A stretch of DNA of 64,000 nt from a virus (taxonomy: Duplodnaviria; Caudoviricetes), in the IMG/VR virus record IMGVR_UViG_3300001598_000037, positions 26,811-90,810 of that record; one strand, 5' to 3'. The notes below the pieces were generated by a model. The model was given only the letters and a program-made list of their open reading frames with translations, had not been told where the DNA came from and did not search any database. Shown piece after piece: positions 1 through 64,000 of the stretch; positions within the stretch are counted from its first letter, which is position 1; the number at the start of each line of letters is the position of its first letter. The position numbers and the translations under genes are program-made.

Positions 1-1421
1 ATAAACATTTCTTTTCTGAAGATGGTCTAGAGGTTGAAAATGATCAAAATTTGTTAAAATTATATTCTACGGATCCTGAAGGTATTTCACAAACTGATGA
101 ATTTACTTTTAAAACAGATTTGGTTTTGGATAATAATTACTGTGGACAGATTTTACGATTAGAAATGGATGGTACTGAACCTGGCGCTGGTGAACAACAA
201 AACAAAGTTATATTTACTTTAACGATTCCAAATAATTTTATCAACACAGACCGCACCGTGTTGAATCCTTATAGAAATCAAATACAATTTGATATTTTAA
301 CGAAAATTTCCGAGGATACCAATCAAGAAGATAGCAAATTTAATATTAGTCAATATTTACTAAAAAAACAACAGGCTTCTCCTCAACAATTAAGTGATTT
401 AATTCAAGGGCGTGCTTATCATATTCATGTGCCAGCACATACTACTGGAGTATTTACGTCAAGCTCGATCGGAATGTCTAAGCTGGTTATGAGTGAGTGT
501 TCAAACATTGTGACAGATATTCAACCAACAGATCGTGGTAGTTCAGGTGAAACGACCACAGGGTTTGGATGTTCCAACGGCGCACCTATTTGTTATGGTT
601 TTACTGACTGTACTGATACATTACATCAAAAATGTTATAATTTGGATGATGCTTATTATGATTTTGATGCCGATATTGTATATTATGATTATCATGGATC
701 TTCAGAGCAGGTGGAAAAACTATTACCATTTATCACGAGTGACGAATTAGTAGATGCTCCAGTAAAAACTTTTGATCTTGATAATAACCCATATTTTTAT
801 TTACAATTTGAAGATTCTCCATATCAAGAGGGGGAATATTTACATTATCAATATTTAGATAATAATAATTCTAAAAAGATTAAAATTTATTTTTTAAAAA
901 ATAATAATAACAAATATGAGCCATATGGCATTAACCATGAATATTCTAGTAGTTGTTTAGTGCATGCAGCTGCTAGTAACTCGGCGTTGAATTATTGGGT
1001 TGATAATAAAACCTATTCATCATCTTCCGATAAGATGTTAAATATATTTACAGGAGTTTATGATGGTTCAAGTCCAAGTTGGCCTTCAACAGATAGTGAA
1101 GAACAAGATTTATATTGGAAAGAAAATTCTTCTTTTAATAGTAATATTGTGGGAGACGAAAGTCAAATTAATTATTCTAACTTTGATGCACAATATTCCG
1201 ATTGCGGTTTTATTAAGTTAATTAGTTATAAACGTCATCCAGAGTGGGATCAAAGACATTATAAAATAGAATTAATAGCGAAAGATATAGCTGCTCTTTA
1301 TACAGAAACAGATTTAACAGTTGAAGCTGGAAATAATACAGCGGATGGATATTATATTACTCATGTTAAAAAAGATGACGTAATTTTATTTACAATTCGA
1401 ATTAAAAATATTATAGATTAG
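1..1421 (+). CDS. Putative virion structural/tail protein, 5'-truncated by the window edge
   Basis: Frame is open from position 3, upstream of the TTG at 51; TAG stop is followed by a GGAGG RBS; lies with two tail-like genes ahead of a terminator. Confidence 0.5.
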   Translation, partial: KHFFSEDGLEVENDQNLLKLYSTDPEGISQTDEFTFKTDLVLDNNYCGQILRLEMDGTEPGAGEQQNKVIFTLTIPNNFINTDRTVLNPYRNQIQFDILTKISEDTNQEDSKFNISQYLLKKQQASPQQLSDLIQGRAYHIHVPAHTTGVFTSSSIGMSKLVMSECSNIVTDIQPTDRGSSGETTTGFGCSNGAPICYGFTDCTDTLHQKCYNLDDAYYDFDADIVYYDYHGSSEQVEKLLPFITSDELVDAPVKTFDLDNNPYFYLQFEDSPYQEGEYLHYQYLDNNNSKKIKIYFLKNNNNKYEPYGINHEYSSSCLVHAAASNSALNYWVDNKTYSSSSDKMLNIFTGVYDGSSPSWPSTDSEEQDLYWKENSSFNSNIVGDESQINYSNFDAQYSDCGFIKLISYKRHPEWDQRHYKIELIAKDIAALYTETDLTVEAGNNTADGYYITHVKKDDVILFTIRIKNIID

Positions 1422-1432
1422 GAGGAAAATAT

Positions 1433-2593
1433 ATGAATAGAAAAGTGAAAATTATTTTCTCTGGTGTAAATGGCACTTCTAATAATAATATACATGATGG
1501 TAAAATGACTGTAAACTATTTTTATTTATTTAATGTGGATGATGCAAATACTCAAGCTATCACCAGTAAAACTGATTATGCCGAATTGATTGAGAGAGCA
1601 GATTCTTTTGTTTCTCCAGTTTTAATGAATTATCAAGCCAATACTAAGTATCGAATTCATCGGGACCGTCCATATGCTGGTCTATATCCGACATCTGAAG
1701 AAGGTAGTGAATTTTCTTTTTATAGAAGAGAATATCAAAAGGTTTCTAAATTTTTAGGTATGGAAATGGATGAACACGGTCATGCTCAACCGTTATATGA
1801 TAATTATACTATTATTGGCGAGTGGGAACCTGTGGCTTTACATTTTAAAAATGGTGTTTTCAGAGATTTTAATATTAAAAATAATATGTCTTATCAATAT
1901 ATTATGTATCCTGTAGAAAATTCTAATCAACAGGCGTTTGCCAATGGTAAAACAGGAGAAACGCACATCGATGGCGATCCTGTAAAAGTTTTTTGGAAAG
2001 ACTGGAGTATTACAGAGTTAATTCCTGTAGAAACTGCTTTAGATGCTCCGATTATTCAAAAAACATATAAAGCCGACATTGATAACATTTGGCTATTTAA
2101 ATATAATTTAGAGGTAGGATCTCAAACTCAAAATATTACCAAGAATGAGGTACAAACTTTGGGACAATATTCACGAATAGCCTATACGCCTTATAATGTA
2201 ATCTCTGGCGATGTTTCTTGTATGCTTGGAAGTGAAATTATTCCTTATGGGGAAGGATATATTGAAAGAATGTATCAAAGTATTAATAAACCTTTAACAG
2301 TCAATGAAAAGACACTAATGTTGAAAAAATGGCGAGCATTGGTTGCCTCTAAAAATCCTAAATTATTAAAAGATAGTAAGGGTCAAAGTTGGATTGTTCA
2401 AATATTTGGCGGATCAAACACGCCAAATAATGGAGTTAAAAATCAACCAGATTCAATTAGCTTCTCCTGGAAAGAAATAGGATCAACGGACAATGTTGTT
2501 ATTTACGGTGATGGGGATAATATTAATAGAACAGGCGGATGTAATTCTAAATGGATTCCGACTGAAGAGGTGAAAAAGCCATGGCTGAAATAA
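1433..2593 (+). CDS. Putative tail/baseplate-associated structural protein
   Basis: 386 aa; RBS GGAGG; C-terminal PKLLKDSKGQSWIVQI...SFSWKEIG resembles minor tail proteins of large Firmicute siphophages (from memory). Confidence 0.45.
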   Translation: MNRKVKIIFSGVNGTSNNNIHDGKMTVNYFYLFNVDDANTQAITSKTDYAELIERADSFVSPVLMNYQANTKYRIHRDRPYAGLYPTSEEGSEFSFYRREYQKVSKFLGMEMDEHGHAQPLYDNYTIIGEWEPVALHFKNGVFRDFNIKNNMSYQYIMYPVENSNQQAFANGKTGETHIDGDPVKVFWKDWSITELIPVETALDAPIIQKTYKADIDNIWLFKYNLEVGSQTQNITKNEVQTLGQYSRIAYTPYNVISGDVSCMLGSEIIPYGEGYIERMYQSINKPLTVNEKTLMLKKWRALVASKNPKLLKDSKGQSWIVQIFGGSNTPNNGVKNQPDSISFSWKEIGSTDNVVIYGDGDNINRTGGCNSKWIPTEEVKKPWLK

Positions 2594-3876
2594 TTAAATA
2601 TATTGGTGTATCCAGTGGAGATTTACTAGCAATCTCCATCACTAACGGAGATATTTATCTAAACGCAGATTGTGATATTGAAGATATTATCAATTTAATT
2701 GGTGATCAGGTTATTGCTTCGCATGCGAAGATTCTGGTATTATATCCCGATGAAACTATTAACTATGAGATTCCTCAAGAAGATCTAAAATCTGGGGGAT
2801 CTTATAGTGAAAACTATCAAAATGGTCAACGCCGCTCACTATCTTTTTCTTTATATAATGAAGATGGAAAATATACACCTAATATTAATACATTATGGGC
2901 AGGCACTAGACTACGTTTGGATTTAGGATTAGAAAGAAACGATGGTAGTATTATCTGGTTTAAAAAAGGTGTCTTTGTGATCTCTTCTTCTTCTGTAGAT
3001 GAAACGTCTAGCGGAAAATTCGTGAATATTCAAGCTGGTGACAAATTTAGTATTTTTGAAAATAAAACAGGTACATTAGAAGATACTTATGAAATTCCAG
3101 TCGGCTCAGATATTCAATCCGTGATTCAAGATATTCTGTGGAAAAATCAGGGAGATGGACATTGTTTTGATATAAAACCTATCATTTATCATTCCAGTTT
3201 TTATGGTAAAAAAACACAAGCAACAATTTCCAAAACTGCTGGTGATTCACTAGGATCTTTACTACTCGAATTAGCAACACAACTATCTGCCGAGATTTTT
3301 TATAATTCCGAGGGAAATTTAACATTGGTTCCAAGTATTGAAACCACACTAGACGTGGACAAACCTTTAATTTATGAATTTACTACGGATAAGGGCGATC
3401 TTGGTGGATTAGATTTATCTTTTGATATGAATTCAATCATCAATCGTATTATTGTGATGGGAACTTCGGGCAATAATGGATTCCATAAGGCAGTTGCGAT
3501 TAATGATGATCCAGGTTCGCCATTGTGTTATCAAAAAATTGGCTATAGAACAGGTGGAGTTATAAATGATAGTAATATAACTAGTGATTATTTAGCCGAA
3601 GAACGTGCTAAATATGAGTTGCGTAAACAATTAATTATCAAAAGCTCTACAAGTGTAAATATTATTTTTAATCCATTATTAACAGTTAATAATTTAATTG
3701 CCATTAACGATGATTTTTTCAATTTTAATCATGAAAAATTTTTATTACAAGGAATTTCTTGTAGTTTAGATTATTCAGGACAAATGTCTATGACCATCAG
3801 CAATATTGCTAATTTCGCTTTCTTAAGTGGTGGTCGTGCAATTGCTGGTTCATATGCAGAAGTTCTGTCCGAATAA
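2581..3876 (+). CDS. Putative tail hub/baseplate protein (DUF5048-like)
   Basis: 431 aa; hub-like motifs (RRSLSFSL, KKGVFVI, INRIIVMG, AEERAKYEL); last gene before a terminator. Confidence 0.45.
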   Translation: MAEIIKYIGVSSGDLLAISITNGDIYLNADCDIEDIINLIGDQVIASHAKILVLYPDETINYEIPQEDLKSGGSYSENYQNGQRRSLSFSLYNEDGKYTPNINTLWAGTRLRLDLGLERNDGSIIWFKKGVFVISSSSVDETSSGKFVNIQAGDKFSIFENKTGTLEDTYEIPVGSDIQSVIQDILWKNQGDGHCFDIKPIIYHSSFYGKKTQATISKTAGDSLGSLLLELATQLSAEIFYNSEGNLTLVPSIETTLDVDKPLIYEFTTDKGDLGGLDLSFDMNSIINRIIVMGTSGNNGFHKAVAINDDPGSPLCYQKIGYRTGGVINDSNITSDYLAEERAKYELRKQLIIKSSTSVNIIFNPLLTVNNLIAINDDFFNFNHEKFLLQGISCSLDYSGQMSMTISNIANFAFLSGGRAIAGSYAEVLSE

Positions 3877-3885
3877 TCATGTCGT

Positions 3886-3917
3886 AAAAAACGGGGGTTA
3901 ATTCCCTCGTTTTTTTA
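3886..3917 (+). terminator. Intrinsic terminator closing the structural module
   Basis: AAAAAACGGGGG-TTAA-TTCCCTCGTTTTTTT hairpin plus T-run. Confidence 0.75.
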
Positions 3918-3954
3918 TCGCTCAAAAAAATTTTAAATAAAATAAGGATTTCAT

Positions 3955-3983
3955 TTGACAAACCGAAATCCATCCTTTATAAT
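3955..3983 (+). promoter_or_regulatory. Sigma-A/70-type promoter
   Basis: TTGACA-17 bp-TATAAT, perfect consensus. Confidence 0.9.
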
Positions 3984-4013
3984 AAGTATAGTAACACATA
4001 GGAGGTGTAAAAA

Positions 4014-4280
4014 ATGGACAAATACTATACGGTAGTTTATCTTTCAGATGGTACAATTCACATGTGGCCTGGAGATACTCAAGATGAGTGTCTTGCAACT
4101 GCTGCTCGTGTTAGAGATAAAAATTCTCCAACATTAAAAGACGGCAGCTTTATTGTTGCCACCACAGTAATTAAAAGAGATCTTGATAGTTTTAAGACTG
4201 TAAAAGATGTACCAATGATATTTGGATCGCCTAAAACTTTAGATGCGATGCAATCAGATTTCAAATATAAGAAAAAATAA
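4014..4280 (+). CDS. Hypothetical protein (88 aa)
   Basis: RBS AGGAGGT; own promoter. Confidence 0.75.
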   Translation: MDKYYTVVYLSDGTIHMWPGDTQDECLATAARVRDKNSPTLKDGSFIVATTVIKRDLDSFKTVKDVPMIFGSPKTLDAMQSDFKYKKK

Positions 4281-4292
4281 TAGAGAAAATGT

Positions 4293-4321
4293 TTGACTTC
4301 TGTATTTTTTTCATTTATAAT
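4293..4321 (+). promoter_or_regulatory. Sigma-A promoter of the replication operon
   Basis: TTGACT-17 bp-TATAAT. Confidence 0.85.
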
Positions 4322-4389
4322 AATAATGCAGGCTAGCAATAGAACTGTATATTTATAAAAAATTTATTTTAAAAAGGAGAATTTTATTT

Positions 4390-5421
4390 ATGGCTGAAGA
4401 AAAAAAGAAAGTATTTAGAAAAAATTTAGTTCGCGTAGAAGGTTATTTAAAAGAAAATAACTTAAAGATCGTTCATGATTCTAAAGGAAACGAAGCGATC
4501 AGCGGATCAGTAATTGTGGCTTTAGATTCAACAAAAGCTCACAAGGTTCAAGTTTATGTAAATAGACTTAAAAAGGACGGCACTGCTAACAAAGATTATG
4601 AAGGTTTTGCTAGTATCCTTCCAACAAACACAATTTCAGTAGCTGCCTATATTCAAAGTAATGGTGAAGCTACAGCAGAAGCTGCTTATGCTCAAGCAAC
4701 AAAAGTATGGATGACTTCTGAATTAGAAGAATTCGTTACAAAAAATGACGAAGGTAATGATATTGGTTATATTACATTAAAAGGTAAGAAAGCTGGTATT
4801 AAGTCTGCTACTGACAAAGTTCCATTCACTCCTCAAGCAAGATTTGATATTGATATGTATATTAAGTCTATTAGAAGAGAAGTTAAAGGCGACGACGAAA
4901 CTGGACGTTTAGATTTAGTTGGTCTTATCCCACATTGGTCTGGAACTATGCAAGAAGTATCATTTAAAGTTAGTGGAGAAAAGATTAAAAATCCTGCTAC
5001 AGGCGAAGAACTTGTAATTAGTGATTATATTGAATCAAATTACTCTGAAGGACAAACTGCTAACTTTACAGGATCTATTATTAATTTAGAAGTAGAATCT
5101 CAAACTGCTTCTACTGGTTGGGGAGATGCTCCAGTATCTAACTCAACTACATTTGTTAGAGAAAGAGTTATTACTGGTGGACATGGTGCTGGTTTAGACG
5201 AAGATAATCCAGGCGCTATCCATGAAGAAGAAGTTAGAGAAGGTCTTATCAACCGTGCAGCTAAACGTGAAGAAAACTATAAAAAGTCACTAGAACGTAA
5301 GAGTGCTGCTGATAACGGCTCTGCTGTCGGCTTCGACACTGGTTTTACAGGATTTGCACCTGCTCCTGCAGCTCCTGCAGCAGCTGGCGAAGGATTCTCA
5401 TTTGATGAATCAGATTTCTAG
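4390..5421 (+). CDS. Putative single-stranded DNA-binding protein
   Basis: 343 aa; Ala/Pro linker and acidic-aromatic tail (GEGFSFDESDF); heads the AAA-helicase-primase cluster. Confidence 0.6.
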   Translation: MAEEKKKVFRKNLVRVEGYLKENNLKIVHDSKGNEAISGSVIVALDSTKAHKVQVYVNRLKKDGTANKDYEGFASILPTNTISVAAYIQSNGEATAEAAYAQATKVWMTSELEEFVTKNDEGNDIGYITLKGKKAGIKSATDKVPFTPQARFDIDMYIKSIRREVKGDDETGRLDLVGLIPHWSGTMQEVSFKVSGEKIKNPATGEELVISDYIESNYSEGQTANFTGSIINLEVESQTASTGWGDAPVSNSTTFVRERVITGGHGAGLDEDNPGAIHEEEVREGLINRAAKREENYKKSLERKSAADNGSAVGFDTGFTGFAPAPAAPAAAGEGFSFDESDF

Positions 5422-5464
5422 GAATAGAATTTGAAATATATATTATATAAAGGAGAATAGAATT

Positions 5465-6553
5465 ATGGCATATGACATTTTTAATCCAGAATATTCCCAA
5501 GTTGTAAAGGGTATGGCTGGAAAAGCATTTTTATTGTATGGTGGCAATGGTGTTGGTAAAACTCTTAATGCTGCCAAAGCTCCAAAACCTTATTTCATTT
5601 GTTTTGAAAAAGGTTTAGGTGCAATCAGTGGTGTAGCTCATGCTAACATTAAAAAGTGGACTGAATTTACTAGTATTGTAAAACAATTTACTTCTAAAGG
5701 CACAATGGAAAAAGCCAAAGAAATGTATCAAACTATCGTTTTAGATGGTATTGAAAACTTAGGTTTATTAGCTGATCCATTTGTTGCAGGTAAATACGGA
5801 GTAACTTCTGTATCCGAAGGTAAAAAAGGTTATGGTCTTTGGAAAGAATTTGAAGACGAATTAAGATGGCCTATCAAAGAATTATGTGATGCAGGATATA
5901 CTGTATTATTCTTAGGTCATGCTGCAGACAGAGATGTTCCTTCTCTTAAACCAAATGAAAAAGGCGAATATAAAGCAAAGAAGCAATTCCCTAAAGGTGA
6001 AAAGAGAGCTATTGATGTTATTATGAACGAATGTGACGTTATTGGTTATATTCAAGCTCAACCATCAGATGTAAGTGGAAACGAAGTATTATCAAAGATT
6101 TATTTTGCTAACAACATCGCTTTCCAAGCAAAAACAAGATTTAAATATCTTCCTAGAACTTTAGATGCTTGGTCTTATGAAAAATTAGAAGCAGCATTAA
6201 AGTGGGCTATTGAAAAGGAAGAATCTGAATCTGGTAAGAAAGCAATTTCTCTTCAAGAATCTTTAGACAAGATCGCTGAAGAAAAAGCAGCAGAAGCTGA
6301 AGATATTATTCCTCTAGACTTATTAGTAGAACGTATCGGTTTAATGTTAATGGATATGAAAGATAAGAAGGGAAATGTATCTGAATTTAAAGAAATCAAA
6401 GAAAAATTAGGATTACCTGATGATTTCAAATGTAATCAAGCGACTGAAGCTCAAAGAGAACATGTTGAAGAAATCTTTGTAGAATTAACTCAACGTGGAT
6501 ATTCTTTCGAACCAAAAGCAGACACAACAACTGCTGAAGAAACAAGTAAGTAG
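5465..6553 (+). CDS. Sak4-like AAA ATPase (recombination / replication initiation)
   Basis: Walker A LLYGGNGVGKT, Walker B TIVLDG, FLGH motif. Confidence 0.75.
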   Translation: MAYDIFNPEYSQVVKGMAGKAFLLYGGNGVGKTLNAAKAPKPYFICFEKGLGAISGVAHANIKKWTEFTSIVKQFTSKGTMEKAKEMYQTIVLDGIENLGLLADPFVAGKYGVTSVSEGKKGYGLWKEFEDELRWPIKELCDAGYTVLFLGHAADRDVPSLKPNEKGEYKAKKQFPKGEKRAIDVIMNECDVIGYIQAQPSDVSGNEVLSKIYFANNIAFQAKTRFKYLPRTLDAWSYEKLEAALKWAIEKEESESGKKAISLQESLDKIAEEKAAEAEDIIPLDLLVERIGLMLMDMKDKKGNVSEFKEIKEKLGLPDDFKCNQATEAQREHVEEIFVELTQRGYSFEPKADTTTAEETSK

Positions 6554-6570
6554 TCGGGAGTTAAAATCCT

Positions 6571-7062
6571 ATGGCTAAACAAATGCTTTGTTGTCAATGT
6601 GGACAATCATTAGTAGGACAAAAATCTACTAATTACAAGGGTAAATCATATTGTTTAGCTTGCTATAATAAACTTATAGAACAACAGACACTTTTAGAAA
6701 AATCCGAAGAGGAATTATATATTTATATCAAAAAACTCTTCGGATTATCTGAATGTCCGTCCGAAGTTACTAATGCAGTTGATTATTTAATTAAACAGGG
6801 CAAGACCGTAAATGGTATTCGCGCAACTATACATTATTATTATGAAATTAAAGGTAATGAAGCCACTTCTGATAATATTATGTATTTAAGTAAAAATATA
6901 AAAGAGCAGTATGATAATGCTCGTGAGTATTGGAAGGAACAAAAAATATTAAGACAAAAAAATATGCAAATTGATCTTAATGTTCCTCCTAAGACAGTCG
7001 TTATAAAAAAGACACCTAAGACTCACAAAAAACAAACGAAATATAAAATGGAGGATTTATAA
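6571..7062 (+). CDS. Zn-ribbon replication accessory protein (possible helicase loader)
   Basis: CCQC...YCLAC N-terminus; sits between the AAA ATPase and the helicase. Confidence 0.5.
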   Translation: MAKQMLCCQCGQSLVGQKSTNYKGKSYCLACYNKLIEQQTLLEKSEEELYIYIKKLFGLSECPSEVTNAVDYLIKQGKTVNGIRATIHYYYEIKGNEATSDNIMYLSKNIKEQYDNAREYWKEQKILRQKNMQIDLNVPPKTVVIKKTPKTHKKQTKYKMEDL

Positions 7063-7065
7063 TTA

Positions 7066-8652
7066 ATGGCTGATAATACAAGTTTTGCACATTCAAATAA
7101 AATAGCTGTCATGCATGTATTAGCTGGATTAATTAAGAATCCTCTTTTATTTAGTAGTGACGAATACAAATTCGATGTTAATGACTTCCCAGAGCAATTC
7201 CATAGAATTGTTTTTGGCGCAGTTGAACATTTAGCTATTAATGGAATGGAAAAGATTGATTATATTGATATCGATCAATTCTTGAAACAATATCCAGTTC
7301 AATATAAAGTCTTTACGGGGAATGACGGCTCTGGGTATATTAGCAGAATATTAAAACTTTTTGACGAAAAGAAGTTTGATTATTATTATCAAACAGTCAA
7401 AAAACACAGTTTATTAAATAAATTAAATACACAAGGTATTTCAACTAAGGAAATCTTAGATCCTGAGGAAATTGATCCAACAAAGATCGCAGTGGCTCAA
7501 GAAAAGTTTGATGCCTTATCAGTTAATGATATATTAGATACTGTAGAAAGCAAAATGATTCTTATCAAAGAACAATTCGGCACAAATAGTGATTTAGTAG
7601 AAGATCAAGCTGGTAATGGAATTCTTGAATTAATTGAGAGATATAAAGAAGTTCCTGAAATTGGTCTACCATATGTCAGTCCCAAATTAACAACTATTTT
7701 TAGAGGTTTAAGATTAGGAACATTATATATGGAGAGCTCGGCTCAAGGTGTCGGTAAATCAAGACGTCAAGCTTCTGAATCAGCTCATCTTGCGGTTCCT
7801 GAATATTATGATCTCGAAAAAAAGCAATGGATTAAGACAGGATTTAATGAAAAAGTTTTATTAATTTCAACAGAATTAGAACTTTCTGAAACACAAACAA
7901 TGTGGTTAGCGTATGTTTCAGGTGTTCCAGAAGAACATATTATAGACGGTAAATACCTAGCAGGAGAAGAAGAAAGAGTTATCTATGCTGGTAAATTAAT
8001 TAAACAAGCAGATTTACATTTTGTTAGTATCACTAATTATAACATTGATGATATTATCAATTTAATAAAAAAATACCATCAGTTGAATGGTGTTAATTAT
8101 ATATTTTATGACTACCTTTCTACCACTATTAAAATAATGGCTGAAGGTGCTCGTAAAACTAAAATGACAGGTCTTAGAGAAGACCAAATCTTATTGACTT
8201 TCGTTACCGAATTAAAAGACTTAGCGAAAAAGCTTCAATTATGTATATTTACAGCCACACAATTATCAGGTAACTGGAAAACACAAGAAGCTGACGCACA
8301 GTTATTAAGAGGTGCAAAAGCCCTTTCAGATAAACCAGATGGATGTTCAATATTATTACCTATCAGAGAAAGTGATAAAGAAATTATTGATACATATACG
8401 TCAAAAGGATTTAATTTAATTCCTACACACGTTATCCATGTATTTAAAGTAAGAAGATCACATTATAATAATTTAAAGTTATATGTATATTTTGATAGAG
8501 CAACTTGTCGATTAGTAGATTGTTTCGCTGCCGATAGCAATGGCAATTTATTAGCAATTGAAGATACAAATATTGAATTAATTTTAGACAATACTAAAGA
8601 AACAAAGATCGAAGATGCGATCGGCGATACTTTCGATATTAATGATTTCTAG
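7066..8652 (+). CDS. dnaB: Replicative DNA helicase, DnaB-like
   Basis: Walker A SAQGVGKS, LISTELE, YIFYDYL, FTATQLS, GAKALSDKPD. Confidence 0.85.
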   Translation: MADNTSFAHSNKIAVMHVLAGLIKNPLLFSSDEYKFDVNDFPEQFHRIVFGAVEHLAINGMEKIDYIDIDQFLKQYPVQYKVFTGNDGSGYISRILKLFDEKKFDYYYQTVKKHSLLNKLNTQGISTKEILDPEEIDPTKIAVAQEKFDALSVNDILDTVESKMILIKEQFGTNSDLVEDQAGNGILELIERYKEVPEIGLPYVSPKLTTIFRGLRLGTLYMESSAQGVGKSRRQASESAHLAVPEYYDLEKKQWIKTGFNEKVLLISTELELSETQTMWLAYVSGVPEEHIIDGKYLAGEEERVIYAGKLIKQADLHFVSITNYNIDDIINLIKKYHQLNGVNYIFYDYLSTTIKIMAEGARKTKMTGLREDQILLTFVTELKDLAKKLQLCIFTATQLSGNWKTQEADAQLLRGAKALSDKPDGCSILLPIRESDKEIIDTYTSKGFNLIPTHVIHVFKVRRSHYNNLKLYVYFDRATCRLVDCFAADSNGNLLAIEDTNIELILDNTKETKIEDAIGDTFDINDF

Positions 8653-8663
8653 GAGATACGCTT

Positions 8664-9797
8664 ATGATTTCAGCAGAACAAGTAAAAGAAAAGCTAACAA
8701 CCGAAGATATTATTAAAATTGTATGTAACGATTTCGGATCTCCAGAACCAATCTATGATAGAGAAGACAATCCTATATTTAATACATGTGTTTGTCATGG
8801 TGGAGATTCATACAAACTTTGGTACTATAAAGAATCAAAAACATTTTATTGTTATAGTCACTGTGGACCAATAGGAGATATATTTAATTTAACACAACAT
8901 GTAAAGCATTTTGATACATTCCAAGAGGCTTTTAAGTATGTAATTGCATATTTCCATATTGATACAGGAACTGGATTTAATACGCATCAAGAATTAATTT
9001 CTGACTGGGATATTCTACAACAAGTTGATGACTATGATAAATACAACGACAAACCATCTGAAGAACAAAAAATAATTAATGAAAATATACTAGAATACTT
9101 TGATCCAATATCTGCTCCTAAAGAATGGCAGGCAGATTATATAACACCAGAAATCATGCGTTATTTTGGTATTAGAGTTGATGGTGCATTATCTAAAATT
9201 ATTATTCCTCATAGAAACATAGATGGTAGATTATTAGGCATTAGAGGTAGAACTTATAATCCTATAGAATTGCTTAAAAAGCAAAAATATATGCCAGTGT
9301 TTGTTGAGGGAATAATGTATAACCATAAATTAGGAAGTAATTTATATGGTCTATATGAAAATAAAGAAACAATAACAAGATTAAAGAAAGTATTAGTTTG
9401 TGAGTCAGAAAAATCTGTCTTACAATGTGGAAGTTATTTCGGTCCAGCTAACAATTTTGCAGTAGCTGTATGCGGGTCAACATTCTCACAAGAACAATTA
9501 CAATTATTACTTTCACTAGGCGTTGAAGAAATTATATTCGGCTTTGATCATGATGTCGAATTAAAATCGGGAACACCAGAAACAGAAGAGTGGGAAAATA
9601 AAATCTATAAGCAGATTGAAAAGGCATTACCTTATGTTAATGTATATGTAATCGGCGATTATGATAATATTACACCACTAAAAGCCAGTCCTACAGACTG
9701 TGGAAAAGATATATTAATAACGCTAATGAAAAAGAAGATATATATTCCTTCTGTTCACACAAAAAGTGTTAATAAAATAAGAAAAAAATCAATTTAA
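8664..9797 (+). CDS. dnaG: DNA primase (Zn finger + TOPRIM)
   Basis: CHGGDS...CYSHC zinc motif; IIPHRN...GIRGR; VCESEKS and FGFDHD TOPRIM motifs. Confidence 0.8.
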   Translation: MISAEQVKEKLTTEDIIKIVCNDFGSPEPIYDREDNPIFNTCVCHGGDSYKLWYYKESKTFYCYSHCGPIGDIFNLTQHVKHFDTFQEAFKYVIAYFHIDTGTGFNTHQELISDWDILQQVDDYDKYNDKPSEEQKIINENILEYFDPISAPKEWQADYITPEIMRYFGIRVDGALSKIIIPHRNIDGRLLGIRGRTYNPIELLKKQKYMPVFVEGIMYNHKLGSNLYGLYENKETITRLKKVLVCESEKSVLQCGSYFGPANNFAVAVCGSTFSQEQLQLLLSLGVEEIIFGFDHDVELKSGTPETEEWENKIYKQIEKALPYVNVYVIGDYDNITPLKASPTDCGKDILITLMKKKIYIPSVHTKSVNKIRKKSI

Positions 9798-9812
9798 AAG
9801 GAGAAAAAGTTT

Positions 9813-10811
9813 ATGGCAACAGGTAAAGTTACAAAATTTTCATACTCAAGGCTTAATACCTATCACAATTGTCCTTTTCATTATTGGTTAAAGTATGATC
9901 AAAGACATTATGTTTACTCGGACAGCTTAGCTGCTGAAATGGGAACTTTGATCCACCATATTGAAGAAACAATTGCGTTAAATATTATTTCTGGTTTTAG
10001 TCCTGATTATGAAGCATTAAAGAAAGAATTTAGAAGCATTAACATTCCTAAGTCTTCTCCAACAGATACTGAAGGTGGTATCTTTGGAATCGATATACTT
10101 AAGAAAAAATATGCTGATGAGTTCTTTGAAATGAATGATAAAGGTGAATCTTATTTCACAAAAGCTCAAGAATATTTAAACTCAGGAATTTATCGTCTTG
10201 AAAATTATTTAAAAGAAAATCCAAAATTACGTTTAGTTGATGTTGAAAAAGGATTTGAAGTAGAGTATAATGGTGTTGTATTCTTTGGATTTATTGACCG
10301 TATTTTACAAAATACCGAAACAGGTGAGTATATTATTGAAGATATTAAAACCAAAGATCATCCATTTAAAGATTCTGAATTAGCTACTCCACTTCAATTT
10401 GTGATCTACTCTATGGCGCTTAAAAAAGCTTATGATTTAGATTACTATCCTTCAACTTGTTATTATGATCTACCTGTTTGTGGTGTTCGTCAAAAAGCGG
10501 GCACTCGTGGATTTGTAGAAAAAGGCCTAAAAGAAATTGGAACTATGCTTAATAATATCCAAAGTAAAGTTTGGGATCCAAAGCCAACTCCATTATGTCA
10601 TTGGTGTGAATTCTGTCCTACTAATCCTAAACAAACTGAAGAAGGCAAAAATTTATGCTGTTATTATTCAATGTGGACACGTGAAAATCAAAAACATGAT
10701 GTCGCTATGCCTTGGAAAGGTATTGATCAACATGATAAGATCATGGCAAAATTTCTTCAAGATACTAGCAGCCCAGAGGCTGTATATAAAGTATTTGATT
10801 TCGATTTTTAG
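9813..10811 (+). CDS. PD-(D/E)XK nuclease, RecB/AddB/Cas4-like, with putative Fe-S cysteines
   Basis: SYSRL..Y..CP, G.LIH, VEKGF, GFIDRI, IEDIKT, QFVIY, PTPLCHWCEFC. Confidence 0.8.
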   Translation: MATGKVTKFSYSRLNTYHNCPFHYWLKYDQRHYVYSDSLAAEMGTLIHHIEETIALNIISGFSPDYEALKKEFRSINIPKSSPTDTEGGIFGIDILKKKYADEFFEMNDKGESYFTKAQEYLNSGIYRLENYLKENPKLRLVDVEKGFEVEYNGVVFFGFIDRILQNTETGEYIIEDIKTKDHPFKDSELATPLQFVIYSMALKKAYDLDYYPSTCYYDLPVCGVRQKAGTRGFVEKGLKEIGTMLNNIQSKVWDPKPTPLCHWCEFCPTNPKQTEEGKNLCCYYSMWTRENQKHDVAMPWKGIDQHDKIMAKFLQDTSSPEAVYKVFDFDF

Positions 10812-10822
10812 GGGGTATAAAC

Positions 10823-11296
10823 ATGGTTATTGAAACAAAAAAACTTAACTTTAATGATATAAAAGCTTGGTCAAACATTGATGGCTTTCCAGCTATTTCT
10901 TTCTTATCTGTATACGCTGCAGCTGGATTAATTGATGCTATCCAAAAATATGTAGATGAGAACCCTGGTACAGGAGTTGTAGCTGTACAACAAATATTCT
11001 GCAATTTCTATACCTTCCAAAAGATCCGTAATTTAATTAAAGATTCTTGGGAACGTTATAATATTAAACTATCAGGAGATAATAAAGTTGAATGGATCTC
11101 TGGCAAGAGTCATGATAGACTTAATTATGCTAGAACATTGAACAAGAAAATTACAGTAGCCATTACCTATGATGCTGCTAATTACGCTTGTGGAGTTGAT
11201 GATACTCTTGAAGATGATGTAATTATATTTACTGATGGAAAGGATGAAGAAATTCATGAAGACAGCGGAACAGAAGAAGAATTACAAGTTAATTAA
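10823..11296 (+). CDS. Hypothetical protein (157 aa)
   Basis: In operon with RBS; normal codon usage. Confidence 0.7.
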   Translation: MVIETKKLNFNDIKAWSNIDGFPAISFLSVYAAAGLIDAIQKYVDENPGTGVVAVQQIFCNFYTFQKIRNLIKDSWERYNIKLSGDNKVEWISGKSHDRLNYARTLNKKITVAITYDAANYACGVDDTLEDDVIIFTDGKDEEIHEDSGTEEELQVN

Positions 11297-11852
11297 AAAA
11301 TTTCCTTTTTTGGAAATTCAAGGATATTATCCAAAAAGATTACCATATAAAAAAAGATATGACTCTACTTGGCTGGACTATTTACCAGCTGGGTGGAGAG
11401 ATGTCTTCGGACTAGAATTCTGCGACAATCTTAAGTCTATATTAAAAAGGGGCCATTGTTTAAGAAAATTTCGTTTTTTAGATATTAAAGAAAAATATGG
11501 ATTATTAAGAGTAGAATATAGCGCAATTCCAAGTAAAATTGCAGACGAAGTATATGACTGGGAAAATTATTACGAAGATATGTCATCGATGGTTTGTCCT
11601 AATTGTGGACAATTCACAAGCTTTATGACTACTGGCTGGGTTTCTTATTTATGTTGGTCATGTGCAGAAAAAAAGACTGCTAAAATTCGACTAACATGGA
11701 AAGATATTCCTAGTAGAACTTTATATCGAAATGGAACCACAATCAAAAAACCAAGTCCATTAACAGATGCAATGCAAATAATTTGGCCTGAACAAAATGA
11801 GGATTGGCCTGAACAAAATGAGGAGGAGCAAACTAATTATGACACAAAATAA
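11256..11852 (+). CDS. Hypothetical protein with CxxC...CxxC
   Basis: IKEKYGLLR motif and CPNCG/CWSC; start chosen at the ATG at 11256 (track start 11235). Confidence 0.65.
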   Translation: MKTAEQKKNYKLIKKFPFLEIQGYYPKRLPYKKRYDSTWLDYLPAGWRDVFGLEFCDNLKSILKRGHCLRKFRFLDIKEKYGLLRVEYSAIPSKIADEVYDWENYYEDMSSMVCPNCGQFTSFMTTGWVSYLCWSCAEKKTAKIRLTWKDIPSRTLYRNGTTIKKPSPLTDAMQIIWPEQNEDWPEQNEEEQTNYDTK

Positions 11853-12459
11853 AAAGAAACCTCTAGGATATTTGGGTGGAGATATTATGACAAAAGGATC
11901 TAATTTAGCTCGTCAGCAAGAATATGATACATTTATTAAATTAGATCTAGACGTAGATGTTTATTCGCCTATTATGAATAAATCAATTAATGATAAAGCG
12001 TCCATGACAGAGGAAGAAAACAATCACTTAGCGGAAAAAATTACTGATGCCGATATCGAAAGATTATGGAACAGTGAATTTGTAGTTATGTGTCCAGAAC
12101 AATCAGCCATTGGTTCTATGTGTGAAACAGGAACTTTATATGGTTGGAAATATATGGCAAAAAAATTATGTAATATTATTTATAGCGGATTAATTGCCAA
12201 AAAAGATCATACGGCTATTTTAGGAGAGTTGATTGACGAAATAGAGCGTATTGAAGAAAAAGATATTCATTATCATTATTTTGATATTAGAACAAATCAT
12301 CTAAATGAAAAGGATTGGCGAAGAAGTTTTAGTATAAATCAACTTTTATACGGTATGATTCTATATTCTTCATCAGCAGGTGATTTTGAGGAATTTGATC
12401 AAATAATGAAACATTTAAATAAAAAGTATGGAAAGAAGGAGGAAGAAACACATGAATAA
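11839..12459 (+). CDS. Nucleoside 2-deoxyribosyltransferase / dNMP N-glycosidase family protein
   Basis: YLGGD, VYSP, INDK, DADIERL, GSMCETG (nucleophile Glu position); RBS GGAGGAG. Confidence 0.7.
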   Translation: MTQNKKKPLGYLGGDIMTKGSNLARQQEYDTFIKLDLDVDVYSPIMNKSINDKASMTEEENNHLAEKITDADIERLWNSEFVVMCPEQSAIGSMCETGTLYGWKYMAKKLCNIIYSGLIAKKDHTAILGELIDEIERIEEKDIHYHYFDIRTNHLNEKDWRRSFSINQLLYGMILYSSSAGDFEEFDQIMKHLNKKYGKKEEETHE

Positions 12460-12658
12460 AACATTAGATATTATTCTTAATATTTTATTACCAATTGCCA
12501 CAGTATTCTGTTTTGTTGGTTTAATTCTAGATTCATTTGGAATTTTCCCAATGTGGATGGGTATTGTTTGTGCAGTATTATTATTTGCAACTATGGTTGT
12601 GTTAGCAATTAAACAAGTAGTTACATATAAGGCAAAGAAAGACACAAAAAGTAAGTAA
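12452..12658 (+). CDS. Small two-TM membrane protein
   Basis: Two hydrophobic stretches and basic tail; RBS GGAGG. Confidence 0.65.
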   Translation: MNKTLDIILNILLPIATVFCFVGLILDSFGIFPMWMGIVCAVLLFATMVVLAIKQVVTYKAKKDTKSK

Positions 12659-12673
12659 TAGGGGGATCGGTCA

Positions 12674-13942
12674 ATGAGTAAACTTAATTATGGCATTAAC
12701 GATAAACCTAAAAAATGGTATGAGTGGGTAGTGTTCAGTTTACAGCAATTATTGTCTGTATTTGTCGCTACCGTACTTATTGCCAATATTTGTGGAACCC
12801 CAGTAAGTTCCTGTTTGCTAGGAGCATGTTTAGGAACTTTAATATATCAAATTATTACAAAATTTAAGTCACCAATGTTTATTTCCAGCTGTGGTGCAAC
12901 AGTCTCAGCTGTATGTGGAGCCTTGAGCTTAAATGCAGCTGGAAACAATTACTTAATGGTCTTCTGTGGTGGGCTGATTATTCTAGCTATTTATGGATTA
13001 TTTGCATTAATTACCCACTTTACAGGAACTAATTGGATCAACAAGATTTTTCCGCCAATTGTAATTGGGCCAGTAACTATGGTTATTGGATTAAACTTGG
13101 CAACCTTTATTTTTAGTTATGTCGGAGGAACTGATAATTATGTTCCTTGGTTACAGGTGCTTGTGGCAATCATTACAATGATGATCGTAGCGATAACCTC
13201 ACATTATGGTCACAAATTTTTAAAACAAATACCATTCTTAATTGGATTAACTGGTGGATATCTAGTTGCATTATGTTTTGGTTTAGTTGACTTTTCTGCG
13301 TTTAGTCAAATGCAGTGGTACCCTGATTTAACTTTCTTAAAATGGTCTGCGAGCGATTTTTCATGGATTAATTTAGGAAAGACTGTATTATATTTTGTTC
13401 CTGTCGGGATTTGTGCTTTGTTAGAACATATTTCTGATCATAAAACATTATCTAATATAATTGGGACAGATCTAATCACAGAGCCAGGGCTTGATAGAAC
13501 TTTATTGGGCGACGGCGTAGCAAGTGCGGTCGGCACGGCTGTCTGCGGACTACCTAATACATCTTATGGAGAAAGTATTGCAACGACAGGTTTTAGCAGA
13601 GTAGCTTCGACATATATTATAACCGTAGCTGCTTGTGTATTAGGTTTAATGAGTTTCTGCGGACCAATTACTGCGTTTATTCAAACTATTCCATCATGTG
13701 TATTTGGTGGATGTGCAATGATTCTTTATGGATACATCAGCTTGTCTGGTTTAAACACTTTAAAGAATAGCGGATTAGACTTAACACATAATAAAAATAT
13801 GATTATTATTTCAGTTATTTTAACAACTGGAGTATCTGGTATTTATTTATTTGATGCAGCATTTAGCGGTGTTGCGTTAGCAATGATTTTAGGAGTTATT
13901 TTAAATATAGCTCTTAAAGATAAAAAATCAAAGGAGAATTGA
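12674..13942 (+). CDS. uraA: Nucleobase:cation symporter-2 (uracil/xanthine permease)
   Basis: LQQL, FPPIVIGPVTMVIGL, EHISD, GDG, PNTSYGESIA signature, P..VFGG, N...N.II. Confidence 0.9.
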   Translation: MSKLNYGINDKPKKWYEWVVFSLQQLLSVFVATVLIANICGTPVSSCLLGACLGTLIYQIITKFKSPMFISSCGATVSAVCGALSLNAAGNNYLMVFCGGLIILAIYGLFALITHFTGTNWINKIFPPIVIGPVTMVIGLNLATFIFSYVGGTDNYVPWLQVLVAIITMMIVAITSHYGHKFLKQIPFLIGLTGGYLVALCFGLVDFSAFSQMQWYPDLTFLKWSASDFSWINLGKTVLYFVPVGICALLEHISDHKTLSNIIGTDLITEPGLDRTLLGDGVASAVGTAVCGLPNTSYGESIATTGFSRVASTYIITVAACVLGLMSFCGPITAFIQTIPSCVFGGCAMILYGYISLSGLNTLKNSGLDLTHNKNMIIISVILTTGVSGIYLFDAAFSGVALAMILGVILNIALKDKKSKEN

Positions 13943-13943
13943 A

Positions 13944-14792
13944 ATGGAAATATTACAGAGTAGTATTTCTATAACTACAAAATTATTAGATTTAGGACTT
14001 GTGATAAATAATGAATATTTAATAAAATATAGTGATTTGATGGAAAATAATTTACAAACAAAAGCGGAAAAATTTAAGACTCAAAAACATCATATAATCC
14101 CTAAATATTATTATAAAGATAAAAAAATTTCAATTGACAATAGTGTAAATAATTTAATAAATTTATCTTATAAAGATCATATTTTGGCACATTACTATTT
14201 GGCGTTGTGTTCTATCGAGCGATTTAAATATGCAAATGAAATGGCAATTAAATTTATGGTTGACACAGATATATGTGATACCTCATTTTTATATAATTTA
14301 GATCATTTTCAAGAATTATATACAGATTCTAAAATAAAATTTTCTAAAATGGCATCATGTTTTAATACAGGTAAAATACGTTCCCAAAGCGTAAAAGAAA
14401 AATGCCGTCAGAGAAAATTGGGAATAAAATTGTCTGACGAGACCAAATTAAAAATGAGTGATACTCAAACACAACGTTGGAAATATATGTCATTAGAAAA
14501 CAAAATGAATTTTAATAACAAATTGAAGGGTTTAAACAAAGGTAAAATACATAGTCTTGAGCAAAACTTACAACATAGCAAGATGATGCAAGGCAGAATT
14601 GAGACAACAAGTCATAAGCAAAAAATAAAAACCACTATGGAAACATATTGGGCTGCTCATCAAAATCAAATATATATTTTTAAAGATAATATAATGAAAA
14701 GAATATCTGAATCTGATTTAGATAAGTATACAAAGGAGGGCTGGAATCGTGGAAGAAAAAAAAGAAACTGTAAATCATCCGTTTCACTATAA
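13944..14792 (+). mobile_element. Free-standing HNH homing endonuclease with NUMOD3 repeats
   Basis: KHHIIP...NNLINL...DHILAH; repeated GK..S.E.K.KMS-type motifs; C-terminal EGWNRGRK. Confidence 0.8.
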
Positions 14793-14979
14793 CGTTGGTG
14801 GTATAGAAGTCATTGATGCAATTGAAGCATGGCAACTAGGATTTTGTTTAGGTAATGCAGTTAAATATATAGCTAGAGCTGGACATAAAGATGCTGACAA
14901 AACAGTTGAAGATCTTAATAAAGCAATTTGGTATATTAATAGATATATTGAAGAAATTCAACGTGATAAAAAGAAATAA
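14749..14979 (+). CDS. DUF3310 protein (T7 gp1.7-like nucleotide kinase family)
   Basis: VNHPFHYN.GGIEVID...FCLGNAVKYIARAGHK....EDLNKAIWY. Confidence 0.85.
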   Translation: MEEKKETVNHPFHYNVGGIEVIDAIEAWQLGFCLGNAVKYIARAGHKDADKTVEDLNKAIWYINRYIEEIQRDKKK

Positions 14980-14993
14980 AAAATTAATTATAT

Positions 14994-15033
14994 AAAGATT
15001 CTGCTTGACAGGCAGATTCTTTTTTGCTAAAAT
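14994..15033 (+). promoter_or_regulatory. Fused terminator/promoter for dnaE
   Basis: Hairpin AAAGATTCTGC-TTGACAG-GCAGATTCTTT plus T-run; TTGACA (15005)-17-TAAAAT (15028) with extended -10 TG. Confidence 0.8.
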
Positions 15034-15068
15034 TATTATGAAATATAAAATGGAAAGGAGATTATTGT

Positions 15069-18000
15069 ATGTACGTATCACTTCATAATCACACAACGGC
15101 TAGTAATATTAAATTTTTAGATTGTATAAATAGACCAAAGGACATGGTAAAGAAAGCAATTAGTTTGGGCTTCAAAGGAATTGCTGTAACAGACCATGAA
15201 TCTTTGTCGTCTCATGTTGATTTTCTTAAGATCAAGGATTCAATAAAAGACTGTAATCCTGATTTTAAGATTATTTTTGGTAATGAGATATATTTAATTG
15301 ATGATGGTCAATATAAAAATACAAATGATTTCTACCATTTTATTTTATTAGCAAAAGATAGGGTTGGATATAATCAAATTCGTGAATTATCATCACGAGC
15401 ATGGGCACGAAGCTATGTCTATAAAGGTATTCGTCGAACACCTACTTTTTATACAGATATTGAAGAAATTCTTGGCAAAGATCCTGGGCATATTGTGGCA
15501 TCCACTGCATGTTTGGGCGGCGAATTAGCAAAAGCTATATTATCAAAAGATGCAGATAAATTAAATAAATTTATTACTTGGTGCATTAAAGTCTTTGGTC
15601 GTGATTCATTCTTCTTAGAAATGCAAGTATCTGACTCTGAAGAACAAGTTAAATGTAACAAATATATCATTAAAGTTTCAGAACACTTTGGACTTAAATA
15701 TATTGTTACAACTGACTCGCACTATTTAGACAAGGAAGATTTTAAGTTATTTACATCTTTCTTAAATAGTAAAAGTAGCAGCGATCGTGAAACTGAATAT
15801 TTCTATAAATATACTTATATGATGTCTGAACAAGAAATGTCAGACATTCTAGCTACTACGGGAATTACATATGAACAAACCGCAGCAGCGATTAATAATA
15901 CTTATCTTATTTATAATATGATTGAAGATTTTGATTTTAGACATGGGACTATTGTTCCTACTATTAAAATTCCTGAATTTCAATCATTAGGTGTTTTAAA
16001 ACCTTATTATGAAAAATATCCTATTATTAAATATATGGATGAAAGCGAATACGATCAAGATCGTTATATGATGTATTTAATTGAAAAAGGATTAGTAGAT
16101 AAACATATTATTATTAATGATAAAATTGCCGCTAGAATCACGGAAGAGATTGATGTAGTCAAATATATCAGTGAGCAATTAAATCAACGAATTAGCGCCT
16201 ATTTAAACCTTGTAAAAGTTATTGTAGATATCTGTTGGACTATTAGTCCTGTGGGTGTATCTAGAGGATCAGCTGGATGTTTCTATATTAATTATCTTAT
16301 GGATATTGTTCAAATGAATCCACTAGATTATGATTTACCTTCTTTTAGATTCTTAAATAAAGCTAGAGCCGATGCTCTACCTGATGTAGATATCGATATT
16401 GATCCAAATAAAAATGATGCTGTTGTTGCAGCCTTAAAAGAATATTTTGGTCATGATAATGTAATTAATTGCGCTACTTTTAAAACTGAAAAACTTAAAT
16501 CAGCAGTGCTTAATTCAGCAAGAGCATTAGGATATAATAACGATGAAGCGCAAGCTATTGCAGCACTTGTTCCACAACAACGTGGAATCATGTATAGTCT
16601 TAAAGATTGTTTAGAAGGCGATGAAGAAAAAGGATTGGTTCCTGTTCCAGCATTTATTGATAAACTTAAATCTTATGAGGGATTATATGAGATGGTGGAA
16701 AAAGTGGAAGGTCTTCCTACCAACGCTTCTATACATGCGAGTGCATTATATATCTTTAATAATGGATATGATGCTCAAAACTCTCTTATGAAAGCTCCGA
16801 ATGGTACTAACATTACTGCATTAAATATGCACGATAGTGATGATTGTGGAGCCTTAAAAATGGACTTATTAAAAACCGACGCTGAAACCAAAATAGGTAA
16901 AGCTATGGATTTATTGTTAAGAGATAATTTAATTGAATGGAAAGGTAGTTTAAGAGATACTTATAATTATTATTTACACCCAGATAAATTAGATTATAAT
17001 AATGTCACTATGTGGGAATTAGCAGCTGATGGAAAAATTCCAAATTTATTCCAAATGGAAACATCTGTTGGCCAATCCGCTATTAAAAAAATGAGACCAA
17101 AAACAGCTGAAGAATTAGCAACAGTTAATGGTTTAATTCGTTTAACAGGCGGTGAAGGAGAATCTCCTGTCGATCGTTATACAAGATTTAAACAAGACAT
17201 TAATTTATGGTATAAAGAAATGAAAGAATATGGTCTAACTGATCATGAGCAAGAACTATTACGTAAACATTTAGATTTTACATATGGTCTATGTTATAAT
17301 CAAGAAGCCTTTATGTTAATTTTAATGGATCCTGAAATTGGTGGATTTACTCTAAAAGATGCTGATAAAGGACGTAAGATCTTAGCGAAGAAAAAGGTTG
17401 ATGATATTGCCGCTTTCAAAGAAAAATTCTTAACCAATACAGCTTCTACTCACGAAGAGTTTAAACAATATGTGTGGGACAAAATGATTGCGCCTCAAAT
17501 GCAATATTCATTTAATAGAGGACACGGTGTTGGATACAGTCTTATTGGACTTCAAGAAATGAATTTAGCAACACGTTGGAATCCATTATATTGGGCTTGT
17601 GCTTGTCTATGTGTTAATAGTGGAAACTCAGATACCAACTTTGAAGATAGTGATGAAGACTATGATGAAAGTACTTCTGTAGAAGTAGTTGAAGAGGCAT
17701 CTGATGATAAAAAAGAAAAATCATCTGCGCCAAACTATATTAAAATTGGCAAGGCATTATGTGATGCTCAACATGAAGGAATTAAAATCGGTTTACCAGA
17801 TATAAATAAATCGGAAAGTGATTTTTTACCAGATGTATCGAGTAATTCAATTCTTTATAGTCTTAAAGCAATTACAAATGTTAATGATGATCTTTATGAA
17901 CGAATTGTTGCAAACAGACCTTATTATAAAGTTTCGGAATTTATTGAAAAGGTACAGCCTACTACAGCGCAAATGGTAAGTTTAATTAAGTCTGGAGCAT

Positions 18001-18935
18001 TTGATAATTTAATGCAAAAGCCAAGAAATTATATCTTAAGATCTTACTTTGTGTATTGTGCTAAACAATCAATTCAAAAGAAAGAAAAAATGACGGCGAC
18101 ACAATTAAAACAAGCCATTGAATTAGGTATGGATTTGGAAAAATATCAAAAGAATTTAAGAGTATATAAATTCCAAAAATATATTGAAAAAAATCAACAC
18201 GATGTAGCCAATAAGAGATATTTATTAAACGAGGAAGATTGTGTTAAATTCTTTAAGGTTATTATTTTACCTAATCTAAAAACTGATGATTATAATGTTC
18301 TTCCTGGCGGAGATATTGCAGTTAAATGTACAGTATTAAATAAAATTATTTCAACATTAACTGCTCCTATTATGGAATATCTATCATCTCCAGAGGGAAT
18401 TGATGCATTTTACAACGCTCAAATTGAAAATTATGTTAAAGGTATGGAAGAAAAATACTCTATTGGTAATCAATCAGCTTGGGAATTCCAAACAATGTCA
18501 TTTTATCATGGACCTCACGAATTAGAGGGTGTTAAATTATTAACTGATCCTATTTTACATTTTCATAATTTACCAGACAATTCTGATAAATGTTGTTATA
18601 TTGCAGGTACTGTCATTGGTGCTGAAAATGGGAAACATTTAGTTTATTTAAATACCACATCTGGAGTGGTCGCAGCTAAGTTTTATGCAAGTAACTACAT
18701 ATTATATAATAAGAAAATTAGTGTAGTTGATCCTGATACAAAGAAGAAAACTGTATTAGATGACTCTTGGTTTAAAAAAGGTAATAAAGTTGTTATTTAT
18801 GGTCAACGTAAAGAAAATATTTTTGCGACTAAAACCGATCGTAGTAGTGGCTATAATAGAACAGTAGGTTTAATTAAAGCCGTAGGATCAAATGGCGTTA
18901 TGGATATTGCTTGGACAAGACAAAAACAAAAATAA
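15069..18935 (+). CDS. dnaE: DNA polymerase III alpha subunit
   Basis: PHP domain (LHNHT, TDHE, TACLGGE, TDSHY), GVSRGSAG, PDVDIDID, KMDLL, YSFNRGH; 1288 aa. Confidence 0.97.
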   Translation: MYVSLHNHTTASNIKFLDCINRPKDMVKKAISLGFKGIAVTDHESLSSHVDFLKIKDSIKDCNPDFKIIFGNEIYLIDDGQYKNTNDFYHFILLAKDRVGYNQIRELSSRAWARSYVYKGIRRTPTFYTDIEEILGKDPGHIVASTACLGGELAKAILSKDADKLNKFITWCIKVFGRDSFFLEMQVSDSEEQVKCNKYIIKVSEHFGLKYIVTTDSHYLDKEDFKLFTSFLNSKSSSDRETEYFYKYTYMMSEQEMSDILATTGITYEQTAAAINNTYLIYNMIEDFDFRHGTIVPTIKIPEFQSLGVLKPYYEKYPIIKYMDESEYDQDRYMMYLIEKGLVDKHIIINDKIAARITEEIDVVKYISEQLNQRISAYLNLVKVIVDICWTISPVGVSRGSAGCFYINYLMDIVQMNPLDYDLPSFRFLNKARADALPDVDIDIDPNKNDAVVAALKEYFGHDNVINCATFKTEKLKSAVLNSARALGYNNDEAQAIAALVPQQRGIMYSLKDCLEGDEEKGLVPVPAFIDKLKSYEGLYEMVEKVEGLPTNASIHASALYIFNNGYDAQNSLMKAPNGTNITALNMHDSDDCGALKMDLLKTDAETKIGKAMDLLLRDNLIEWKGSLRDTYNYYLHPDKLDYNNVTMWELAADGKIPNLFQMETSVGQSAIKKMRPKTAEELATVNGLIRLTGGEGESPVDRYTRFKQDINLWYKEMKEYGLTDHEQELLRKHLDFTYGLCYNQEAFMLILMDPEIGGFTLKDADKGRKILAKKKVDDIAAFKEKFLTNTASTHEEFKQYVWDKMIAPQMQYSFNRGHGVGYSLIGLQEMNLATRWNPLYWACACLCVNSGNSDTNFEDSDEDYDESTSVEVVEEASDDKKEKSSAPNYIKIGKALCDAQHEGIKIGLPDINKSESDFLPDVSSNSILYSLKAITNVNDDLYERIVANRPYYKVSEFIEKVQPTTAQMVSLIKSGAFDNLMQKPRNYILRSYFVYCAKQSIQKKEKMTATQLKQAIELGMDLEKYQKNLRVYKFQKYIEKNQHDVANKRYLLNEEDCVKFFKVIILPNLKTDDYNVLPGGDIAVKCTVLNKIISTLTAPIMEYLSSPEGIDAFYNAQIENYVKGMEEKYSIGNQSAWEFQTMSFYHGPHELEGVKLLTDPILHFHNLPDNSDKCCYIAGTVIGAENGKHLVYLNTTSGVVAAKFYASNYILYNKKISVVDPDTKKKTVLDDSWFKKGNKVVIYGQRKENIFATKTDRSSGYNRTVGLIKAVGSNGVMDIAWTRQKQK

Positions 18936-19003
18936 AAATCAGTTAAAAAAAGTGAAATCATTTTAAAACAGCCAATACGGCCAAAGGGGGATACGACTTA
19001 ATT

Positions 19004-19261
19004 ATGAATTCAGTTAAAGATTTAGTAGTTTACGAAGTAGTGGTTACGACAGTTACAGAAGCCTATGTTCCAGATACAGAGGATATAGAAGGATTTAGTA
19101 ATTTTGATGGGTATTTTGAAACATATTATTCAGATGTTAGTCATGGATTCTTTATCAGTCCCGAACTAGCTCAAAATTATATTGATACATATTTAAATCC
19201 ACCAAAACTTAATGATAATGATGAAGTAGCCATTGTTCCACACAAAGTGGTAACAAAATAA
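19004..19261 (+). CDS. Hypothetical protein (85 aa)
   Basis: ORF with RBS-like GGGGG; acidic. Confidence 0.6.
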   Translation: MNSVKDLVVYEVVVTTVTEAYVPDTEDIEGFSNFDGYFETYYSDVSHGFFISPELAQNYIDTYLNPPKLNDNDEVAIVPHKVVTK

Positions 19262-19282
19262 AAAAAAATATAAAGAAAACAG

Positions 19283-19311
19283 TTGACTTATATATTGTTA
19301 TGATATATAAT
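19283..19311 (+). promoter_or_regulatory. Sigma-A promoter
   Basis: TTGACT-17-TATAAT with TG extension nearby. Confidence 0.85.
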
Positions 19312-19317
19312 TGAAAA

Positions 19318-19389
19318 TGAGGAGAGGGCAAAGATCGACTGTGCACGGTCTGAAACGGGAATGAACCCCCTAAGATCCTCCTCTCCTCA
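19318..19389 (+). ncRNA. 72-nt structured leader RNA upstream of recD2
   Basis: Perfect 10-bp closing stem TGAGGAGAGG/CCTCTCCTCA enclosing GATC/GATC, GACTG-TGCA-CGGTC and GGG-AATGAA-CCC; starts at the predicted TSS. Confidence 0.6.
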
Positions 19390-19415
19390 AAACTTTTATG
19401 AAAGGATTTATACTA

Positions 19416-21845
19416 ATGAAAGCAAGTGAAATTAAAAACAAAACAATCAAAGTGAAAGTAACTCCAAATAATATGACTTATCCTAGATCTGGTTTCAAAT
19501 CTGGCGATTTTGCGATTATTAAGTTTAGAGTGGATCAAGTCATCGAAGGCGAGATCCCTGACGAATGTTGTGCAAGTATTGTCTTTGGAGATTCAAACGA
19601 GAATGCTCATAGAGAATATATTATCTGCGTTAAAGGCAATTTCCCTTCAATCTCTTTCATTAGTCAGTATATATTAACAGGGGAACTTGTGATTGATAAA
19701 ACATGGGGGCCTCAATATAATCTTACTGCGATTAGATTAGACTATAATCTACAAGATGCAAATGAACAAAAGAAGTTCTTTAGTTTCTTCATGACAGAAA
19801 ATCAAGTAAATGCATTATTTGAATCGGTTGAAAATCCAATTTCTTTACTAGAAAACAAAGATATTGGTGAATTATGTAAAGTAAAGGGTATCGGTCCATC
19901 TATTGCTCAAAAGCTTTGTGAACGTTATGAAGGATGTAAAGATAATTCAACAGCTTATATAGGATTAAAAGATTTAGGTCTAACAAAAAATGCCATTGAT
20001 AAATTGGTTAAGTTTTATGGATCGCCTGATATTGTTATCTCTAAGATAGACGCAAATCCATATATCTTAGCAACTGAAGTATCTGGTTATGGTTGGTTAA
20101 AGACAGATGCGATTGCTATGAAAAAAGGTTTCGCGAAAGACTGTCGCTTCAGAGTTGAAGCATATACTAAATACTTCTTAGAACAACAAGCAGATCAAGC
20201 TGGGAATAGCTGGGTAAAGATCAACGATCTTCTATCTGCCGTTGCCACTGAATGTTATCCTGTTACAAACGAAAACTTAAATCAATGGTTAAAAGAAATT
20301 ATGATTGGTCCAAAAGACTTTGAAAAATATTATGCGAAAATGCTTGCAGGAGAAGAAGTAAAACCATTAAATGAAATGCCACTTTTATTTTACGATCCAG
20401 AGCAACAAAAGGTCGGTTTATTCTCTCTTCGTTTTATGGAAAAAGAAATTGCCAGACATTTAAAGAGAATTAAATCAGCTCCATGTGTAAGATCTTTTAG
20501 CCAATCAACAATTGAAATGTGTATTGAAGAAGCCGAAAATCAACAAGGTTTTAAATACACAGATGAACAAAAACAAACTATATTTAATATAGTAAATAAT
20601 AATGTATCTATTCTTACTGGTTCAGCGGGAACAGGTAAGACAACGACTTTAACAGCAGTAGTTAAAGTATTTAAAAGATATGGTTTACAAATCCAACAAT
20701 GTGCTTTATCAGGCAGAGCTGCTTCTAAATTAAAAGAAGTAACTAAAATTGATGGTAAAACAATACATAGAACACTATGTTATATTCCTGATAAAGAATC
20801 ATTCAAATATAATGAGAGATGCAAAATGCCTCATGATGTAATTATTCTTGATGAAACATCTATGGTAGGTGGAGATATTTTCTTATCATTAATTCAAGCT
20901 ATCAGAGATGGTGCTAAATTAATTATGGTTGGAGATATTAAACAGCTCGAAGCAATCGGGTTAGCCAATGTTCTAAAAGATTGTATGGGTTCAGCTTATA
21001 TACCTACTTCTATGTTAAGTAAGATCCATCGTCAAGCAGCAGCTTCTGGTATCATTACACAATCTATTAATATGAGTAATGGTATGCAGATGTGTAAAAA
21101 TGATTTTGTGGGAGAAGAAATTCGAGGGGAATTAAAAGACTTTAAATTAGTCGCTTCATATAAACCAGAAGCAGTATCTTATAATATCATTAGAGAGTTT
21201 AGAAGATTATATAATGAGCAACACATTCCTGCGGATCAAATTCAAGTAATTGTTCCAATGAGAGTAAGGGGAAATATTTCTTGTAATAATTTGAATTCTC
21301 AAATACAAGAGATTGTTAATCCAGGTGTGCATCCAAGACAAGTATTCCAACAATATACTGAAAATGGTACGACATATCAAGTATGTTATAAACCAGGAGA
21401 TCGTATTATTGTGGTTAAGAACAATTATCATGCTAAAACTCCAGAAGGTAAAGAAGTCGCTATCTTCAATGGAAACTTAGGCGTCATTAAAGATATATAT
21501 AATAACTCAATGATAGTCGAAGTTGATGGAGTTGATAAAGTGGTTTTATCTAAGGATGAATGGTATGATATTAACTTAGCTTATGCAATTACTTGTCATA
21601 AATTACAAGGTTCGCAAGCGCCTTATTGTATTGTTGGTTTGAATACAAGTTGTTATGCTTTGTATTCAAAAGAGTGGCTATACACAGCCGTAACAAGAGC
21701 CACAAAGTTCTGTGCACTGGTTGTACAAACAAGTTCATTGAACCAAGCAGTTCGTATTAGTCATGTTAAGACTAAACAAACGTGGTTGTGTAAAGATTTA
21801 GTAGAGTTTTATTTAGCAGAGCATGCTGGAGAGGGGTTTAATTAA
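19416..21845 (+). CDS. recD2: RecD2-like SF1B helicase
   Basis: HhH (VKGIGP), GSAGTGKTT, IILDETSM, VGDIKQL, IHRQ, YAITCHKLQGSQ, LYTAVTRA; start at 19416 follows RBS AAAGGA. Confidence 0.9.
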   Translation: MKASEIKNKTIKVKVTPNNMTYPRSGFKSGDFAIIKFRVDQVIEGEIPDECCASIVFGDSNENAHREYIICVKGNFPSISFISQYILTGELVIDKTWGPQYNLTAIRLDYNLQDANEQKKFFSFFMTENQVNALFESVENPISLLENKDIGELCKVKGIGPSIAQKLCERYEGCKDNSTAYIGLKDLGLTKNAIDKLVKFYGSPDIVISKIDANPYILATEVSGYGWLKTDAIAMKKGFAKDCRFRVEAYTKYFLEQQADQAGNSWVKINDLLSAVATECYPVTNENLNQWLKEIMIGPKDFEKYYAKMLAGEEVKPLNEMPLLFYDPEQQKVGLFSLRFMEKEIARHLKRIKSAPCVRSFSQSTIEMCIEEAENQQGFKYTDEQKQTIFNIVNNNVSILTGSAGTGKTTTLTAVVKVFKRYGLQIQQCALSGRAASKLKEVTKIDGKTIHRTLCYIPDKESFKYNERCKMPHDVIILDETSMVGGDIFLSLIQAIRDGAKLIMVGDIKQLEAIGLANVLKDCMGSAYIPTSMLSKIHRQAAASGIITQSINMSNGMQMCKNDFVGEEIRGELKDFKLVASYKPEAVSYNIIREFRRLYNEQHIPADQIQVIVPMRVRGNISCNNLNSQIQEIVNPGVHPRQVFQQYTENGTTYQVCYKPGDRIIVVKNNYHAKTPEGKEVAIFNGNLGVIKDIYNNSMIVEVDGVDKVVLSKDEWYDINLAYAITCHKLQGSQAPYCIVGLNTSCYALYSKEWLYTAVTRATKFCALVVQTSSLNQAVRISHVKTKQTWLCKDLVEFYLAEHAGEGFN

Positions 21846-21846
21846 T

Positions 21847-22428
21847 ATGGCAGTATATGTAATTTCAGATCTACATTTTAACCATCCTGGTATATTAAAA
21901 ATGGAACGAAAACAGTTTAGTTTAGTCGATGATCATAATGAATATGTCATACGACAATACAACTCTGTGGTCGGCCCTAATGACACCTGCTATATATTAG
22001 GAGACATCGGATTCTATAATGTATACGACTTAGCTCCGCTCTGCCGTAGGCTCAACGGTCATAAAATTATGATTAGAGGTAATCATGATAGATTTACTGA
22101 TCGTGAAGCTAAAGAACTCTTAGGTTTTGAGGAAGTAATTAATCATCCATATTATTATGATGATCATACAATACTTTCTCATGAACCAGTTAGAGAAGCA
22201 TTGGATAATCCATATGTGATTAACATACACGGACATATCCATAAGACAGAATTAGTCAAAGACAGATGCAAAAATTACATTAATGTAAACTGTCATATGA
22301 TTCATTATCTGCCTATTAATATTGAATTATTGCATAAAAAATATCAAAATATATGCAATAAATCCAGACAAGAAACTTATGGCAAAGAATGGTACTATGA
22401 TTTCTATGCTGTTAAGGATAAAAATTAA
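21847..22428 (+). CDS. Calcineurin-like metallophosphoesterase
   Basis: SDLHFNH, LGDIG, RGNHD, LSHEP, IHGHIH. Confidence 0.9.
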   Translation: MAVYVISDLHFNHPGILKMERKQFSLVDDHNEYVIRQYNSVVGPNDTCYILGDIGFYNVYDLAPLCRRLNGHKIMIRGNHDRFTDREAKELLGFEEVINHPYYYDDHTILSHEPVREALDNPYVINIHGHIHKTELVKDRCKNYINVNCHMIHYLPINIELLHKKYQNICNKSRQETYGKEWYYDFYAVKDKN

Positions 22429-22448
22429 TTAAAAAAGGAGAAAAAAAC

Positions 22449-22727
22449 ATGAAAGAAACTTTATTAAATGCATTTGTTGAAATGCAAACAAACTATTTTA
22501 AGGAAATTCAAAAAGAAAATCTTAAGGATGAACCAAGCAGAGAAGCTTTAATTGCAAAACAAACTATTATTGACACTTTATCTTGGGCTATCAATGTTGT
22601 TAAGAGTGTTGCTGCTGCTGAAGCCGCTGAAGCTGCTGCTAAGACAGAAGAAACTTCTGAGGAAAAAGTAGAACCAGTTGAAGAAGTTCCTGAAACAAAA
22701 CCTGAAACAGACAAAGAAGTTGCTTAA
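22449..22727 (+). CDS. Hypothetical protein with Ala/Glu-rich tail
   Basis: RBS AAGGAG; 92 aa. Confidence 0.7.
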   Translation: MKETLLNAFVEMQTNYFKEIQKENLKDEPSREALIAKQTIIDTLSWAINVVKSVAAAEAAEAAAKTEETSEEKVEPVEEVPETKPETDKEVA

Positions 22728-22747
22728 TTAAATTAGTTTGAAGATAG

Positions 22748-22770
22748 TCCGTATGTTTCATACGGATTTT
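22748..22770 (+). terminator. Probable intrinsic terminator
   Basis: TCCGTATG-TTT-CATACGGA plus TTTT. Confidence 0.6.
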
Positions 22771-22792
22771 CTATTCTAGGGAGGATTTTAAT

Positions 22793-23494
22793 ATGTCAAA
22801 CAATAAAATTATTTTTTCACCAGAGGATAAACGAGATTACTCTGCCGTAGATTTTTTAAACTTTGAAACAGTACTCCCCGAGGAGTATAAAGCACCAGCT
22901 ACAAATGTCAGATTTCAATGGTTATCTGGTCAATGTGTTTGTTTCGCCATTACTCAAGCAATGAGTCAATACGAAAAAGCTACAACAGGATCTTATAATA
23001 CATATTCACCTGGATTGTTATACGCCAACAGAGAATCTAATGATTATCAAGGAGAAGGATGGTATGTACGAAAAGGTCTAAAACAAGCGTATAAATATGG
23101 TACATGTCTAGAGTCAGATTTTCCATTTCCTGAAAGTTATGAAAAAGAAAGAAAACAATTTTTAGCCGATCAAGAACACTTATTAAAATTGGCTGAAAAT
23201 AATAAAATTACATCCTATTTTAGATGTAAAACAGAAGAAGAAATTAAAAGATGTATTATGCAATGCGGATCTGTTATTGTAAGCAGTAGTTCAAATATTA
23301 AGTTCTTCTGGTCTGCAAATATCACCAATGAAACGATAGAAGGCGCCAAAGGTGGACACGCATATATCCTAGTAGGATGGGATAAAAATGGATGGATCGC
23401 TCAAGACAGCTATACAATTTTTAGACCAATTTTAGGTCGCCCGCATATTGCGTATGATTTCAAATTTGATGAAGCGTGGGGTATTTTAAAATAA
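22793..23494 (+). CDS. Papain-like cysteine peptidase (C1A-like)
   Basis: QWLSGQCVCFA (oxyanion Gln, catalytic Cys), GGHAYILVGW (His), WIAQDSY (Asp in place of Asn). Confidence 0.75.
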   Translation: MSNNKIIFSPEDKRDYSAVDFLNFETVLPEEYKAPATNVRFQWLSGQCVCFAITQAMSQYEKATTGSYNTYSPGLLYANRESNDYQGEGWYVRKGLKQAYKYGTCLESDFPFPESYEKERKQFLADQEHLLKLAENNKITSYFRCKTEEEIKRCIMQCGSVIVSSSSNIKFFWSANITNETIEGAKGGHAYILVGWDKNGWIAQDSYTIFRPILGRPHIAYDFKFDEAWGILK

Positions 23495-23519
23495 AAATAA
23501 ATTTTTTTAATTTAATGTG

Positions 23520-23548
23520 TTGACATTATATTCTTCTTTTGCTATAAT
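23520..23548 (+). promoter_or_regulatory. Sigma-A promoter
   Basis: TTGACA-17-TATAAT with extended -10 TG. Confidence 0.9.
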
Positions 23549-23599
23549 AATATTGATCTTAGAAATAGATCAAAAAAATATAGAAAAGGAGAATATAAT

Positions 23600-23881
23600 A
23601 TGACATTAAATCATGTAGATGCTATTGTCACACAAGCATTAAAAAAGAGTGGCTATACTAGTGAAAGGAGAGAATCTGTTAGTACTAATTCAATTTATTA
23701 TAAAATTTACAGCTCAAGTGGTTGCGATCTTATGTTCAGAGTTGCTGATCACTCTACTAAGAGCGATGTAATTACGTTAAGAGTAGATAAAAAACTAACA
23801 GAACAATCTATTAAGAATTTTGTAAGTAATAGAGTGGCCGATCTAGGACACAGAGCCTTAAAAAAATTCTTTGGAGAATAA
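23600..23881 (+). CDS. Hypothetical protein (93 aa)
   Basis: RBS AAGGAG. Confidence 0.7.
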   Translation: MTLNHVDAIVTQALKKSGYTSERRESVSTNSIYYKIYSSSGCDLMFRVADHSTKSDVITLRVDKKLTEQSIKNFVSNRVADLGHRALKKFFGE

Positions 23882-23897
23882 AAACGGAGGGGAAAAT

Positions 23898-25085
23898 ATG
23901 AAGAAAAAATACAATCGTATCTATTTAGATGGCGCAGCTAATACTCCCTTAGATAAAAAAGTATTTAGAGCTATGAAACCTTATTTTAAAGATAATTTTG
24001 TAGGCAACTCACATGCGATCCATGAACAAGGCATCAAGGTAATGACAGCTATTGAGGACAGCAGAGCCGAGTGCGAAAAAGCATTAGGATGCGGAGATCA
24101 TCATCAGGTTTTCTTTACTTCTGGCGCAACAGAGGGTAATAACTGGGTAATTAAATCTCTAGCTTATCATGCAAGATCTGATTCTGGCAGCAAACGCAAT
24201 ACAATAGTCTGCTCGGCTGTCGAACACAGCTCTGTGCTCAATACTTGTAAACAACTTGAAACAGAAGGATTTAATGTAATATATGTTAATCCTCGTCCAT
24301 CAGGTAGAATATTTATTAAAGATATTGAAAAAGTAATTAATAATGATACAATTTTAGTATGTTTAATGGCAGTGAATAATGAAACAGGGGTAACTAATCA
24401 TATCAATCAAGTCGCTAAATATGCCCATTTATATAGAGCTTATTTACTTACAGACTGCACTCAAGCGTTAACTTATGGCGGTGCATATACTAAAATTGCA
24501 TCTATCTATTCATCTGCTGATTATTTAACTTTTTCTGGCCATAAAATCTATGGACCAACAGGTACAGGCATTTTAGTTAAACGCAATGCAGCTCCACTAT
24601 ATCCTTTAATTACAGGAGGATCTCAGGAGTTGGGTTTAAGAGGTGGAACACATAATACGGCTGGTATTGTTGGTATCGCTGCGGCTCTTAAATTAATGGC
24701 ACAAAATAGTTATTCTGATCATTTTAATCAATTATATGAATATTTTACTGAACAAATAGATGCTTTTAATAAAGAATATAAAACTAAAATTCACATTAAC
24801 GGAACATTGGGACACAAAAATATTATAAACCTTAATTGTAGTTCAATATATAGGTTTAGTTCATTAGCAAGTTTATTAGATGGGTTTGGATTATCAGTAT
24901 CAGCGGGATCTGCGTGTGATGCTAATGCTGTATCAATTCCATCTCATGTATTATTGGCGATGGGTATCCCATTGGACGATATAGGCAGTTGTATTAGAAT
25001 TTCTTTTACAAAAGACACTACCAAGAAAGATATTCAACAATTTTTCACAATTTTAAAGAAATTATTTGCATTATGGGGAAAATAA
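23898..25085 (+). CDS. iscS: Class I cysteine desulfurase (IscS/NifS)
   Basis: YLDGAANTP, FTSGATEGNN, EHSSV, VNNETG, SGHKIYGP (PLP Lys), GGSQE.GLRGGT, SAGSAC (catalytic Cys). Confidence 0.92.
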   Translation: MKKKYNRIYLDGAANTPLDKKVFRAMKPYFKDNFVGNSHAIHEQGIKVMTAIEDSRAECEKALGCGDHHQVFFTSGATEGNNWVIKSLAYHARSDSGSKRNTIVCSAVEHSSVLNTCKQLETEGFNVIYVNPRPSGRIFIKDIEKVINNDTILVCLMAVNNETGVTNHINQVAKYAHLYRAYLLTDCTQALTYGGAYTKIASIYSSADYLTFSGHKIYGPTGTGILVKRNAAPLYPLITGGSQELGLRGGTHNTAGIVGIAAALKLMAQNSYSDHFNQLYEYFTEQIDAFNKEYKTKIHINGTLGHKNIINLNCSSIYRFSSLASLLDGFGLSVSAGSACDANAVSIPSHVLLAMGIPLDDIGSCIRISFTKDTTKKDIQQFFTILKKLFALWGK

Positions 25086-25094
25086 TGCTATAAT
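25066..25094 (+). promoter_or_regulatory. Internal promoter at the iscS 3' end
   Basis: TTGCAT-17-TATAAT with TG. Confidence 0.6.
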
Positions 25095-25125
25095 ATATAC
25101 AGGTAACATATGGAGGGACAAAATT

Positions 25126-25740
25126 ATGGAAAACACAGATAATCGTTACGAAGGAAGAAAATTAAGATCAAAAATTTACAAGGAATTGGATGAACATTTA
25201 TCCATCGCACGTCTACAAGAAATATTAGGATGTGGGTATAATGATACAGAAAGAGCCATGAAAAAACTCGAAAATGACGGATATGTAGAAGGTAATCCAG
25301 TCGATACGGCTCTTTGCTGGGGTTGCAGATGGGTTTATGGACAACCAGATCAAAATGGTAATCGTTGTTCATGGGCACATTCTCTAACACCAAGATCTGA
25401 GTGGGTCGAAAATGTAAATTATTTAGTTACTATCAGAGAACCTAAAACAGGAGAAAAAGGCCTATGCGTTCAAAAATGTAAAGGATTTGATCTAAATTGC
25501 TACAAACTTGAAAAGAAATATATCATTGCAATCTTACTTAAATTCTATCAAAAAATAGATCCAGAAGCTTTTACTAAGACATTTTTTGTAAAAGCTAAAT
25601 CATCAGTCTTTGATACATGGTTACAATTATTCAATGATTTTAGAGATTTGATTGATTTTCCACCATTATCAATTGAAGAACCTGAAACGTATGACGATCT
25701 TACAGAAGAAGATTATGAAGTAACAGGATTAGTAAGCTAA
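25126..25740 (+). CDS. Hypothetical Cys-containing protein
   Basis: RBS GGAGG before the ATG at 25126; LCWGC motif. Confidence 0.65.
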   Translation: MENTDNRYEGRKLRSKIYKELDEHLSIARLQEILGCGYNDTERAMKKLENDGYVEGNPVDTALCWGCRWVYGQPDQNGNRCSWAHSLTPRSEWVENVNYLVTIREPKTGEKGLCVQKCKGFDLNCYKLEKKYIIAILLKFYQKIDPEAFTKTFFVKAKSSVFDTWLQLFNDFRDLIDFPPLSIEEPETYDDLTEEDYEVTGLVS

Positions 25741-25753
25741 AAGGGGTGTAAAT

Positions 25754-26236
25754 ATGAAAATAAAAATTAATAAATTAAATGATCAATTAATTATGCCAAC
25801 AAGAGGCCATTATAATGATGCGGGTATTGATTGCTATGCATTAGAGGATATTACTTTAAAATGTTTAGAACCACAACATCTTATGCAACAAGAAAATGGG
25901 TATTTAATTGGAGAAAAAAGTGTATGTCAATCATATCCAACTATGATTTCATTAGGGTTTGGCATTGAATTACCAGATGGTTATATGGCAGTGTTAAAAC
26001 CAAGATCTAGCATGAATTCCAAAGGTATTATTACACAAATTGGAACGATTGATTCTGGATATCATGGAGAAATTAAAGCAGTTTTGATCAATTTAACTGG
26101 ATCAGATTATCAAATTAAACGTGGTGATCGTATATGTCAGTTAGTTATAGAACCAGTAATTTATGCTGATTTTGTAGAAACATTAGAAGAAAAGGAGGCT
26201 CGCGGAAATGGCGGATTTGGTAGTACAGGAAAATAA
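25754..26236 (+). CDS. dut: Trimeric dUTPase
   Basis: AGIDC, PRSS, GTIDSGYHGEI, GDRICQLV, RGNGGFGSTG. Confidence 0.95.
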   Translation: MKIKINKLNDQLIMPTRGHYNDAGIDCYALEDITLKCLEPQHLMQQENGYLIGEKSVCQSYPTMISLGFGIELPDGYMAVLKPRSSMNSKGIITQIGTIDSGYHGEIKAVLINLTGSDYQIKRGDRICQLVIEPVIYADFVETLEEKEARGNGGFGSTGK

Positions 26237-26483
26237 GGAAACTTTCCAAGTAGGTAAAGAAAAGATCAACGTAGTTGATTCAATTCCAGTGGTTTATGTA
26301 GTCTTACGTAACCAAACAATTTATAATAAAAAAACAAAACAAACAGACGAAGTCACAAACATCCTTAGAGTTTTTGTTAATGAGGATAAGGCAAAAGCGT
26401 ATGTAATTAAGAAGACAGAGGAAAGAGGCAAAGATAAATCAATTCAATATTACTCTGTTCCGACAGTATTTGGAGATATTTAA
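26208..26483 (+). CDS. Hypothetical protein (91 aa)
   Basis: GGAGG RBS inside the dut 3' end. Confidence 0.6.
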   Translation: MADLVVQENKETFQVGKEKINVVDSIPVVYVVLRNQTIYNKKTKQTDEVTNILRVFVNEDKAKAYVIKKTEERGKDKSIQYYSVPTVFGDI

Positions 26484-26497
26484 AAGGAGATCAACAC

Positions 26498-27121
26498 ATG
26501 AATGGTAATGTAGAAATTACAGCTAAAGATTTATATCAATTTTTAATTGTAGAATGTCGTTATGGTTATGCAAGAAACAATCATTTAATGCCTGGCGGAG
26601 CATATGATCATGTTAAAAAATATTTACCTCTATTACTTAACACAGATAGTGATTGGGCGATAGATACAGCTAGACAATTATGCGAAGAATGTATTGGCCA
26701 TCAATTAACACTTTGGAATGAGCCTGATGACGACGATAAATATAATAATCGTCATGAAGCCTTAGAGTTTGTGGAATATTTATTAGATTTTATTCATTCT
26801 AATAGTACTTATTTTGATTGGACACCTTTCAATTATTCGATTTATGTAAAGAATAAAGGTTTTGATGATCAACCAATCTATAATATATATGAAATTAATT
26901 ATGAAACCATCATTGCTGATGATGTCTCAAAAATCAGACCATTGAAACAGGTTAATAATGAATTATTATCTAGAAATGATTTACCAGAATTTTTTGCTAA
27001 CAATATTATAAAAAAGAAGGAATATTCATATAGAAAATATAAAGTTGGTAATAAACTTGTTTATATTTTCGATGATATCCAAAAAGCATACATCATTCAA
27101 CAAGGAGGAGAAACAGCATGA
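26498..27121 (+). CDS. Hypothetical protein (207 aa)
   Basis: RBS AAGGAG; ECRYGYARNNH motif. Confidence 0.7.
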   Translation: MNGNVEITAKDLYQFLIVECRYGYARNNHLMPGGAYDHVKKYLPLLLNTDSDWAIDTARQLCEECIGHQLTLWNEPDDDDKYNNRHEALEFVEYLLDFIHSNSTYFDWTPFNYSIYVKNKGFDDQPIYNIYEINYETIIADDVSKIRPLKQVNNELLSRNDLPEFFANNIIKKKEYSYRKYKVGNKLVYIFDDIQKAYIIQQGGETA

Positions 27122-27660
27122 GTTGCTATATATACTTTTATTTAAAGAGAAAAGATACACCTGCTAAAGATTGGCATTTAACTTTAGCACATTTATGTAC
27201 TTCAGACGCGAGAGAACTTTCTGACGAATTAAGCGATTTTAAATCAGGAGTTACTTATAATGTCAATTACGATCGCAAAGAAGAAGATGATCCAAATTAT
27301 GGATACTACACTCCATTAACACCTGAATTATTATCAAATACTATTGAATATTACAGATCTAAAGTGCAAGAATATAAAGATAGTAAACATAAATATGAGG
27401 ATGAATTAGAACGTGCTCAAGCTTTATATGTAATAGCTAAGACAGAACTTGCATTAGAAGATATTAAAAAGACAATGGATGATGCGATAGAAATGATTTC
27501 ATGGTGTAATGAAGAAATTGCAAAAAATGAAGCTTATGCTTATTATATTGAAAATGCTGTTGCAGGTGTTTTGGAAGAAAATGAAAGATATGACTATAAT
27601 AAAGAAACCAATACACATAATGCAGTGAATGATTACGAATTAATTTATTATATGGGGTAG
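27118..27660 (+). CDS. Hypothetical coiled-coil protein
   Basis: ATGA overlap, RBS GGAGG. Confidence 0.7.
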   Translation: MSCYIYFYLKRKDTPAKDWHLTLAHLCTSDARELSDELSDFKSGVTYNVNYDRKEEDDPNYGYYTPLTPELLSNTIEYYRSKVQEYKDSKHKYEDELERAQALYVIAKTELALEDIKKTMDDAIEMISWCNEEIAKNEAYAYYIENAVAGVLEENERYDYNKETNTHNAVNDYELIYYMG

Positions 27661-27666
27661 AACAAA

Positions 27667-28017
27667 ATGGTTAATCAAAAAATTAGAGAATATTTTGCAG
27701 AATTAAGTAAGGAAGTAGAAGAAGAAATCTACTTCTTAGATAACCAAGCATATGATAATAGCATTATTGGATATACTGAAGATTATCGTTTAATCTATAG
27801 TTACGAACGTATGGTAGAAGAATTATCTCAAGAATATTTAGACTCTGATCCTGAACTATCTCAAAGCGAAGATGAGTTAGTTCGTGAAGAAGCTTGCGAT
27901 AATGCATATACAGATGCAATTGAATGGATTGACTATAATACTATGGCTTTACCTTATTTAGGCGATCGAGCTCCAATTGTTATACATGAACTAAATAAAG
28001 GAGAATTTGATGAGTAA
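27667..28017 (+). CDS. Hypothetical acidic protein
   Basis: YDNSIIG...LIYSYERMVE...AIEWIDYN...PYLG motifs. Confidence 0.7.
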   Translation: MVNQKIREYFAELSKEVEEEIYFLDNQAYDNSIIGYTEDYRLIYSYERMVEELSQEYLDSDPELSQSEDELVREEACDNAYTDAIEWIDYNTMALPYLGDRAPIVIHELNKGEFDE

Positions 28018-28582
28018 GAGTTATAGAAATATGAATTTAGACGATTTCGATGAATATGGAGAATATGACGATGTCGTTACATTTGAAAAATTACGCGGAG
28101 GATCTAAAAAGAAAAAAAGTAAAGGTCATCAATCTCGACATCAAAAAAATAAATATGATGAATATGATAGTTATGACGAAATAGTGTCAGAATTGCCAAC
28201 AGTACCTGTTATTCCTCAAACTGTGGTGCAAAATCCTGTGGATACGGAGAGGGGTACGTCACCAGACGCATCGAAAACTGTCCAGACAGGTAATCATGCA
28301 TCTCATTTGACTACAGAGCGCCATGAATTGGTTAAAAAACCATTTGAATTCGGGCCAAACACTCATGAATTGATGGGAAACAAAATTGACTATGATCGAG
28401 TAGCTAATTTAGAAACTATCGAATCTGAATATAAAGGAAAACAAACTTTTGGTATTAAGTTTACTTTTAAAGGTAAAAATGCTAGTACTCGTGTAATCTG
28501 GTATAATCAACATCAAAGAGAACGTGATATGATTTTTGCTCAGGAATATAAATTCTGGTTATCTGTGAGAACTGCTAATTAG
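28010..28582 (+). CDS. Hypothetical protein with low-complexity acidic/basic N-terminus
   Basis: RBS AAGGAG; 190 aa. Confidence 0.7.
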   Translation: MSKSYRNMNLDDFDEYGEYDDVVTFEKLRGGSKKKKSKGHQSRHQKNKYDEYDSYDEIVSELPTVPVIPQTVVQNPVDTERGTSPDASKTVQTGNHASHLTTERHELVKKPFEFGPNTHELMGNKIDYDRVANLETIESEYKGKQTFGIKFTFKGKNASTRVIWYNQHQRERDMIFAQEYKFWLSVRTAN

Positions 28583-28591
28583 AGATTTTAA

Positions 28592-28620
28592 TTGACAAAG
28601 CAGTTTATATCATTTATAAT
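28592..28620 (+). promoter_or_regulatory. Sigma-A promoter driving the non-coding segment
   Basis: TTGACA-17-TATAAT, perfect consensus; no ORF of 60 aa or more for about 420 nt downstream. Confidence 0.9.
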
Positions 28621-28624
28621 AATT

Positions 28625-28995
28625 ATAGGGTAGCAATCCCTTGCTGAGTGATCAGCCTATGTGCGCAGTAGAAAAACCACTTAGGCACGGAGTGAAGATA
28701 TCGTGCACCTGATTTGTTTATTACAGGAGATGCTAGCATTACTCCTGTATGTGAGGGCACAGGTTATGCTTGTGTTCTCTTCTCTGTCCACAATGTCGGA
28801 TAAACTCCACTATATGGAATGTTAGTAGGTTCGACTCCTACTGTGGGCACAATCTTCTGAATAAACCGCTTAGCAAGTGGAACTAGAAGAAAAAGGAGTG
28901 AGACCCCTCCGATAAGCGTGGTCGAAAAATAGGAGCGACAAGGTTGCTGGATAGCAGTAGACGAAAGTCGAGAATCCTGTCGCTCTTACGCATTT
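28625..28995 (+). ncRNA. Large structured non-coding RNA, family unknown
   Basis: At least 8 stems, three GNRA-type loops (GCAA, GTGA, GAAA), GC-richer than flanks, starts at the predicted TSS. Confidence 0.7.
28786..28852 (+). ncRNA. tRNA-like domain with reduced D and anticodon arms
   Basis: 7-bp acceptor GTCCACA/TGTGGGC, T-arm GTAGG-TTCGACT-CCTAC, GG in a short D-like loop; only 32 nt between acceptor 5' strand and T-arm; ends ACAA. Confidence 0.7.
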
Positions 28996-29045
28996 TATAT
29001 ACCTTAAATAAAATGGTGATTTTATTTAAAGAATTTGGGGGTTAA

Positions 29046-29237
29046 ATGATTAATATGAATTACTATATTCAATGTGCACGACAAAGTGGCAAAACTTATA
29101 TGATTCTTAAAATCCATGAAATTCAATTGGAGCTTATGAAAGATCTTGATCACAAGCCAACCATAGACGAATATATTTATTATTATAATTTAGCTATCGA
29201 AAAATATTTTAATCCAGAAAATAAAAATAAGAGGTGA
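29046..29237 (+). CDS. Small protein with a P-loop-like fragment
   Basis: CARQSGKT in 63 aa. Confidence 0.55.
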   Translation: MINMNYYIQCARQSGKTYMILKIHEIQLELMKDLDHKPTIDEYIYYYNLAIEKYFNPENKNKR

Positions 29238-29241
29238 AAAC

Positions 29242-29409
29242 ATGACAGAGCAAATTCTAGGAATTATATGTATCATAATACTTAGTCTAATAATGTTGAT
29301 CTCTTTATTTGCGTTAATACTGTCGATCGTCATTACATGTTCGGAAGATCCAGTTATTAGTGTTTATAAAAAGAAATTAAAAGAATTAACCAAGGAGGAC
29401 AAAAAATGA
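29242..29409 (+). CDS. Small membrane protein (55 aa, not in ORF track)
   Basis: RBS GAGGTG; MTEQILGIICIIILSLIMLISLFALILSIVI...KKKLKELTKEDKK. Confidence 0.7.
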   Translation: MTEQILGIICIIILSLIMLISLFALILSIVITCSEDPVISVYKKKLKELTKEDKK

Positions 29410-29714
29410 GAAGATCATTTTTACAAAACAGTTTTAAAACTCAAGAATATTTAAAGACGCTCCCAAAAATCTATTTAATTGCTTGTTGGGCACATTATGG
29501 TATAAAAGAATTCCCACTACATAGTTGGAAGCAGGACGGAGCTGAAATGATCCCTATGGTTTATGACTATGATGATTTCAACGGCACTCAAGATTTATAT
29601 ATACTTAGAGACATCCGAAATACCACGAGCGGTGGCAAAGTAATGTGGACTATGCACAAAGAGATCGCTGAGAATATTGTAGCGGCATTAAATAAACAAC
29701 ATGAGGTGAATTAA
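29406..29714 (+). CDS. Hypothetical protein (102 aa)
   Basis: RBS GGAGG, ATGA overlap. Confidence 0.7.
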   Translation: MRRSFLQNSFKTQEYLKTLPKIYLIACWAHYGIKEFPLHSWKQDGAEMIPMVYDYDDFNGTQDLYILRDIRNTTSGGKVMWTMHKEIAENIVAALNKQHEVN

Positions 29715-29715
29715 T

Positions 29716-29913
29716 ATGAAATCAGTTAAAAGAAAACTTTTTAGATATTTCTGGTGTTATATTATGATTTGGTTGTTATTATTCTTACCAGGAAGCAATT
29801 TAATTTATAAAAATCCAAAAGAATTTGATGTCAAGACTTATTTGGCTTATAATACTAATAAGTCCAATAAAAAAACAAATAATAAATATAAATATAGATA
29901 TGGAGGCTTATAA
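29716..29913 (+). CDS. Small membrane protein
   Basis: Single hydrophobic helix; RBS GAGGTG. Confidence 0.55.
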   Translation: MKSVKRKLFRYFWCYIMIWLLLFLPGSNLIYKNPKEFDVKTYLAYNTNKSNKKTNNKYKYRYGGL

Positions 29914-29916
29914 GAT

Positions 29917-30243
29917 ATGGTAGATAATATGGTAGATAATATGGTAGATACTCAACGTTTTCTGTCTACATGGAATCTTTATTTTGGATTAGATCAACAC
30001 ATTACAGCGCCTGAAATGTTTAATTATATACCAGGTGACTATTATGTTATAAGCGGCTCGGCTCGTGAGAGTGATGAATCAAATATTTATATCACTCTAC
30101 CGTGTGGCGACCATTATCCTGAACAAGAAAAGATCGGCCCATTTAGTAAAGTAGAACATCAATGTTTTTATTATATTTATCAAGGCAATAAAACTTGGGT
30201 AAAAAAACCTGTACCTGATTTCAAGGGTATAGCAATGTTTTAA
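29917..30243 (+). CDS. Hypothetical protein; N-terminal MVDN x3 repeat
   Basis: 12-bp tandem repeat ATGGTAGATAAT. Confidence 0.65.
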   Translation: MVDNMVDNMVDTQRFLSTWNLYFGLDQHITAPEMFNYIPGDYYVISGSARESDESNIYITLPCGDHYPEQEKIGPFSKVEHQCFYYIYQGNKTWVKKPVPDFKGIAMF

Positions 30244-30259
30244 TTAAGGGGGTAAAAAT

Positions 30260-30589
30260 ATGGGAAAATCAATTAAAAAAAATCCAATCATTAAAGATGG
30301 CGGCGACAGTAAAAAGGAAGCTAAAAAATTAGCTAATCATACTGTAAGACAAAAATTAAAATCATTAGACGATGAAAATACTATTGCGAGCGGTAATGCT
30401 TACAAAAAGGTGTATAATTCATGGAATATAACAGATTTTAAGAGTCGTTGGACAGAACAAGATGCAATTGACTATTATAATAATCAAGTCACTCGCTCTG
30501 GAGGACCTATGAGAGATTTATTCTTAAAGAAGTATCCTACTCTTGAAAAATGGTTAAATCATTGGAAAAAAACCATGCTTAGAAAATAA
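30260..30589 (+). CDS. Basic hypothetical protein
   Basis: MGKSIKKNPIIKDG...ANHTVR...GNAYKKVYNSWNITD. Confidence 0.7.
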   Translation: MGKSIKKNPIIKDGGDSKKEAKKLANHTVRQKLKSLDDENTIASGNAYKKVYNSWNITDFKSRWTEQDAIDYYNNQVTRSGGPMRDLFLKKYPTLEKWLNHWKKTMLRK

Positions 30590-30613
30590 TTTTAAAAAAA
30601 TATTAAAAAATAG

Positions 30614-30642
30614 TTGTATTTAATTTATTATGGTGGTATAAT
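30614..30642 (+). promoter_or_regulatory. Sigma-A promoter
   Basis: TTGTAT-17-TATAAT with TG. Confidence 0.75.
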
Positions 30643-30674
30643 AATAATAGGAAATATAAGGAGGTAAAAAACTT

Positions 30675-30962
30675 ATGAAGCTAGTATTAAATAAATATTA
30701 TGGAGGATTCAGTCTATCAAAAAAGGCCTATAAATACATGGGTAGATCAGATTGGGACGAAGATAGGGGCTATGGATATTCAGAATTATCAGTAGAAGTC
30801 AGATCTGATCCTAAACTCGTAAAATGTGTTGAAAAATTAGGCGCAGAAGCAAATGGCCTCTTTGCTAGTCTTAAAGTTGTGGAAATTCCTGACGGTGTAG
30901 AAGTTGAAATCGAGGAATATGATGGCTGGGAATCAGCTCATGAGAAACACAGATCTTGGTAG
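30675..30962 (+). CDS. Conserved phage hypothetical protein
   Basis: KLVLNKYYGGFSLS...RSDPKLVKCVEKLG...EYDGWE, recalled as a widespread phage family. Confidence 0.75.
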   Translation: MKLVLNKYYGGFSLSKKAYKYMGRSDWDEDRGYGYSELSVEVRSDPKLVKCVEKLGAEANGLFASLKVVEIPDGVEVEIEEYDGWESAHEKHRSW

Positions 30963-30976
30963 AAAGGAGATCTTTA

Positions 30977-31708
30977 ATGAGTAAAACATTTCACTTATAT
31001 AAAACAGATTACTATTATGAACATCAAAAACTTTATAATAAAGATATTCTAACTTTAGAAGAAAATAATATCTATTGTATTGTAGGCTGTAATGGTGTCG
31101 GCAAATCTACTGCATTATTTCAAATAAAAACACTTTTAAATAAAGACTGTTTTGATTTAAAAGATAAATTATCATTCAGTTTAAGAGGTATCTTTAGTGA
31201 TGCAAAAGCTCCTGAAGAATATAATGAATATTTCTTAATTGGGGATTTACATACTAAATTAGGTTTTAAAGAAGAAGATTTCTTAATGCAAGATATATTT
31301 AATGCTCAAAGCTCGACAGGAGAACAAACTATAAATAAATTAGTTCCTATACTAGGCAGTCTGCAAAAAACGCTTGATTTAATTAAAAATAAAACCGTTT
31401 ATTTATTAGTAGATGATCTTGATGTAGGAGTTAGTATTGATGTTCTTCGTGAAGTTAATGCCATCTTTGATCGAATTATTACTTTCTTAAAAAAGAACAA
31501 TATTACTTATTATATTATTATAACTGCCAACAGTTATGAACTTACTAAAAACAAAACATGTATTGACATTATCAACATGGCTCCAATTCAATTTGAAGAT
31601 TATGAAGATTATTCAAATTATATTGCTGCTACTAGAAAACATAAAAATAAATGTCTAGCATATGCTGATAAAAAAATAGCCGAAGCAAAGGGCAAGGAGG
31701 ATAAATAA
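30977..31708 (+). CDS. Soluble ABC/AAA-type ATPase
   Basis: Walker A GCNGVGKST, signature-like SSTGEQ, Walker B/D-loop LLVDDLDVGVS. Confidence 0.75.
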   Translation: MSKTFHLYKTDYYYEHQKLYNKDILTLEENNIYCIVGCNGVGKSTALFQIKTLLNKDCFDLKDKLSFSLRGIFSDAKAPEEYNEYFLIGDLHTKLGFKEEDFLMQDIFNAQSSTGEQTINKLVPILGSLQKTLDLIKNKTVYLLVDDLDVGVSIDVLREVNAIFDRIITFLKKNNITYYIIITANSYELTKNKTCIDIINMAPIQFEDYEDYSNYIAATRKHKNKCLAYADKKIAEAKGKEDK

Positions 31709-31827
31709 TGAGTCCGTTAACATGTGCAATCTTAGCTTTAATTCTCAGTATTTTAGCTCTTGGATTATCTATTGCAAACGCAATATTAAATCATAAATTA
31801 AACCACAGAAAAAGGAGAGTGAAATAA
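31708..31827 (+). CDS. Small membrane peptide (39 aa, not in track)
   Basis: RBS GGAGG; MSPLTCAILALILSILALGLSIANAILNHKLNHRKRRVK. Confidence 0.65.
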   Translation: MSPLTCAILALILSILALGLSIANAILNHKLNHRKRRVK

Positions 31828-31828
31828 T

Positions 31829-32050
31829 ATGAATAAGGAATTAAAAGTAGTCCTTAAAACTGATGGAAATTATGCTTTATATCTTTATGTAGAAGATCTA
31901 GCAGACGTTCATCAACTAGCCAAATTTGTCGTTGCTACTGTTAAATCTAGCACTGAAAGATCTGGCCAAATCGTAGATTCATGGTATTCTGGGCACTACT
32001 TCTTCTCATTAGAAGAGGCCGAAAAATACTATGATAAATTAACACAATAG
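31829..32050 (+). CDS. Hypothetical protein (73 aa)
   Basis: RBS AAGGAG. Confidence 0.65.
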   Translation: MNKELKVVLKTDGNYALYLYVEDLADVHQLAKFVVATVKSSTERSGQIVDSWYSGHYFFSLEEAEKYYDKLTQ

Positions 32051-32190
32051 TACTTACCACCTATTACCGCCCTCTTTTTCCAATATTACAGGGCGGTGCT
32101 AGGATCGCAAAAAACATCAAAATGATGGAAAATTGCGTTAAAATCCATTAAAAATGATGGATTTCTTACAAAAAAGATTAAAATTCGCGG

Positions 32191-32204
32191 ATTACCGCGG
32201 TAAT
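32191..32204. promoter_or_regulatory. Perfect 14-bp palindrome just upstream of an RBS (operator-like)
   Basis: ATTACCGCGGTAAT; half-site ATTACCGC recurs at 32063. Confidence 0.45.
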
Positions 32205-32220
32205 TACGGAGGTAAAAGAT

Positions 32221-32712
32221 ATGGAAGAAATTTTAAACAATTTAGTCGTTATTGAAAACGGTGCTTTAACAGCTCCAGAAAAGGTAGATGCTTTTCTTGA
32301 TCAATTTTATGATTATAAAAAGAAAGCAGAAGAATTTGAAAAACAATTTAGAGCAGCAGCTTTAGAAGCTATGCTAAACTCAAGCACTTTAAGTGTAAAA
32401 ACTGATAAGTATGTAATCAGTCAAGTCGTTCCAAAAGACACAGTAATATTTGATACTGAAAGATTCAATGCGGAAGCAGATCCATTCATCGTTGATGAAT
32501 ATACTTCTTACAAAAAGGAAAACAAATTTGATATTGATGCTTTATTAGCAGACAATCCAGACCTTGTTGCTAAGTACACAAAAGCTGTCATGGTTCCAAC
32601 AGTTGATCTTAAGAAACTTGAAAAGAACGAACCAGAAATCTACAACCAATTCGTTACTATTATCCCTTCTGAAAAAGCCGTTACTCTAAGAATCGCAGAA
32701 AATAAAAAGTAA
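32221..32712 (+). CDS. Hypothetical protein with an internally repeated motif
   Basis: RBS GGAGG; three FD...P...Y-like repeats. Confidence 0.7.
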   Translation: MEEILNNLVVIENGALTAPEKVDAFLDQFYDYKKKAEEFEKQFRAAALEAMLNSSTLSVKTDKYVISQVVPKDTVIFDTERFNAEADPFIVDEYTSYKKENKFDIDALLADNPDLVAKYTKAVMVPTVDLKKLEKNEPEIYNQFVTIIPSEKAVTLRIAENKK

Positions 32713-33020
32713 TGCGATACTTCAGAGTGACTGTATTAAGAGGTCATTCACATTATCATCATTCCTTTAAAAAGGGAAAGAAAAAACAACATGCCGCAAC
32801 TCTAGGAGATACTATTACATTTAATATTGCAGCTAATTCTCTCCTAGAGGCGTGTGATATAGCCCGCCGAAAACCGTCAGTAAAACATGATAGTCCACAA
32901 GCAGTAAGAAAAGCATGGGAGATCACTTACGACGAATTCGTAGCTGGGCTCGGCTCAAATGCCTACGAGGCTGCGCTCGGGGCTGAATATAAAAAGAAAG
33001 GAAAGAATCAATATGATTGA
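32712..33020 (+). CDS. Basic hypothetical protein
   Basis: V.RGH...A.SLLEACDIARRKPSVKH. Confidence 0.65.
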   Translation: MRYFRVTVLRGHSHYHHSFKKGKKKQHAATLGDTITFNIAANSLLEACDIARRKPSVKHDSPQAVRKAWEITYDEFVAGLGSNAYEAALGAEYKKKGKNQYD

Positions 33021-33540
33021 AATTATTAAACCAGGAGCTAACGAGGTTCCACATTATCAATATCAAATCAGTTGTGTAGTTTGCGGCTGTGAATTTACTT
33101 TTCATGAAGAAGATTTTATGAAAACAGAATCAGCGCCATTTAATGACTATAGATTTATCAAATGTCCTCATTGCGGCGCAACATTACAATTTATTCCAAG
33201 AGAAAAACAAATCTATCCAAAAGTTTCTAACGAAGCTGCCACTATCCCTCTTCAAGGAGATTATGACGGCGATCGTTGGGTTCATAATCTTATTGAGCAA
33301 TGGGCAAAAGAAAATCTACCTGAATGGTTATTCTATAAAGATGGCGTAACAGATTTACAAAGAGTTACTACTGTAACACCATACACTTCATCAGTATTAG
33401 ATTTTTGTGAAAGTTGTCCTAACAATCCAGGCAAAGTACTCACAGTTGGTGACAGCCTTTGTCAATGGTGCTCACATAATCCAAGGAAGTTAACTTGCGA
33501 AACTGTATCATCCTCAACTGAAACAAAGGAGACTAAATAA
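33013..33540 (+). CDS. Cys-rich Zn-finger hypothetical protein
   Basis: CVVCGC, CPHCG, CESC, CQWC. Confidence 0.65.
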   Translation: MIEIIKPGANEVPHYQYQISCVVCGCEFTFHEEDFMKTESAPFNDYRFIKCPHCGATLQFIPREKQIYPKVSNEAATIPLQGDYDGDRWVHNLIEQWAKENLPEWLFYKDGVTDLQRVTTVTPYTSSVLDFCESCPNNPGKVLTVGDSLCQWCSHNPRKLTCETVSSSTETKETK

Positions 33541-33541
33541 T

Positions 33542-33730
33542 ATGTTAGCTTTAGCAATTATCAGTACAATTTTATTAGCATTCAATATTATATCTTATAT
33601 TATTAGAGTATTCAAGGCGGACGCTGATAATGATGTTTCAGTACCTGCGCTTATTATAGGTATTATGATTGGGATCGTTATTAGAACATTCCCAATTGTA
33701 ACTATTTGGATACTATATAATAATATTTAA
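33542..33730 (+). CDS. Small two-TM membrane protein
   Basis: Hydrophobic; RBS AAGGAG. Confidence 0.65.
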   Translation: MLALAIISTILLAFNIISYIIRVFKADADNDVSVPALIIGIMIGIVIRTFPIVTIWILYNNI

Positions 33731-33745
33731 TAAGGAGGGCTCCAA

Positions 33746-33901
33746 ATGTCAGGACAAAGTTATGTATGGGTTGTATATTATGGAAATGTAAGTGCCTATG
33801 AACATGAAAAAGTATTTACTAGCAAAGTAGCAGCTCTAAAATTTAAATACAAAATGTGGGATCAAGGTTATCAAGCTTTCGTTGAAAAACGTTACGACTA
33901 G
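33746..33901 (+). CDS. Hypothetical protein (51 aa, not in track)
   Basis: RBS GGAGG; MSGQSYVWVVYYG... Confidence 0.6.
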   Translation: MSGQSYVWVVYYGNVSAYEHEKVFTSKVAALKFKYKMWDQGYQAFVEKRYD

Positions 33902-33913
33902 GAGAATGAAGTT

Positions 33914-34051
33914 ATGCAAAATCGCCAAACAATAGATCGTTCTAGTCTATTACTTGAAACTATTAAAGATCAAAAAAAGAAAGCTCGTAAAAACGATCTT
34001 GCAAATCAACCACAAAACAAAACTAAAAAAGCGAAAGGTAAAAAGTCATGA
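33914..34051 (+). CDS. Basic peptide (45 aa, not in track)
   Basis: RBS GGAG; ATGA overlap with the next gene. Confidence 0.55.
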   Translation: MQNRQTIDRSSLLLETIKDQKKKARKNDLANQPQNKTKKAKGKKS

Positions 34052-34254
34052 TTCAGTTCATACTTTTTATCCTTGTCGCTGGATCTACAATTAATACAGG
34101 AATTATATTAGGGGCATCGCAATTTTTGCGACAACCAGATACAGAGATGGCGGCGATCGATAAAAAACTCTTAACCACATTTCTCTTAATTACTTTATTT
34201 ACAAGTATCCTGCAATTAATTATCGGAATGATTTTCTTATACTTGGAGGTGTAG
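34048..34254 (+). CDS. Small two-TM membrane protein
   Basis: Hydrophobic 68 aa. Confidence 0.6.
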   Translation: MIQFILFILVAGSTINTGIILGASQFLRQPDTEMAAIDKKLLTTFLLITLFTSILQLIIGMIFLYLEV

Positions 34255-34261
34255 AAAAATA

Positions 34262-35320
34262 ATGAAAATAGAAAAAGAAATTTGCAACTATGATGTCGCA
34301 ATAATTGGCGCAGGCCCAGCTGGGCTCTCTGCTGCACTCTATGCGGCTCGTGCCAATAAAACTGTCATTTTATTTGACAAAGATATGCCAGGTGGACAAT
34401 TAAATCATGCTACACATATTGAGAACTATCCTGGTTTCAATAAAGCCGACTGTCTTAACAGTGGAGCAGATTTAGTAAACGAAATGGTCGATCAACTTCA
34501 TCCATATGAAGATAAGATTACCATGAAGTGGTTTACTCCTGTTACACATATTGAAATACCTCAAACAGCAGATCCTATTTATAGATTTTCAATTATGACA
34601 GATACTGAATATTATCGTGCTCGTGGTTTAATTATTGCCACAGGGTTAACTCATCGTTATTTATTTGAAGATCATGCGATGGAAGATGCTCTTGTTGAAA
34701 AAGGCGGAATTAGTCACTGCGTCTTATGTGATGGTGTTTTCAACAAAGGAAAATTATCAGCAATTATCGGTGATGGCAACTCGGCACTACAAGCTTTTAT
34801 TACTTTAGCTGAAATTAATAAAACAAGTCATGAAGGCGGTGTAACTCTGATCTCAAATGCGCGAGACTTCCCACCATATGTAGATAAAACTTTAGTAGCT
34901 AAGGTTAAACAAATCATGGCCGATCCTGAATATAAATGTAGAACCAATGTATTATTTAATTTTACTACATTTAAAGTTGGACAAGTTGATAATGGTGCTG
35001 GTTGTATCAATTATATAACTGGCTACACTTGTCAAGATGCAATGGCAGATTGTTTATATTTTACAGGTCAAATCTTTATCATGGTTGGTCAAGAACCAAC
35101 AGACATTGTCACAAAAGTATTCCCAGATCTTGCAACCTTTACTCCATCTGGCTACATCAATGCTGGGGTCGACTGTCGTGTTTCGGGAATCAATTATGTT
35201 TATGCGGTTGGTGATTGTCGTGACGGTCGTAGTAGAATTCGTCAAGCAATTACTGCATCAGCTGAAGGAGCCACAGCAGCAACTTATCTTTGCTCGGCTC
35301 TTGATGCGGAGGGTAATTAA
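34262..35320 (+). CDS. trxB: Thioredoxin-disulfide reductase
   Basis: GAGPAGLSAA, PGGQL, IENYPGF, ATG, SHCVLCDG (CxxC), GDGNSA, VYAVGD, RQAITA. Confidence 0.88.
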   Translation: MKIEKEICNYDVAIIGAGPAGLSAALYAARANKTVILFDKDMPGGQLNHATHIENYPGFNKADCLNSGADLVNEMVDQLHPYEDKITMKWFTPVTHIEIPQTADPIYRFSIMTDTEYYRARGLIIATGLTHRYLFEDHAMEDALVEKGGISHCVLCDGVFNKGKLSAIIGDGNSALQAFITLAEINKTSHEGGVTLISNARDFPPYVDKTLVAKVKQIMADPEYKCRTNVLFNFTTFKVGQVDNGAGCINYITGYTCQDAMADCLYFTGQIFIMVGQEPTDIVTKVFPDLATFTPSGYINAGVDCRVSGINYVYAVGDCRDGRSRIRQAITASAEGATAATYLCSALDAEGN

Positions 35321-35321
35321 A

Positions 35322-35897
35322 ATGGAAAGAACAGATCCAAGAGTTCAATCAGCTCTAGCAAACGGCTGCTATATTCGAAACCGAATGACAGGCGAAATTA
35401 AATTCAGACGCGTTCATGGTGTCGATCTACTTGGCATCGATTGGCTAGAACCTGATGATGTTGATATTGATAAAGATACTTATACTTCATTAGATAGTTA
35501 CGGTAAAGATTGGGCACTCACACTCGAAGAATTTGAAGGACTTAATTTACCTGAACATAACAAATATTATTTGGAACTAGATGGCGAAAAAGTCTTAGAA
35601 TTAACGCCAACCGAAATACCAGAACCAAATACAGAAATTGAAGAAGCAGTATTTAAGAGTATACTTATTCAAGAAGTAAAAGATGAGTTCGTGAACCTGG
35701 TTACTAATCTAAATTATCAAACAGGATTAGTCCCATTAAAACCTGAAGAGTTAAATGAACTATTAACAGGTCGCGCTCCTAACAATCATCATCTTTATTG
35801 TTGGGGCTCAGATCTTACTAAGATTTATTTAGGACTTCAGACGGCAGCTGAAGTGCTAGACAAAATAATAAAAAATAAAAATCAAAATAAGAAGTAA
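35322..35897 (+). CDS. Hypothetical protein (191 aa)
   Basis: RBS GGAGG; YGKDWALT motif. Confidence 0.65.
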   Translation: MERTDPRVQSALANGCYIRNRMTGEIKFRRVHGVDLLGIDWLEPDDVDIDKDTYTSLDSYGKDWALTLEEFEGLNLPEHNKYYLELDGEKVLELTPTEIPEPNTEIEEAVFKSILIQEVKDEFVNLVTNLNYQTGLVPLKPEELNELLTGRAPNNHHLYCWGSDLTKIYLGLQTAAEVLDKIIKNKNQNKK

Positions 35898-35913
35898 AAG
35901 GAGGCCATCAAAA

Positions 35914-36288
35914 ATGGAAGAACAAAACAAAGTCATCATGAGTCTAGAAGAATATACTAAACTCGTAATCGAAAACAACAATTTAAAAAACACACTTCGC
36001 GGAATCCGCAATCAAGTAATTTCTAAAATCTGCGACAAGATTTCTGAAGCTCGTATCCACGCCATGACTCGCGATCAACTTATTGCCCTTATTGATCAAA
36101 AGGATGTAAGTAAAATCTGCGACGCCGTTGGTACCTACACTTACTCTCTTGAGTATATTGACACATTTGGTGTCTTCTCAGTAGATGAAGTAAAAGTCAT
36201 GTTTGTTGAAGAAGTTAAGAAGATCGCCAACGATCACTTACAATATCTTTTAGATCACGCCCAAAAAGACAGCTCCGACGCTGACTAA
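35914..36288 (+). CDS. Hypothetical protein (124 aa)
   Basis: RBS GGAGG; last gene of the + arm. Confidence 0.7.
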   Translation: MEEQNKVIMSLEEYTKLVIENNNLKNTLRGIRNQVISKICDKISEARIHAMTRDQLIALIDQKDVSKICDAVGTYTYSLEYIDTFGVFSVDEVKVMFVEEVKKIANDHLQYLLDHAQKDSSDAD

Positions 36289-36321
36289 TATATCAAACAA
36301 CAGCAAACAACAACAAACATT

Positions 36322-36351
36322 AAGAAGGATCTTAAAAGTCCTTCTTTTTTT
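36322..36351 (+). terminator. Intrinsic terminator ending the + arm
   Basis: AAGAAGGA-N9-TCCTTCTT plus TTTTT. Confidence 0.8.
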
Positions 36352-37500
36352 ATCGCCTCCCCCCTCCGCCTCCAAAAAGAACTCTCTTCTTTTCTTTCTT
36401 TATATATTTCTTTCTTATTCTTCTCTGAATTACATATTATATATTATAGTCTGCCATATAATATAAAATAATACAGTTAGCTGTTTTAGCTTGCTGCTAA
36501 GCAAGGTACAACGCCGACCACCGATCGTCCTAAAAAACACCTCAACTCTACTCGGCGGTCGTCGGCTGTCGCCTCCTGGCTATACGCTCGCCCACCAGAC
36601 TGCCGTTCCAGTTCCTTATCCAGTTCCAATTTAATTGTAATACAACGCTTCGCTCATTTTGGCAGTTCGCTTCGCAAACCGCCGTTCAAGTATATGACTC
36701 GCCTCTCGGCTCGTAATATAGTGTTAGATTATTTTTGCTTTATAAATTTGGTATCATATTTTTTGATCTTATAAATTTGATACCATATCGGACAACCGAT
36801 ATAACTGGCAACCGTTATACTATACGGCGCTGGGCTGGGCTGGGCACAGTCGAGTCCAGGATAGCGAGCTGGGTTGCTTTGTAACATTACATCATGATTT
36901 TTGTAACACGCGTTACGCTACATGCTCGTACCTGCGCTGACACCTTATTTTATTACTTATTATTTATGCGCGGGCACACATATACGGCACGGCCCTGTTT
37001 TGGGCCCTAGGAAGCCCGTAGAGCCGTTTTAAGGGCCGAGCCGATAAATTATACCTATTTATATATTACGAGCGTTTTAGGGTCATTTAAATGCGAATTT
37101 GAAGGGGGTGTAATTTAGACGAAAGGCGAAGCCGCAGGCGAAGACGATAGTCGGCTCGCGCGCGTGCGCGGGCGCGTGTATTGAGAAGCTATTTGGGGAG
37201 TGCCTTTTTAAACAGCCGCCCCTCCCCACAGGCAGAGAGCCGCTTCGCATCGCTTCGCATCGCTTCGCATCGCTTCGCTTTATCTTCGCTCCGTTTTATT
37301 AATTTTTTACCCCTACCCTCAGCCCACAGCTTCGCCTTCCACATTTGCCCCCAAATGCCGAGTAGACACCCCCGAGCCGAGTCCCGTTTTAATCTGCCCT
37401 GCTCTGCTCTGCCCGCATCCAGATCGCCAAACTATATCATTACAATGATACACCTGATCATATACACAGTCCCGAGAATGTCCGTACGCGTACATGTCTT
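36352..37500. other. Non-coding GC-rich convergence zone (candidate origin, terminus or packaging region)
   Basis: Bounded by opposing terminators; many short repeats and palindromes; 8 GCGAAGC copies. Confidence 0.5.
37241..37280. repeat. 10-bp tandem repeat (CGCTTCGCAT)x3 + CGCTTCGCTT
   Basis: Read directly from sequence. Confidence 0.95.
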
Positions 37501-37509
37501 TTTAGACAT

Positions 37510-37533
37510 AAAAAAAAGATCCCGCAGGATCTT
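37510..37533 (-). terminator. Minus-strand intrinsic terminator
   Basis: AAGATCC-TGCG-GGATCTT plus T-run on the minus strand. Confidence 0.75.
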
Positions 37534-37621
37534 AATGTTTCTTATTATATACATAGAGCCGCGCCGTGTTTACTATAAGAAACATAGCGGCCTAAAATAC
37601 TAACAAATACTAACAGAATGT

Positions 37622-37840
37622 CTACTTGAACTTGTCACGATTCATGATCAGATAACAAAGGTTTTGTGTAAATATCTGAACGCCGAACGCAAAGCAGCAC
37701 CCAGCCACGAAGAGCTGTACAGGGCTGAGCTCGGCTGTCACGGCGTGGATCAGAGCGGCTCCGCCCAGGGCCAAGAAAAGGGCCGACTCGAGCACGGCTA
37801 ATATAAACGGAATTCTTTGAGATTTATTTTGATTGTTCAT
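37622..37840 (-). CDS. 72-aa two-TM membrane protein (toxin-, holin- or exclusion-like)
   Basis: RBS AAAGGAGGAG; own promoter and terminator; GC3-rich codons unlike the rest of the window. Confidence 0.65.
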   Translation of the reverse strand: MNNQNKSQRIPFILAVLESALFLALGGAALIHAVTAELSPVQLFVAGCCFAFGVQIFTQNLCYLIMNRDKFK

Positions 37841-37878
37841 GAGTTTCTCCTCCTTTAATTGTCATTAGTTGGAATTTA

Positions 37879-37907
37879 TTGAACATTGATTTGAATTTAT
37901 ATATAAA
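37879..37907 (+). promoter_or_regulatory. Possible antisense promoter
   Basis: TTGAAC-17-TATAAA. Confidence 0.45.
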
Positions 37908-37962
37908 CGGCAAAGAAGAGAGCCGAGCCTGGTTTTATATGTATGTTTGGAGGAACAATTAT

Positions 37963-38046
37963 ATGAAAACAAAGCTACGTGATGAGAAAGGACTTTCGAC
38001 CTTGAGAGATCTCTGGGATCTGACACGATCTGGTTATAAGAGGTAA
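37963..38046 (+). CDS. 27-aa peptide antisense to the leader of the 72-aa gene
   Basis: GGAGGAACAATTATATG initiation cassette; MKTKLRDEKGLSTLRDLWDLTRSGYKR. Confidence 0.5.
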   Translation: MKTKLRDEKGLSTLRDLWDLTRSGYKR

Positions 38047-38109
38047 AAATGAATTGTTTGCACAGCGAAGTGCAACGTATCGGCGCGGCCCTCTCCTCTA
38101 CCTATTATA

Positions 38110-38138
38110 ATTATATCATAGACCTATATAAATGACAA
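38110..38138 (-). promoter_or_regulatory. Minus-strand promoter
   Basis: TTGTCA-17-TATAAT with TG. Confidence 0.8.
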
Positions 38139-38578
38139 GAGAATTCTCTATAAAAAAATGGGCCCCAGAGCCCAGGGCCGACCTACATAAATTTGATCGA
38201 CAAATTTTTAAAAAAGTGGCCGACCTATATACTTTTAAAAACGGCCCCCAAATTTTTAATAAAAATAACCGAGTGTGCTCGGCCTAAAAAATCCGCCCTG
38301 GGGGCGGCTAAAAAAATGGGGTGTCGAAAAAGAAAACTCCCCCCTGAGGCAAGGAAACTCGGGGCCGAGGCAACAAGCGGCCCAGGACGGCCGAGTTTAT
38401 TAAGGGGTGATCCTCCCTGTTTTTTAAAAGGGCCGCGCAGCGCCGCCGCGATCATGCCCCCTCCTCTAAATTCAACACTTGGCTGAGGCAATAGGTGCTG
38501 TTAAATCTAGAGGAGGAAACATGATCTATTAGGATGTAGTCAAGAAGTATCGATAAATTGTTGAACAGTACCAGACAT

Positions 38579-38617
38579 AAACAAAAGACAGCCCAGAGTG
38601 TTGAGCCCCGAGCCGCC
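38579..38617 (-). terminator. Terminator of the peptide-SprT operon
   Basis: 12-bp GU-rich stem GGCGGCTCGGGG/CTCTGGGCTGTC plus TTTTGTTT. Confidence 0.55.
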
Positions 38618-38649
38618 TAATATTTATTTGTTAATTATGCATAGAATTT

Positions 38650-38763
38650 TTATTTATTCTTGCCATTCTTTATTAACCAATAAAGAAATTCAAAAACAAT
38701 AAGACCTATACCAATTAACAGTCCAGTACTGTTCATTTCGACAGCAAACAAGAGTTGTGTCAT
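38650..38763 (-). CDS. 37-aa single-TM peptide (not in track)
   Basis: RBS AAGGAGGT; MTQLLFAVEMNSTGLLIGIGLIVFEFLYWLIKNGKNK. Confidence 0.7.
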   Translation of the reverse strand: MTQLLFAVEMNSTGLLIGIGLIVFEFLYWLIKNGKNK

Positions 38764-38783
38764 TTAATTTACCTCCTTCTGAA

Positions 38784-39269
38784 TTACTTAATCTTTTTCC
38801 AAGATCCTCCACAATTGTTATGAGTAACAGATGAGCCGAGATTGGCAAACTGTTCTTCATTAAACCCGATAAATTTACCGCAGCTTTCACAACAGTAAAC
38901 ATATCTGAAATTGTTAAGCCAATAGTGAGCTGAGAAGTGCACGACCTGCAGAGGGTCCTGTGTAACTTCTAGCCCGCCCAGCTTCTGGCTGAACTTGTTT
39001 GCGATCGCCGACCACTTGGAAGAGTGTTGAGCGGTTTGACCAGCAATAACATGTCCATACTCATGAGCGACGATCGTTTTGATCACAGTATCAGATTCTG
39101 CACAAAGCACAGAATTGATTATGATCAGCGGCCGTTCATATTTTCTGAAGACTGTTAAGCCAACCCGATCGACATTCATCGGTTCAACAACAAGTTCAGT
39201 ACCACGGGCTCCTAGCTGATGTAGGAACCCTTGGCAAACGCTTAGTAACTGTGAATCAGTTCTAATCAT
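38784..39269 (-). CDS. SprT-like zinc metalloprotease
   Basis: VAHEYGH (HExxH), downstream HSSKW, C-terminal CCESCG...HNNCG zinc ribbon. Confidence 0.8.
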   Translation of the reverse strand: MIRTDSQLLSVCQGFLHQLGARGTELVVEPMNVDRVGLTVFRKYERPLIIINSVLCAESDTVIKTIVAHEYGHVIAGQTAQHSSKWSAIANKFSQKLGGLEVTQDPLQVVHFSAHYWLNNFRYVYCCESCGKFIGFNEEQFANLGSSVTHNNCGGSWKKIK

Positions 39270-39295
39270 GGTGTGTTCACCTCCTTTGATGAAAT

Positions 39296-39379
39296 TTATT
39301 TTCTTCCATCTTTGAACCAGCTATACCAAATATAGCCGATGATGAAGAAAATGAAAATTGCAAGGAATCCTAATCCCAT
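39296..39379 (-). CDS. 27-aa hydrophobic peptide (not in track)
   Basis: RBS AGGAGGTG; MGLGFLAIFIFFIIGYIWYSWFKDGRK. Confidence 0.7.
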   Translation of the reverse strand: MGLGFLAIFIFFIIGYIWYSWFKDGRK

Positions 39380-39406
39380 AAAATCACCTCCTATATATCT
39401 AATAAT

Positions 39407-39438
39407 ATTATACCACTATTGTCCCGACTTGACAATAG
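39407..39438 (-). promoter_or_regulatory. Promoter with overlapping palindromic operator
   Basis: TTGTCA-17-TATAAT (TG); inverted repeat CTATTGTC-N7-GACAATAG at 39416-39438. Confidence 0.8.
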
Positions 39439-40024
39439 CAGTTTTAATATTATTTTCATCTTCCCACTCGCCGTCAGACCATAGAGGAATGTTTTCGCTA
39501 CAGCCGTCATCGAAGCAGCCGTCAACATAAACATGAGCATAAACTCCTGAAGCGTGGTGTGCTTCTGCTGCAGCCACACAGCCGAGTAGATCCTTGCCTT
39601 GAAGACCAAATTCGTAATCACCATCAGGTGTTTCTAATATCACTTCGAAACAGTCAAAGGCACGTTGAATGATATCATCCATTGTTAGATCTTCTAAATA
39701 ATCATCGATCTCTCTATCGATTGCGTCGTATAGAGGTTCGCAGTCATTAATAACATCGTTGATCACTTTAGAAATTTCTGCTGCGTAACGCTTAGCTTGA
39801 CCTTCTGAGAATCCGTGGAATTCTTGAAGTCTGAAGACTGCTTCTTGATCACAGAATTCTTTTAATGGATCTGCATAAAGCTCTTCGATGCTGATACCAG
39901 ATTCTGCAGCCCAGCCTAGAGCTGAGCGAAGTTGATTCTGGTAATCACCTTTGTAATCTGATTCAACCTTATCTAGTTGATCTGTGTCTACTGTAAATTT
40001 CACTAAAATTGTTTTAATTGCCAT
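39416..40024 (-). CDS. Acidic hypothetical protein
   Basis: RBS GGAGGT before the ATG at 40024. Confidence 0.7.
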   Translation of the reverse strand: MAIKTILVKFTVDTDQLDKVESDYKGDYQNQLRSALGWAAESGISIEELYADPLKEFCDQEAVFRLQEFHGFSEGQAKRYAAEISKVINDVINDCEPLYDAIDREIDDYLEDLTMDDIIQRAFDCFEVILETPDGDYEFGLQGKDLLGCVAAAEAHHASGVYAHVYVDGCFDDGCSENIPLWSDGEWEDENNIKTAIVKSGQ

Positions 40025-40040
40025 AGTATTATACCTCCTA

Positions 40041-40445
40041 TTATTTTTGTATATCTGCAGCGACAAGTTTAAGATCCCTGTCGTCCCATTCCCTGTAGTA
40101 CCATTCACCGTCGATAAAGATATATGTATAATCTTCTACGGCGTGATCAAGGTAATCATCAAGTGAGCTGAAGATTCTGGCGTCTACATTAGATTCACCA
40201 CGTTCCCTGTAAGTCATGCAGGCATTAGGATCTGGTCTAGAAATTGAGTCGCTCCAGTAGCCGACAGGTTCAGAGCCGATCATACTCATATCACCAAGAT
40301 CAAGTAGCTTGTTGATGCGATCTTCTGTAGTGTAGTGTTCTAGTAGTACTGCTCCGACTCCTTCTAGGTAGCCGTCCCAGTGATGATAAATTGATCTGAC
40401 TGTACCGTCAGCGTTTTTAATTGCAATATGACTTCTTGTACTCAT
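40041..40445 (-). CDS. Conserved phage hypothetical protein
   Basis: MSTRSHI...SIYHHWDGY..GVGA.LL.HY...LGDMS, recalled as a widespread phage family. Confidence 0.8.
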   Translation of the reverse strand: MSTRSHIAIKNADGTVRSIYHHWDGYLEGVGAVLLEHYTTEDRINKLLDLGDMSMIGSEPVGYWSDSISRPDPNACMTYRERGESNVDARIFSSLDDYLDHAVEDYTYIFIDGEWYYREWDDRDLKLVAADIQK

Positions 40446-40459
40446 AATATTGTACCTCC

Positions 40460-40846
40460 TTATTTTAACCAGATATAGTAAGCTTCGTAATCAGAACCTT
40501 CACACCAACCAGTTTGGTCTTCGTCGATCTCGAAACCCATATCTTTAATTAGTTGTTCAACAGCTTCTACTTCTTCTGAATAGCGAACTTCAACATATGC
40601 TTGATCGCCGTCATATAAAGTAGCTGATTTAAATGACTTATCAAGTTCGTTTGATAGATCATCTAAATCTTAATCTTGATAATCATCATCATCTGAATCA
40701 CAGACGAAATTTTCTAAATCAAGTTCTTTGATCTCATCATCAGTTAAATCCATTGCAGCAAGCATGCATTCTCTGAATTCTTCATCATGATCCATGCCCC
40801 ATGCTAGTAGGTTGTCTAAAATTGTTAATAGTCTTTTATTAGTCAT
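40460..40846 (-). pseudogene. 128-codon acidic ORF interrupted by one in-frame TAA (40670-40672)
   Basis: RBS GGAGGTG; 58 aa, TAA, then 69 more protein-like codons ending at the next RBS. Confidence 0.7.
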
Positions 40847-40859
40847 AATATTACACCTC

Positions 40860-41297
40860 CTAAATATATAATTCTTTCTTTGAGCCGATCACCCAGTAGA
40901 CTGTAGAGCCGTCTCGTTTGATCTTGTACTCATGTTCATCATCAGTAAGAACTGCTGTGCCATCTAACTTAAATTTATATGGCGTTCTTATATTTCCTAC
41001 TTCTATTTTACCACTTAACATGATCTTTGTCAATACATTACATGAATGAATTGACAATTTTTGATGCATTCCTTCTGTGGTTGCACGAGATCCTACAATT
41101 GTATAAGCATCTTGAATTTCTACTTGACATTTACAGTCAGAATAAATTTCTTCAGCTATTAATTGCATTTGTGTTGTGATCTCTGTGATTTGTTTAAGAG
41201 CTGTGCTATCCTTTGTTACATTAAGCCAAAGTGGATGAAGTTGATCTTCATAATCATGATAGCGTCTTACTAATTGTTTTAATTGTTTTGATTCCAT
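40860..41297 (-). CDS. Hypothetical protein (145 aa)
   Basis: RBS AGGAGG. Confidence 0.7.
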   Translation of the reverse strand: MESKQLKQLVRRYHDYEDQLHPLWLNVTKDSTALKQITEITTQMQLIAEEIYSDCKCQVEIQDAYTIVGSRATTEGMHQKLSIHSCNVLTKIMLSGKIEVGNIRTPYKFKLDGTAVLTDDEHEYKIKRDGSTVYWVIGSKKELYI

Positions 41298-41300
41298 ATT

Positions 41301-41684
41301 TTAGTCCTCCTTTGTTACTAATTGTTCTATGTAGTCCATGAATTCACAGTCATACCATTCATCATAGCACGCTGGTTCCATACCTTCATATTCTGGATCT
41401 GAATGTTCTTTATACCAATTATCTAAATAGCTTTGATATAAAACTTCTTTAATATACCAGTCTTTATGTGCGAACATAAGCTGTGTATAATGTGGTTCGC
41501 CGTCGATCATATCAATCTTCTCAATTTCTACGATCTCCCATAAATGAGTTTCATCTGGAACAAGAAGTGATTCAGCTATGATCTCAGCTTCAGTTTTAGA
41601 GTTAACAGTTGTATAACGGGTGAAGAATAGATCACCCGTTAATCTGATATTAACACCATAAGCAGTTTCATCAATTTTTGCCAT
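41301..41684 (-). CDS. Acidic hypothetical protein
   Basis: RBS GGAGGT. Confidence 0.7.
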   Translation of the reverse strand: MAKIDETAYGVNIRLTGDLFFTRYTTVNSKTEAEIIAESLLVPDETHLWEIVEIEKIDMIDGEPHYTQLMFAHKDWYIKEVLYQSYLDNWYKEHSDPEYEGMEPACYDEWYDCEFMDYIEQLVTKED

Positions 41685-41686
41685 AA

Positions 41687-41980
41687 TTATTTTACCTCCT
41701 TTCTTGCAGCTAGGAATTTTGCAACATCAAATTCTGTAAGATCAGGACTTGCAGATGCATCATAGTCAGCGTAGATTACTTCGATATCAGCATCGTCATC
41801 GAAGAGATCATAAATTTCTGCGTGACTGTAACCGTAGATGTCAGAAAGTCTTCTGGCGATCTCGTAAGCTACTGCTTCTGCTTCCTCATGTGTCTTAAAT
41901 TTTCTGTCGAACACTGTGTGTTCTCTTTCGCCGATCAATCTTTGTTCACGGCCTACTACTCTAAATTGTCTTTTTGTCAT
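41687..41980 (-). CDS. Hypothetical protein (97 aa)
   Basis: RBS GGAGGT. Confidence 0.7.
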   Translation of the reverse strand: MTKRQFRVVGREQRLIGEREHTVFDRKFKTHEEAEAVAYEIARRLSDIYGYSHAEIYDLFDDDADIEVIYADYDASASPDLTEFDVAKFLAARKEVK

Positions 41981-41996
41981 ATAAGTACCTCCTATA

Positions 41997-42584
41997 TTAA
42001 TCTTCTACTTCATATTCTTCAACATGGAAACGTCCAACTAATCCTTGATCAAGAATATAGTCTTGTGCGTCATCTTCTGTGTTGAATAATAGTGGATTAG
42101 CCCAACCATCTCTTAAACACTCATAGTCGTCATCGTCTACAACTATAAATTTTATTTCTCTTTCAGGTTCTTCTGTCTCCAGAGCAGAGCCGTCTTCTTG
42201 AACTTCAAGATGCCAGCCTCCTTCATCTGGATAAACTGAAAGTGTGCAGCCTGTTGCTAAATAAGGTGCCATAGCTTTGAAACATTCATACATGAATCCC
42301 TCCCAACCATAACTGCCGTGGAAGTTAGCATTCCAGTCATTAGGTTCATCATTTGATCCCCATTCACAGTCTAATTCATCTAAACTGCTGTGTGGTGCAT
42401 GATAAGGTCCATAAATTGATTCGATTAATTCACGTTCATTTTCTGAACTTAAAATTAACTGTGTGCAATCTGTTGAAATGTTGTCTGCCTCAATTGTCTT
42501 TCTAATTGCTTCTAATAATTGTGAAAAGTTGCAACCATTTCTGATTGCAACTCCTTCTACATAAACTGAATACCATTGTCCCAT
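41997..42584 (-). CDS. Acidic hypothetical protein (195 aa)
   Basis: GGAGGACAATTATATG cassette. Confidence 0.7.
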   Translation of the reverse strand: MGQWYSVYVEGVAIRNGCNFSQLLEAIRKTIEADNISTDCTQLILSSENERELIESIYGPYHAPHSSLDELDCEWGSNDEPNDWNANFHGSYGWEGFMYECFKAMAPYLATGCTLSVYPDEGGWHLEVQEDGSALETEEPEREIKFIVVDDDDYECLRDGWANPLLFNTEDDAQDYILDQGLVGRFHVEEYEVED

Positions 42585-42596
42585 ATAATTGTCCTC

Positions 42597-42929
42597 CTAT
42601 CCTGTGTAGTCTTCTGTCTTGATGATTTCTGCGAATTCAAAATCTTCATCAGAATAATTTTCAATTCTCATGCAGTCGTCATCTGCTTCGCAATAAGCGA
42701 AGATTGAATAACCTAAGTCACTTGATGTAAGTGCTTTGTTATAATTGTTAAAAGTGTAAGTTCTTTGTTCAACAGGGAATTCACGAACTAGCTTTGAATT
42801 TTTGATGATAACTTTAGCTACCATCTCAATTAATTCACCATCTGGCGTATGCTTGTCGCATACCTTTCTTTCGATTCCATGTTTTTCATTAAATTGTCGC
42901 ATTGCTGCCTTTACTTCAGAAAATTTCAT
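42597..42929 (-). CDS. Hypothetical protein (110 aa)
   Basis: RBS GGAGGT. Confidence 0.7.
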   Translation of the reverse strand: MKFSEVKAAMRQFNEKHGIERKVCDKHTPDGELIEMVAKVIIKNSKLVREFPVEQRTYTFNNYNKALTSSDLGYSIFAYCEADDDCMRIENYSDEDFEFAEIIKTEDYTG

Positions 42930-42941
42930 ATTTGTTACCTC

Positions 42942-43154
42942 CTATTTTTCTTCTTCTTTAATTGTTCTTGTGCGTTTGTAGACAGTATCTCCACCGTCTC
43001 TAAAATCGTAACTAGTACATTTAACGACTTCAACAGATCTGCAAGTGTCTGGATTTTCATTAAAGATTGCACGAGCCGATTCGACAGCATCATTTTTTAG
43101 ATGGTACTGTTCACTCCATTGATCGTTAATATATAAATCATACCAGCGTTCCAT
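42942..43154 (-). CDS. Hypothetical protein (70 aa)
   Basis: RBS GGAGGTGG. Confidence 0.7.
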   Translation of the reverse strand: MERWYDLYINDQWSEQYHLKNDAVESARAIFNENPDTCRSVEVVKCTSYDFRDGGDTVYKRTRTIKEEEK

Positions 43155-43167
43155 AATTGTCCACCTC

Positions 43168-43392
43168 CTATTCTGCTACAGGATACGTAGCTAATTTGTA
43201 ATATATTAAACCAAAGATATTTATTTTAACAGTTTTACCTGCTTTAAAATTTTCAATATCTTCTGGGTCAATATCATTATCAAAAATTTTAATTAATTCT
43301 TTAACTGCACTATCAACAGAAGCGTGAACGGATACTGTTGAGTATCCGCCCCCTCCTTGTCTTTTAGCTTCAATGATATATACTTCTGTCAT
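43168..43392 (-). CDS. Hypothetical protein (74 aa)
   Basis: Start re-assigned to the ATG at 43392 after RBS AAGGAG. Confidence 0.65.
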   Translation of the reverse strand: MTEVYIIEAKRQGGGGYSTVSVHASVDSAVKELIKIFDNDIDPEDIENFKAGKTVKINIFGLIYYKLATYPVAE

Positions 43393-43393
43393 A

Positions 43394-44020
43394 TTAAGCA
43401 TCTCCTTCAGCATCTTCGTATTCGAAGTCTTCTTCTTCGTCTTCGAAGAATCGATTTTCGTGATCTTCCCAATGAAGGCCAGGATCATTAGCTTCATGAG
43501 TTAAAACACCAGCGAAGAATCCACCTTCTTCATCAGCGTCGTTTTCCCAGTATAGCTCTGGCATCACTAATGCTAATTCAGCTAACCAGCCTTCTGGCAT
43601 AGACCATGGTGTTTCATAATAGATCACGATACTTTCTGGATTTGATAAAATGATTTCTGATGTATCAGCGTTCCATTTACATCCCCAGTGTTTGCAGTGC
43701 CATTGATACCATGTAGGTGCGCCATATTTTTCTATATTAGACTTATATAGGCGTCCTAATTGTAAAATTTCTTCTACTTGATCGTCAGTATATCTTTCAC
43801 GAATACTGTCTTCTGTAGTTTCACCGTTAATAACTTCTAATCCAAGATCACCAAAACTTCCACAAGTACAGTTTAGTTCTTCTGGCATTGGTAATAGAAT
43901 GTTGAAGTCTAATTGATCATTACCTTCTTCATCTTTTGAGAATAATAAAGACATTACCTTTGATCTTTGTTCTGCTGTTTTTGTTAAAATTGTTAATTTG
44001 TTGTTTACCCAATTTGGCAT
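43394..44020 (-). CDS. DUF1281/YubB ferredoxin-like fold protein
   Basis: MPNWVNN...LDFN.LLPMP...WYQW..KHWGCKWN...ETPWSMP. Confidence 0.7.
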   Translation of the reverse strand: MPNWVNNKLTILTKTAEQRSKVMSLLFSKDEEGNDQLDFNILLPMPEELNCTCGSFGDLGLEVINGETTEDSIRERYTDDQVEEILQLGRLYKSNIEKYGAPTWYQWHCKHWGCKWNADTSEIILSNPESIVIYYETPWSMPEGWLAELALVMPELYWENDADEEGGFFAGVLTHEANDPGLHWEDHENRFFEDEEEDFEYEDAEGDA

Positions 44021-44036
44021 ATAATTGTCCTCCTTA

Positions 44037-44597
44037 TTATAATATATTTAGATTATCAGAAATTTTTATTAAACTTAATCTCTTGTATTTAATTTGTGGA
44101 GATGTCGTTTTAATATAAGCTTCTGCTTGATCTACTGTTCCGTAGTTGCACCACATGTAGCTCTTCTTCCAATCTTGATCGATGATACATAAAGTACTCC
44201 ATTGATCTTTGAAAGCTTTTTTAGCTTCTTTGATGTCTGCTGCACGATCTTCAATAATATTTTCTAAAGCTTCAAGATCGTCGGCGTTAATTTTCGCAGT
44301 TGTTTTATTGCGTAACCATTCATATTCGCTGGTTTCACTGTAAGCTGGATCAAGCCTCTTCAAGCAAGTAAGAACAGCTTCTTTAAATTTGATTTCTTCG
44401 TCGGATGTGATGCCATTCATATACCAGTCGTCAGCACAGCCACCGTTTCCTTCTTGTGTTACTTCACAGATCTTTTTACCGTTCCAGTAGATGTCGCAGT
44501 GCATACTTCCACCTTCGCCCCATTCCATAGAGTAACCTCTTGATAAATTTTTAATTTCTAAGCCTTCAATTGTTTTAATTGCAATATTTTTTGCCAT
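44037..44597 (-). CDS. Hypothetical protein (186 aa)
   Basis: EWGEGG...Y.NGKK....QEGNGG motif. Confidence 0.7.
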   Translation of the reverse strand: MAKNIAIKTIEGLEIKNLSRGYSMEWGEGGSMHCDIYWNGKKICEVTQEGNGGCADDWYMNGITSDEEIKFKEAVLTCLKRLDPAYSETSEYEWLRNKTTAKINADDLEALENIIEDRAADIKEAKKAFKDQWSTLCIIDQDWKKSYMWCNYGTVDQAEAYIKTTSPQIKYKRLSLIKISDNLNIL

Positions 44598-44992
44598 ATT
44601 ATCTGTCCTCCTCTTTTAATTCTTCATATAATTGTTTTTTAGCTTCTTTGATATCTGCATCGTAAAGATGTTTGATCGCTTTAGCTAAATTGGTTCTGCC
44701 ATCAATGCGTGGCCCAGATTCCATACCAGCTAAATTGTATTTTGATCCACGACCGCCTTTTGATGCTGCGATAGCCCAGATCCACACATGTTCTTCTGGA
44801 TCACTGTCAATAAGATCGCCAAAAATTTGTTGGATTTCTGGCGTAGTCTTAAAAACAACAGCGACATCTATGTAACCATATTTGTCGCTGTCACCACATG
44901 CGTTCCAGCATTCTTCTGGATCACATGAGACATAAGTCTTTTTTAAAATTGTTTCAATAGCTTTTTGAGTCATATTATCTGTCCTCCTCTTT
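44595..44992. repeat. Perfect 22-bp direct repeat CATATTATCTGTCCTCCTCTTT (44595-44616, 44971-44992)
   Basis: Read directly; contains the RBS and start codon of both adjacent genes. Confidence 0.9.
44599..44973 (-). CDS. Hypothetical protein bounded by a 22-bp direct repeat
   Basis: Start at 44973 within the repeat. Confidence 0.7.
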   Translation of the reverse strand: MTQKAIETILKKTYVSCDPEECWNACGDSDKYGYIDVAVVFKTTPEIQQIFGDLIDSDPEEHVWIWAIAASKGGRGSKYNLAGMESGPRIDGRTNLAKAIKHLYDADIKEAKKQLYEELKEEDR

Positions 44993-45554
44993 ACCATAAA
45001 TAACTTTCGATTTCGTTAACATAGCCAACTTCCTCGAATATATAGTCTGGATTTTTCTTCCAGATATATTCTTGCATAGCTTCGAAATCAGAAGATATTG
45101 GTTCGTCATTAATTAGTAGTTCATTTTTGTAATCTAATGCTTCTCCAATAATTTCTGCTGGTACATTTGTTTTTACCAGAAAATTAGTGTCACAGTCAAA
45201 TAGATTAATGATTCTACATTCGTCTGCTGGATAAGTGACTTCGCCACCATCCTCTAACCAGATATGTTGTTTTTCACTGTATCTGAATCTCCAGTATGTT
45301 TTGTCTTCCCCGACATAATCTATTGTTGAACCGTCAACGACTGGGAAGTTTTCAGCTAATAAATTTAATACCTTATCTGGTTCATGATAATTATAACAGC
45401 CTACACTAACATTAAGTGCGTTTTTCTCACTGTCATATCCTCTTTCTTCAAAATAATAATCAAATTCATTACTGTCTAAAAAATTGTTTAGGGCTGTAAT
45501 ATCAATTCTTTGTTTGAATCGAATTACTCCATTTCCATCTGCGTAATAACTCAT
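44991..45554 (-). CDS. Hypothetical protein (187 aa)
   Basis: MSYYADGNG...YVGED...WRF motif. Confidence 0.7.
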   Translation of the reverse strand: MSYYADGNGVIRFKQRIDITALNNFLDSNEFDYYFEERGYDSEKNALNVSVGCYNYHEPDKVLNLLAENFPVVDGSTIDYVGEDKTYWRFRYSEKQHIWLEDGGEVTYPADECRIINLFDCDTNFLVKTNVPAEIIGEALDYKNELLINDEPISSDFEAMQEYIWKKNPDYIFEEVGYVNEIESYLW

Positions 45555-45566
45555 AATTACACCTCC

Positions 45567-45833
45567 TTATTTTACTTCACCCGCTAGGACATATCCTAAC
45601 AAGTGTAATTCATCTAACGCCAAATCATAAAAATCACAGTAGACATCCCAATCTTCTTTATCTTCTGCAATTTCTTTGTCTAATTGTTTTTTTAATTCGG
45701 CAATATTTTCTTGCTGACTTAAATCTAAACCACCAGCAATATATTCTTCACCGTCTGGATAACAAACATAAATTGTCATTTGATATTCGTCATCAACTTC
45801 GAATGCTAAATCAACTATTATTTTCTTTTCCAT
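45567..45833 (-). CDS. Acidic hypothetical protein
   Basis: Start re-assigned to 45833 after AAGGGTGG. Confidence 0.6.
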   Translation of the reverse strand: MEKKIIVDLAFEVDDEYQMTIYVCYPDGEEYIAGGLDLSQQENIAELKKQLDKEIAEDKEDWDVYCDFYDLALDELHLLGYVLAGEVK

Positions 45834-45834
45834 A

Positions 45835-46161
45835 TTAATCAAGCCACCCTTCATTTCTACAATATTCAACTTCTTCAGCTGTTATTTCGAACCAGCGATA
45901 TTCATAAGATGTATAATCCTCTTCTGTTGATACTTCAACTAAAACAAGACATACCTCTTCGTCAAGTTCTGGATTCTCATAGTCAAGAGCTTCAGAAATT
46001 TCATCTAATGGATAATCCCAATGAATGTTGTCTGTATCAATATCATTAAGAGTTAAATAGCTGTGTGTTTCTCTTAAGGTATTACAAGTAATGTAGTAGT
46101 TGCCAGTTAAGGCTTGTACATAGCGTTTAGGTGATAAAATTGTGTTTAATACTTTTTTCAT
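45835..46161 (-). CDS. Acidic hypothetical protein
   Basis: RBS AAGGAGGT. Confidence 0.7.
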   Translation of the reverse strand: MKKVLNTILSPKRYVQALTGNYYITCNTLRETHSYLTLNDIDTDNIHWDYPLDEISEALDYENPELDEEVCLVLVEVSTEEDYTSYEYRWFEITAEEVEYCRNEGWLD

Positions 46162-46184
46162 AAGCATTACCTCCTTATAAATAT

Positions 46185-46212
46185 ATTATACCGTATAATT
46201 TTCATTTTTCAA
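46185..46212 (-). promoter_or_regulatory. Minus-strand promoter
   Basis: TTGAAA-16-TATAAT. Confidence 0.6.
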
Positions 46213-46213
46213 A

Positions 46214-46447
46214 TTATTTTTTAATATTTGTTAAATGAATTTCTTCGGTAAAGTCTTCCTCTTCGGGATCGTTCCAAACTACAACACGAAGCTCTCCAGT
46301 GTCTTTCACAAGTTCGACACGAACCCCAGGCAATGATGCAGCCGAGCCGTCATCATCATCTGGAATGTATTCAATGTCGATTCCTGGATAATCGTATTCT
46401 TCTGGTCCAAGGGCAGCAGCTCTTAATTTACCGTTGCCCAATCTCAT
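46214..46447 (-). CDS. Hypothetical protein (77 aa)
   Basis: DYPGIDIEY motif. Confidence 0.65.
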   Translation of the reverse strand: MRLGNGKLRAAALGPEEYDYPGIDIEYIPDDDDGSAASLPGVRVELVKDTGELRVVVWNDPEEEDFTEEIHLTNIKK

Positions 46448-46475
46448 TTCGATTACCTTCCTTGTCTTTCACCTC

Positions 46476-46775
46476 CTATATTAATTTCCAGTTTTCTGGA
46501 TCGTTAACAAATTCAGCATAGTAATCTTCGCAGTCATAGCGGCCATGATCTAAATGATCAGAAATTTCTTTGAAGATCGCAGAATATGAATTGCCAGTAC
46601 AAGGTCTGATTGTTCTACAGCCACCAACATAATTGATAACTAAGAATTCACGAACCCAGTCACCATCTTCTGTATTTTGGAAGATGTCGTATCTGATACT
46701 TTCTACATTACCTTGATACTTAATAATTGTGTCGTTTAATTCAGCGACGAATTGTTTTTTGTCTTTTAATGCCAT
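46476..46775 (-). CDS. Hypothetical protein (99 aa)
   Basis: GGAGGTACAATTTTATG cassette. Confidence 0.7.
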   Translation of the reverse strand: MALKDKKQFVAELNDTIIKYQGNVESIRYDIFQNTEDGDWVREFLVINYVGGCRTIRPCTGNSYSAIFKEISDHLDHGRYDCEDYYAEFVNDPENWKLI

Positions 46776-46794
46776 AAAATTGTACCTCCTTATA

Positions 46795-47199
46795 TTAAAA
46801 TGCTGGTCTATGTTCTACTTTTAATAGAGCATAAACTTCAGCTTGAAGCCTGTTGATATCTGTGATGTTATGATTACTACCATCACGAGTCTTCCCTTCT
46901 GGGTCAGCTGTTCTGATTAACAAATTTTTGTCCCAAGGGAAATATTTTAGACTGTCTCTGTAATCTTCAAAATTAATATATACAGAATGACCATCTTTTT
47001 TAACATAACCGTAGCTATAACAGAAAGTGTTTTTGCCGACTTCTATTTCACAGTCTGGGAACAAACTTTTTAATAAAGCTTTAAATTTTCTGTTAGCTTT
47101 TTGAGATGCGTCCACTTCGGGTCTTTCATTGTCAACAGTATATAAAAAACTGTTTGAAAATAAATTGTGAACTTCTTTTACAAATTGTGCAGGTTTCAT
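46795..47199 (-). CDS. Hypothetical protein (134 aa)
   Basis: RBS GGAGGT; LLIRTA....D..G.NH motif. Confidence 0.7.
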   Translation of the reverse strand: MKPAQFVKEVHNLFSNSFLYTVDNERPEVDASQKANRKFKALLKSLFPDCEIEVGKNTFCYSYGYVKKDGHSVYINFEDYRDSLKYFPWDKNLLIRTADPEGKTRDGSNHNITDINRLQAEVYALLKVEHRPAF

Positions 47200-47201
47200 A
47201 G

Positions 47202-47354
47202 TTATACCTCCTGTATTGAAATAATTTTATATTCACAGTCTATACCAAGACCGTAAATTTGCTTACACTCCTCAAGGGAAGAGACGACACATTGTTGTCG
47301 CCTCCATTCACCATGAGTATATTCATCTTTATATTCGAAGATAATTTTTACCAT
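47202..47354 (-). CDS. Hypothetical protein (50 aa, not in track)
   Basis: RBS GAGGAGG; MVKIIFEYKDEYTHGEWRRQQCVVSSLEECKQIYGLGIDCEYKIISIQEV. Confidence 0.75.
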   Translation of the reverse strand: MVKIIFEYKDEYTHGEWRRQQCVVSSLEECKQIYGLGIDCEYKIISIQEV

Positions 47355-47355
47355 C

Positions 47356-47682
47356 TTAATTGTCCTCCTCATCGATGTGAAGTAAAGATTCTACTTCATT
47401 ATCTGAGATGTTAGCAAATTCTTTTAATAAATTTACGACTAATAAAGATTCTTCTGGATCTAAACCTTCATGTGCCAGTGGATAAGCTAATGCTTCTGCT
47501 AACCAGTTGAAGCCTGTTGTAAGATCGACAAGTTTATCGTCGTCCTCCAGATCAATCCAGTAATCAGCAGTATCATCATACCATAAATCAAATGATCCGT
47601 CAAGTTTTGTAGCTGATGTTAGCTTTATGACTGCATTATATTCTGCGTCTGTAAGTTTTGTTCTAATTGTTGTGTTTTTCAT
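47356..47682 (-). CDS. Acidic hypothetical protein
   Basis: RBS GGAGGTG. Confidence 0.7.
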   Translation of the reverse strand: MKNTTIRTKLTDAEYNAVIKLTSATKLDGSFDLWYDDTADYWIDLEDDDKLVDLTTGFNWLAEALAYPLAHEGLDPEESLLVVNLLKEFANISDNEVESLLHIDEEDN

Positions 47683-47694
47683 AATAACACCTCC

Positions 47695-47967
47695 TTATTT
47701 TTCGAATGTGGCTTTATCAAGACGAACGGCCCAGTTGCCTTCATCATCTTCAGCATAATTTTCACTAGAATTTTCTGTAATTATCTTTCGGTATTCATCA
47801 GCCTCTTCTTCGGTCATGTCATCCACTATTTCTTCAATTAGACATTTAATAGTTTCATTGAAAAAATTTTCTGCATCTGTATAGTCTAAAAATACATGAT
47901 GCTCCCAATCATAGTTAACATAATAAGTCGGACTGCCTATACTAACTATATAACAACCCTTAGCCAT
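47695..47967 (-). CDS. Acidic hypothetical protein
   Basis: RBS GGAGG. Confidence 0.7.
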   Translation of the reverse strand: MAKGCYIVSIGSPTYYVNYDWEHHVFLDYTDAENFFNETIKCLIEEIVDDMTEEEADEYRKIITENSSENYAEDDEGNWAVRLDKATFEK

Positions 47968-48272
47968 TAGTATTTTCCTCCTTCTGGATACATCTTTTCT
48001 AGTTGTGCGTCTGTAAAATAAGCTAAGAACGCTATGATAATTTCTTTAGCTTGAGTTTGGAATTCTCTCCAATCAAAAACATTACCATTGAAATAAATGA
48101 AGTCTTGACCTTCGCTCATCTCATTGTCTTTGTTATATCTGATTAAAAATTGTGTAAATTCTTTTTCAGAAAGTTTTGCTTCTGCACGATCTTGTATAGC
48201 GTTGGCTGCATGTCCCCAATCACCATACTTCTTTAATAAATTGTCTGTAATTTCGATTCTTCTCATCTTCAT
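47967..48272 (-). CDS. Hypothetical protein (101 aa)
   Basis: RBS GGAGGAC. Confidence 0.7.
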   Translation of the reverse strand: MKMRRIEITDNLLKKYGDWGHAANAIQDRAEAKLSEKEFTQFLIRYNKDNEMSEGQDFIYFNGNVFDWREFQTQAKEIIIAFLAYFTDAQLEKMYPEGGKY

Positions 48273-48284
48273 TGTCCTCCTTTC

Positions 48285-48707
48285 TTAATTGTCTTCTTCT
48301 TCTATATCATCGTCATCAAGCATACATTCACCGTAGCTTAATTCACGACCACAAGAATCAATAATAGCACAGTCATATCTGCCAAGATTCTTTGGTTCAA
48401 CAATATATCTGTCAATTGCATCACCAAGATAAGCGTCTTGAGCTATATTAAATGCTTCATTTTCACAGGTAGCTTCAACTTTAACGATTAATTGTTCATA
48501 GCCTTGTTGTTCAAATGCAATATAGTATGTTTGCTTTTCAAATTGATCGTTGTAAATTTGTTCAAGCTTTTTAGCCTCTGTAAATATTTCTTCCATCATT
48601 CGATCTGTATAAGCACATTGATTACCTAATGATATTACTTGTGCTTCCCAGTCTTCGATTGTTCTCTTTAATTGTTGAAATTGTTCCATTAATTGTTTGT
48701 CGTTCAT
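48285..48707 (-). CDS. Acidic hypothetical protein (140 aa)
   Basis: RBS GGAGGT. Confidence 0.7.
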   Translation of the reverse strand: MNDKQLMEQFQQLKRTIEDWEAQVISLGNQCAYTDRMMEEIFTEAKKLEQIYNDQFEKQTYYIAFEQQGYEQLIVKVEATCENEAFNIAQDAYLGDAIDRYIVEPKNLGRYDCAIIDSCGRELSYGECMLDDDDIEEEDN

Positions 48708-48719
48708 AATAGTACCTCC

Positions 48720-48860
48720 TATTTGTCTTTTTTGTCAAGTCTTTTTCTTATTGTCGTTTTGTCAAGACTTTCCTAATTGTCTTTTACTTATATATATTAC
48801 ACGCGACGCGCTAGCGGAGCGAAAAAAATACCCCCCTGCGCACCGTTTGTCGTATAAAAA
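48720..48860 (-). promoter_or_regulatory. Regulatory spacer with five TTGTC/GACAA motifs and a GC-rich patch
   Basis: Two TTGACA hexamers without a matching -10; non-coding. Confidence 0.45.
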
Positions 48861-48865
48861 TAAAT

Positions 48866-48891
48866 AAGAAGGGGCAAATGCCCCCTCTTTT
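48866..48891. terminator. Bidirectional-type intrinsic terminator
   Basis: AAGAAGGGGC-AAAT-GCCCCCTCTTTT. Confidence 0.75.
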
Positions 48892-49801
48892 AGTGGTTGT
48901 AAACGGCTATAGTTTTACCCTTGTGATATCCTCTCCAGCAGATGCCGCAGTTAGCACAAGTTCTTTCTTTACCGCTATCAAAAGGTTCATGGTTTAAATG
49001 ACCTTTCTTAGATTTACCATCCCATTCAACAGTTGGGCAATGTGGAACACCAACTAAATGGTCATCATCCATATCATCCCATTCAAAAAGTTGAACTTTA
49101 GAAAGATATTTATCTGGGAATCCAGATTTCTTTAAATTATCTTTCCAAACAGATAAATTCCAACAGAAATTCTTTGGGAAATCTCCGTGTTTATCTAGGT
49201 AATCCGCAATCCAACTAAATCTCTTAGTGTAACTGTAGAAATTAATTGTTGGGAATGTTTGAGCGATTAACATCATATCTTCAAGATATTGAGGTGATTC
49301 GATCTCACCAGAAGAATGCCAACGGAAGATAAGTTTGTCTTCAGGTTTTGGATCCTTACGTTTTTCAAACTTATTAACTTCTTTAAGAAGGGCTTCTTTG
49401 ATTTCAGCAATAAATCTTTCTCTATCTTCACGATAAATTAATAGATTTTTGATTACTGATGGCATAACTGAGTTGTGATGTTGTCTGCAGCCGTTAATAG
49501 CATAGCAGAATTTTTCACAGCCGTCACAGCAGCCTTGACAAGAGCCGTGTACATTAGTGATTTCTTCACCTTTAGCTACGATGTAGTGATCCCCAGGTAA
49601 AGTATTAAGGATAAGTTCGTCGCCTACCTTAATGTTTCCATGTTGAATTCCAACATGCATGTCTGCTAGAGCAATAGTAACTTGAGAGTAGTTACCGCTC
49701 TTAGAAGCAAGATAACGAAGAGTTTTGTCTTCTTCGTCGTAATTGTAGAAAAGCACCATTTCGTTCTTTTCATTAATTGTATAAAGTTTTTCATTTTTCA
49801 T
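48890..49801 (-). CDS. GP88-like protein (Cys-cluster, radical-SAM-related)
   Basis: NTLPG...GSCQGCCDGCEKFCYA, FRWHSSGEI, FYSYTK, NLSVW, C..CGICW. Confidence 0.65.
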   Translation of the reverse strand: MKNEKLYTINEKNEMVLFYNYDEEDKTLRYLASKSGNYSQVTIALADMHVGIQHGNIKVGDELILNTLPGDHYIVAKGEEITNVHGSCQGCCDGCEKFCYAINGCRQHHNSVMPSVIKNLLIYREDRERFIAEIKEALLKEVNKFEKRKDPKPEDKLIFRWHSSGEIESPQYLEDMMLIAQTFPTINFYSYTKRFSWIADYLDKHGDFPKNFCWNLSVWKDNLKKSGFPDKYLSKVQLFEWDDMDDDHLVGVPHCPTVEWDGKSKKGHLNHEPFDSGKERTCANCGICWRGYHKGKTIAVYNH

Positions 49802-49825
49802 AATGAATTCCTCCTTTAATATATT

Positions 49826-50260
49826 TTATATATGGGCACTTCCGATGTACAATAAAGTATCATCTGGAAGGTCCATAATATAAGCTAATAAGTCTTCAGC
49901 AGTCATTGTTCGCATATCACTGAAATCTACATGATATACAAATTCAAACATTCTGCCAATATTTTGTTCACTGATAAAACCAGTATAGATGTATTTATCC
50001 TTAAAATCCTTAACAGTAGTACCTGGATAAACCATAGTCTTTTCATCTAAACCGTCATACCAGCGTTCTGCAATGACGTATGGATAATCCCACACGGCAT
50101 TTGCGTTTACCACAGCGTCTAATTTTTCGTCGAAATTACCTTCTTCGTCATAGACACTATCGTCCCAACACCATTCACTTAGTTGTAAAATTGTAGTAGC
50201 TCTGTGTAAGCCATCTTCTGTATTTTTTGCAAATACAGGAATTAATACTCCAACGTGCAT
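49826..50260 (-). CDS. Hypothetical protein (144 aa)
   Basis: GGAGGTACAATTATG cassette. Confidence 0.7.
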   Translation of the reverse strand: MHVGVLIPVFAKNTEDGLHRATTILQLSEWCWDDSVYDEEGNFDEKLDAVVNANAVWDYPYVIAERWYDGLDEKTMVYPGTTVKDFKDKYIYTGFISEQNIGRMFEFVYHVDFSDMRTMTAEDLLAYIMDLPDDTLLYIGSAHI

Positions 50261-50278
50261 AATTGTACCTCCCTATAA

Positions 50279-50833
50279 TTAATTATGATAATCGTATGTT
50301 CCAACAATGTAGAATACGACTTCATTTAATTTTTTGCAATCCATTAAACTCTGTACTTGTAATAAGAAACTGTCTAATGAAGCACAACTATAAAACAATT
50401 TATGAGAATCGGCTAAAGTATAAAAGAAGAATCCACTGTTAGTTTCTTCAATAAGGTTTTTCATATGATAAACCCACAAATCGTCTTCTGGATGTATTCC
50501 TTTTTCATCCATATATTCTTTAATAGCATCAGCTTTCTCATAATAATGTGATTTTAATGAATCTTTAGTAATCACAACCTTTTTTAGTTGTGGATTAAGG
50601 TCTGGCACATTTAAAATACCATTTGTTTGGTCTGTAAATTTGAAAGCAGTAGGATAACATTTTTGTAACCAATCAATATCATAATCAAAATCTCTACTGT
50701 CTTTAATATAATCAAAGAAACTAAAGCCTTGACTTTCTAATTCATCAGCTAAATCATCATCTGTTGGTAGTGAAATCATTTTGCCATTAAGGTCTTCTTC
50801 TGTAAATAAAATTGTAAATATTCTGCTATGCAT
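50279..50833 (-). CDS. Hypothetical protein (184 aa)
   Basis: MHSRIF...FDY...YIVGTYDYH; cassette RBS. Confidence 0.7.
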   Translation of the reverse strand: MHSRIFTILFTEEDLNGKMISLPTDDDLADELESQGFSFFDYIKDSRDFDYDIDWLQKCYPTAFKFTDQTNGILNVPDLNPQLKKVVITKDSLKSHYYEKADAIKEYMDEKGIHPEDDLWVYHMKNLIEETNSGFFFYTLADSHKLFYSCASLDSFLLQVQSLMDCKKLNEVVFYIVGTYDYHN

Positions 50834-50850
50834 AAATTGTACCTCCTATA

Positions 50851-51381
50851 TTATAATTGGTTTTTATATTCTTCTTCTGTAATTTGAGCTGTAAGTCCAG
50901 CAGCTCTACAGATAGATTTTACATCAGTGTGAGATAATATTTTTGTAATTTTTAGTTGGCCACAAATGTACCAATCAACCACAGCTGAAGGGTTTGTCTT
51001 ATATTTATAATAACCTTCAAATGGTATTTCTTTTAAATATTGATCTCTTGGAATTTTACCCATTGCTTTGGCTAAATCAGTATAATCATATTGAGCCGAC
51101 ATTTCAACTTCACACCAAACTGTGTTAGATGCTTGACATAATTCGCCGTTGCTCATTCTTTTACCAATATGTGTAGCTAATGGATATTGTGTTGTATGAA
51201 AACCTGGACGATAAGCTAATTCACCAAGTTTAGATTTAACTTTACCACGTTCAGTTTTTTCACCAGCGGTTGCAGTTAACCATGTATTAAGTGGCATAAC
51301 TGTTTCGCGATCTATATAGAGAGGATGGAGTGTACCATCCTTTCTAATAGCAAATAATTTATAAGCGATAAGAGTCTTCAT
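50851..51381 (-). CDS. Conserved phage hypothetical protein
   Basis: AYKLF...GTLHPLYI...WL.A...GELAYRPGFH...P...HIG. Confidence 0.75.
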   Translation of the reverse strand: MKTLIAYKLFAIRKDGTLHPLYIDRETVMPLNTWLTATAGEKTERGKVKSKLGELAYRPGFHTTQYPLATHIGKRMSNGELCQASNTVWCEVEMSAQYDYTDLAKAMGKIPRDQYLKEIPFEGYYKYKTNPSAVVDWYICGQLKITKILSHTDVKSICRAAGLTAQITEEEYKNQL

Positions 51382-51872
51382 TAATATGATTCCTCCTCAT
51401 CGTCGTATTCGGCAGAAGAGCGTGTATCAATATGAATTGATTTAACAGTTTTTCCGTCTTTTCTGATTTTAATATTGAATTCACCTTTGCCTGTAGAATA
51501 GAATTCAGCTGTATCTCCTTCTACAAATAAGCCAAATTCATTAATAACATCATATAAACCAGCGTTTTCATTACGATAACCGTAAGATTTGATGATTTCG
51601 TCTTTATTAAGTAATTCATCAGGAACACAACCGATAACACCTGCATCAACTGGATAAGCATGACCAAATTGATCATAGTATTCACCATCGCCGTATTCAG
51701 TAGAGCCGACAGCAAAGTCTGCTCCTGTTTCTGGTTCGTGATGTGGACCATCAGCGAAGTTTGTTGCTGCCCAAAGATCATAATAGACCTTATCAGCAAG
51801 GACGTAGCAAATATCTCCGATATAAAAGCCTTTACTACTTTTAATTGTGGAAGAAAATTCTAATTTCATCAT
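51381..51872 (-). CDS. Conserved phage hypothetical protein
   Basis: FYIGDICYV...T.YGDGEY.D..G..YPVDAGVIG. Confidence 0.75.
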   Translation of the reverse strand: MMKLEFSSTIKSSKGFYIGDICYVLADKVYYDLWAATNFADGPHHEPETGADFAVGSTEYGDGEYYDQFGHAYPVDAGVIGCVPDELLNKDEIIKSYGYRNENAGLYDVINEFGLFVEGDTAEFYSTGKGEFNIKIRKDGKTVKSIHIDTRSSAEYDDEEESY

Positions 51873-51884
51873 AATTGTACCTCC

Positions 51885-52292
51885 TTAATATCTATCGTCA
51901 TCATCGCGATCATCATAATAATCATCATAAGCATCGCGTTGTTGATCTATTAATGCTTCAACGACGTCATCGTAATCATAATCATCTATGTCAAGATTTA
52001 ATTGATCACAAACAGCGTCAATGAAGTCATCGTTTTCAACTAAAGAATCAAAGATTTCATCAGTGATTTCTTCATCGCTGCCTTCAATATCGATTTCATC
52101 AATATCAATTTCATCAATATCGTCCAATGTTACTTCGTCAATATCAACGTCATCTTCTGGTGGATTCCAATAATCACCTGGATAATAAGTGTAGGTTCCG
52201 TCAACGCTAACTGATGCGCGTCCACTACCACTTACAATGTAAGTTTTGTTTTGAAAAGAAATTGTTTGGTTTTTAAATGTAAAATATACCAT
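51885..52292 (-). CDS. Extremely acidic protein (candidate DNA mimic)
   Basis: 43 of the last 90 residues are D/E; first gene after a promoter. Confidence 0.7.
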   Translation of the reverse strand: MVYFTFKNQTISFQNKTYIVSGSGRASVSVDGTYTYYPGDYWNPPEDDVDIDEVTLDDIDEIDIDEIDIEGSDEEITDEIFDSLVENDDFIDAVCDQLNLDIDDYDYDDVVEALIDQQRDAYDDYYDDRDDDDRY

Positions 52293-52324
52293 AAATTGTA
52301 CCTCCTTATAATAGAGTCATATAT

Positions 52325-52353
52325 ATTATACCCTCACATATTAAAAAATGCAA
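52325..52353 (-). promoter_or_regulatory. Minus-strand promoter
   Basis: TTGCAT-17-TATAAT. Confidence 0.8.
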
Positions 52354-52369
52354 GGGTATTCTATATAAA

Positions 52370-52645
52370 TTAATTAAAATGTTTTCCATAGTCCCATGGA
52401 CGTTCAATATCGTCATCAAAATATTCATCGTCCACAAGGATATCTAGAGTTTCGCTGTCGGTGTCATATGTATCTGTGCTTTTATCATAATATGAGTTTT
52501 CTACAACTACATAGTGATCTTCATCAGGATACCAGTCCCAATCTCCCGACCAGCGAGGAAACTCCTCAAAAAGATCTTGCACTTCTTGAAGAGTTTTTGC
52601 TGCGTATAAAGCATTCCAACAATCTGAAATATGTTTGTATTCCAT
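52370..52645 (-). CDS. Acidic hypothetical protein
   Basis: FPRWSGDW motif; RBS GAGGTG. Confidence 0.7.
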   Translation of the reverse strand: MEYKHISDCWNALYAAKTLQEVQDLFEEFPRWSGDWDWYPDEDHYVVVENSYYDKSTDTYDTDSETLDILVDDEYFDDDIERPWDYGKHFN

Positions 52646-52656
52646 AACACACCTCA

Positions 52657-52831
52657 TTAAGCCATTCTGATTAGAGTATAAACTCTGTTGTCTTGCCAGT
52701 TGCCGCCAGTATATTCATTAGTAAGAATCACTAGTTCATCGCCAACATTTTGTAGCTCACCATCGAATTTAACTCTTTTATTCATATAATGCTTCTAAAA
52801 ATTGTAGTTTGTCTTTTTTATTCATTTTCAT
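52657..52831 (-). pseudogene. Short gene with an apparent 1-nt insertion near 52785
   Basis: 175 nt = 58 codons + 1; MKMNKKDKLQFLEAL joins NKRVKFDGELQNVG...RMA in the +1 frame. Confidence 0.5.
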
Positions 52832-52843
52832 AGACATACCTCC

Positions 52844-53296
52844 TTATCCAAAATAAACGCCTTCAACATAATAAATGTGTTTAGCAATATCGTAGTTATC
52901 GGGCAATAAATGACCGATTTCCTTTTTAATCTCGGCTACAATTTCATCTAATGAATTGTATGCAGCCTTAAATAATTGAGGGAATTGACCTAATTGATAG
53001 CAATAGACTTCTTCTTCTCCTTCGATACAGCCAGGCCAGTTAATACCTTTTTCATTTACAGGAGAAAGACGAGAATATTCTAAATCGCCATCATATGAGA
53101 ATCCTTCATCTTCCATAAATTCTCTAAATTCATCTGCATCAATTTCATCAATGCAGTGATTTGCAGGAATATCTTCTGGACCTCTTAACATGTCTTCTGT
53201 AATGAATTTGTCTAAGTTGCTACCTTTAATATAGGTAATTAAATTGTTATCAGCTACAAAACCAATTTCGCTGAATGCGTAATATCTCATTGACAT
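52844..53296 (-). CDS. Acidic hypothetical protein
   Basis: RBS GGAGGT; P.LFKAAYNSLDE. Confidence 0.7.
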   Translation of the reverse strand: MSMRYYAFSEIGFVADNNLITYIKGSNLDKFITEDMLRGPEDIPANHCIDEIDADEFREFMEDEGFSYDGDLEYSRLSPVNEKGINWPGCIEGEEEVYCYQLGQFPQLFKAAYNSLDEIVAEIKKEIGHLLPDNYDIAKHIYYVEGVYFG

Positions 53297-53309
53297 AAGT
53301 AGTACCTCC

Positions 53310-53837
53310 TTATTTATTTTTCCAGCCATACACTTTGTTGACTGTTGGTGCTAATGATTTAGTACATTTTGCTAAAAGATCATCATAATATTCATTATTA
53401 TAAATTTTATCTTTTAATTTTTGTACATCTGTTGCTGATGCAGACTTTTTAATTAGACGCCAAGTATAATAGTGTGTGCCATCATGATGATGTCCAGCAC
53501 CTTTAACATCGCCATCTTCTACATAGATTTCTCTATAGTCTTCATCATCTGAGAAACTTTCAGCGATGGCGTGGCCAACATTAGCGCCACACATTTTGTA
53601 GCCAGATTTTCTGCCATACCAAAATCCTAAATCTGCAATACAGATAATTTCACTATCTGCATCGATATCTAGAGTGTAGCGGAACTCATCGTCCCACCAT
53701 TGATATAAAGAATCGTTCATAAATTCATAAATACCATCTGCATCTGGTGTGATTTCGTTGATTTCGCAGTATTCTTTAAAATCTGCTTCGTAATCGGAAA
53801 CTTCGCAATTGTAATTGTCGTAAATAATATGCTTCAT
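53310..53837 (-). CDS. Conserved phage hypothetical protein
   Basis: IICIADLGFWYGRKSGYK...HHDGTHYY. Confidence 0.75.
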   Translation of the reverse strand: MKHIIYDNYNCEVSDYEADFKEYCEINEITPDADGIYEFMNDSLYQWWDDEFRYTLDIDADSEIICIADLGFWYGRKSGYKMCGANVGHAIAESFSDDEDYREIYVEDGDVKGAGHHHDGTHYYTWRLIKKSASATDVQKLKDKIYNNEYYDDLLAKCTKSLAPTVNKVYGWKNK

Positions 53838-53838
53838 A

Positions 53839-54312
53839 TTAATTACCTCCTTCTTTTAAACTTTTATTTATAGCCAATTTTAATAAAATTAAAAACGCGT
53901 AACAGTTTTCAAGCGTATCATCAAGACTGATAGCAAATTTTTTCTTGTTAGTTGGACTATAAGCTTTAAATATATATTCTTCAGGAATACCCTGATAATA
54001 TAAATAATTAGTTGGTTTTAATTCTTTTAAACCTTCAATTTTTAGAGGTCTAGGAGACTTCACCATTATTTGCCAATTATAAAAATTATACTGCAATAGA
54101 ATTTCAACATCTTTATAATTGAACTTAACTACAGGATTAATAATACTTTTTGATACATGTGTGCCAACTACCTTTCCTTTAGTCTTGAACATGTCTTCAA
54201 GAGTATTTCTAATAAATCTCACATGATCCCAAAATGAACTCGCCCAAACAAGAGATTCATCTGGGTGATATTCAAAAGCGTACCATGTATATAGGTCTGT
54301 GATATGGATCAT
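53839..54312 (-). CDS. Hypothetical protein (157 aa)
   Basis: RBS GGAGG. Confidence 0.7.
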   Translation of the reverse strand: MIHITDLYTWYAFEYHPDESLVWASSFWDHVRFIRNTLEDMFKTKGKVVGTHVSKSIINPVVKFNYKDVEILLQYNFYNWQIMVKSPRPLKIEGLKELKPTNYLYYQGIPEEYIFKAYSPTNKKKFAISLDDTLENCYAFLILLKLAINKSLKEGGN

Positions 54313-54326
54313 ATAAGTTTTCCTCC

Positions 54327-54782
54327 TTAAAAATCAATTTTTATTTTACCGCGATTTAAAGCATTAGTCATAGCGACATAACTTTTTAAGAAATATCTTG
54401 CTTCTGCTTTATAATCACGAGTAGTCATATCTGGACGCATAGTAACATCTGTCATCCAGACATCACCGCTGTCGTCATTGTAGATAGGCATGTTCAGATA
54501 GTCATAATCTGAACAGTCAAAATCATTTCTGATCTTAACACCTGTATTTACAGCATAGCCGCAAACCCAAGATCCGTGTTGATCTTGGCCTTCTGCAGAT
54601 TTGATAATATCTGTGTCTGCCATATCGTAACCGTCAGACCAACCAACAGCTATGACGAAATTTTCGTCTAGTTTGTGGGTCCAACAGCCGTTTTGGTCAG
54701 CTTTGAAGTAGTCGCAGGCTATTTTTAAAAAGTCTGCTACTTCTTGGATTTTTTTCTTTGTTAAAATTGTTTTTTGATTCAT
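54327..54782 (-). CDS. Hypothetical protein (151 aa)
   Basis: VGWSDGYD motif; RBS GGAGGT. Confidence 0.7.
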   Translation of the reverse strand: MNQKTILTKKKIQEVADFLKIACDYFKADQNGCWTHKLDENFVIAVGWSDGYDMADTDIIKSAEGQDQHGSWVCGYAVNTGVKIRNDFDCSDYDYLNMPIYNDDSGDVWMTDVTMRPDMTTRDYKAEARYFLKSYVAMTNALNRGKIKIDF

Positions 54783-54794
54783 AAGAATACCTCC

Positions 54795-55088
54795 TTATAA
54801 TTCTATTTGGAAATCGAGATAACATTTTTCTCCAATTGAAACATGGATTTTCACGTTATAACAATTTGCAATATCTTTTACGAGCGCTTTAGCCATATTA
54901 TAATCGTCAGGATCTAAAACCTTCCAATCATAATCTTCTTCATCGGGATCACAATCTCCTGGTAAATCCCAATTACCCCAATAACGTACGGCACATGTAT
55001 TGCCGCCGTAGTCATACCAGTTACTGCCCCAAGAGTCGAAAACGGCTCTTAGGGAGTCTTTTGCAGCCTTTATTCTATCGACTGCCAT
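54795..55088 (-). CDS. Hypothetical protein (97 aa)
   Basis: VRYWGNW...DYDW...GEK. Confidence 0.7.
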   Translation of the reverse strand: MAVDRIKAAKDSLRAVFDSWGSNWYDYGGNTCAVRYWGNWDLPGDCDPDEEDYDWKVLDPDDYNMAKALVKDIANCYNVKIHVSIGEKCYLDFQIEL

Positions 55089-55091
55089 GGA

Positions 55092-55361
55092 TTAATCCTC
55101 TTCTTCTGTTGCAGAAGCGGCTGTTTGAACAACTGAAGCAAATTCATTGCCAGCCCAACAAACATCTTCTGGATCAATTTCTATTTCACCGATATACGTA
55201 CCATCTTCTCTAGTAACAGTTACTATATAGCTACATGTTTTGGGTTCAAGTTCAGTAACATTATGGTCTGCCCAGCAGGCCATTCTGTCTCTTTCTTCAT
55301 CTTTTCTGTAATACTTACATTTAGCGCAAGATCCTTTTGGTAATGAACAAATAATTGCCAT
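55092..55361 (-). CDS. Cys-containing hypothetical protein
   Basis: Start re-assigned to 55361 after GGAGG; C.LP..SCAKC..Y...ACW. Confidence 0.65.
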   Translation of the reverse strand: MAIICSLPKGSCAKCKYYRKDEERDRMACWADHNVTELEPKTCSYIVTVTREDGTYIGEIEIDPEDVCWAGNEFASVVQTAASATEEED

Positions 55362-55377
55362 ATTATTTCCTCCTTTC

Positions 55378-55731
55378 TTACATATTACATAATTCTTCCA
55401 CAAGGAAAGAATCTTCATCATAATCACGGTCAGCATATTTGCCTTCACAATTATAATTATCGATGACATCTCTGGCTCCGTGTTCTGAGATACAGTTTGC
55501 TAATGCGTCGCCACAATCCCAGGCAGATACATGGAAACAATCTTCAAGATAATCTTCCATAATGGCAAGAAGTTCTTGAAATTCTTCTTCAGTGACATGT
55601 TTGTAGCGACCATCCTTGTCTTCTAAATATTGCATACTATATGCTAATACGTAAGTATAGAAGTTGTGTTTAGCATTTTTCATTGCATCTGCTTTTGCTT
55701 GTAATTGTTTGTAATTTAAGAATTTTTTCAT
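55378..55731 (-). CDS. Acidic hypothetical protein
   Basis: RBS GGAGGT. Confidence 0.7.
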   Translation of the reverse strand: MKKFLNYKQLQAKADAMKNAKHNFYTYVLAYSMQYLEDKDGRYKHVTEEEFQELLAIMEDYLEDCFHVSAWDCGDALANCISEHGARDVIDNYNCEGKYADRDYDEDSFLVEELCNM

Positions 55732-55745
55732 AATTCTACCTCCTT

Positions 55746-56066
55746 TTAATTAAAATTAACTTTAAGGTCACAGTCCCTAAAGTAAATATCATTATTACCA
55801 TATGAAGTAAACTCGAAGACTTTTTTATAGTCTAAGATATAACCTCTCTCCGCACACCAATCAATAAGAGTGTCTATATTATGACCATTATCATAGGCCC
55901 TTACTTCATCTCCCTCTAGATCTTCGCAATAATCATCGCAACAACGATCAGCGTAATCTAATAAGGATTCGACATCTGCAAATTCTTTTCCCATTTTTTC
56001 AAGATTGACATCAAGTTCAATGCCTGCGATGTCTTGGCCTTCTTCATCAATTGTTGTGTTGTCCAT
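55746..56066 (-). CDS. Acidic hypothetical protein
   Basis: RBS GGAGGT. Confidence 0.7.
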   Translation of the reverse strand: MDNTTIDEEGQDIAGIELDVNLEKMGKEFADVESLLDYADRCCDDYCEDLEGDEVRAYDNGHNIDTLIDWCAERGYILDYKKVFEFTSYGNNDIYFRDCDLKVNFN

Positions 56067-56067
56067 A

Positions 56068-56256
56068 TTAGTACCTCCAATATTTTATATTCCAGCTTTT
56101 ATGTTTTACTGGTGTAACTTCTACCATATAAGTAGAAGCCATTAGTTTTTTGACCGCTTCTTGATCGCCATTATTGACGGCAAATTGCCCGTGATCCTTA
56201 GTATAATCACGGGTGTTTTTTGCCACAATGTGTTTTAATTCCTCTGTGCTACTCAT
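56068..56256 (-). CDS. Hypothetical protein (62 aa)
   Basis: In-operon ORF. Confidence 0.55.
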   Translation of the reverse strand: MSSTEELKHIVAKNTRDYTKDHGQFAVNNGDQEAVKKLMASTYMVEVTPVKHKSWNIKYWRY

Positions 56257-56258
56257 AA

Positions 56259-56588
56259 TTAATCTTTCCAGATAATGGCGTTATAGCGTAATCCCTCATT
56301 ATCCTTAAATACATCAGTAGATATTATGTCCACGTCTTTCATCTGGTTATCAATAAGCGTTACGACTTTTTCATAGCCTAATTTTGCTACATAATCTTGT
56401 AAATAACTATGTGGTCGTTCGTGTAACTCCCATGTAAGTAATTCTACAGCAGTTTTGTCTTTTTTCACCCAGTTATAAGCTAGTATAGAATTAATCATGT
56501 TAATACAGCTTATTTCCTGTTGGGCAGGAGAGCCGTATGGCTCCCCTCTGTGTAATACTTTTAATTGTTCTAGTTGGTAATCGTTCAT
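56259..56588 (-). CDS. Hypothetical protein (109 aa)
   Basis: Start re-assigned to 56588 after the GGAGGTGCAATT cassette. Confidence 0.7.
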   Translation of the reverse strand: MNDYQLEQLKVLHRGEPYGSPAQQEISCINMINSILAYNWVKKDKTAVELLTWELHERPHSYLQDYVAKLGYEKVVTLIDNQMKDVDIISTDVFKDNEGLRYNAIIWKD

Positions 56589-56599
56589 AATTGCACCTC

Positions 56600-58111
56600 C
56601 TATTCTTTGTCTTTTAAGGCGCGGCAACGCTCTACCCATGCATCAAGGAATTCTGTTAACTCCTTGTTGTAGATAGGCTTGTTATATGCTAAATACTTCT
56701 GTCTAATTTCTCTACATGTAGGAGAAAGTTCAACAGTCACCAAAGATTTATTTGGAAACTCAACTTTTCTACATACAAAGATGTTAGACTTGCCGTCCGC
56801 GATATTTGGAGCATAACCAGCAACGCAGTTGTGTTATTGCGTAGCCTCGTCGATCAAGTCTTCTTGATCTTTTATTGCTCTAATTAAATATGTATCGCCA
56901 GTCCAATCATATTTTTTCAAATATTCATTTCTTTCTGCGATTTTTTGATTGAACATAGTATCGCGTTTTTGTCTACAAAGACGAGCCGCGATGTCATGTT
57001 CTCTTTTTAGAGAATCACCGTCGATTTTTGGCTCCATTTGGAGCTGATTACACATCATAAGGTAATCATTCAAAATCTCCAACGCGATGTATCTGTCCAA
57101 CGCTTCGTGCATATCTAATCTGTTTAGATAATTAGCAAGTGTTTCGAATGTAAATACTTTCTTACCTTGATACTCCTTATTAAGGATTCCACGAATCATT
57201 CGTAAATCACGTTCCGAATAATTCTGATCTATTACTAATAATGCACATTCAGGACTAAGATTATCCATCTTGCACATTACACGTAAGTGATCCCAAATAT
57301 CAATATCGGGATAATCCTTTAAAGCATCATAAAGTTCCTTTGGAGCTTTAAAGATTTCCTTTGGTGACTTACCTTGTTGGCAAAGTCTATTGATTTTGTC
57401 CAAATAGCCTTGATCGAGACTATACCAGTAACGATACCTCTCGTCTTGTGGTTTGGTATCAGAAATTTTATAGATAAAATCCTTCATAAATTCATAATTA
57501 GCTTTATATAATGTTTCAATATATGGAGCCATTAACAAATATTCGAGTTTTTTAATTTTAACATCGTCTGCAAATTTTTTCAACCAAACATTATTATTCG
57601 TTAAAATAGTAGCAAGTTCTGATTGTGAATTTAAAAAATGTCTATCCGCGAACAGTTGCATATTATTTAATTTTCTAGTTTTTATTTTAATTTCGATAAT
57701 ATTGGTTGGACTGGCTTGAAAATAATAACTACCTTTGTTATTATCTTTATAAGCGGCTTCAAGTGCAACTTCATATACAGCACCGTTATCATCTGCAAAA
57801 CCATAACGGTTTTTACAGTAGATACAGTCATCGCTGCTTTTATCATATGTAGCTGGCATTTCAAAACAACTCGCGTAATTTTTAGGACTGCGATATGCTC
57901 TATATTTGGTATTATTATAAGAGCGTGTTTCGACAAAACCTTCGTCAGGTCTTAATCCGTAATCTTCAATGTGATATAGTTTTACATGATCATCACTGTC
58001 GTAATGTTCTTTTTCAAAGCCGACAGATGTAAAGCCTAGTTCTTTGATAATGTTTAAAAATTGTGTGAAACTATATGTCCCACTTTGAAATTGTTCAAGA
58101 TATTTGTTCAT
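56600..58111 (-). pseudogene. PcfJ-like protein interrupted by an in-frame TAA (56834-56836)
   Basis: IDGDSLKREHD...LIDEATQ*HNCVAGY...IFVCRK...KSLVTVE...RQ...YN; the PcfJ motif straddles the stop; natural TAG at 56600 abuts the next RBS. Confidence 0.8.
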
Positions 58112-58178
58112 ATAATATCCTCCTTAAATTGTAATTGTATATAAAGGCGCCCATATTACAGAGCGCCTAAATATTAAG

Positions 58179-58433
58179 TTATCTAGCGTGCCAAAAATCG
58201 TAATCTGCTTTATCGTGTGGCACTTTTAATACTTCTGCTAAATATTCAGTATAGTCGTGTACATAGATGTTGTGTTCGTTCACTTCAATACCTTGACTTT
58301 CTAAATATTTAATGGCATCTTGTTTTATTGCAAGGCGTGATTGATATTCCGCTTCATAATTATCAGCATCAATGAACGCAAAGCCTAATACTCTGCGTTC
58401 ATAAGACACTTGGACGAGCTTTTTGAGGAGCAT
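58179..58433 (-). CDS. Hypothetical protein (84 aa)
   Basis: ATG at 58433 overlapping the upstream stop. Confidence 0.6.
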   Translation of the reverse strand: MLLKKLVQVSYERRVLGFAFIDADNYEAEYQSRLAIKQDAIKYLESQGIEVNEHNIYVHDYTEYLAEVLKVPHDKADYDFWHAR

Positions 58434-58996
58434 TAGCAATCCTCTTCTTCTGCGTCGAGCTCATCATATTCGTCGTATTCGTCTTCAGATTCTTCAAGAA
58501 GATATTCTTTAACCTTTTCAGTTAAGTATTCTTCTATAAATTCTTCTTTAAGACGAGGATCAGCTTCACAGATTGGAGCCATTACAAGATCATAGGCTTT
58601 ATTATCTTTTAAGATATAAGTACCTATTACTTCTTCGTTTTCAATGATGTCTACAAGCTTAATGTCTACAACTCCCGCTTTTTTAAGATCAGCACCACTC
58701 ATAAGAAGATTTTGTAATCTCATTACAGTTGGGATAACTTTAGCTTTAGTTAGTTCTCCTTGAACTAGTCCATAAACAAGTTCTTTCATAGCCTTTTCAT
58801 CAGCGTCATTAATTGCTGCACCAACTTGGATGCCAAGAATTTCTACTACTCTTAATCCATTTGGTTGAAGAATTGCTTTGAAGATATCGTTGCTATTTAA
58901 TTTCTTAGCACTGGCTGCTGCCTTGATTTCTTCTGCTGTTAAAGCTTCTACCTTTTCGTTTTCTAAATTGTTGTTAATTAAATTGATATTTGACAT
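58433..58996 (-). CDS. Hypothetical protein with acidic tail
   Basis: GGAGGACACAATTATG cassette. Confidence 0.7.
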   Translation of the reverse strand: MSNINLINNNLENEKVEALTAEEIKAAASAKKLNSNDIFKAILQPNGLRVVEILGIQVGAAINDADEKAMKELVYGLVQGELTKAKVIPTVMRLQNLLMSGADLKKAGVVDIKLVDIIENEEVIGTYILKDNKAYDLVMAPICEADPRLKEEFIEEYLTEKVKEYLLEESEDEYDEYDELDAEEEDC

Positions 58997-59010
58997 AATT
59001 GTGTCCTCCT

Positions 59011-59283
59011 TTATTTTTTTAATTTATAATCTTTTTCATCAAAACTATTACCACCAAGCATTCTTAAAAAAGAATTTAATTGATCAGCATAGTTGGTTCT
59101 ATGAGCGCAGTATAATGGTAAAGCTTCAAAGACTTCTTTGGTAACTGCACCAATAGTACAATGATCTGAAGAAGTAAACACATAACGTGTTACTTCTCCA
59201 GCTTCTAATTCAGAGACTCTGATATATGCACCAGAGTCTTCTGTTAAGACTTTTAAAACTTCTTCTTTATTTAGATAGTTCAT
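59011..59283 (-). CDS. Hypothetical protein (90 aa)
   Basis: RBS AAGGAG. Confidence 0.7.
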   Translation of the reverse strand: MNYLNKEEVLKVLTEDSGAYIRVSELEAGEVTRYVFTSSDHCTIGAVTKEVFEALPLYCAHRTNYADQLNSFLRMLGGNSFDEKDYKLKK

Positions 59284-59431
59284 AAAGTCTCCTTTTATCA
59301 GATTCAGTGAGAGATCTGAAAATTTGGAAGTTACTTAAACCCATGAAGTATTCACAGAATTCTTCATAAGTACGGCCCTTTGCGGCTTCTTTGAACTTGC
59401 CAGGATTAATTGCAAATAATTGATCTGCCAT
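59267..59431 (-). CDS. Hypothetical protein (54 aa, not in track)
   Basis: RBS GGAGG; MADQLFAINPGKFKEAAKGRTYEEFCEYFMG... Confidence 0.65.
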   Translation of the reverse strand: MADQLFAINPGKFKEAAKGRTYEEFCEYFMGLSNFQIFRSLTESDKRRLYELSK

Positions 59432-59451
59432 TACGGTTCCTCCTTTCTTTA

Positions 59452-60216
59452 TTATATAGTTGAAGCGCCTGGGATAATTTGTAAGAAATTACCCAAGAAT
59501 TGCTTTCTATAGTTATCAACACCATCACTATTACTGCTATAAGTATTAGTTTCATAATCAGCAAAGTTAATTTCATTGGCATCAGTTAACTTACCATTAA
59601 GATAATAAAGAGTTTCTTTATTATAACCAACTTGATCAACTTCAGTTAAATAGTATTGAATTTTAACTTGATCCATACTATTTAATATAGTTTTTGTATA
59701 AACATTTTTACTATCACCGCCATTGATAGTATATTCTACACCATTATAAACATGAGTAGTTCTGTTCGCAATATCTTTTTGTTTGCAACCAAGTGCATCA
59801 CAAACAGCATTTAAAACAGCTTTTCTTAATTCTTTATCTTCCACTTTTGTATAAGGACTATAATAGAATCTGCCGAATTTCGCATCTTGAACACCAAGAG
59901 CAGTTAATTGTTCAATAGTGCAAGGAATATCTTGATTAAAGTTAGGTTTTTCACTTCTTTCTAAACCTTTAGCTTCTAATCTCTTGTCATAACTTGAGCC
60001 TTGTTGATTTCCGAACATGAAAGTTTGATAAGTCATCTTTACTAGATCTTGAGCGGCTGGATTAGTCTTTTTATAAATTTTTTGTGTAATCATCGCATGA
60101 ACACCACGTCCGTCACAATTATTAAATTGTTGTGCGATAGCTAATTTGTTGATAGGTTGTACACCAGTTGTTAAATTGTTGAAAATTGTCTTTAAAATTG
60201 TTTCTGTAATCATCAT
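59452..60216 (-). CDS. Hypothetical protein (254 aa)
   Basis: RBS GGAGGT; own promoter. Confidence 0.75.
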   Translation of the reverse strand: MMITETILKTIFNNLTTGVQPINKLAIAQQFNNCDGRGVHAMITQKIYKKTNPAAQDLVKMTYQTFMFGNQQGSSYDKRLEAKGLERSEKPNFNQDIPCTIEQLTALGVQDAKFGRFYYSPYTKVEDKELRKAVLNAVCDALGCKQKDIANRTTHVYNGVEYTINGGDSKNVYTKTILNSMDQVKIQYYLTEVDQVGYNKETLYYLNGKLTDANEINFADYETNTYSSNSDGVDNYRKQFLGNFLQIIPGASTI

Positions 60217-60281
60217 AATAATTACCTCCTATAAAATTGTTTTTGCGTGTTTTGACGGATGCGACCCCCGTTGATACTAAT

Positions 60282-60310
60282 ATTATACCAGGCTATTTTT
60301 GATCTGGCAA
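60282..60310 (-). promoter_or_regulatory. Minus-strand promoter
   Basis: TTGCCA-17-TATAAT with TG. Confidence 0.8.
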
Positions 60311-60445
60311 GTCTTTTTCTGCATCTTCTTTTGATGAAATGATGATATAGTCACCAATCTCTATAATTTCGATGCTCGGATCTGGATTAGCTAAATACTT
60401 TTTAGCTGTTACACTGTCTTTTTGGACACCAATTGACCTTTTCAT
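60293..60445 (-). CDS. Hypothetical protein (50 aa, not in track)
   Basis: RBS GGAGGTG; MKRSIGVQKDSVTAKKYLANPDPSIEIIEIGDYIII... Confidence 0.65.
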   Translation of the reverse strand: MKRSIGVQKDSVTAKKYLANPDPSIEIIEIGDYIIISSKEDAEKDLPDQK

Positions 60446-60571
60446 GCTTCTTCACCTCCTTCTGCCTTAATCTTTTCAGGACGATCCTCTTTAGAGAGGT
60501 TCATAATCATCTCAATAAAATTTTTCAATAATTGTTTTACAGTTTTCAGCTATATTAATCTTTTTTTTCAT
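60442..60571 (-). pseudogene. Short gene with an apparent 1-nt insertion near 60550
   Basis: 130 nt = 43 codons + 1; MKKKINI joins LKTVKQLLKNFIEMIMNLSKED...EEA; ATGA overlap with the next gene. Confidence 0.4.
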
Positions 60572-60590
60572 ATAATTTTTTCCTTCTTTC

Positions 60591-61580
60591 TTATTTATTT
60601 ATAAAATATTTAGGAAGTTTAACCTTCTTAACTTTCTTAAAACATTTAAGAAGGCCTTTACTTCCGTTCTTTAATAGCACGTCGTTGGCATCCTTGCATC
60701 CTTTTGGATATTTTATATAGCCAATAACGTTACTGCGAACAGCCATAATGCTGTGTAAATTTTCTTGACCTGATTTGTCAGCATCAAGAGCTAATATTAG
60801 TCTATAAGGGCTTAATAGCTCTGCTTGTTTATTTGTCATTGTGCATGTATGCAGAGCAATGACGTTTTGAATACCTGCGGTTCTGCAAGCTAAATAGTCG
60901 AACCATCCTTCAACTACATACACATATGATGTAGTTTGTGACAGATGATCTAAGCCATAAATATAACCAGCTGCATCAAAACCTTTTGAATTTTGATACT
61001 TTGGTTTGGCTAGATCCAGATTACGATATATCAGCCCTGATAATCCAGAGCCGTTATATGTAGGTATGACAATAGCATTAGCCTTCTTGTCATACCAAAG
61101 CTTCATATCTTTAATTACATCTTCAGAGATACCACGGGCTAATATAGGACCATAGTCACCTCTATTAATATATGATTTTTTTGCCGCTTCTCTTAGTTCA
61201 GAGTTAGCGACTGGAACTATACTTGCTGCTGAAACTGTGCTTGCTGTTGGAGCGGATGTTGGCGCTGAAGCTGGCACATGTAGATTTAACGTGTCAATAA
61301 TTATTTTTGCAGCCTTCGCAGCATCTTTCTTGGCGTCAATACCTGACTTCTTACAAACAAAATTAATATTGGTGAAATGTTTATCTTTGCCGATAGCACC
61401 AAAATCAGTAATACGAGCTTTAAATCTTGTGTCATCAGAACATTTACACGATGGGTTTTTATCTTCTCTAAAAGGAGATGAGAACCATCCCCCTTTAGTT
61501 TTAATGCCGCAAACTTTTTCGACTACGTCAATAGATGGCGCAGCGTTTGCAATAGTAAATATAGAATTAGAAGTATCCAT
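60591..61580 (-). CDS. Second primase-like TOPRIM protein
   Basis: SPFREDKNPS (CHC2-like, first Cys lost), AIVIP, PKYQNS, YVVEGWFD, LALDAD, KDANDVL. Confidence 0.8.
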   Translation of the reverse strand: MDTSNSIFTIANAAPSIDVVEKVCGIKTKGGWFSSPFREDKNPSCKCSDDTRFKARITDFGAIGKDKHFTNINFVCKKSGIDAKKDAAKAAKIIIDTLNLHVPASAPTSAPTASTVSAASIVPVANSELREAAKKSYINRGDYGPILARGISEDVIKDMKLWYDKKANAIVIPTYNGSGLSGLIYRNLDLAKPKYQNSKGFDAAGYIYGLDHLSQTTSYVYVVEGWFDYLACRTAGIQNVIALHTCTMTNKQAELLSPYRLILALDADKSGQENLHSIMAVRSNVIGYIKYPKGCKDANDVLLKNGSKGLLKCFKKVKKVKLPKYFINK

Positions 61581-62089
61581 TATAGATCCTCCTCATCGAT
61601 ATCATCTAAGAAACGACGACTATTGCCGCCGCCCTTTACTTTTGTTTGACGACGTCTATTTCCATCGCCGTTATCACGTTTATCATAGCGTTTTTTACCA
61701 CCACCGTTTCCATGATGACGAGAATATGAAGAACCATATGAGCTGTCGTCATCAAATTCTTCTTCAAGATCATCATAGTGGTCTGGAGTTTTTGGAGCTG
61801 TGACTACTGGAATACCAACTATACCTGTAGCAATCGGATCCTTGCCAGGAGTAAGATTTTCTAGAAGCTTTGTAACCATTACTTCTTTACCAACAATAAT
61901 GTCGGCTTGAGTAAGAATGTTACGACCTTCCTTACCCAACATACTGAATGTAGAGAATGTTTTGATTTCTTTACTATCAATATTTGTGCTACAGTTAAAT
62001 CCTGCAGCAAATACGTTTGTGACTTTGGCTTTTAGATTGATACCTAAAGTCTTAGCTGTTTGGGCATTGCCCTTATAAATTGTTGCCAT
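61580..62089 (-). CDS. Possible OB/S1-like nucleic-acid-binding protein with charged tail
   Basis: Beta-rich N-terminus; G/R/D-rich disordered tail ending FLDDIDEEDL. Confidence 0.4.
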   Translation of the reverse strand: MATIYKGNAQTAKTLGINLKAKVTNVFAAGFNCSTNIDSKEIKTFSTFSMLGKEGRNILTQADIIVGKEVMVTKLLENLTPGKDPIATGIVGIPVVTAPKTPDHYDDLEEEFDDDSSYGSSYSRHHGNGGGKKRYDKRDNGDGNRRRQTKVKGGGNSRRFLDDIDEEDL

Positions 62090-62302
62090 AATTATTTTCC
62101 TCCTTATTATGACGTGTGTTATTCATAACTTTCACTGTTACTTTGTCGTCTTTCGCATCTTCGTGCTACCTTCCTCACTATATTCATCACAACGCGAGGG
62201 TCCAACATTTTTCGCAGATAGTCGTTATGAAAAATTGTTTTTCAGAACTTTTTGTCCTGATATCATGCATTTAATTATATAACTAAATGAATGATATCAA
62301 AA

Positions 62303-62333
62303 CAAAAACGGCCGAAGGTTGCCCAACGGCCGA
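62303..62333 (-). terminator. Intrinsic terminator
   Basis: CGGCCG-N12-CGGCCG plus TTTTTGTTTT on the minus strand. Confidence 0.75.
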
Positions 62334-62339
62334 TTTCTG

Positions 62340-62593
62340 TTAATCTGTATAAGGTTCAACTAAAGTGGCTTTCCACTTGTTACCAGAACCGTCAATTTTG
62401 ACATAGTTTTCCCACCAGCCGTGTCTTTCCGCACTATATGTATCATATAGTTTTTTGCGGTTATTTTTTAACCAATCAATAAATTGTTCTTGGTTGAGTG
62501 GTTGACTGAAGGTAAATATATATTCATCAGTGATGTCCGCATAAGGACGATGAGAATAATTATTTATTTCATCAACTAGTGTAATAGTGTCAT
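62340..62593 (-). pseudogene. 84-aa gene with an apparent 1-nt deletion near 62580
   Basis: 254 nt = 85 codons minus 1; RBS GGAG; MTLL(Q)LVDEINNYSHRPY...VEPYTD restored by CA to CAA. Confidence 0.65.
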
Positions 62594-62626
62594 CGCCTGT
62601 TCTCCAGACGATTATTTATTATTTTT

Positions 62627-63559
62627 TTATTCACAAGCCTTCATATCAGCCCATTGTACAGCTGATAAAAGTTGTATATTTTGTCCGATCCATAAACGGT
62701 CGGCTAGTGATAAATCGTTTTCGTCTTCAGCGTTCCACCAGCCCCCAGCCATGTGAAGAAGAACACAAATTCTTTCTCCCTGACTAAGAGCTATACTCAT
62801 TAAATCAGCATAGGCAACACTTGCTAAACCGTGGTGCTTAATCTTTTCTTTATCATATGTATAATTGCCGTCTGATTGTAGTTGATATAAGCCGATCTTA
62901 CAAAAATCATGGCACATGGCAACTCGAGCAACTTGATCGACAGTAAAACCGCCGATCTTTAAGACTCTGCTATATAAGTAACAAGCTAGTTTAAAACTAT
63001 GCTCGATTAAACCACCTTCATAATTTTGGTGGTGAGCCTTAGCGGCAGGAGCCTTTTTGAATTCGTTGAAGAAATATGGAAACTTCGAAATTCTTTCAAC
63101 GATATTATTACACGCTTGTATTAAATCATTAAGATCTTGTCCTTGAATAGGACAGCTGTCCCAAATGTAGTTATTGAAGATAATTTTTTGGCCGTTTGGA
63201 ATTCTTGCAGTGCATACAGCTGATTTCCATAAATGATACCAGCTTTTTTCTCCGCCGCCATAGATCTTTTCGCAGGTATATGAGAAGTTATCCCATGCAC
63301 CAGCCATCATGTTTTGGAAGCAATCGGCAGCAAAGCCGATGTCTCCATGGTGAATTTCATCACCTACGGTTTTGTAGTTTCTTGGGCAATCTTTTGCTGT
63401 TTCGCAACCAATTTCTTTTAGTTGTGAAACAACTTCTCTATAATTGAAAATGTTACAATCAAAATTTTCAATTATATCTAGGACTTTGATACAATCTAAA
63501 ATTGTATCTGTGTTTTGATTAGCAAAATTAATTACTAATCCATCAAATAATTTTTCCAT
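62627..63559 (-). CDS. HD-domain phosphohydrolase
   Basis: HHQNYEGGLIEHS, CHDFCKIG, HGLAS, LHMAG, QWAD. Confidence 0.85.
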   Translation of the reverse strand: MEKLFDGLVINFANQNTDTILDCIKVLDIIENFDCNIFNYREVVSQLKEIGCETAKDCPRNYKTVGDEIHHGDIGFAADCFQNMMAGAWDNFSYTCEKIYGGGEKSWYHLWKSAVCTARIPNGQKIIFNNYIWDSCPIQGQDLNDLIQACNNIVERISKFPYFFNEFKKAPAAKAHHQNYEGGLIEHSFKLACYLYSRVLKIGGFTVDQVARVAMCHDFCKIGLYQLQSDGNYTYDKEKIKHHGLASVAYADLMSIALSQGERICVLLHMAGGWWNAEDENDLSLADRLWIGQNIQLLSAVQWADMKACE

Positions 63560-63611
63560 AATTTTTTCTCCTTTATATAATATGATTCAGAGCATGGATT
63601 CTCTTTAGATA

Positions 63612-63665
63612 TCTTCCGTTTCGCTACTGCTCATCGGCTACGGACTTGCACCGTAGGACGGTAGT
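63612..63665 (-). ncRNA. Type III hammerhead ribozyme
   Basis: Minus strand CCGUC^CUACGG-UGCAAGU-CCGUAG-CCGAUGA-GC-AGUA-GC-GAAA-CGG; all three stems and the core present, with U4 changed to C. Confidence 0.8.
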
Positions 63666-63696
63666 TTATAGTCATTTCGGACCTATATCTTAAAGC

Positions 63697-63891
63697 CTAA
63701 ATATGATAGGCTCCAATATATGCTCTTGGATGTTTTTTGATAAAGATATCAAATGTCTTTTCATCCATAATTTTTGGACTAAAGCTTTTTTTACCTACTC
63801 TAAATACCACATGGCATTTTTCACGTGTATTTAAAGATTTAATTTGATAATATAATTCTATAGCCTTATTCTTTGCTTTGTTTTTGTCCAT
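63697..63891 (-). CDS. Basic hypothetical protein (64 aa)
   Basis: RBS AAGGAG. Confidence 0.7.
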   Translation of the reverse strand: MDKNKAKNKAIELYYQIKSLNTREKCHVVFRVGKKSFSPKIMDEKTFDIFIKKHPRAYIGAYHI

Positions 63892-63905
63892 TGTTATTCT
63901 CCTTG

Positions 63906-64000
63906 TTATAGATTTTTTAAAGCGTTTAAACGTTTTTGAAATTTTATTTGGCTTTTAAGATTTTTTAGAGAAACTGTTGTTTCAGACAATGTTTGTTTTA
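63906..64000 (-). CDS. 3' end of a gene running off the window edge
   Basis: Open frame KQTLSETTVSLKNLKSQIKFQKRLNALKNL* followed by an RBS. Confidence 0.55.
   Translation of the reverse strand, partial: KQTLSETTVSLKNLKSQIKFQKRLNALKNL

Follow-up and report, generated by a model that had tools for sequence, protein, structure and literature searches.

RNAs of the ROOL and GOLLD families have been linked to the tRNA islands of phages (bioRxiv 10.1101/2024.12.08.627333), and the tRNA region of phage T4 yields two small non-coding RNAs, RNA C and RNA D, whose role is unknown (PMC3014915). Mimicry of a tRNA is known from a tRNA-like Y RNA whose acceptor stem has 7 bp: RNase P cuts it in vitro, and in vivo it undergoes cleavage and CCA addition (PMC4201824). 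The locus described here lies at positions 28625 to 28995 on the + strand of a 64,000-nucleotide stretch of DNA, hereafter the window (G000:C1:26811-90810), of a 90.8-kb IMG/VR virus record with a CheckV completeness of 66%. It resembles ROOL and GOLLD in being phage-borne, promoter-driven, structured and tied to tRNA islands. However, ROOL is ~580 nt long and pseudoknotted, whereas the locus spans ~370 nt, consists mostly of local hairpins and has no conserved family behind it. The nearest described analogue is T4 RNA C and D. The locus likewise occupies a tRNA-island slot under its own promoter, but it has no sequence relation to the T4 RNAs, it belongs to a record without a canonical tRNA, and its processing is predicted. 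With the Y RNA YrlA it has in common a tRNA mimic (T-arm, D-loop features and acceptor stem) within a non-coding RNA; it differs in that its tRNA-like element ends at the acceptor stem, and no Y RNA family was among the Rfam matches. The Y RNA/Ro60 idea was discarded, PF05731 and PF11443 (Ro60/TROVE, DUF2828) being absent from the 66%-complete record. As an orphan, the locus represents a variant of a phage locus type already known, and looks like a remodelled tRNA island, not a new giant RNA. In the reading preferred here, to which a probability of about 0.5 is assigned, it is a non-coding unit of the tRNA-island type that would be cut by RNase P and RNase Z at a tRNA-like handle.

The window has a G+C content of ~0.32 and a + strand gene block that extends to ~36 kb. 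Its genes include a DnaE-type polymerase, a DnaB-like helicase, a primase, a Sak4-like annealing protein, an exonuclease V/Dda-like helicase, a NifS/IscS-like cysteine desulfurase and a dUTPase, and its source is a large, low-G+C, uncultured phage. The sigma-70 consensus promoter of the locus, TTGACA-17-TATAAT, matches at 12/12 positions (28592-28620, + strand), and the start site of the RNA is predicted near A28627/G28628. Three perfect copies occur in the window, this one included. When one mismatch is allowed, 14 sites are found there against 1.6 expected, and most of them lie directly 5' of genes on the coding strand. Host-type promoters are evidently in use by the phage, judging from these sites, and the promoter of the locus is credible for this reason. 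Elsewhere the promoter is ~30-90 nt from the start codon, whereas at the locus this distance is 426 nt (next ATG at 29046). The intervening gap (28583-29045) has a G+C content of 0.40 against ~0.32 and contains no ORF of 60 aa or more. The largest ORFs within it reach at most 45 aa, none is protein-like, and no ORF on the coding (+) strand starts with ATG, leaving ~420 nt after the promoter without a credible ORF. The perfect promoter and the ORF-free run that follows it, both claimed in an earlier note made from the sequence, are thereby upheld.

Two further features of the window may be recorded here. The promoter regions at 4293-4340 and 28592-28637 are ~83% identical up to and including the -10 box and the initial bases of the transcript, with the common sequence ..TATAATAAT.A...G.TAGCAAT.. 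between them. Two other stretches, 36289-37180 and 37841-38192, are ORF-poor and of raised G+C (0.43 and 0.38, respectively); they lie at the switch between the + and - strand gene blocks, and no Rfam family matched either at its gathering score.

At the centre of the preferred reading is a 64-nt cloverleaf (28786-28849, + strand), non-decoding and similar in sequence to the tRNA-Thr(GGU) of related phages. All seven pairs of its acceptor stem are formed (GUCCACA/UGUGGGC, with one U.G pair), and its T-arm is canonical (GUAGG-UUCGACU-CCUAC), with a T-stem of 5/5 pairs and a loop that fits UUCRANY. The discriminator is A, followed by CAA in place of CCA. The D region measures 9 nt and retains GG, and does not form a D-arm with a stem of 3-4 bp. 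When aligned with the tRNAs of relatives, the anticodon arm is of normal length, having 4/5 stem pairs and the loop ACUAUAU. The nucleotide U33, near-universal in tRNAs, is replaced by C33, and the anticodon is not GGU. Residues A32 and U38 of the loop can pair, leaving the 5-nt loop described in the first reading of the sequence. The real deficit of the element is the reduction of its D-arm. The intact acceptor stem and T-arm, set beside the changed anticodon loop and the change of CCA to CAA, argue that the enzyme-recognition half of a tRNA has been kept and the decoding half has not.

The best match to the element, by sequence and by covariance model, was the tRNA-Thr(GGU) of three related phage loci (L012 16541-16617, L004 12635-12710 and L028 3498-3573). 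Global alignment to the relatives' tRNA-Thr(GGU) gave z scores of 6.4-7.1, compared with 3.5 at most for 24 other tRNA and tRNA-like genes. A covariance model built from the element alone (R3) found one match with E<=1 in ten whole related records, namely the tRNA-Thr(GGU) of the L012 record (E 0.002), and its three best non-self matches in the fetched loci were the tRNA-Thr(GGU) genes of L028, L012 and L004. The likeness of element and tRNA-Thr is significant both by its rank and with covariance models, for which E was 0.002-0.04; with nhmmer E was only ~0.5. The T-arm, the 3' strand of the anticodon stem and the discriminator are common to both, whereas the element has a D-arm ~8 nt shorter, C33, and CAA instead of CCA, and is missed by tRNA finders. 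Compared base by base with the tRNA-Thr of L012, the T-arm is identical at 15/17 positions. Acceptor pairs 4-69, 6-67 and 7-66 have changed on both sides with pairing kept or gained, pair 2-71 has become a wobble, and no pair is broken; these compensatory changes may predate the loss of a working tRNA. The anticodon loop differs from that of tRNA-Thr(GGU) at 4/7 positions. The tRNA-like domain proposed in the earlier note is upheld, and its best likeness is to tRNA-Thr(GGU). Other segments of the locus were considered as tRNA relics and rejected, no local alignment to 26 tRNAs of relatives exceeding z 4. The outer stem of a hairpin 3' of the element, H7, resembles the acceptor stem of one relative's tRNA-Val, a resemblance that is not significant.

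ARAGORN called no tRNA or tmRNA at default settings, at 80% thresholds or in mitochondrial mode, and at 70% thresholds with introns allowed its calls were implausible. The best tRNA-clan match to the element was tRNA-Sec at 14.3 bits (E 7.6); the Rfam tRNA family RF00005 needs at least 29 bits. No canonical tRNA was found in the window or in the rest of the record. A tmRNA, whether one-piece or permuted, was rejected on account of C3-G70 in place of G3.U70 in the acceptor stem and of the lack of a default Rfam or ARAGORN call. The failed tRNA tests and the record without a canonical tRNA are consistent with the locus being a decaying remnant of a former tRNA island, in which the element would be a pseudogene, and the hairpins would form a long but ordinary 5' leader of the downstream operon and serve no function as RNA themselves. 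Consistent with this too are the syntenic relative L014, in which the slot holds a small membrane ORF only and no RNA, the lack of a flank homologue in the searched collections and in ten related records, and two unstructured stretches within the locus (28655-28720 and 28893-28930). However, a flawless acceptor stem (7/7), T-stem (5/5) and T-loop contrast with the heavily changed D-arm and anticodon loop, which is a selective pattern and not one of uniform decay. The perfect promoter, the raised G+C and four very stable hairpins also speak against decay, and a remnant is possible but on balance unlikely.

Two further explanations concern the element alone. It might be a working, aberrant tRNA with a reduced D-arm, the loop ACUAUAU and the anticodon UAU, as the canonical length of the anticodon arm in one reading would allow; C33 for U33, the 9-nt D region and a tRNA-clan score of no more than 14.3 bits oppose this. 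Phages often integrate into tRNA genes, and the element might accordingly be an attP copy of the 3' end of a host tRNA. The 21-nt sequence of its T-arm and acceptor 3' end was, however, found in the genome contigs of none of 185,579 species representatives, the record encodes no tyrosine integrase, and the 5' acceptor strand is present too. Together these explanations are extremely improbable.

The position of the locus returns us to the preferred reading of a tRNA-island-type unit. The gene immediately upstream, u1 (191 aa; 28007-28582, + strand), has orthologues in all related phage loci as judged by tblastn and alignment, and was used as the synteny anchor. A tRNA-Ser(GCU) lies 70-130 nt 3' of the u1 orthologue in L012/L004, L011 and L027, and tRNA arrays lie 0.8-1.9 kb beyond it in L021, L006/L019 and L026. 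The islands of relatives have consensus promoters at L026 4598, L019 3085 (= L006 ~17190) and L003 ~19577. In L026 the island consists of TTGACA-17-TATAAT, a 5' hairpin from ~+7, a tRNA-Leu, a ribosome-binding site and a gene, with no terminator. In L006/L019 the promoter is followed by a structured leader of ~100 nt, a non-canonical tRNA-like gene, an 81-nt tmRNA-like domain, ~150 nt and a gene, and in L003 by ~230 nt, a 91-nt tRNA-like gene with a 4-nt "anticodon" loop, a tRNA-Gly and a tRNA with a TCA anticodon. The locus has the order promoter, 5' hairpin, structured leader, tRNA-like element, structured trailer and a gene without a convincing terminator, and its design is the same as that of these islands. 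It is placed downstream of u1, as in L012, L004, L011 and L027, and has a promoter of its own, as in L026, L019 and L003; of functional tRNA genes, at least one of which belongs to a tRNA island, it has none.

The significance of the fold was expressed as z against dinucleotide shuffles, for the whole region and module by module. The whole region gave z -3.4 on the + strand (-119.1 kcal/mol) and z -3.1 on the - strand (-106.6 kcal/mol). The G.U pairs of hairpin H5 and of the acceptor stem and the orientation of the T-loop favour an RNA from the + strand, in line with the earlier note. At the 5' terminus (28627-28656, all modules being on the + strand) are H1 (AGGG..CCCU, with a GCAA-containing loop) and H2 (GCUGA-GUGA-UCAGC, pairing probability 0.89), with a z of only -1.7. 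A weakly structured spacer follows (28657-28721; z 0.06 for 28655-28720, which includes GCACG/CGTGC), and after it come H4 (UACAGGAG / CUCCUGUA; 28722-28749, z -2.9, pairing probability 0.92) and H5 (28753-28785), a hairpin of 12 bp including 3-4 G.U pairs, followed by UUCUCU (z -4.7 for 28753-28779, p 0.99). Beyond the element lie H7 (28853-28890; UCUUCUG.../...UAGAAGA with inner CCGCUU/AAGUGG, z -3.1, p 0.86-0.90) and a second weakly structured spacer containing AAGGAG and CCUCC (GGAG/CTCC; 28893-28930, z -0.08). The last module, H9 (28932-28986, z -4.1), is a three-way junction with a long closing stem (p 0.99) and the arms UGCUG..CAGCA and GAC-GAAA-GUC, and its tail UUACGCAUUUUAU is a poor U-tract. 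Only H4, H5, H7 and H9 folded better than shuffled sequences, and the stretches 28655-28720 and 28893-28930 did not. The stems listed in the earlier note are thus all present in the sequence, but not all of them exceed chance.

An A/U-only hairpin, a GGGGG ribosome-binding site and the ATG of the next gene (29046) occupy 29005-29048 on the + strand. Read-through from the locus into this gene is likely, because no strong terminator was found between H9 and the gene. Relatives seemed to contain the A/T-rich palindrome of 29005-29031 as well, but it is no repeated motif in this genome and was set aside.

A single long-range helix (28628-28639/28895-28906) was modelled with a probability of ~0.5-0.65; it is short and interrupted, and it competes with H1 and with H8 (GGAG/CUCC). 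The modelled structure is best described as beads on a string, made up mostly of local hairpins. This helix is central to an explanation in which the locus encodes one large, ornate RNA of ~280-370 nt that acts as a unit, is closed by the helix and encloses the tRNA-like element as a domain. The z of -3.4 for the whole region, the intermediate probability of the helix, the presence of GNRA loops and the fact that the phage already has one large RNA, ROOL, are in its favour. However, the helix has the weaknesses just given, the remaining structure is local, neither homologues nor covariation were found, and the locus matches neither ROOL, GOLLD nor any other large-RNA family, so that a single large RNA is doubtful. 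The earlier note had put forward one ornate RNA comparable in kind to ROOL and GOLLD. That claim is not supported, in view of the local hairpins, the ambiguous long-range helix and the lack of a homologue and hence of covariation. Its other suggestion, a polycistronic precursor of small RNAs, fits better than a single RNA considering the tRNA-island slot and the likeness to tRNA-Thr, with a processing that is predicted.

No family of Rfam 15 (4227 families) matched at its gathering score anywhere in the window, so that the Rfam check proposed in the earlier note gave no strong match, and between 28500 and 29100 only weak matches at chance level were obtained at E<=10. For ROOL (RF03087, threshold 99.1 bits) the locus gave no match either at the gathering score or at E<=10. 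Even at E<=10 there was no Rfam match to GOLLD, OLE, raiA, RNase P, tmRNA, SRP, 6S or group I/II introns, in agreement with the earlier note, which had recognised neither ROOL nor GOLLD and had reported the hallmarks of tmRNA, RNase P, SRP and introns as absent. A true ROOL of the same phage served as a positive control and was found at full length with 263.4 bits (G000:C1:5174-5753, L015:5174-5753). It lies 50 kb upstream of the locus, 21.6 kb before the window, and has the promoter TTGACG-17-TATAAT at C1:5091. ROOL also occurs in two complete phages related to this one (in the regions L028:1189-3573 and L029:1395-2024), in one case between tRNA-Thr(GGU) and tRNA-Val(CAC) and in the other directly after a tRNA with a TCA anticodon, which agrees with the published link of ROOL and GOLLD to tRNA islands.

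Homologues of the locus were sought in several collections. Searches with blastn and megablast against 50,697 phage records gave no match, and scans of viral contigs with exact and degenerate patterns of the tRNA-like element and the H9 core gave 0 matches, as did a scan of metagenome contigs with a 22-base loop pattern. Against all fetched loci, nhmmer and blastn returned only a weak match to tRNA-Thr. With single-sequence covariance models of the trailer (R1) and the leader (R2), 0.3 Mb of loci gave no match besides the query itself, and ten whole related records gave none at all. The u1 protein has only three distant homologues among 5.8 billion proteins, and no similar RNA was found on their contigs. 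Because u1 has no close relative among these proteins, close kin of the phage are apparently not in the searched collections.

The only terminator-like site flagged on the + strand is H5, which is also the most stable hairpin. It may be a weak terminator or a hairpin that protects a 3' end, and it could terminate most transcripts before the tRNA-like element. In the extreme case, the product would be a short small RNA of ~155 nt, running from 28627 to H5 and UUCUCU with its own terminator, and the elements beyond would be unrelated and reached only by read-through. The stability and singularity of H5 agree with this, but its U-tract (UUCUCUG) is poor, an antisense search of the phage genome gave no target, only chance matches of 12 nt, and an intact tRNA top half directly after H5, together with H7 and H9, would be left unexplained. 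A short small RNA alone is thus very unlikely.

In the preferred reading, a host-type sigma-70 promoter would start an RNA at ~28627 made up of a leader of ~160 nt (H1, H2, H4 and H5), the 64-nt element and a trailer of ~145 nt (H7 and H9), and the transcript would probably continue into the downstream genes or operon. The element resembles, and may derive from, the tRNA-Thr(GGU) of the lineage, a likeness that is the sole recognisable sign of ancestry in the locus. It retains the top half of a tRNA, in which the 7-bp acceptor stem is stacked on the T-arm (a 12-bp stack) with GG for the elbow, and has lost what decoding needs, namely the D-arm, U33, the GGU anticodon and an encoded CCA. The acceptor/T-arm top half is what RNase P, RNase Z and the CCA-adding enzyme recognise, and a 7-bp acceptor stem is a major determinant for RNase P. 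Cleavage would be likely at 28785/28786 and after A28849. Three products are predicted: a 5' RNA of ~159 nt ending in H5 and UUCUCU, a mini tRNA-like RNA of 64 nt, and, starting just before H7, a 3' RNA or mRNA leader capped by a hairpin.

A more far-reaching interpretation is offered tentatively and is regarded as unlikely: selection would have kept the tRNA top half as a functional, non-decoding mimic, which with its flanking hairpin RNAs would belong to an undescribed class of phage tRNA-derived RNAs. Such a class would replace or accompany real tRNAs in islands, often in phages that carry ROOL. The mimic could possibly serve as a handle for processing, by which neighbouring RNAs acquire their ends and their stability, or could act as a decoy against host enzymes or defence toxins directed at the tRNA acceptor end. 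If the element is processed and stable, it would be a case of a phage keeping only the enzyme-recognition half of a tRNA, and would bear on why odd tRNA-like genes, and large RNAs of which ROOL is one, are so frequent in phage tRNA islands. With one promoter and one tRNA-like handle, the locus offers a simple test system. Its wider weight is limited, because it is an orphan with no homologue found in the searched collections.

The tRNA islands of the relatives have unusual features of their own. An 81-nt segment at L006:17476-17556 (= L019:3375-3455) matches the tmRNA model end to end with 58.4 bits. It consists only of the tRNA-like domain, with G3.U70 and an encoded CCA, and without a tag reading frame or pseudoknots, and on these features it reads as an alanine acceptor of the tmRNA type in minimal form, set in a phage tRNA island. 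The arrays also contain non-canonical tRNA-like genes, 90-124 nt long, at L012:16621-16739 (= L004:12714-12832), L003:19846-19936, L006:17312-17401 and L006:19905-20028; they have perfect acceptor and T-arms and odd or inserted anticodon regions. None of them is called by ARAGORN, and the Rfam tRNA model finds only L006:17312-17401 (43.4 bits). A ~30-nt motif, GTTAAATGGAGTTnGAnGAACAGCCTGTT, recurs closely 5' of tRNA and tRNA-like genes in L006 (~18677-18710, 19745-19780 and 20200-20232), and could be a promoter or a processing signal.

Several relatives carry tRNAs with CTA or TCA anticodons (L003:20045-20144, L006:18772-18845, L021:4092-4166 and L029:1395-1489). These would read TAG or TGA, which suggests stop-codon reassignment in those phages; the ORFs of the window itself are open under code 11. 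In the distant relative L013, one gene downstream of its u1 homologue, a gene-free stretch of 1 kb (7466-8481) is G+C-rich and of low complexity, with GT/GC-rich repeats, and is unlike the locus. Finally, the NifS/IscS-like cysteine desulfurase (PF00266, 209 bits) is encoded at 23871-25085 of the window and is 40-54% identical across the phage group. The location of its gene a few kb upstream of tRNA islands hints at phage-directed thiolation of tRNA.

Follow-up and report, generated by a model that had tools for sequence, protein, structure and literature searches.

We found that a tRNA-like element embedded in a noncoding RNA of an uncultured phage is derived from a tRNA that has lost its decoding half. 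The RNA is modular, with a 5′ module A, a variable linker, and a 3′ module B, and the element fills a slot in this linker where tRNAs are exchanged. The element cannot decode and is unlikely to be aminoacylated. The reading that we prefer, to which we give about an even chance, is that it works as a processing signal for RNase P and RNase Z in a longer transcript, in the manner of the t-elements of plant mitochondria. The analysis demonstrates the shape of the element, its rarity by chance, its descent from a tRNA as judged by position, and its inability to pass as a tRNA; we infer both the predicted cleavages and the selection that would keep the surviving half.

The 64,000-nt stretch of DNA that was analyzed (the window) comes from a 90.8-kb viral contig in IMG/VR (G000), estimated to be 66% complete. 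Its source is a distant SPbeta-like uncultured phage: the DnaE-type polymerase is 36% identical to YorL of SPbeta. The element sits in a 463-nt stretch without reading frames between plus-strand genes, and this stretch opens with the promoter of the RNA and folds well beyond its shuffles (z = -3.95). The RNA predicted here is about 370 nt long (~28627 to ~28995), promoter driven, and ends with a terminal stem (Table 1). A 34-nt stretch elsewhere in the window (4305-4340, or G000 31115-31150; L002) is 83% identical to the promoter region of this RNA gene and probably serves as a further strong promoter of this kind.

Table 1. Features of the predicted RNA and of the tRNA-like element, in window coordinates
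Feature	Position	Strand	Details
Sigma-70 promoter TTGACA-17-TATAAT	28592..28620	+	12/12 consensus; predicted start near 28627
Hairpin CUAU-GUGCGCA-GUAG	28657..28671	+	7-nt loop = one base + palindrome UGCGCA
Module A: AAAACCACUUAGG + hairpin GCACG-GAGUGAAGAUAU-CGUGC	28673..28709	+	34/35 identical to L016, 31/36 to L018
Two linker hairpins	28723-28748 and 28753-28779	+	second terminator-like, then UUCUCU
tRNA-like element	28786..28849	+	D-like region 28793-28805; hairpin 28806-28818; T-arm 28825-28841; discriminator A 28849
Module B: AUCUUCUGAAUAAACCGCUUAGCAAGUGGAACUAGAAGA, stem UCUUCU/AGAAGA	28852..28890	+	matches L018 9035-9098
RNA 3′ part	28895..28998	+	hairpin GGAG-UGAGACCC-CUCC, UAAGCGUGGUC, closing stem 28932-28986 round two small hairpins, AUUUUAU

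The element reads GTCCACA-ATGTCGGATAAAC-TCCACTATATGGA-ATGTTA-GTAGGTTCGACTCCTAC-TGTGGGC-A and is followed by CAA. In its acceptor stem, GTCCACA (28786-28792) pairs with TGTGGGC (28842-28848) through 7 bp, six of them Watson-Crick and the other U2.G71, and the perfect T-arm, GTAGG-TTCGACT-CCTAC, abuts the 3′ acceptor strand exactly as it does in a tRNA and carries the GGTTCRANYCC motif as GGTTCGACTCC (28828-28838). The discriminator is an unpaired A, the letters after it being CAA and not CCA, position -1 is U, and pair 3-70 is C3-G70 rather than G3.U70. A sequence-only reading of this DNA had described the same acceptor and T-arm anatomy (a 7-bp acceptor, a canonical TTCGACT T-arm stacked on it, and a 3′ A-CAA), and we can endorse it, as well as its view that the element is more than a bare attP tRNA fragment, a candidate that is ruled out because both acceptor strands are present. 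No integrase was found among the scanned flanking reading frames, which belong to replication or unknown genes.

The remainder of the element is of a different quality. Acceptor and T-arm are separated by 32 nt, compared with about 41 in a tRNA, and this interval consists of ATGTCGGATAAAC, which contains GG, the hairpin TCCA-CTATA-TGGA, and ATGTTA. The D-like region of 13 nt forms no real D stem and at most 2 bp, a proposed stem that is too short to be judged, position 8 is A where a tRNA has U8, and the "anticodon" hairpin can be read in two ways, with a 5-nt loop on 4 bp or with 5 bp, a C.A mismatch among them, and C in the place of U33. All of these lesions (about 9 nt missing in the D region, A8, C for U33, and the C.A mismatch) fall within the D/anticodon half, while the acceptor and T-arm are canonical in 12 of 12 stem pairs and in all 7 bases of the T-loop. 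The element thus lacks the features expected of a whole tRNA (U8, a D stem of 3 to 4 bp, and an anticodon stem of 5 bp that carries a 7-nt loop with U33) and possesses a 7-bp acceptor abutting a 5-bp T stem with a TTCRANY loop; it also has what characterizes a t-element, namely, a noncanonical cloverleaf with an acceptor and GGTTCRANYCC inside a longer predicted transcript. In tRNA character, one half of the element equals a real tRNA and the other falls short.

Automated searches gave a corresponding picture. With ARAGORN, neither the window nor the complete 90.8-kb contig yielded a tRNA call, relaxed thresholds included, and at -ps60 to -ps90 the element was still not called as a tRNA; the earlier reading had anticipated a pseudogene call or no call. 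On the plus strand, the Rfam tRNA model RF00005 (threshold, 29 bits) found nothing at E ≤ 10. The sole Rfam match at the element was Plastid-ycf2 on the minus strand (27.1 bits), a model that effectively sees an antisense acceptor/T-arm and with which real tRNAs of L018, L023, and L027 score 23.5 to 31.1 bits. As for tmRNA, there was no ARAGORN call in the window or contig at the default threshold, no match to the Rfam tmRNA model, and no tag reading frame; permuted tmRNA calls that appear at -ps80 or lower are spurious and do not use the acceptor/T-arm of the element.

How often such a shape would arise by chance was estimated with a pattern that required a T-loop of the form TTCRANN, a T stem of five Watson-Crick pairs, and, directly adjoining it, an acceptor of 7 bp (no more than one of them G.U) whose other strand lies 20 to 49 nt upstream. 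It occurs once in the window, compared with a mean of 0.008 per 64 kb on both strands in 1,000 first-order Markov shuffles; a looser pattern with any number of G.U pairs has an expectation of 0.18, and the chance argument rests on the quality and context of the match, not on its mere presence. When the element is folded alone, the acceptor has a probability of ~1, which drops to 0.14 to 0.18 in the fold of the full 369-nt RNA, where competing pairings are favored, and folding energy alone therefore does not establish the structure of the element. An exact 25-mer of its T-arm and acceptor has no match in IMG/VR, and neither the window RNA nor module A has a match among GenBank phages, in which the 3′ half of the element matches only the generic T-arm/acceptor of various tRNAs. 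No relative with the same truncated element was found, so that covariation or conservation does not support the element itself.

What identifies the element as tRNA derived is the company that its flanking modules keep. A pattern made from the flank of module A retrieved locus L016, another pattern retrieved L018, and homologues of the protein encoded upstream in L016 led to five more loci. Module A lies 5 to 8 nt upstream of real tRNAs in L016, L018, L024, and L027: in L016 a tRNA-Met (55.5 bits) begins 7 nt downstream of it, in L018 it stands between tRNA-Val and tRNA-Thr, which are followed by tRNA-Ile(UAU) and tRNA-Gln, and in L024 and L027 it is followed after ~8 nt by tRNA-Met and then by a conserved, reading-frame-free stretch of 450 to 900 nt in which module B appears in a short form. 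This short form, UGAAUAGUACUAGAAGA, is found in L016 and its close relatives, and the full module B begins 3 nt past the element in the window and 109 nt past tRNA-Gln in L018. The layout of module A, zero to three tRNAs, and module B is thus shared by the window, L016, L018, L023, L024, L026, and L027, and because the element occupies the position of real tRNAs in RNAs that share its flanking modules, we regard it as evidently tRNA derived. The distance from module A to the element in the window is 76 nt, compared with the 5 to 8 nt to tRNAs elsewhere, and a terminator-like hairpin lies between them; no counterpart of the two linker hairpins was found in L016 or L018.

The slot itself gains and loses tRNA cassettes, since L023 and L026 carry an identical scaffold in which the tRNA and ~45 flanking nt are missing and the slot is empty. 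Between L023/L026 and L024/L027, the tRNA-Met (~3920-4040) is a presence/absence polymorphism in otherwise collinear scaffolds, and L016 has a different tRNA-Met at the equivalent place together with an extra insert of ~300 nt. In L018, two segments (9359-9395 and 9625-9677) look like the halves of a class II tRNA, possibly Leu UAA, with the acceptor GCGGGAC/GUCCCGC-A-CCA and the T-arm GCCGG-UUCGAGU-CCGGC; the ~230 nt that part them at the anticodon loop may be a group I intron, and no Rfam intron model matched at E ≤ 1. Two further pattern matches (L015 and L017) proved to be chance matches in coding DNA, and a match to an 18-mer of module B (L019) was a chance match inside a structural gene. 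Relatives of the proteasome-like gene of L018 (L031 to L034) have big tRNA arrays and neither module A nor module B.

Some members of this group possess a still smaller tRNA shape. An element of 49 nt, with a terminator on one side and the beginning of the long RNA on the other, is present in L016 (3133-3085, minus strand), L023 and L024 (3712-3760), L025 (1725-1773), L026 (1102-1150), and L027 (3717-3765). It consists of a 7-bp acceptor (GCUAGUG paired with CACUAGU, CACUGGC, or CACUAGC), a 14-nt linker containing GG, the T-arm ACAAG-UUCAAUU-CUUGU, A, and CCA, without a D or anticodon arm. It is unchanged where its flanks have diverged, and the changes in its acceptor (U72 to C and A70 to G) all keep the pairing.

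The flanking modules show the conservation of a structured RNA. In the module A hairpin, L018 differs from the window by one compensatory pair (C-G to U-A), and the conserved block upstream of the element spans 28657-28709 when the hairpin with the palindromic loop is counted with module A. Toward the 3′ end, window positions 28852-28914 match L018 9035-9098 with 75% identity over 65 columns (E = 5e-8), and homology with the other family members is established only as far as module B. For the structure of the RNA as a whole, the evidence comes from three diverged lineages. A possible long-range pairing of CCACUU in module A with AAGUGG in module B has two invariant strands and a ViennaRNA probability of 0. 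Short matches between the window and L018 (AGCGACAAGG and TAGACGAAAGT; E of about 1 to 3) were not significant, and a reading of module B as an HDV-like or other ribozyme was rejected because, even though the helix order can be forced, there is no rightly placed catalytic C and no Rfam ribozyme match.

The loop of the hairpin that precedes module A changes from lineage to lineage. Its hexamer is UGCGCA in the window (28662-28667; hairpin, 28657-28671), UUGCAA in L016 (hairpin, 2975-2961, minus strand) and its close relatives, and CUGCAG in L018 (hairpin, 8401-8418), and all three are self-complementary despite the change in sequence, which suggests loop-loop pairing between copies of the RNA, possibly as in ROOL and GOLLD oligomers. 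A second, diverged unit of a palindromic-loop hairpin and a CCAC...UUAGG hairpin was seen in L027 (4490-4560), L028 (3800-3860), and L016 (~2250-2230, minus strand); it has the covarying stems CCAGU/ACUGG and CAAGU/ACUUG and lies upstream of tRNA-Met in L028.

Sequencing runs that share any of the window RNA came only from animal, mostly ruminant, gut samples, and the best word share of any run with the window phage was 0.04, with module A only. Contigs of four animal-gut runs are identical to 28673-28709 letter for letter and diverge on both sides. Their upstream flank is a hairpin with compensatory changes, and the letters that follow module A resemble the 5′ ends of tRNA genes; three or more distinct tRNA-like 5′ ends occur there, and in one case a protein gene. 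Contig breaks at module A in an RNA run are assembly-graph branch points and not RNA ends.

A second line of comparison concerns the genomic place. Ten related large phage contigs were gathered through an Aminotran_5-type gene (a putative cysteine desulfurase; 23871-25085), and the gene that immediately precedes the RNA has a homologue in 7 of these 10 syntenic contigs. In L004, L011, and L012, a tRNA-Ser(GCU) follows this homologue within ~90 nt, with more tRNAs beyond, and in the other contigs with the homologue a protein gene comes next instead. The place is thus a tRNA landing site in this phage group. The window RNA is absent from these syntenic contigs and from the distant syntenic loci L013 and L014, and no close relative of the protein encoded upstream of it was found. 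In global alignments, the best match of the element is tRNA-Thr(GGU) of L012 and L004, with which it shares the anticodon stem UUCC/GGAA and the T-arm GTAGG-TTCGA.T-CCTA; the acceptors differ, and a source isoacceptor is not established by this resemblance. Within the same phage group, ARAGORN calls a SeC(tca) in L003 (20045-20144) and a Pyl(cta) in L006 (18772-18845), possible stop-codon suppressors that hint at recoding. L013 (5466-6481) has 1 kb without called genes that is unusually G+C rich and GT/GC repetitive in an A+T-rich contig. Relatives thus carry normal tRNAs at the equivalent place, both in the module-sharing RNAs and after the homologue of the upstream gene, an outcome that the earlier reading had itself named as speaking against its tRNA mimic and for a decaying tRNA gene; the element is therefore tRNA derived and not a mimic of independent origin.

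Our preference for a processing signal, which the earlier reading had also proposed and which remains the most economical function, stems from the observation that the surviving parts are those that RNase P and RNase Z reportedly need. In bacteria, both enzymes recognize a substrate in which an acceptor is placed on a T-arm, and both cleave acceptor/T-arm minihelices. Among the parts that are reportedly recognized, the element keeps a 7-bp acceptor in coaxial stacking with a T-arm of 5 bp whose loop is canonical, a GG in the D-like loop that could hold the elbow, the U at -1, and the unpaired A discriminator without CCA. Cleavage by RNase P would occur at 28785/28786 and cleavage by RNase Z at ~28849/28850, and the ~370-nt transcript would then be divided into a 5′ piece of ~160 nt with module A, a tRNA-shaped RNA of ~64 nt that could receive CCA, and a 3′ piece of ~145 nt with module B. 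Several observations speak against a selected role: the slot may be empty, as in L023 and L026, the element is without a relative of its own, it lies far from module A behind a terminator-like hairpin, and the fold of the full RNA does not favor its acceptor.

The main rival is a young and functionless tRNA pseudogene, in which a deletion in the D-arm and a few substitutions would have occurred and there would have been too little time for further decay. This explanation is a serious one that we consider less probable than a processing signal. It draws on the freedom with which the slot gains and loses tRNAs, on the ordinary tRNAs near the locus in syntenic relatives, on the likeness of anticodon-stem and T-arm residues to tRNA-Thr(GGU) of L004 and L012, and on the failure to find a relative with the same truncated element. 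By a rough estimate, the probability that ~4 lesions would all fall in the D/anticodon half by chance is ~0.1, and the intact acceptor/T-arm may only mean that the damage is recent. Three observations nevertheless speak for more than a fresh pseudogene: the lesions are confined to one half, L016 and its close relatives maintain the 49-nt element of acceptor, T-arm, and CCA, and the contig, which has no canonical tRNA according to ARAGORN, contains a second crippled tRNA shape. That shape (G000 ~1036-1138; L030), called neither by ARAGORN nor by Rfam, combines the T-arm GGAGG-TTCGATC-CCTCC with a 6-bp acceptor and GCCA; its D loop is of the Leu type, it has a long extra arm, and its anticodon hairpin is closed by a 4-nt loop.

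We consider it improbable that the element, free or tethered, attracts a protein that binds the acceptor, the elbow, or the CCA end, whether as a decoy or as a handle. Candidate partners would be a defense toxin targeting the CCA end or acceptor, the enzyme that adds CCA, or an SmpB-like protein that binds domains of the tmRNA type. Phages reportedly counter tRNA-targeting defenses with their own tRNAs, these phage RNA loci contain two or three shapes of this sort, and the acceptor, the stemless GG loop, and the T-arm are reminiscent of the tRNA-like part of tmRNA. Against this, no gene for a partner was identified, C3-G70 stands in place of G3.U70, CCA is not encoded, and at the default threshold ARAGORN calls no tmRNA in either the window or the contig. 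The decoy for anticodon nucleases, synthetases, or T-box riboswitches that the earlier reading put forward found no support. A decoy for anticodon nucleases in particular is unlikely, since these enzymes need the anticodon loop and this is the part that was lost. Least credible is an assembly artifact, in which the real phage would have a normal tRNA and ~9 nt were dropped: the contig does come from a metagenome assembly, but length alone would not account for position 8, position 33, and the anticodon-stem mismatch, and the other tRNA-like element of the contig is also aberrant.

Beyond the preferred reading of the element as a processing signal, our results lead us to a more tentative reading, that the window RNA, L016 with its close relatives, and L018 form an undescribed family of modular phage RNAs that carry tRNAs or stubs in an internal slot, that the stub is selected as a processing mark or a tethered handle, and that the scaffold oligomerizes through its changing self-complementary loop hexamer, much like the ROOL and GOLLD cages. 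Window positions 27800-29600 have no GOLLD or ROOL covariance match at E ≤ 10 in Rfam, which includes both profiles, and the RNAs of L016, L018, L023, L027, and L028 match no Rfam family at E ≤ 1 to 5. In the same contig, 21.6 kb ahead of the start of the window, lies a bona fide ROOL RNA (G000 5174-5753; L030/L035), which matched the full-length model at 263 bits (cut-off, 99), and the GOLLD/ROOL test therefore works. The window RNA is thus a second structured RNA of this phage, distinct from its ROOL RNA.

Among known systems, the tRNA-like domain of tmRNA combines an acceptor and T-arm with a stemless, GG-containing analogue of the D-loop and has no anticodon loop. In the element, unlike in tmRNA, the two halves are contiguous around a hairpin of only 13 nt, and there is no tag frame, G3.U70, or CCA. 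The bacterial Y RNA-like YrlA is a noncoding RNA with a tRNA-mimicking module that is permuted, with a loop-closed acceptor and ends at the position of the anticodon stem; the Rfam YrlA model has no match here. The mascRNA that is cut from MALAT1 is a comparable tRNA-like processing product. The closest functional parallel may be the t-elements of plant mitochondria, noncanonical tRNA-like folds in longer transcripts that are experimentally supported processing signals (PMC1920247). Like the element, they keep an acceptor and a GGTTCRANYCC T-arm and serve as a signal for RNase P/Z cleavage and not as an adaptor (PMC1920247). The t-elements and mascRNA are organellar or eukaryotic and have experimentally mapped ends, whereas the element belongs to a bacteriophage RNA for which we infer cleavage.

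With respect to layout, the nearest described RNA is GOLLD, a large structured RNA of phages and prophages in which a 5′ part and a 3′ part are joined by a variable linker that sometimes holds tRNAs, and GOLLD and ROOL are both found at phage tRNA islands. The resemblance is one of layout only; the window RNA has no Rfam match, is only ~370 nt long, and carries a defective "tRNA." For the question of why GOLLD and ROOL occupy tRNA islands, sometimes with internal tRNAs, this locus offers a small and tractable example of ~370 nt: it looks like a third such family of large phage RNAs, with the embedded tRNA reduced to the part recognized by processing enzymes. Should the element prove to be no more than a pseudogene, the locus would still be a record of tRNA cassettes being rapidly gained and lost within a conserved RNA scaffold. 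If the stub is cleaved, the embedded tRNA would serve the maturation of the RNA into two pieces, which may stay associated, instead of the supply of adaptors for translation, and the t-element principle would extend from organelles to phages.

Follow-up and report, generated by a model that had tools for sequence, protein, structure and literature searches.

A predicted type III hammerhead ribozyme with cytidine at core position 4 between two genes of a phage operon, and the phage subfamily to which it belongs

Hundreds of hammerhead ribozymes of all three types have been described in bacterial and phage genomes, often flanking single genes, and for phage and prophage hammerheads in such positions, cleavage is known in vivo as well as in vitro (Perreault et al. 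2011, PMC3088659). A stem II of only 2 bp is common among natural hammerheads, and deviations from the consensus core, including the U4-to-C substitution (U4C), are on record; the core variants tested comprise A6C, A6a, U13a, U15.1-A16.1, U3-A8, U10.1-U11.1 and saltern insertions, and C4 is absent from among them (PMC3088659). According to the account of the work of Ambros and Flores (1998) that is given in the same paper, the U4C substitution considerably lowered the in vitro activity of a viroid hammerhead. Exhaustive mutagenesis of one type III hammerhead showed a low activity of all single mutants in the CUGA turn, with the exception of the C3/G8 swap (PMC9901934). Natural type III hammerheads are also known to share a loop-loop motif, with UNmYN in loop 1 and RNnA in loop 2 (Dufour et al. 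2009, PMC2632901). Full-text searches of the literature for U4C, CCGAUGA and T-loop hammerheads in phages returned no description of the C4 variant or of the subfamily presented here.

The window, i.e., the whole analyzed stretch of 64,000 nucleotides, comes from a 90.8-kb IMG/VR record that is ~66% complete. Direct reading of its minus strand at 63664-63613 reveals the layout of a type III hammerhead, with the following parts in the 5' to 3' order:

63658..63664, minus strand: 5' strand of stem III (CUACCGU), in which U16.1 is 63658; its partner is 63619-63613
63657, minus strand: C17, with the predicted cleavage 3' of it, between 63657 and 63656
63638..63656, minus strand: stem-loop I (CUACGG/UGCAAGU/CCGUAG), 6 bp with a 7-nt loop at 63650-63644
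63631..63637, minus strand: core C3-C4-G5-A6-U7-G8-A9 (CCGAUGA), with C4 at 63636 in place of the consensus U4
63623..63630, minus strand: stem-loop II (GC/AGUA/GC), 2 bp and an A.A opposition
63613..63622, minus strand: G12-A13-A14 (GAA, 63622-63620), followed by the 3' strand of stem III (ACGGAAG), in which A15.1 is 63619

The three helices are arranged round the core, with loops closing stems I and II, and with stem III open, which is the type III arrangement. The core nucleotides C63637, G63635, A63634, G63632, A63631, G63622, A63621 and A63620 are those of a hammerhead, the A15.1-U16.1 pair is formed by A63619 and U63658, and H17 is C63657, i.e., a nucleotide other than G. The sole departure from the core is the C at 63636, in the place of U4 of the uridine turn (CUGA). 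Stem III of the window copy consists of four contiguous pairs, an A.A mismatch and two further pairs, and is weaker than in most relatives. The element shares with the bacterial and phage type III hammerheads (PMC3088659; RF00008, clan CL00010) the three-way junction, the core, the A15.1-U16.1 pair, the GUC site, the 2-bp stem II and the place between genes of a phage operon, sometimes in clusters. It differs from them in having C for U4, and its subfamily differs from them in the strong conservation of U-R-N-R-A-G-U in loop I and of CGG/CCG in the inner part of stem I. A preliminary description of this DNA proposed a type III hammerhead with a U4-to-C core, with which the minus-strand letters agree exactly, and the comparative family described below is conserved and covarying. 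The cut that it placed at 63657/63656 coincides with the position of C17 at 63657. Its location of the element was also right, but the extent that it gave, 63665-63612, is one base too wide on each side.

The genes on both sides of the element are the following:

63697..63891, minus strand: upstream 64-aa ORF of no known family, with its stop codon 32 nt before stem III and 37 nt before the conserved CCGUC
62627..63559, minus strand: downstream ORF of 310 aa, with an HD-type phosphohydrolase domain at its C terminus and the RBS AAAGGAG at 63574-63568

Both ORFs lie on the minus strand, and the element is on the sense strand of both, as had been claimed; the distance from the cut to the HD-gene start, previously given as about 95 nt, is 97 nt when measured to the ATG at 63559. 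In a large protein collection, the HD protein has homologues of ~200 aa, which cover its C-terminal half only, and the N-terminal ~150 aa of the 62627-63559 (-) product appear to be an extra domain. The phage DNA polymerase shares 36% identity with YorL, a protein of SPbeta-like Bacillus phages, which makes a host from Bacillota plausible. As far as the contig extends, the element is located near the start of a run of minus-strand genes, most of them small, that spans 25 kb and in which the HD protein, a PcfJ-like protein and a Toprim primase are encoded. The run may represent an early operon, judging solely from its length and from the presence of the primase gene among small genes of the same strand. 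A scan of 62000-64000 for promoters and terminators revealed nothing beyond the shuffled expectation. A terminator-like match on the plus strand at 63650-63662 was rejected, being merely the complement of the stem III/stem I region. In this region of the minus strand, ACCGU-CCU-ACGGU at 63662-63650 could form a 5-bp hairpin that would bury the cleavage site and compete with stems I and III; the same kind of competing hairpin is a possible alternative in all members with a YUACGG stem I.

A relaxed type III descriptor with one core mismatch allowed had a single match in the window, which was this site, and zero matches in 60 block-shuffled windows. The preliminary description pointed to the Rfam Hammerhead_3/HH models as a check, and here the outcome was negative: none of the hammerhead models (RF00008, RF00163, RF02276) matched the window at the gathering threshold, and no hammerhead match appeared at E<=10 in the 401-base stretch 63450-63850. 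Taken alone, the silence of Rfam counts against membership, and hence the question was settled through the relatives of the element. At ten loci with siblings that have the canonical core, none attained the gathering score of any Rfam hammerhead model, and a search of one such sibling at E<=10 yielded no more than a partial RF02276 (type II) match of 17 bits, with no match to RF00008. As the canonical-core siblings are missed too, the silence is a property of the Rfam models, and the subfamily as a whole is missed by them. In fold prediction, the minimum-free-energy structure of a 111-151 nt context kept stem I, yet it was not the hammerhead fold; a fold containing the hammerhead was within ~0.5 kcal/mol of it.

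Neither blastn of 62600-64000 against the phage collection, nor a search of viral contigs with the HD protein as a query, nor an exact 30-mer of the element revealed any match or relative. The relatives were found by DNA pattern scans. The first pattern, in which only CCGAUGAGC-N3-6-GCGAAAC was fixed, was present in more than 118 viral contigs, ~55 of them with the full architecture, the remainder being chance matches in GC-rich coding DNA. The second pattern, in which C was disallowed at position 4, retrieved dozens of contigs with the same scaffold and the canonical CUGAUGA core, and its few matches with A or G at position 4 were without the scaffold. In the pattern scans, the scaffold was encountered well over a hundred times, in DNA of phages, prophages and metagenomes. 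Among these are eight copies in prophages or MAGs of Butyrivibrio, Lachnospiraceae, other Clostridia, Caproicibacter, Prevotellaceae and Paludibacteraceae, C4 being present in two of the eight. The identity of the flanks of the window copy to those of all other copies (0.54-0.65) is at the background level, whereas the identity of the hammerheads is 0.66-0.89. This combination of background flanks and a conserved ribozyme indicates that the element is a module occurring in many unrelated contexts. The copies are mostly intergenic: in 76 of 82 distinct contexts they are not within a sense ORF, and their median position in these contexts is 26 nt past a stop codon and 61 nt ahead of a start codon. 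A loose CNGANGA...GAAAC pattern and the models R1 and R2 (for the latter, see below) detected no second copy in the 90.8-kb, ~66% complete record. To judge from these sequences, the copies constitute a widespread (gut-)phage subfamily, characterized by a 6-bp stem I, a U-R-N-R-A-G-U heptaloop, and a stem II of 2 bp whose loop is (A/U)NNA.

In alignment A1 (62 distinct sequences, chosen partly on stem I pairing and found with patterns that fixed stem II and part of stem I), standard pairs occupied 90.8% of cells, as compared with 73% in shuffles and 29-42% with slid partners. In the same alignment, 9 of the 15 pairs varied on both sides, and the covariation score was attained by none of 500 shuffles. 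The scans fixed stem II as GC/GC, as well as GAAAC and CGGU...AGUCCG, so that conservation in these parts is partly by construction. Owing to this and to the selection for pairing, the clean evidence is that of stem III and of the three outermost pairs of stem I. At no stage was a pairing filter applied to stem III, which had at its third pair CG in 41 sequences, UA in 11, GC in 9 and AU in 1, and was unpaired there in none of the 62. The outer pairs of stem I, when the pairing filter was omitted, were standard in all 43 distinct C4 and all 89 distinct U4 sequences; these three covary freely, the inner CGG/CCG and the loop U-R-N-R-A-G-U being conserved. Stem II is invariant (GC/GC) in the subfamily and hence uninformative for covariation. 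Of the 132 distinct members, 127 have C as H17, and the other 5 have U.

The covariance model R2 was built from 40 members with the CUGAUGA core only, none of them from the window. It scored the window copy at 63.4 bits (E 4.8e-17), the next best match in the window having 11.8 bits, which indicates that the element is homologous to hammerheads with the textbook core. The lack of a Rfam match, and the resemblance of loop I and its closing pairs to the tRNA T-arm, might still suggest a fortuitous resemblance, or an element of the tRNA or T-loop kind without kinship to hammerheads. However, 60 shuffles gave no match, the R2 score was obtained against canonical-core relatives, and the full hammerhead core is present together with three stems, of which stems I and III covary. 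Moreover, the acceptor and anticodon arms of a tRNA are absent, and the site is not reported by the Rfam tRNA model. Such a look-alike is extremely improbable, being effectively refuted by the family covariation, the covariance-model score and the shuffles. By homology and anatomy, the element almost certainly belongs to the hammerhead lineage.

To see the variation of the core itself, we used a metagenome scan in which loop I, stem II and GAAAC were fixed and the seven core positions were free. The 117 subfamily copies obtained were distributed as follows:

CUGANGA: 74/117 (63%)
CCGANGA: 32/117 (27%)
G8A: 6/117
U3 with A8 (the known C3-G8 to U3-A8 covariation): 3/117
U3-C4-G8: 1/117
A6U: 1/117

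Among these 117 copies, G5 and A9 showed no change, position 4 was never A or G, and core changes other than C4 were rare, none of them singly exceeding ~5%. Position 4 in the scaffold is U in 63-70% and C in ~27% of cases, and the viral sample was similar, with ~25% of C4 by a hand count among the 80 rows listed. C3 combined with A8 was seen at the metagenome loci L267, L301, L344, L349, L352 and L358, and U3 with A8 at L319, L331 and L348; the C3/A8 (C.A) combination may be an intermediate toward the known U3-A8 covariation.

The 43 distinct C4 sequences represent 11 stem I haplotypes, and at least seven stem I haplotypes are shared by U4 and C4 copies, indicating that U and C were swapped repeatedly or were moved by recombination. 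In one locus, L069:1143-1986 (-), one C4 and two U4 hammerheads lie within ~800 nt and flank two small ORFs, a clustered arrangement of the kind known from prophage hammerheads (PMC3088659). Stem III of the C4 copies is 93-100% paired over pairs 3-5, and the core variation of these copies is confined to the free position N7, their other catalytic nucleotides being as invariant as in U4 copies. Decay would make transitions at other core positions about as common as C4. This is not the case, and thus C4 is a tolerated state rather than a product of decay. We conclude that the C4 copies stay under purifying selection for the hammerhead core, and on that ground they are likely to be active. The viroid variant, as far as it is described in PMC3088659 after Ambros and Flores (1998), carries the same substitution, which reportedly lowers activity in vitro and is nevertheless compatible with function in vivo. 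In contrast to that variant of one viroid, the phage C4 is fixed in many independent lineages and accounts for ~27% of copies, in which the rest of the core continues to be selected.

Two other interpretations of the C4 core have to be considered. The core could be catalytically dead or too slow, with the folded three-way junction retained for RNA stability, protein binding or recombination. That would fit the weak activity of CUGA-turn mutants in the tested scaffolds (PMC9901934; for U4C, the account in PMC3088659), as well as the existence of a hybrid copy with a broken stem III (L099, see below), which suggests recombination between copies. However, G5, A6, G8, A9, G12, A13, A14 and C17 are as invariant in C4 as in U4 copies, only N7 being variable, and since a non-catalytic scaffold has no need of catalytic nucleotides, their invariance counts against a dead core. 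In addition, C4 and U4 replace each other on the same stem backgrounds and adjoin in one operon, and a loss of catalysis seems to us unlikely. Alternatively, C4 could mark an attenuated or conditional version of the ribozyme, which would be slower, or would act only at low pH or high Mg2+, and would delay processing like a timer. A protonated C4 or its N4 amino group replacing the contact of U4 N3-H to the A6-N7 phosphate would be an example of how such a core could work. The frequency of C4 (27%, as compared with at most ~5% for every other single core change) is consistent with a special state of this kind. So is the tendency of C4 copies toward a longer stem III (pair 5 is paired in 93% vs 70%, and pair 6 in 81% vs 48%), which might compensate for a weaker core, or might just as well stem from the dominance of one lineage. 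Nevertheless, C4 showed no association with N7, with H17 or with the loop sequences, C4 and U4 occur in the same kinds of intergenic sites, and we regard a conditional ribozyme as quite improbable.

Both alternatives left aside, the observations are probably best explained by a cis-acting, cleaving type III hammerhead of the phage subfamily. The hammerhead would be transcribed in cis within the leftward polycistronic RNA of an SPbeta-like phage. Upon folding of stems I, II and III, the 2'-OH of C63657 would attack its 3' phosphate, which would free the RNA of the upstream small ORF with a 2',3'-cyclic phosphate end and leave the HD-gene RNA with a 5'-OH end, starting in the ribozyme's own stem I hairpin. 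The polycistronic RNA is most likely cut after C63657, and we think there is a good chance that this copy self-cleaves usefully in vivo. We infer a useful cleavage rate of the C4 form and, as its purpose, the separation or insulation of neighbouring cistrons; co-transcriptional self-cleavage separating neighbouring cistrons is the best-supported mechanism. The element can be considered a probable RNA processing site ahead of the HD-phosphohydrolase and primase genes. As for the two core states, we suggest only tentatively that U4 is dispensable in this scaffold, that C4 allows self-cleavage, perhaps with an altered rate or pH/Mg2+ dependence, and that the two are kept as interchangeable states, possibly tuning the speed of cistron separation. 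If this is true, the 'invariant' hammerhead core would have to be rewritten as CYGANGA for a natural subfamily missed by current models. Searches requiring CUGANGA undercount phage ribozymes. A natural, abundant and selected U4-to-C core is in conflict with mutational studies that hold U4 essential, and natural pairs matched in their stems and differing in U4 or C4 offer a means of probing the part of the uridine turn in catalysis.

A timer operating through the attack of RNase J on the 5'-OH end is speculation. The new 5' nucleotide would be paired in a 6-bp hairpin, and the downstream message could just as well be protected or insulated by it. Structured 5' ends can protect or insulate a message, as is known from 5' stem-loops and engineered ribozyme insulators. 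The synthetic insulators of the RiboJ type combine the sTRSV hammerhead with a hairpin; placed in cis before the RBS, the hammerhead removes the RNA ahead of it, and the message downstream acquires a structured 5' end. Unlike these synthetic parts, the window element is natural, and its insulating effect is putative.

The loop I consensus, U-R-N-R-A-G-U, matches U1, R4 and A5 of a T-loop at the sequence level only. A T-loop, such as that of the tRNA T-arm, is a five-nucleotide U1...A5 motif in which U1 and A5 form a reverse-Hoogsteen pair and a base can intercalate into a gap that separates positions 4 and 5. Loop I could be a T-loop or could participate in the known loop-loop motif of natural type III hammerheads, as its sequence fits both equally. 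As in the latter motif (PMC2632901), loop I of the subfamily is a heptaloop with an invariant 5' U, and loop II, in most cases RNNA, has an invariant 3' A and shows an R:A opposition. Contrary to it, the pyrimidine on the 3' side of loop I is last and not penultimate (G6-U7), and stem II has only 2 bp against the 6 bp of stem I.

Several other features of the copies and their contigs were observed. Immediately upstream of stem III, 132 of 182 distinct contexts (73%) had a hairpin with 5-11 bp, as compared with 48/182 far upstream and ~42/182 in shuffles. About half of the copies (187 contexts) had a stop triplet in or at the loop of this hairpin, as in GGCAGAC-UAA-CAAUCUGCC, where UAA is the stop of the upstream gene. 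Among the many copies with the 5'-adjacent hairpin are L009:1260-1285 (-), L215, L216, L217, L218 and L220. This hairpin covaries from copy to copy, and cleavage would place it at the 3' terminus of the upstream RNA. It is missing from the window copy. Here, minus-strand 63695-63685 and 63612-63603 (CUUUA-A-GAUAU and AUAUC-UAAAG) could form a 10-bp helix with one bulged A. The hammerhead and a small hairpin (63683-63670) would lie inside this helix, which would extend stem III coaxially. If real, the helix would hold the cleavage products together.

In the hybrid copy mentioned above, L099:1385-1441 (+), as in L036, the 5' half of a common C4 copy (UUCCGUC...) is joined to a U4 3' flank of the L133 type (GAAACGCUACUU), and comparison with L133:2683-2739 (+) shows that the join in L099 breaks stem III. 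It looks like the product of recombination between two hammerhead copies, and hammerheads of this kind may act as short patches of homology shared by phage genomes. In L041, the 3' half (CCGAUGAGCAGGAGCGAAACCCUAUGA) of the C4 hammerhead at 5470-5526 (+) recurs 225 nt downstream at L041:5725-5751 (+), with no stem I hairpin or GUC ahead of the repeat, which could be a partial duplication or a split arrangement. Contigs with U4 members additionally encode a skipping-rope RNA (76.6 bits, L127:9181-9261 (+)), a gut-2 RNA (48.7 bits, L129:6734-6781 (+)) and, in the contig with the latter, a cluster of five tRNAs (L129:126-660 (+)).
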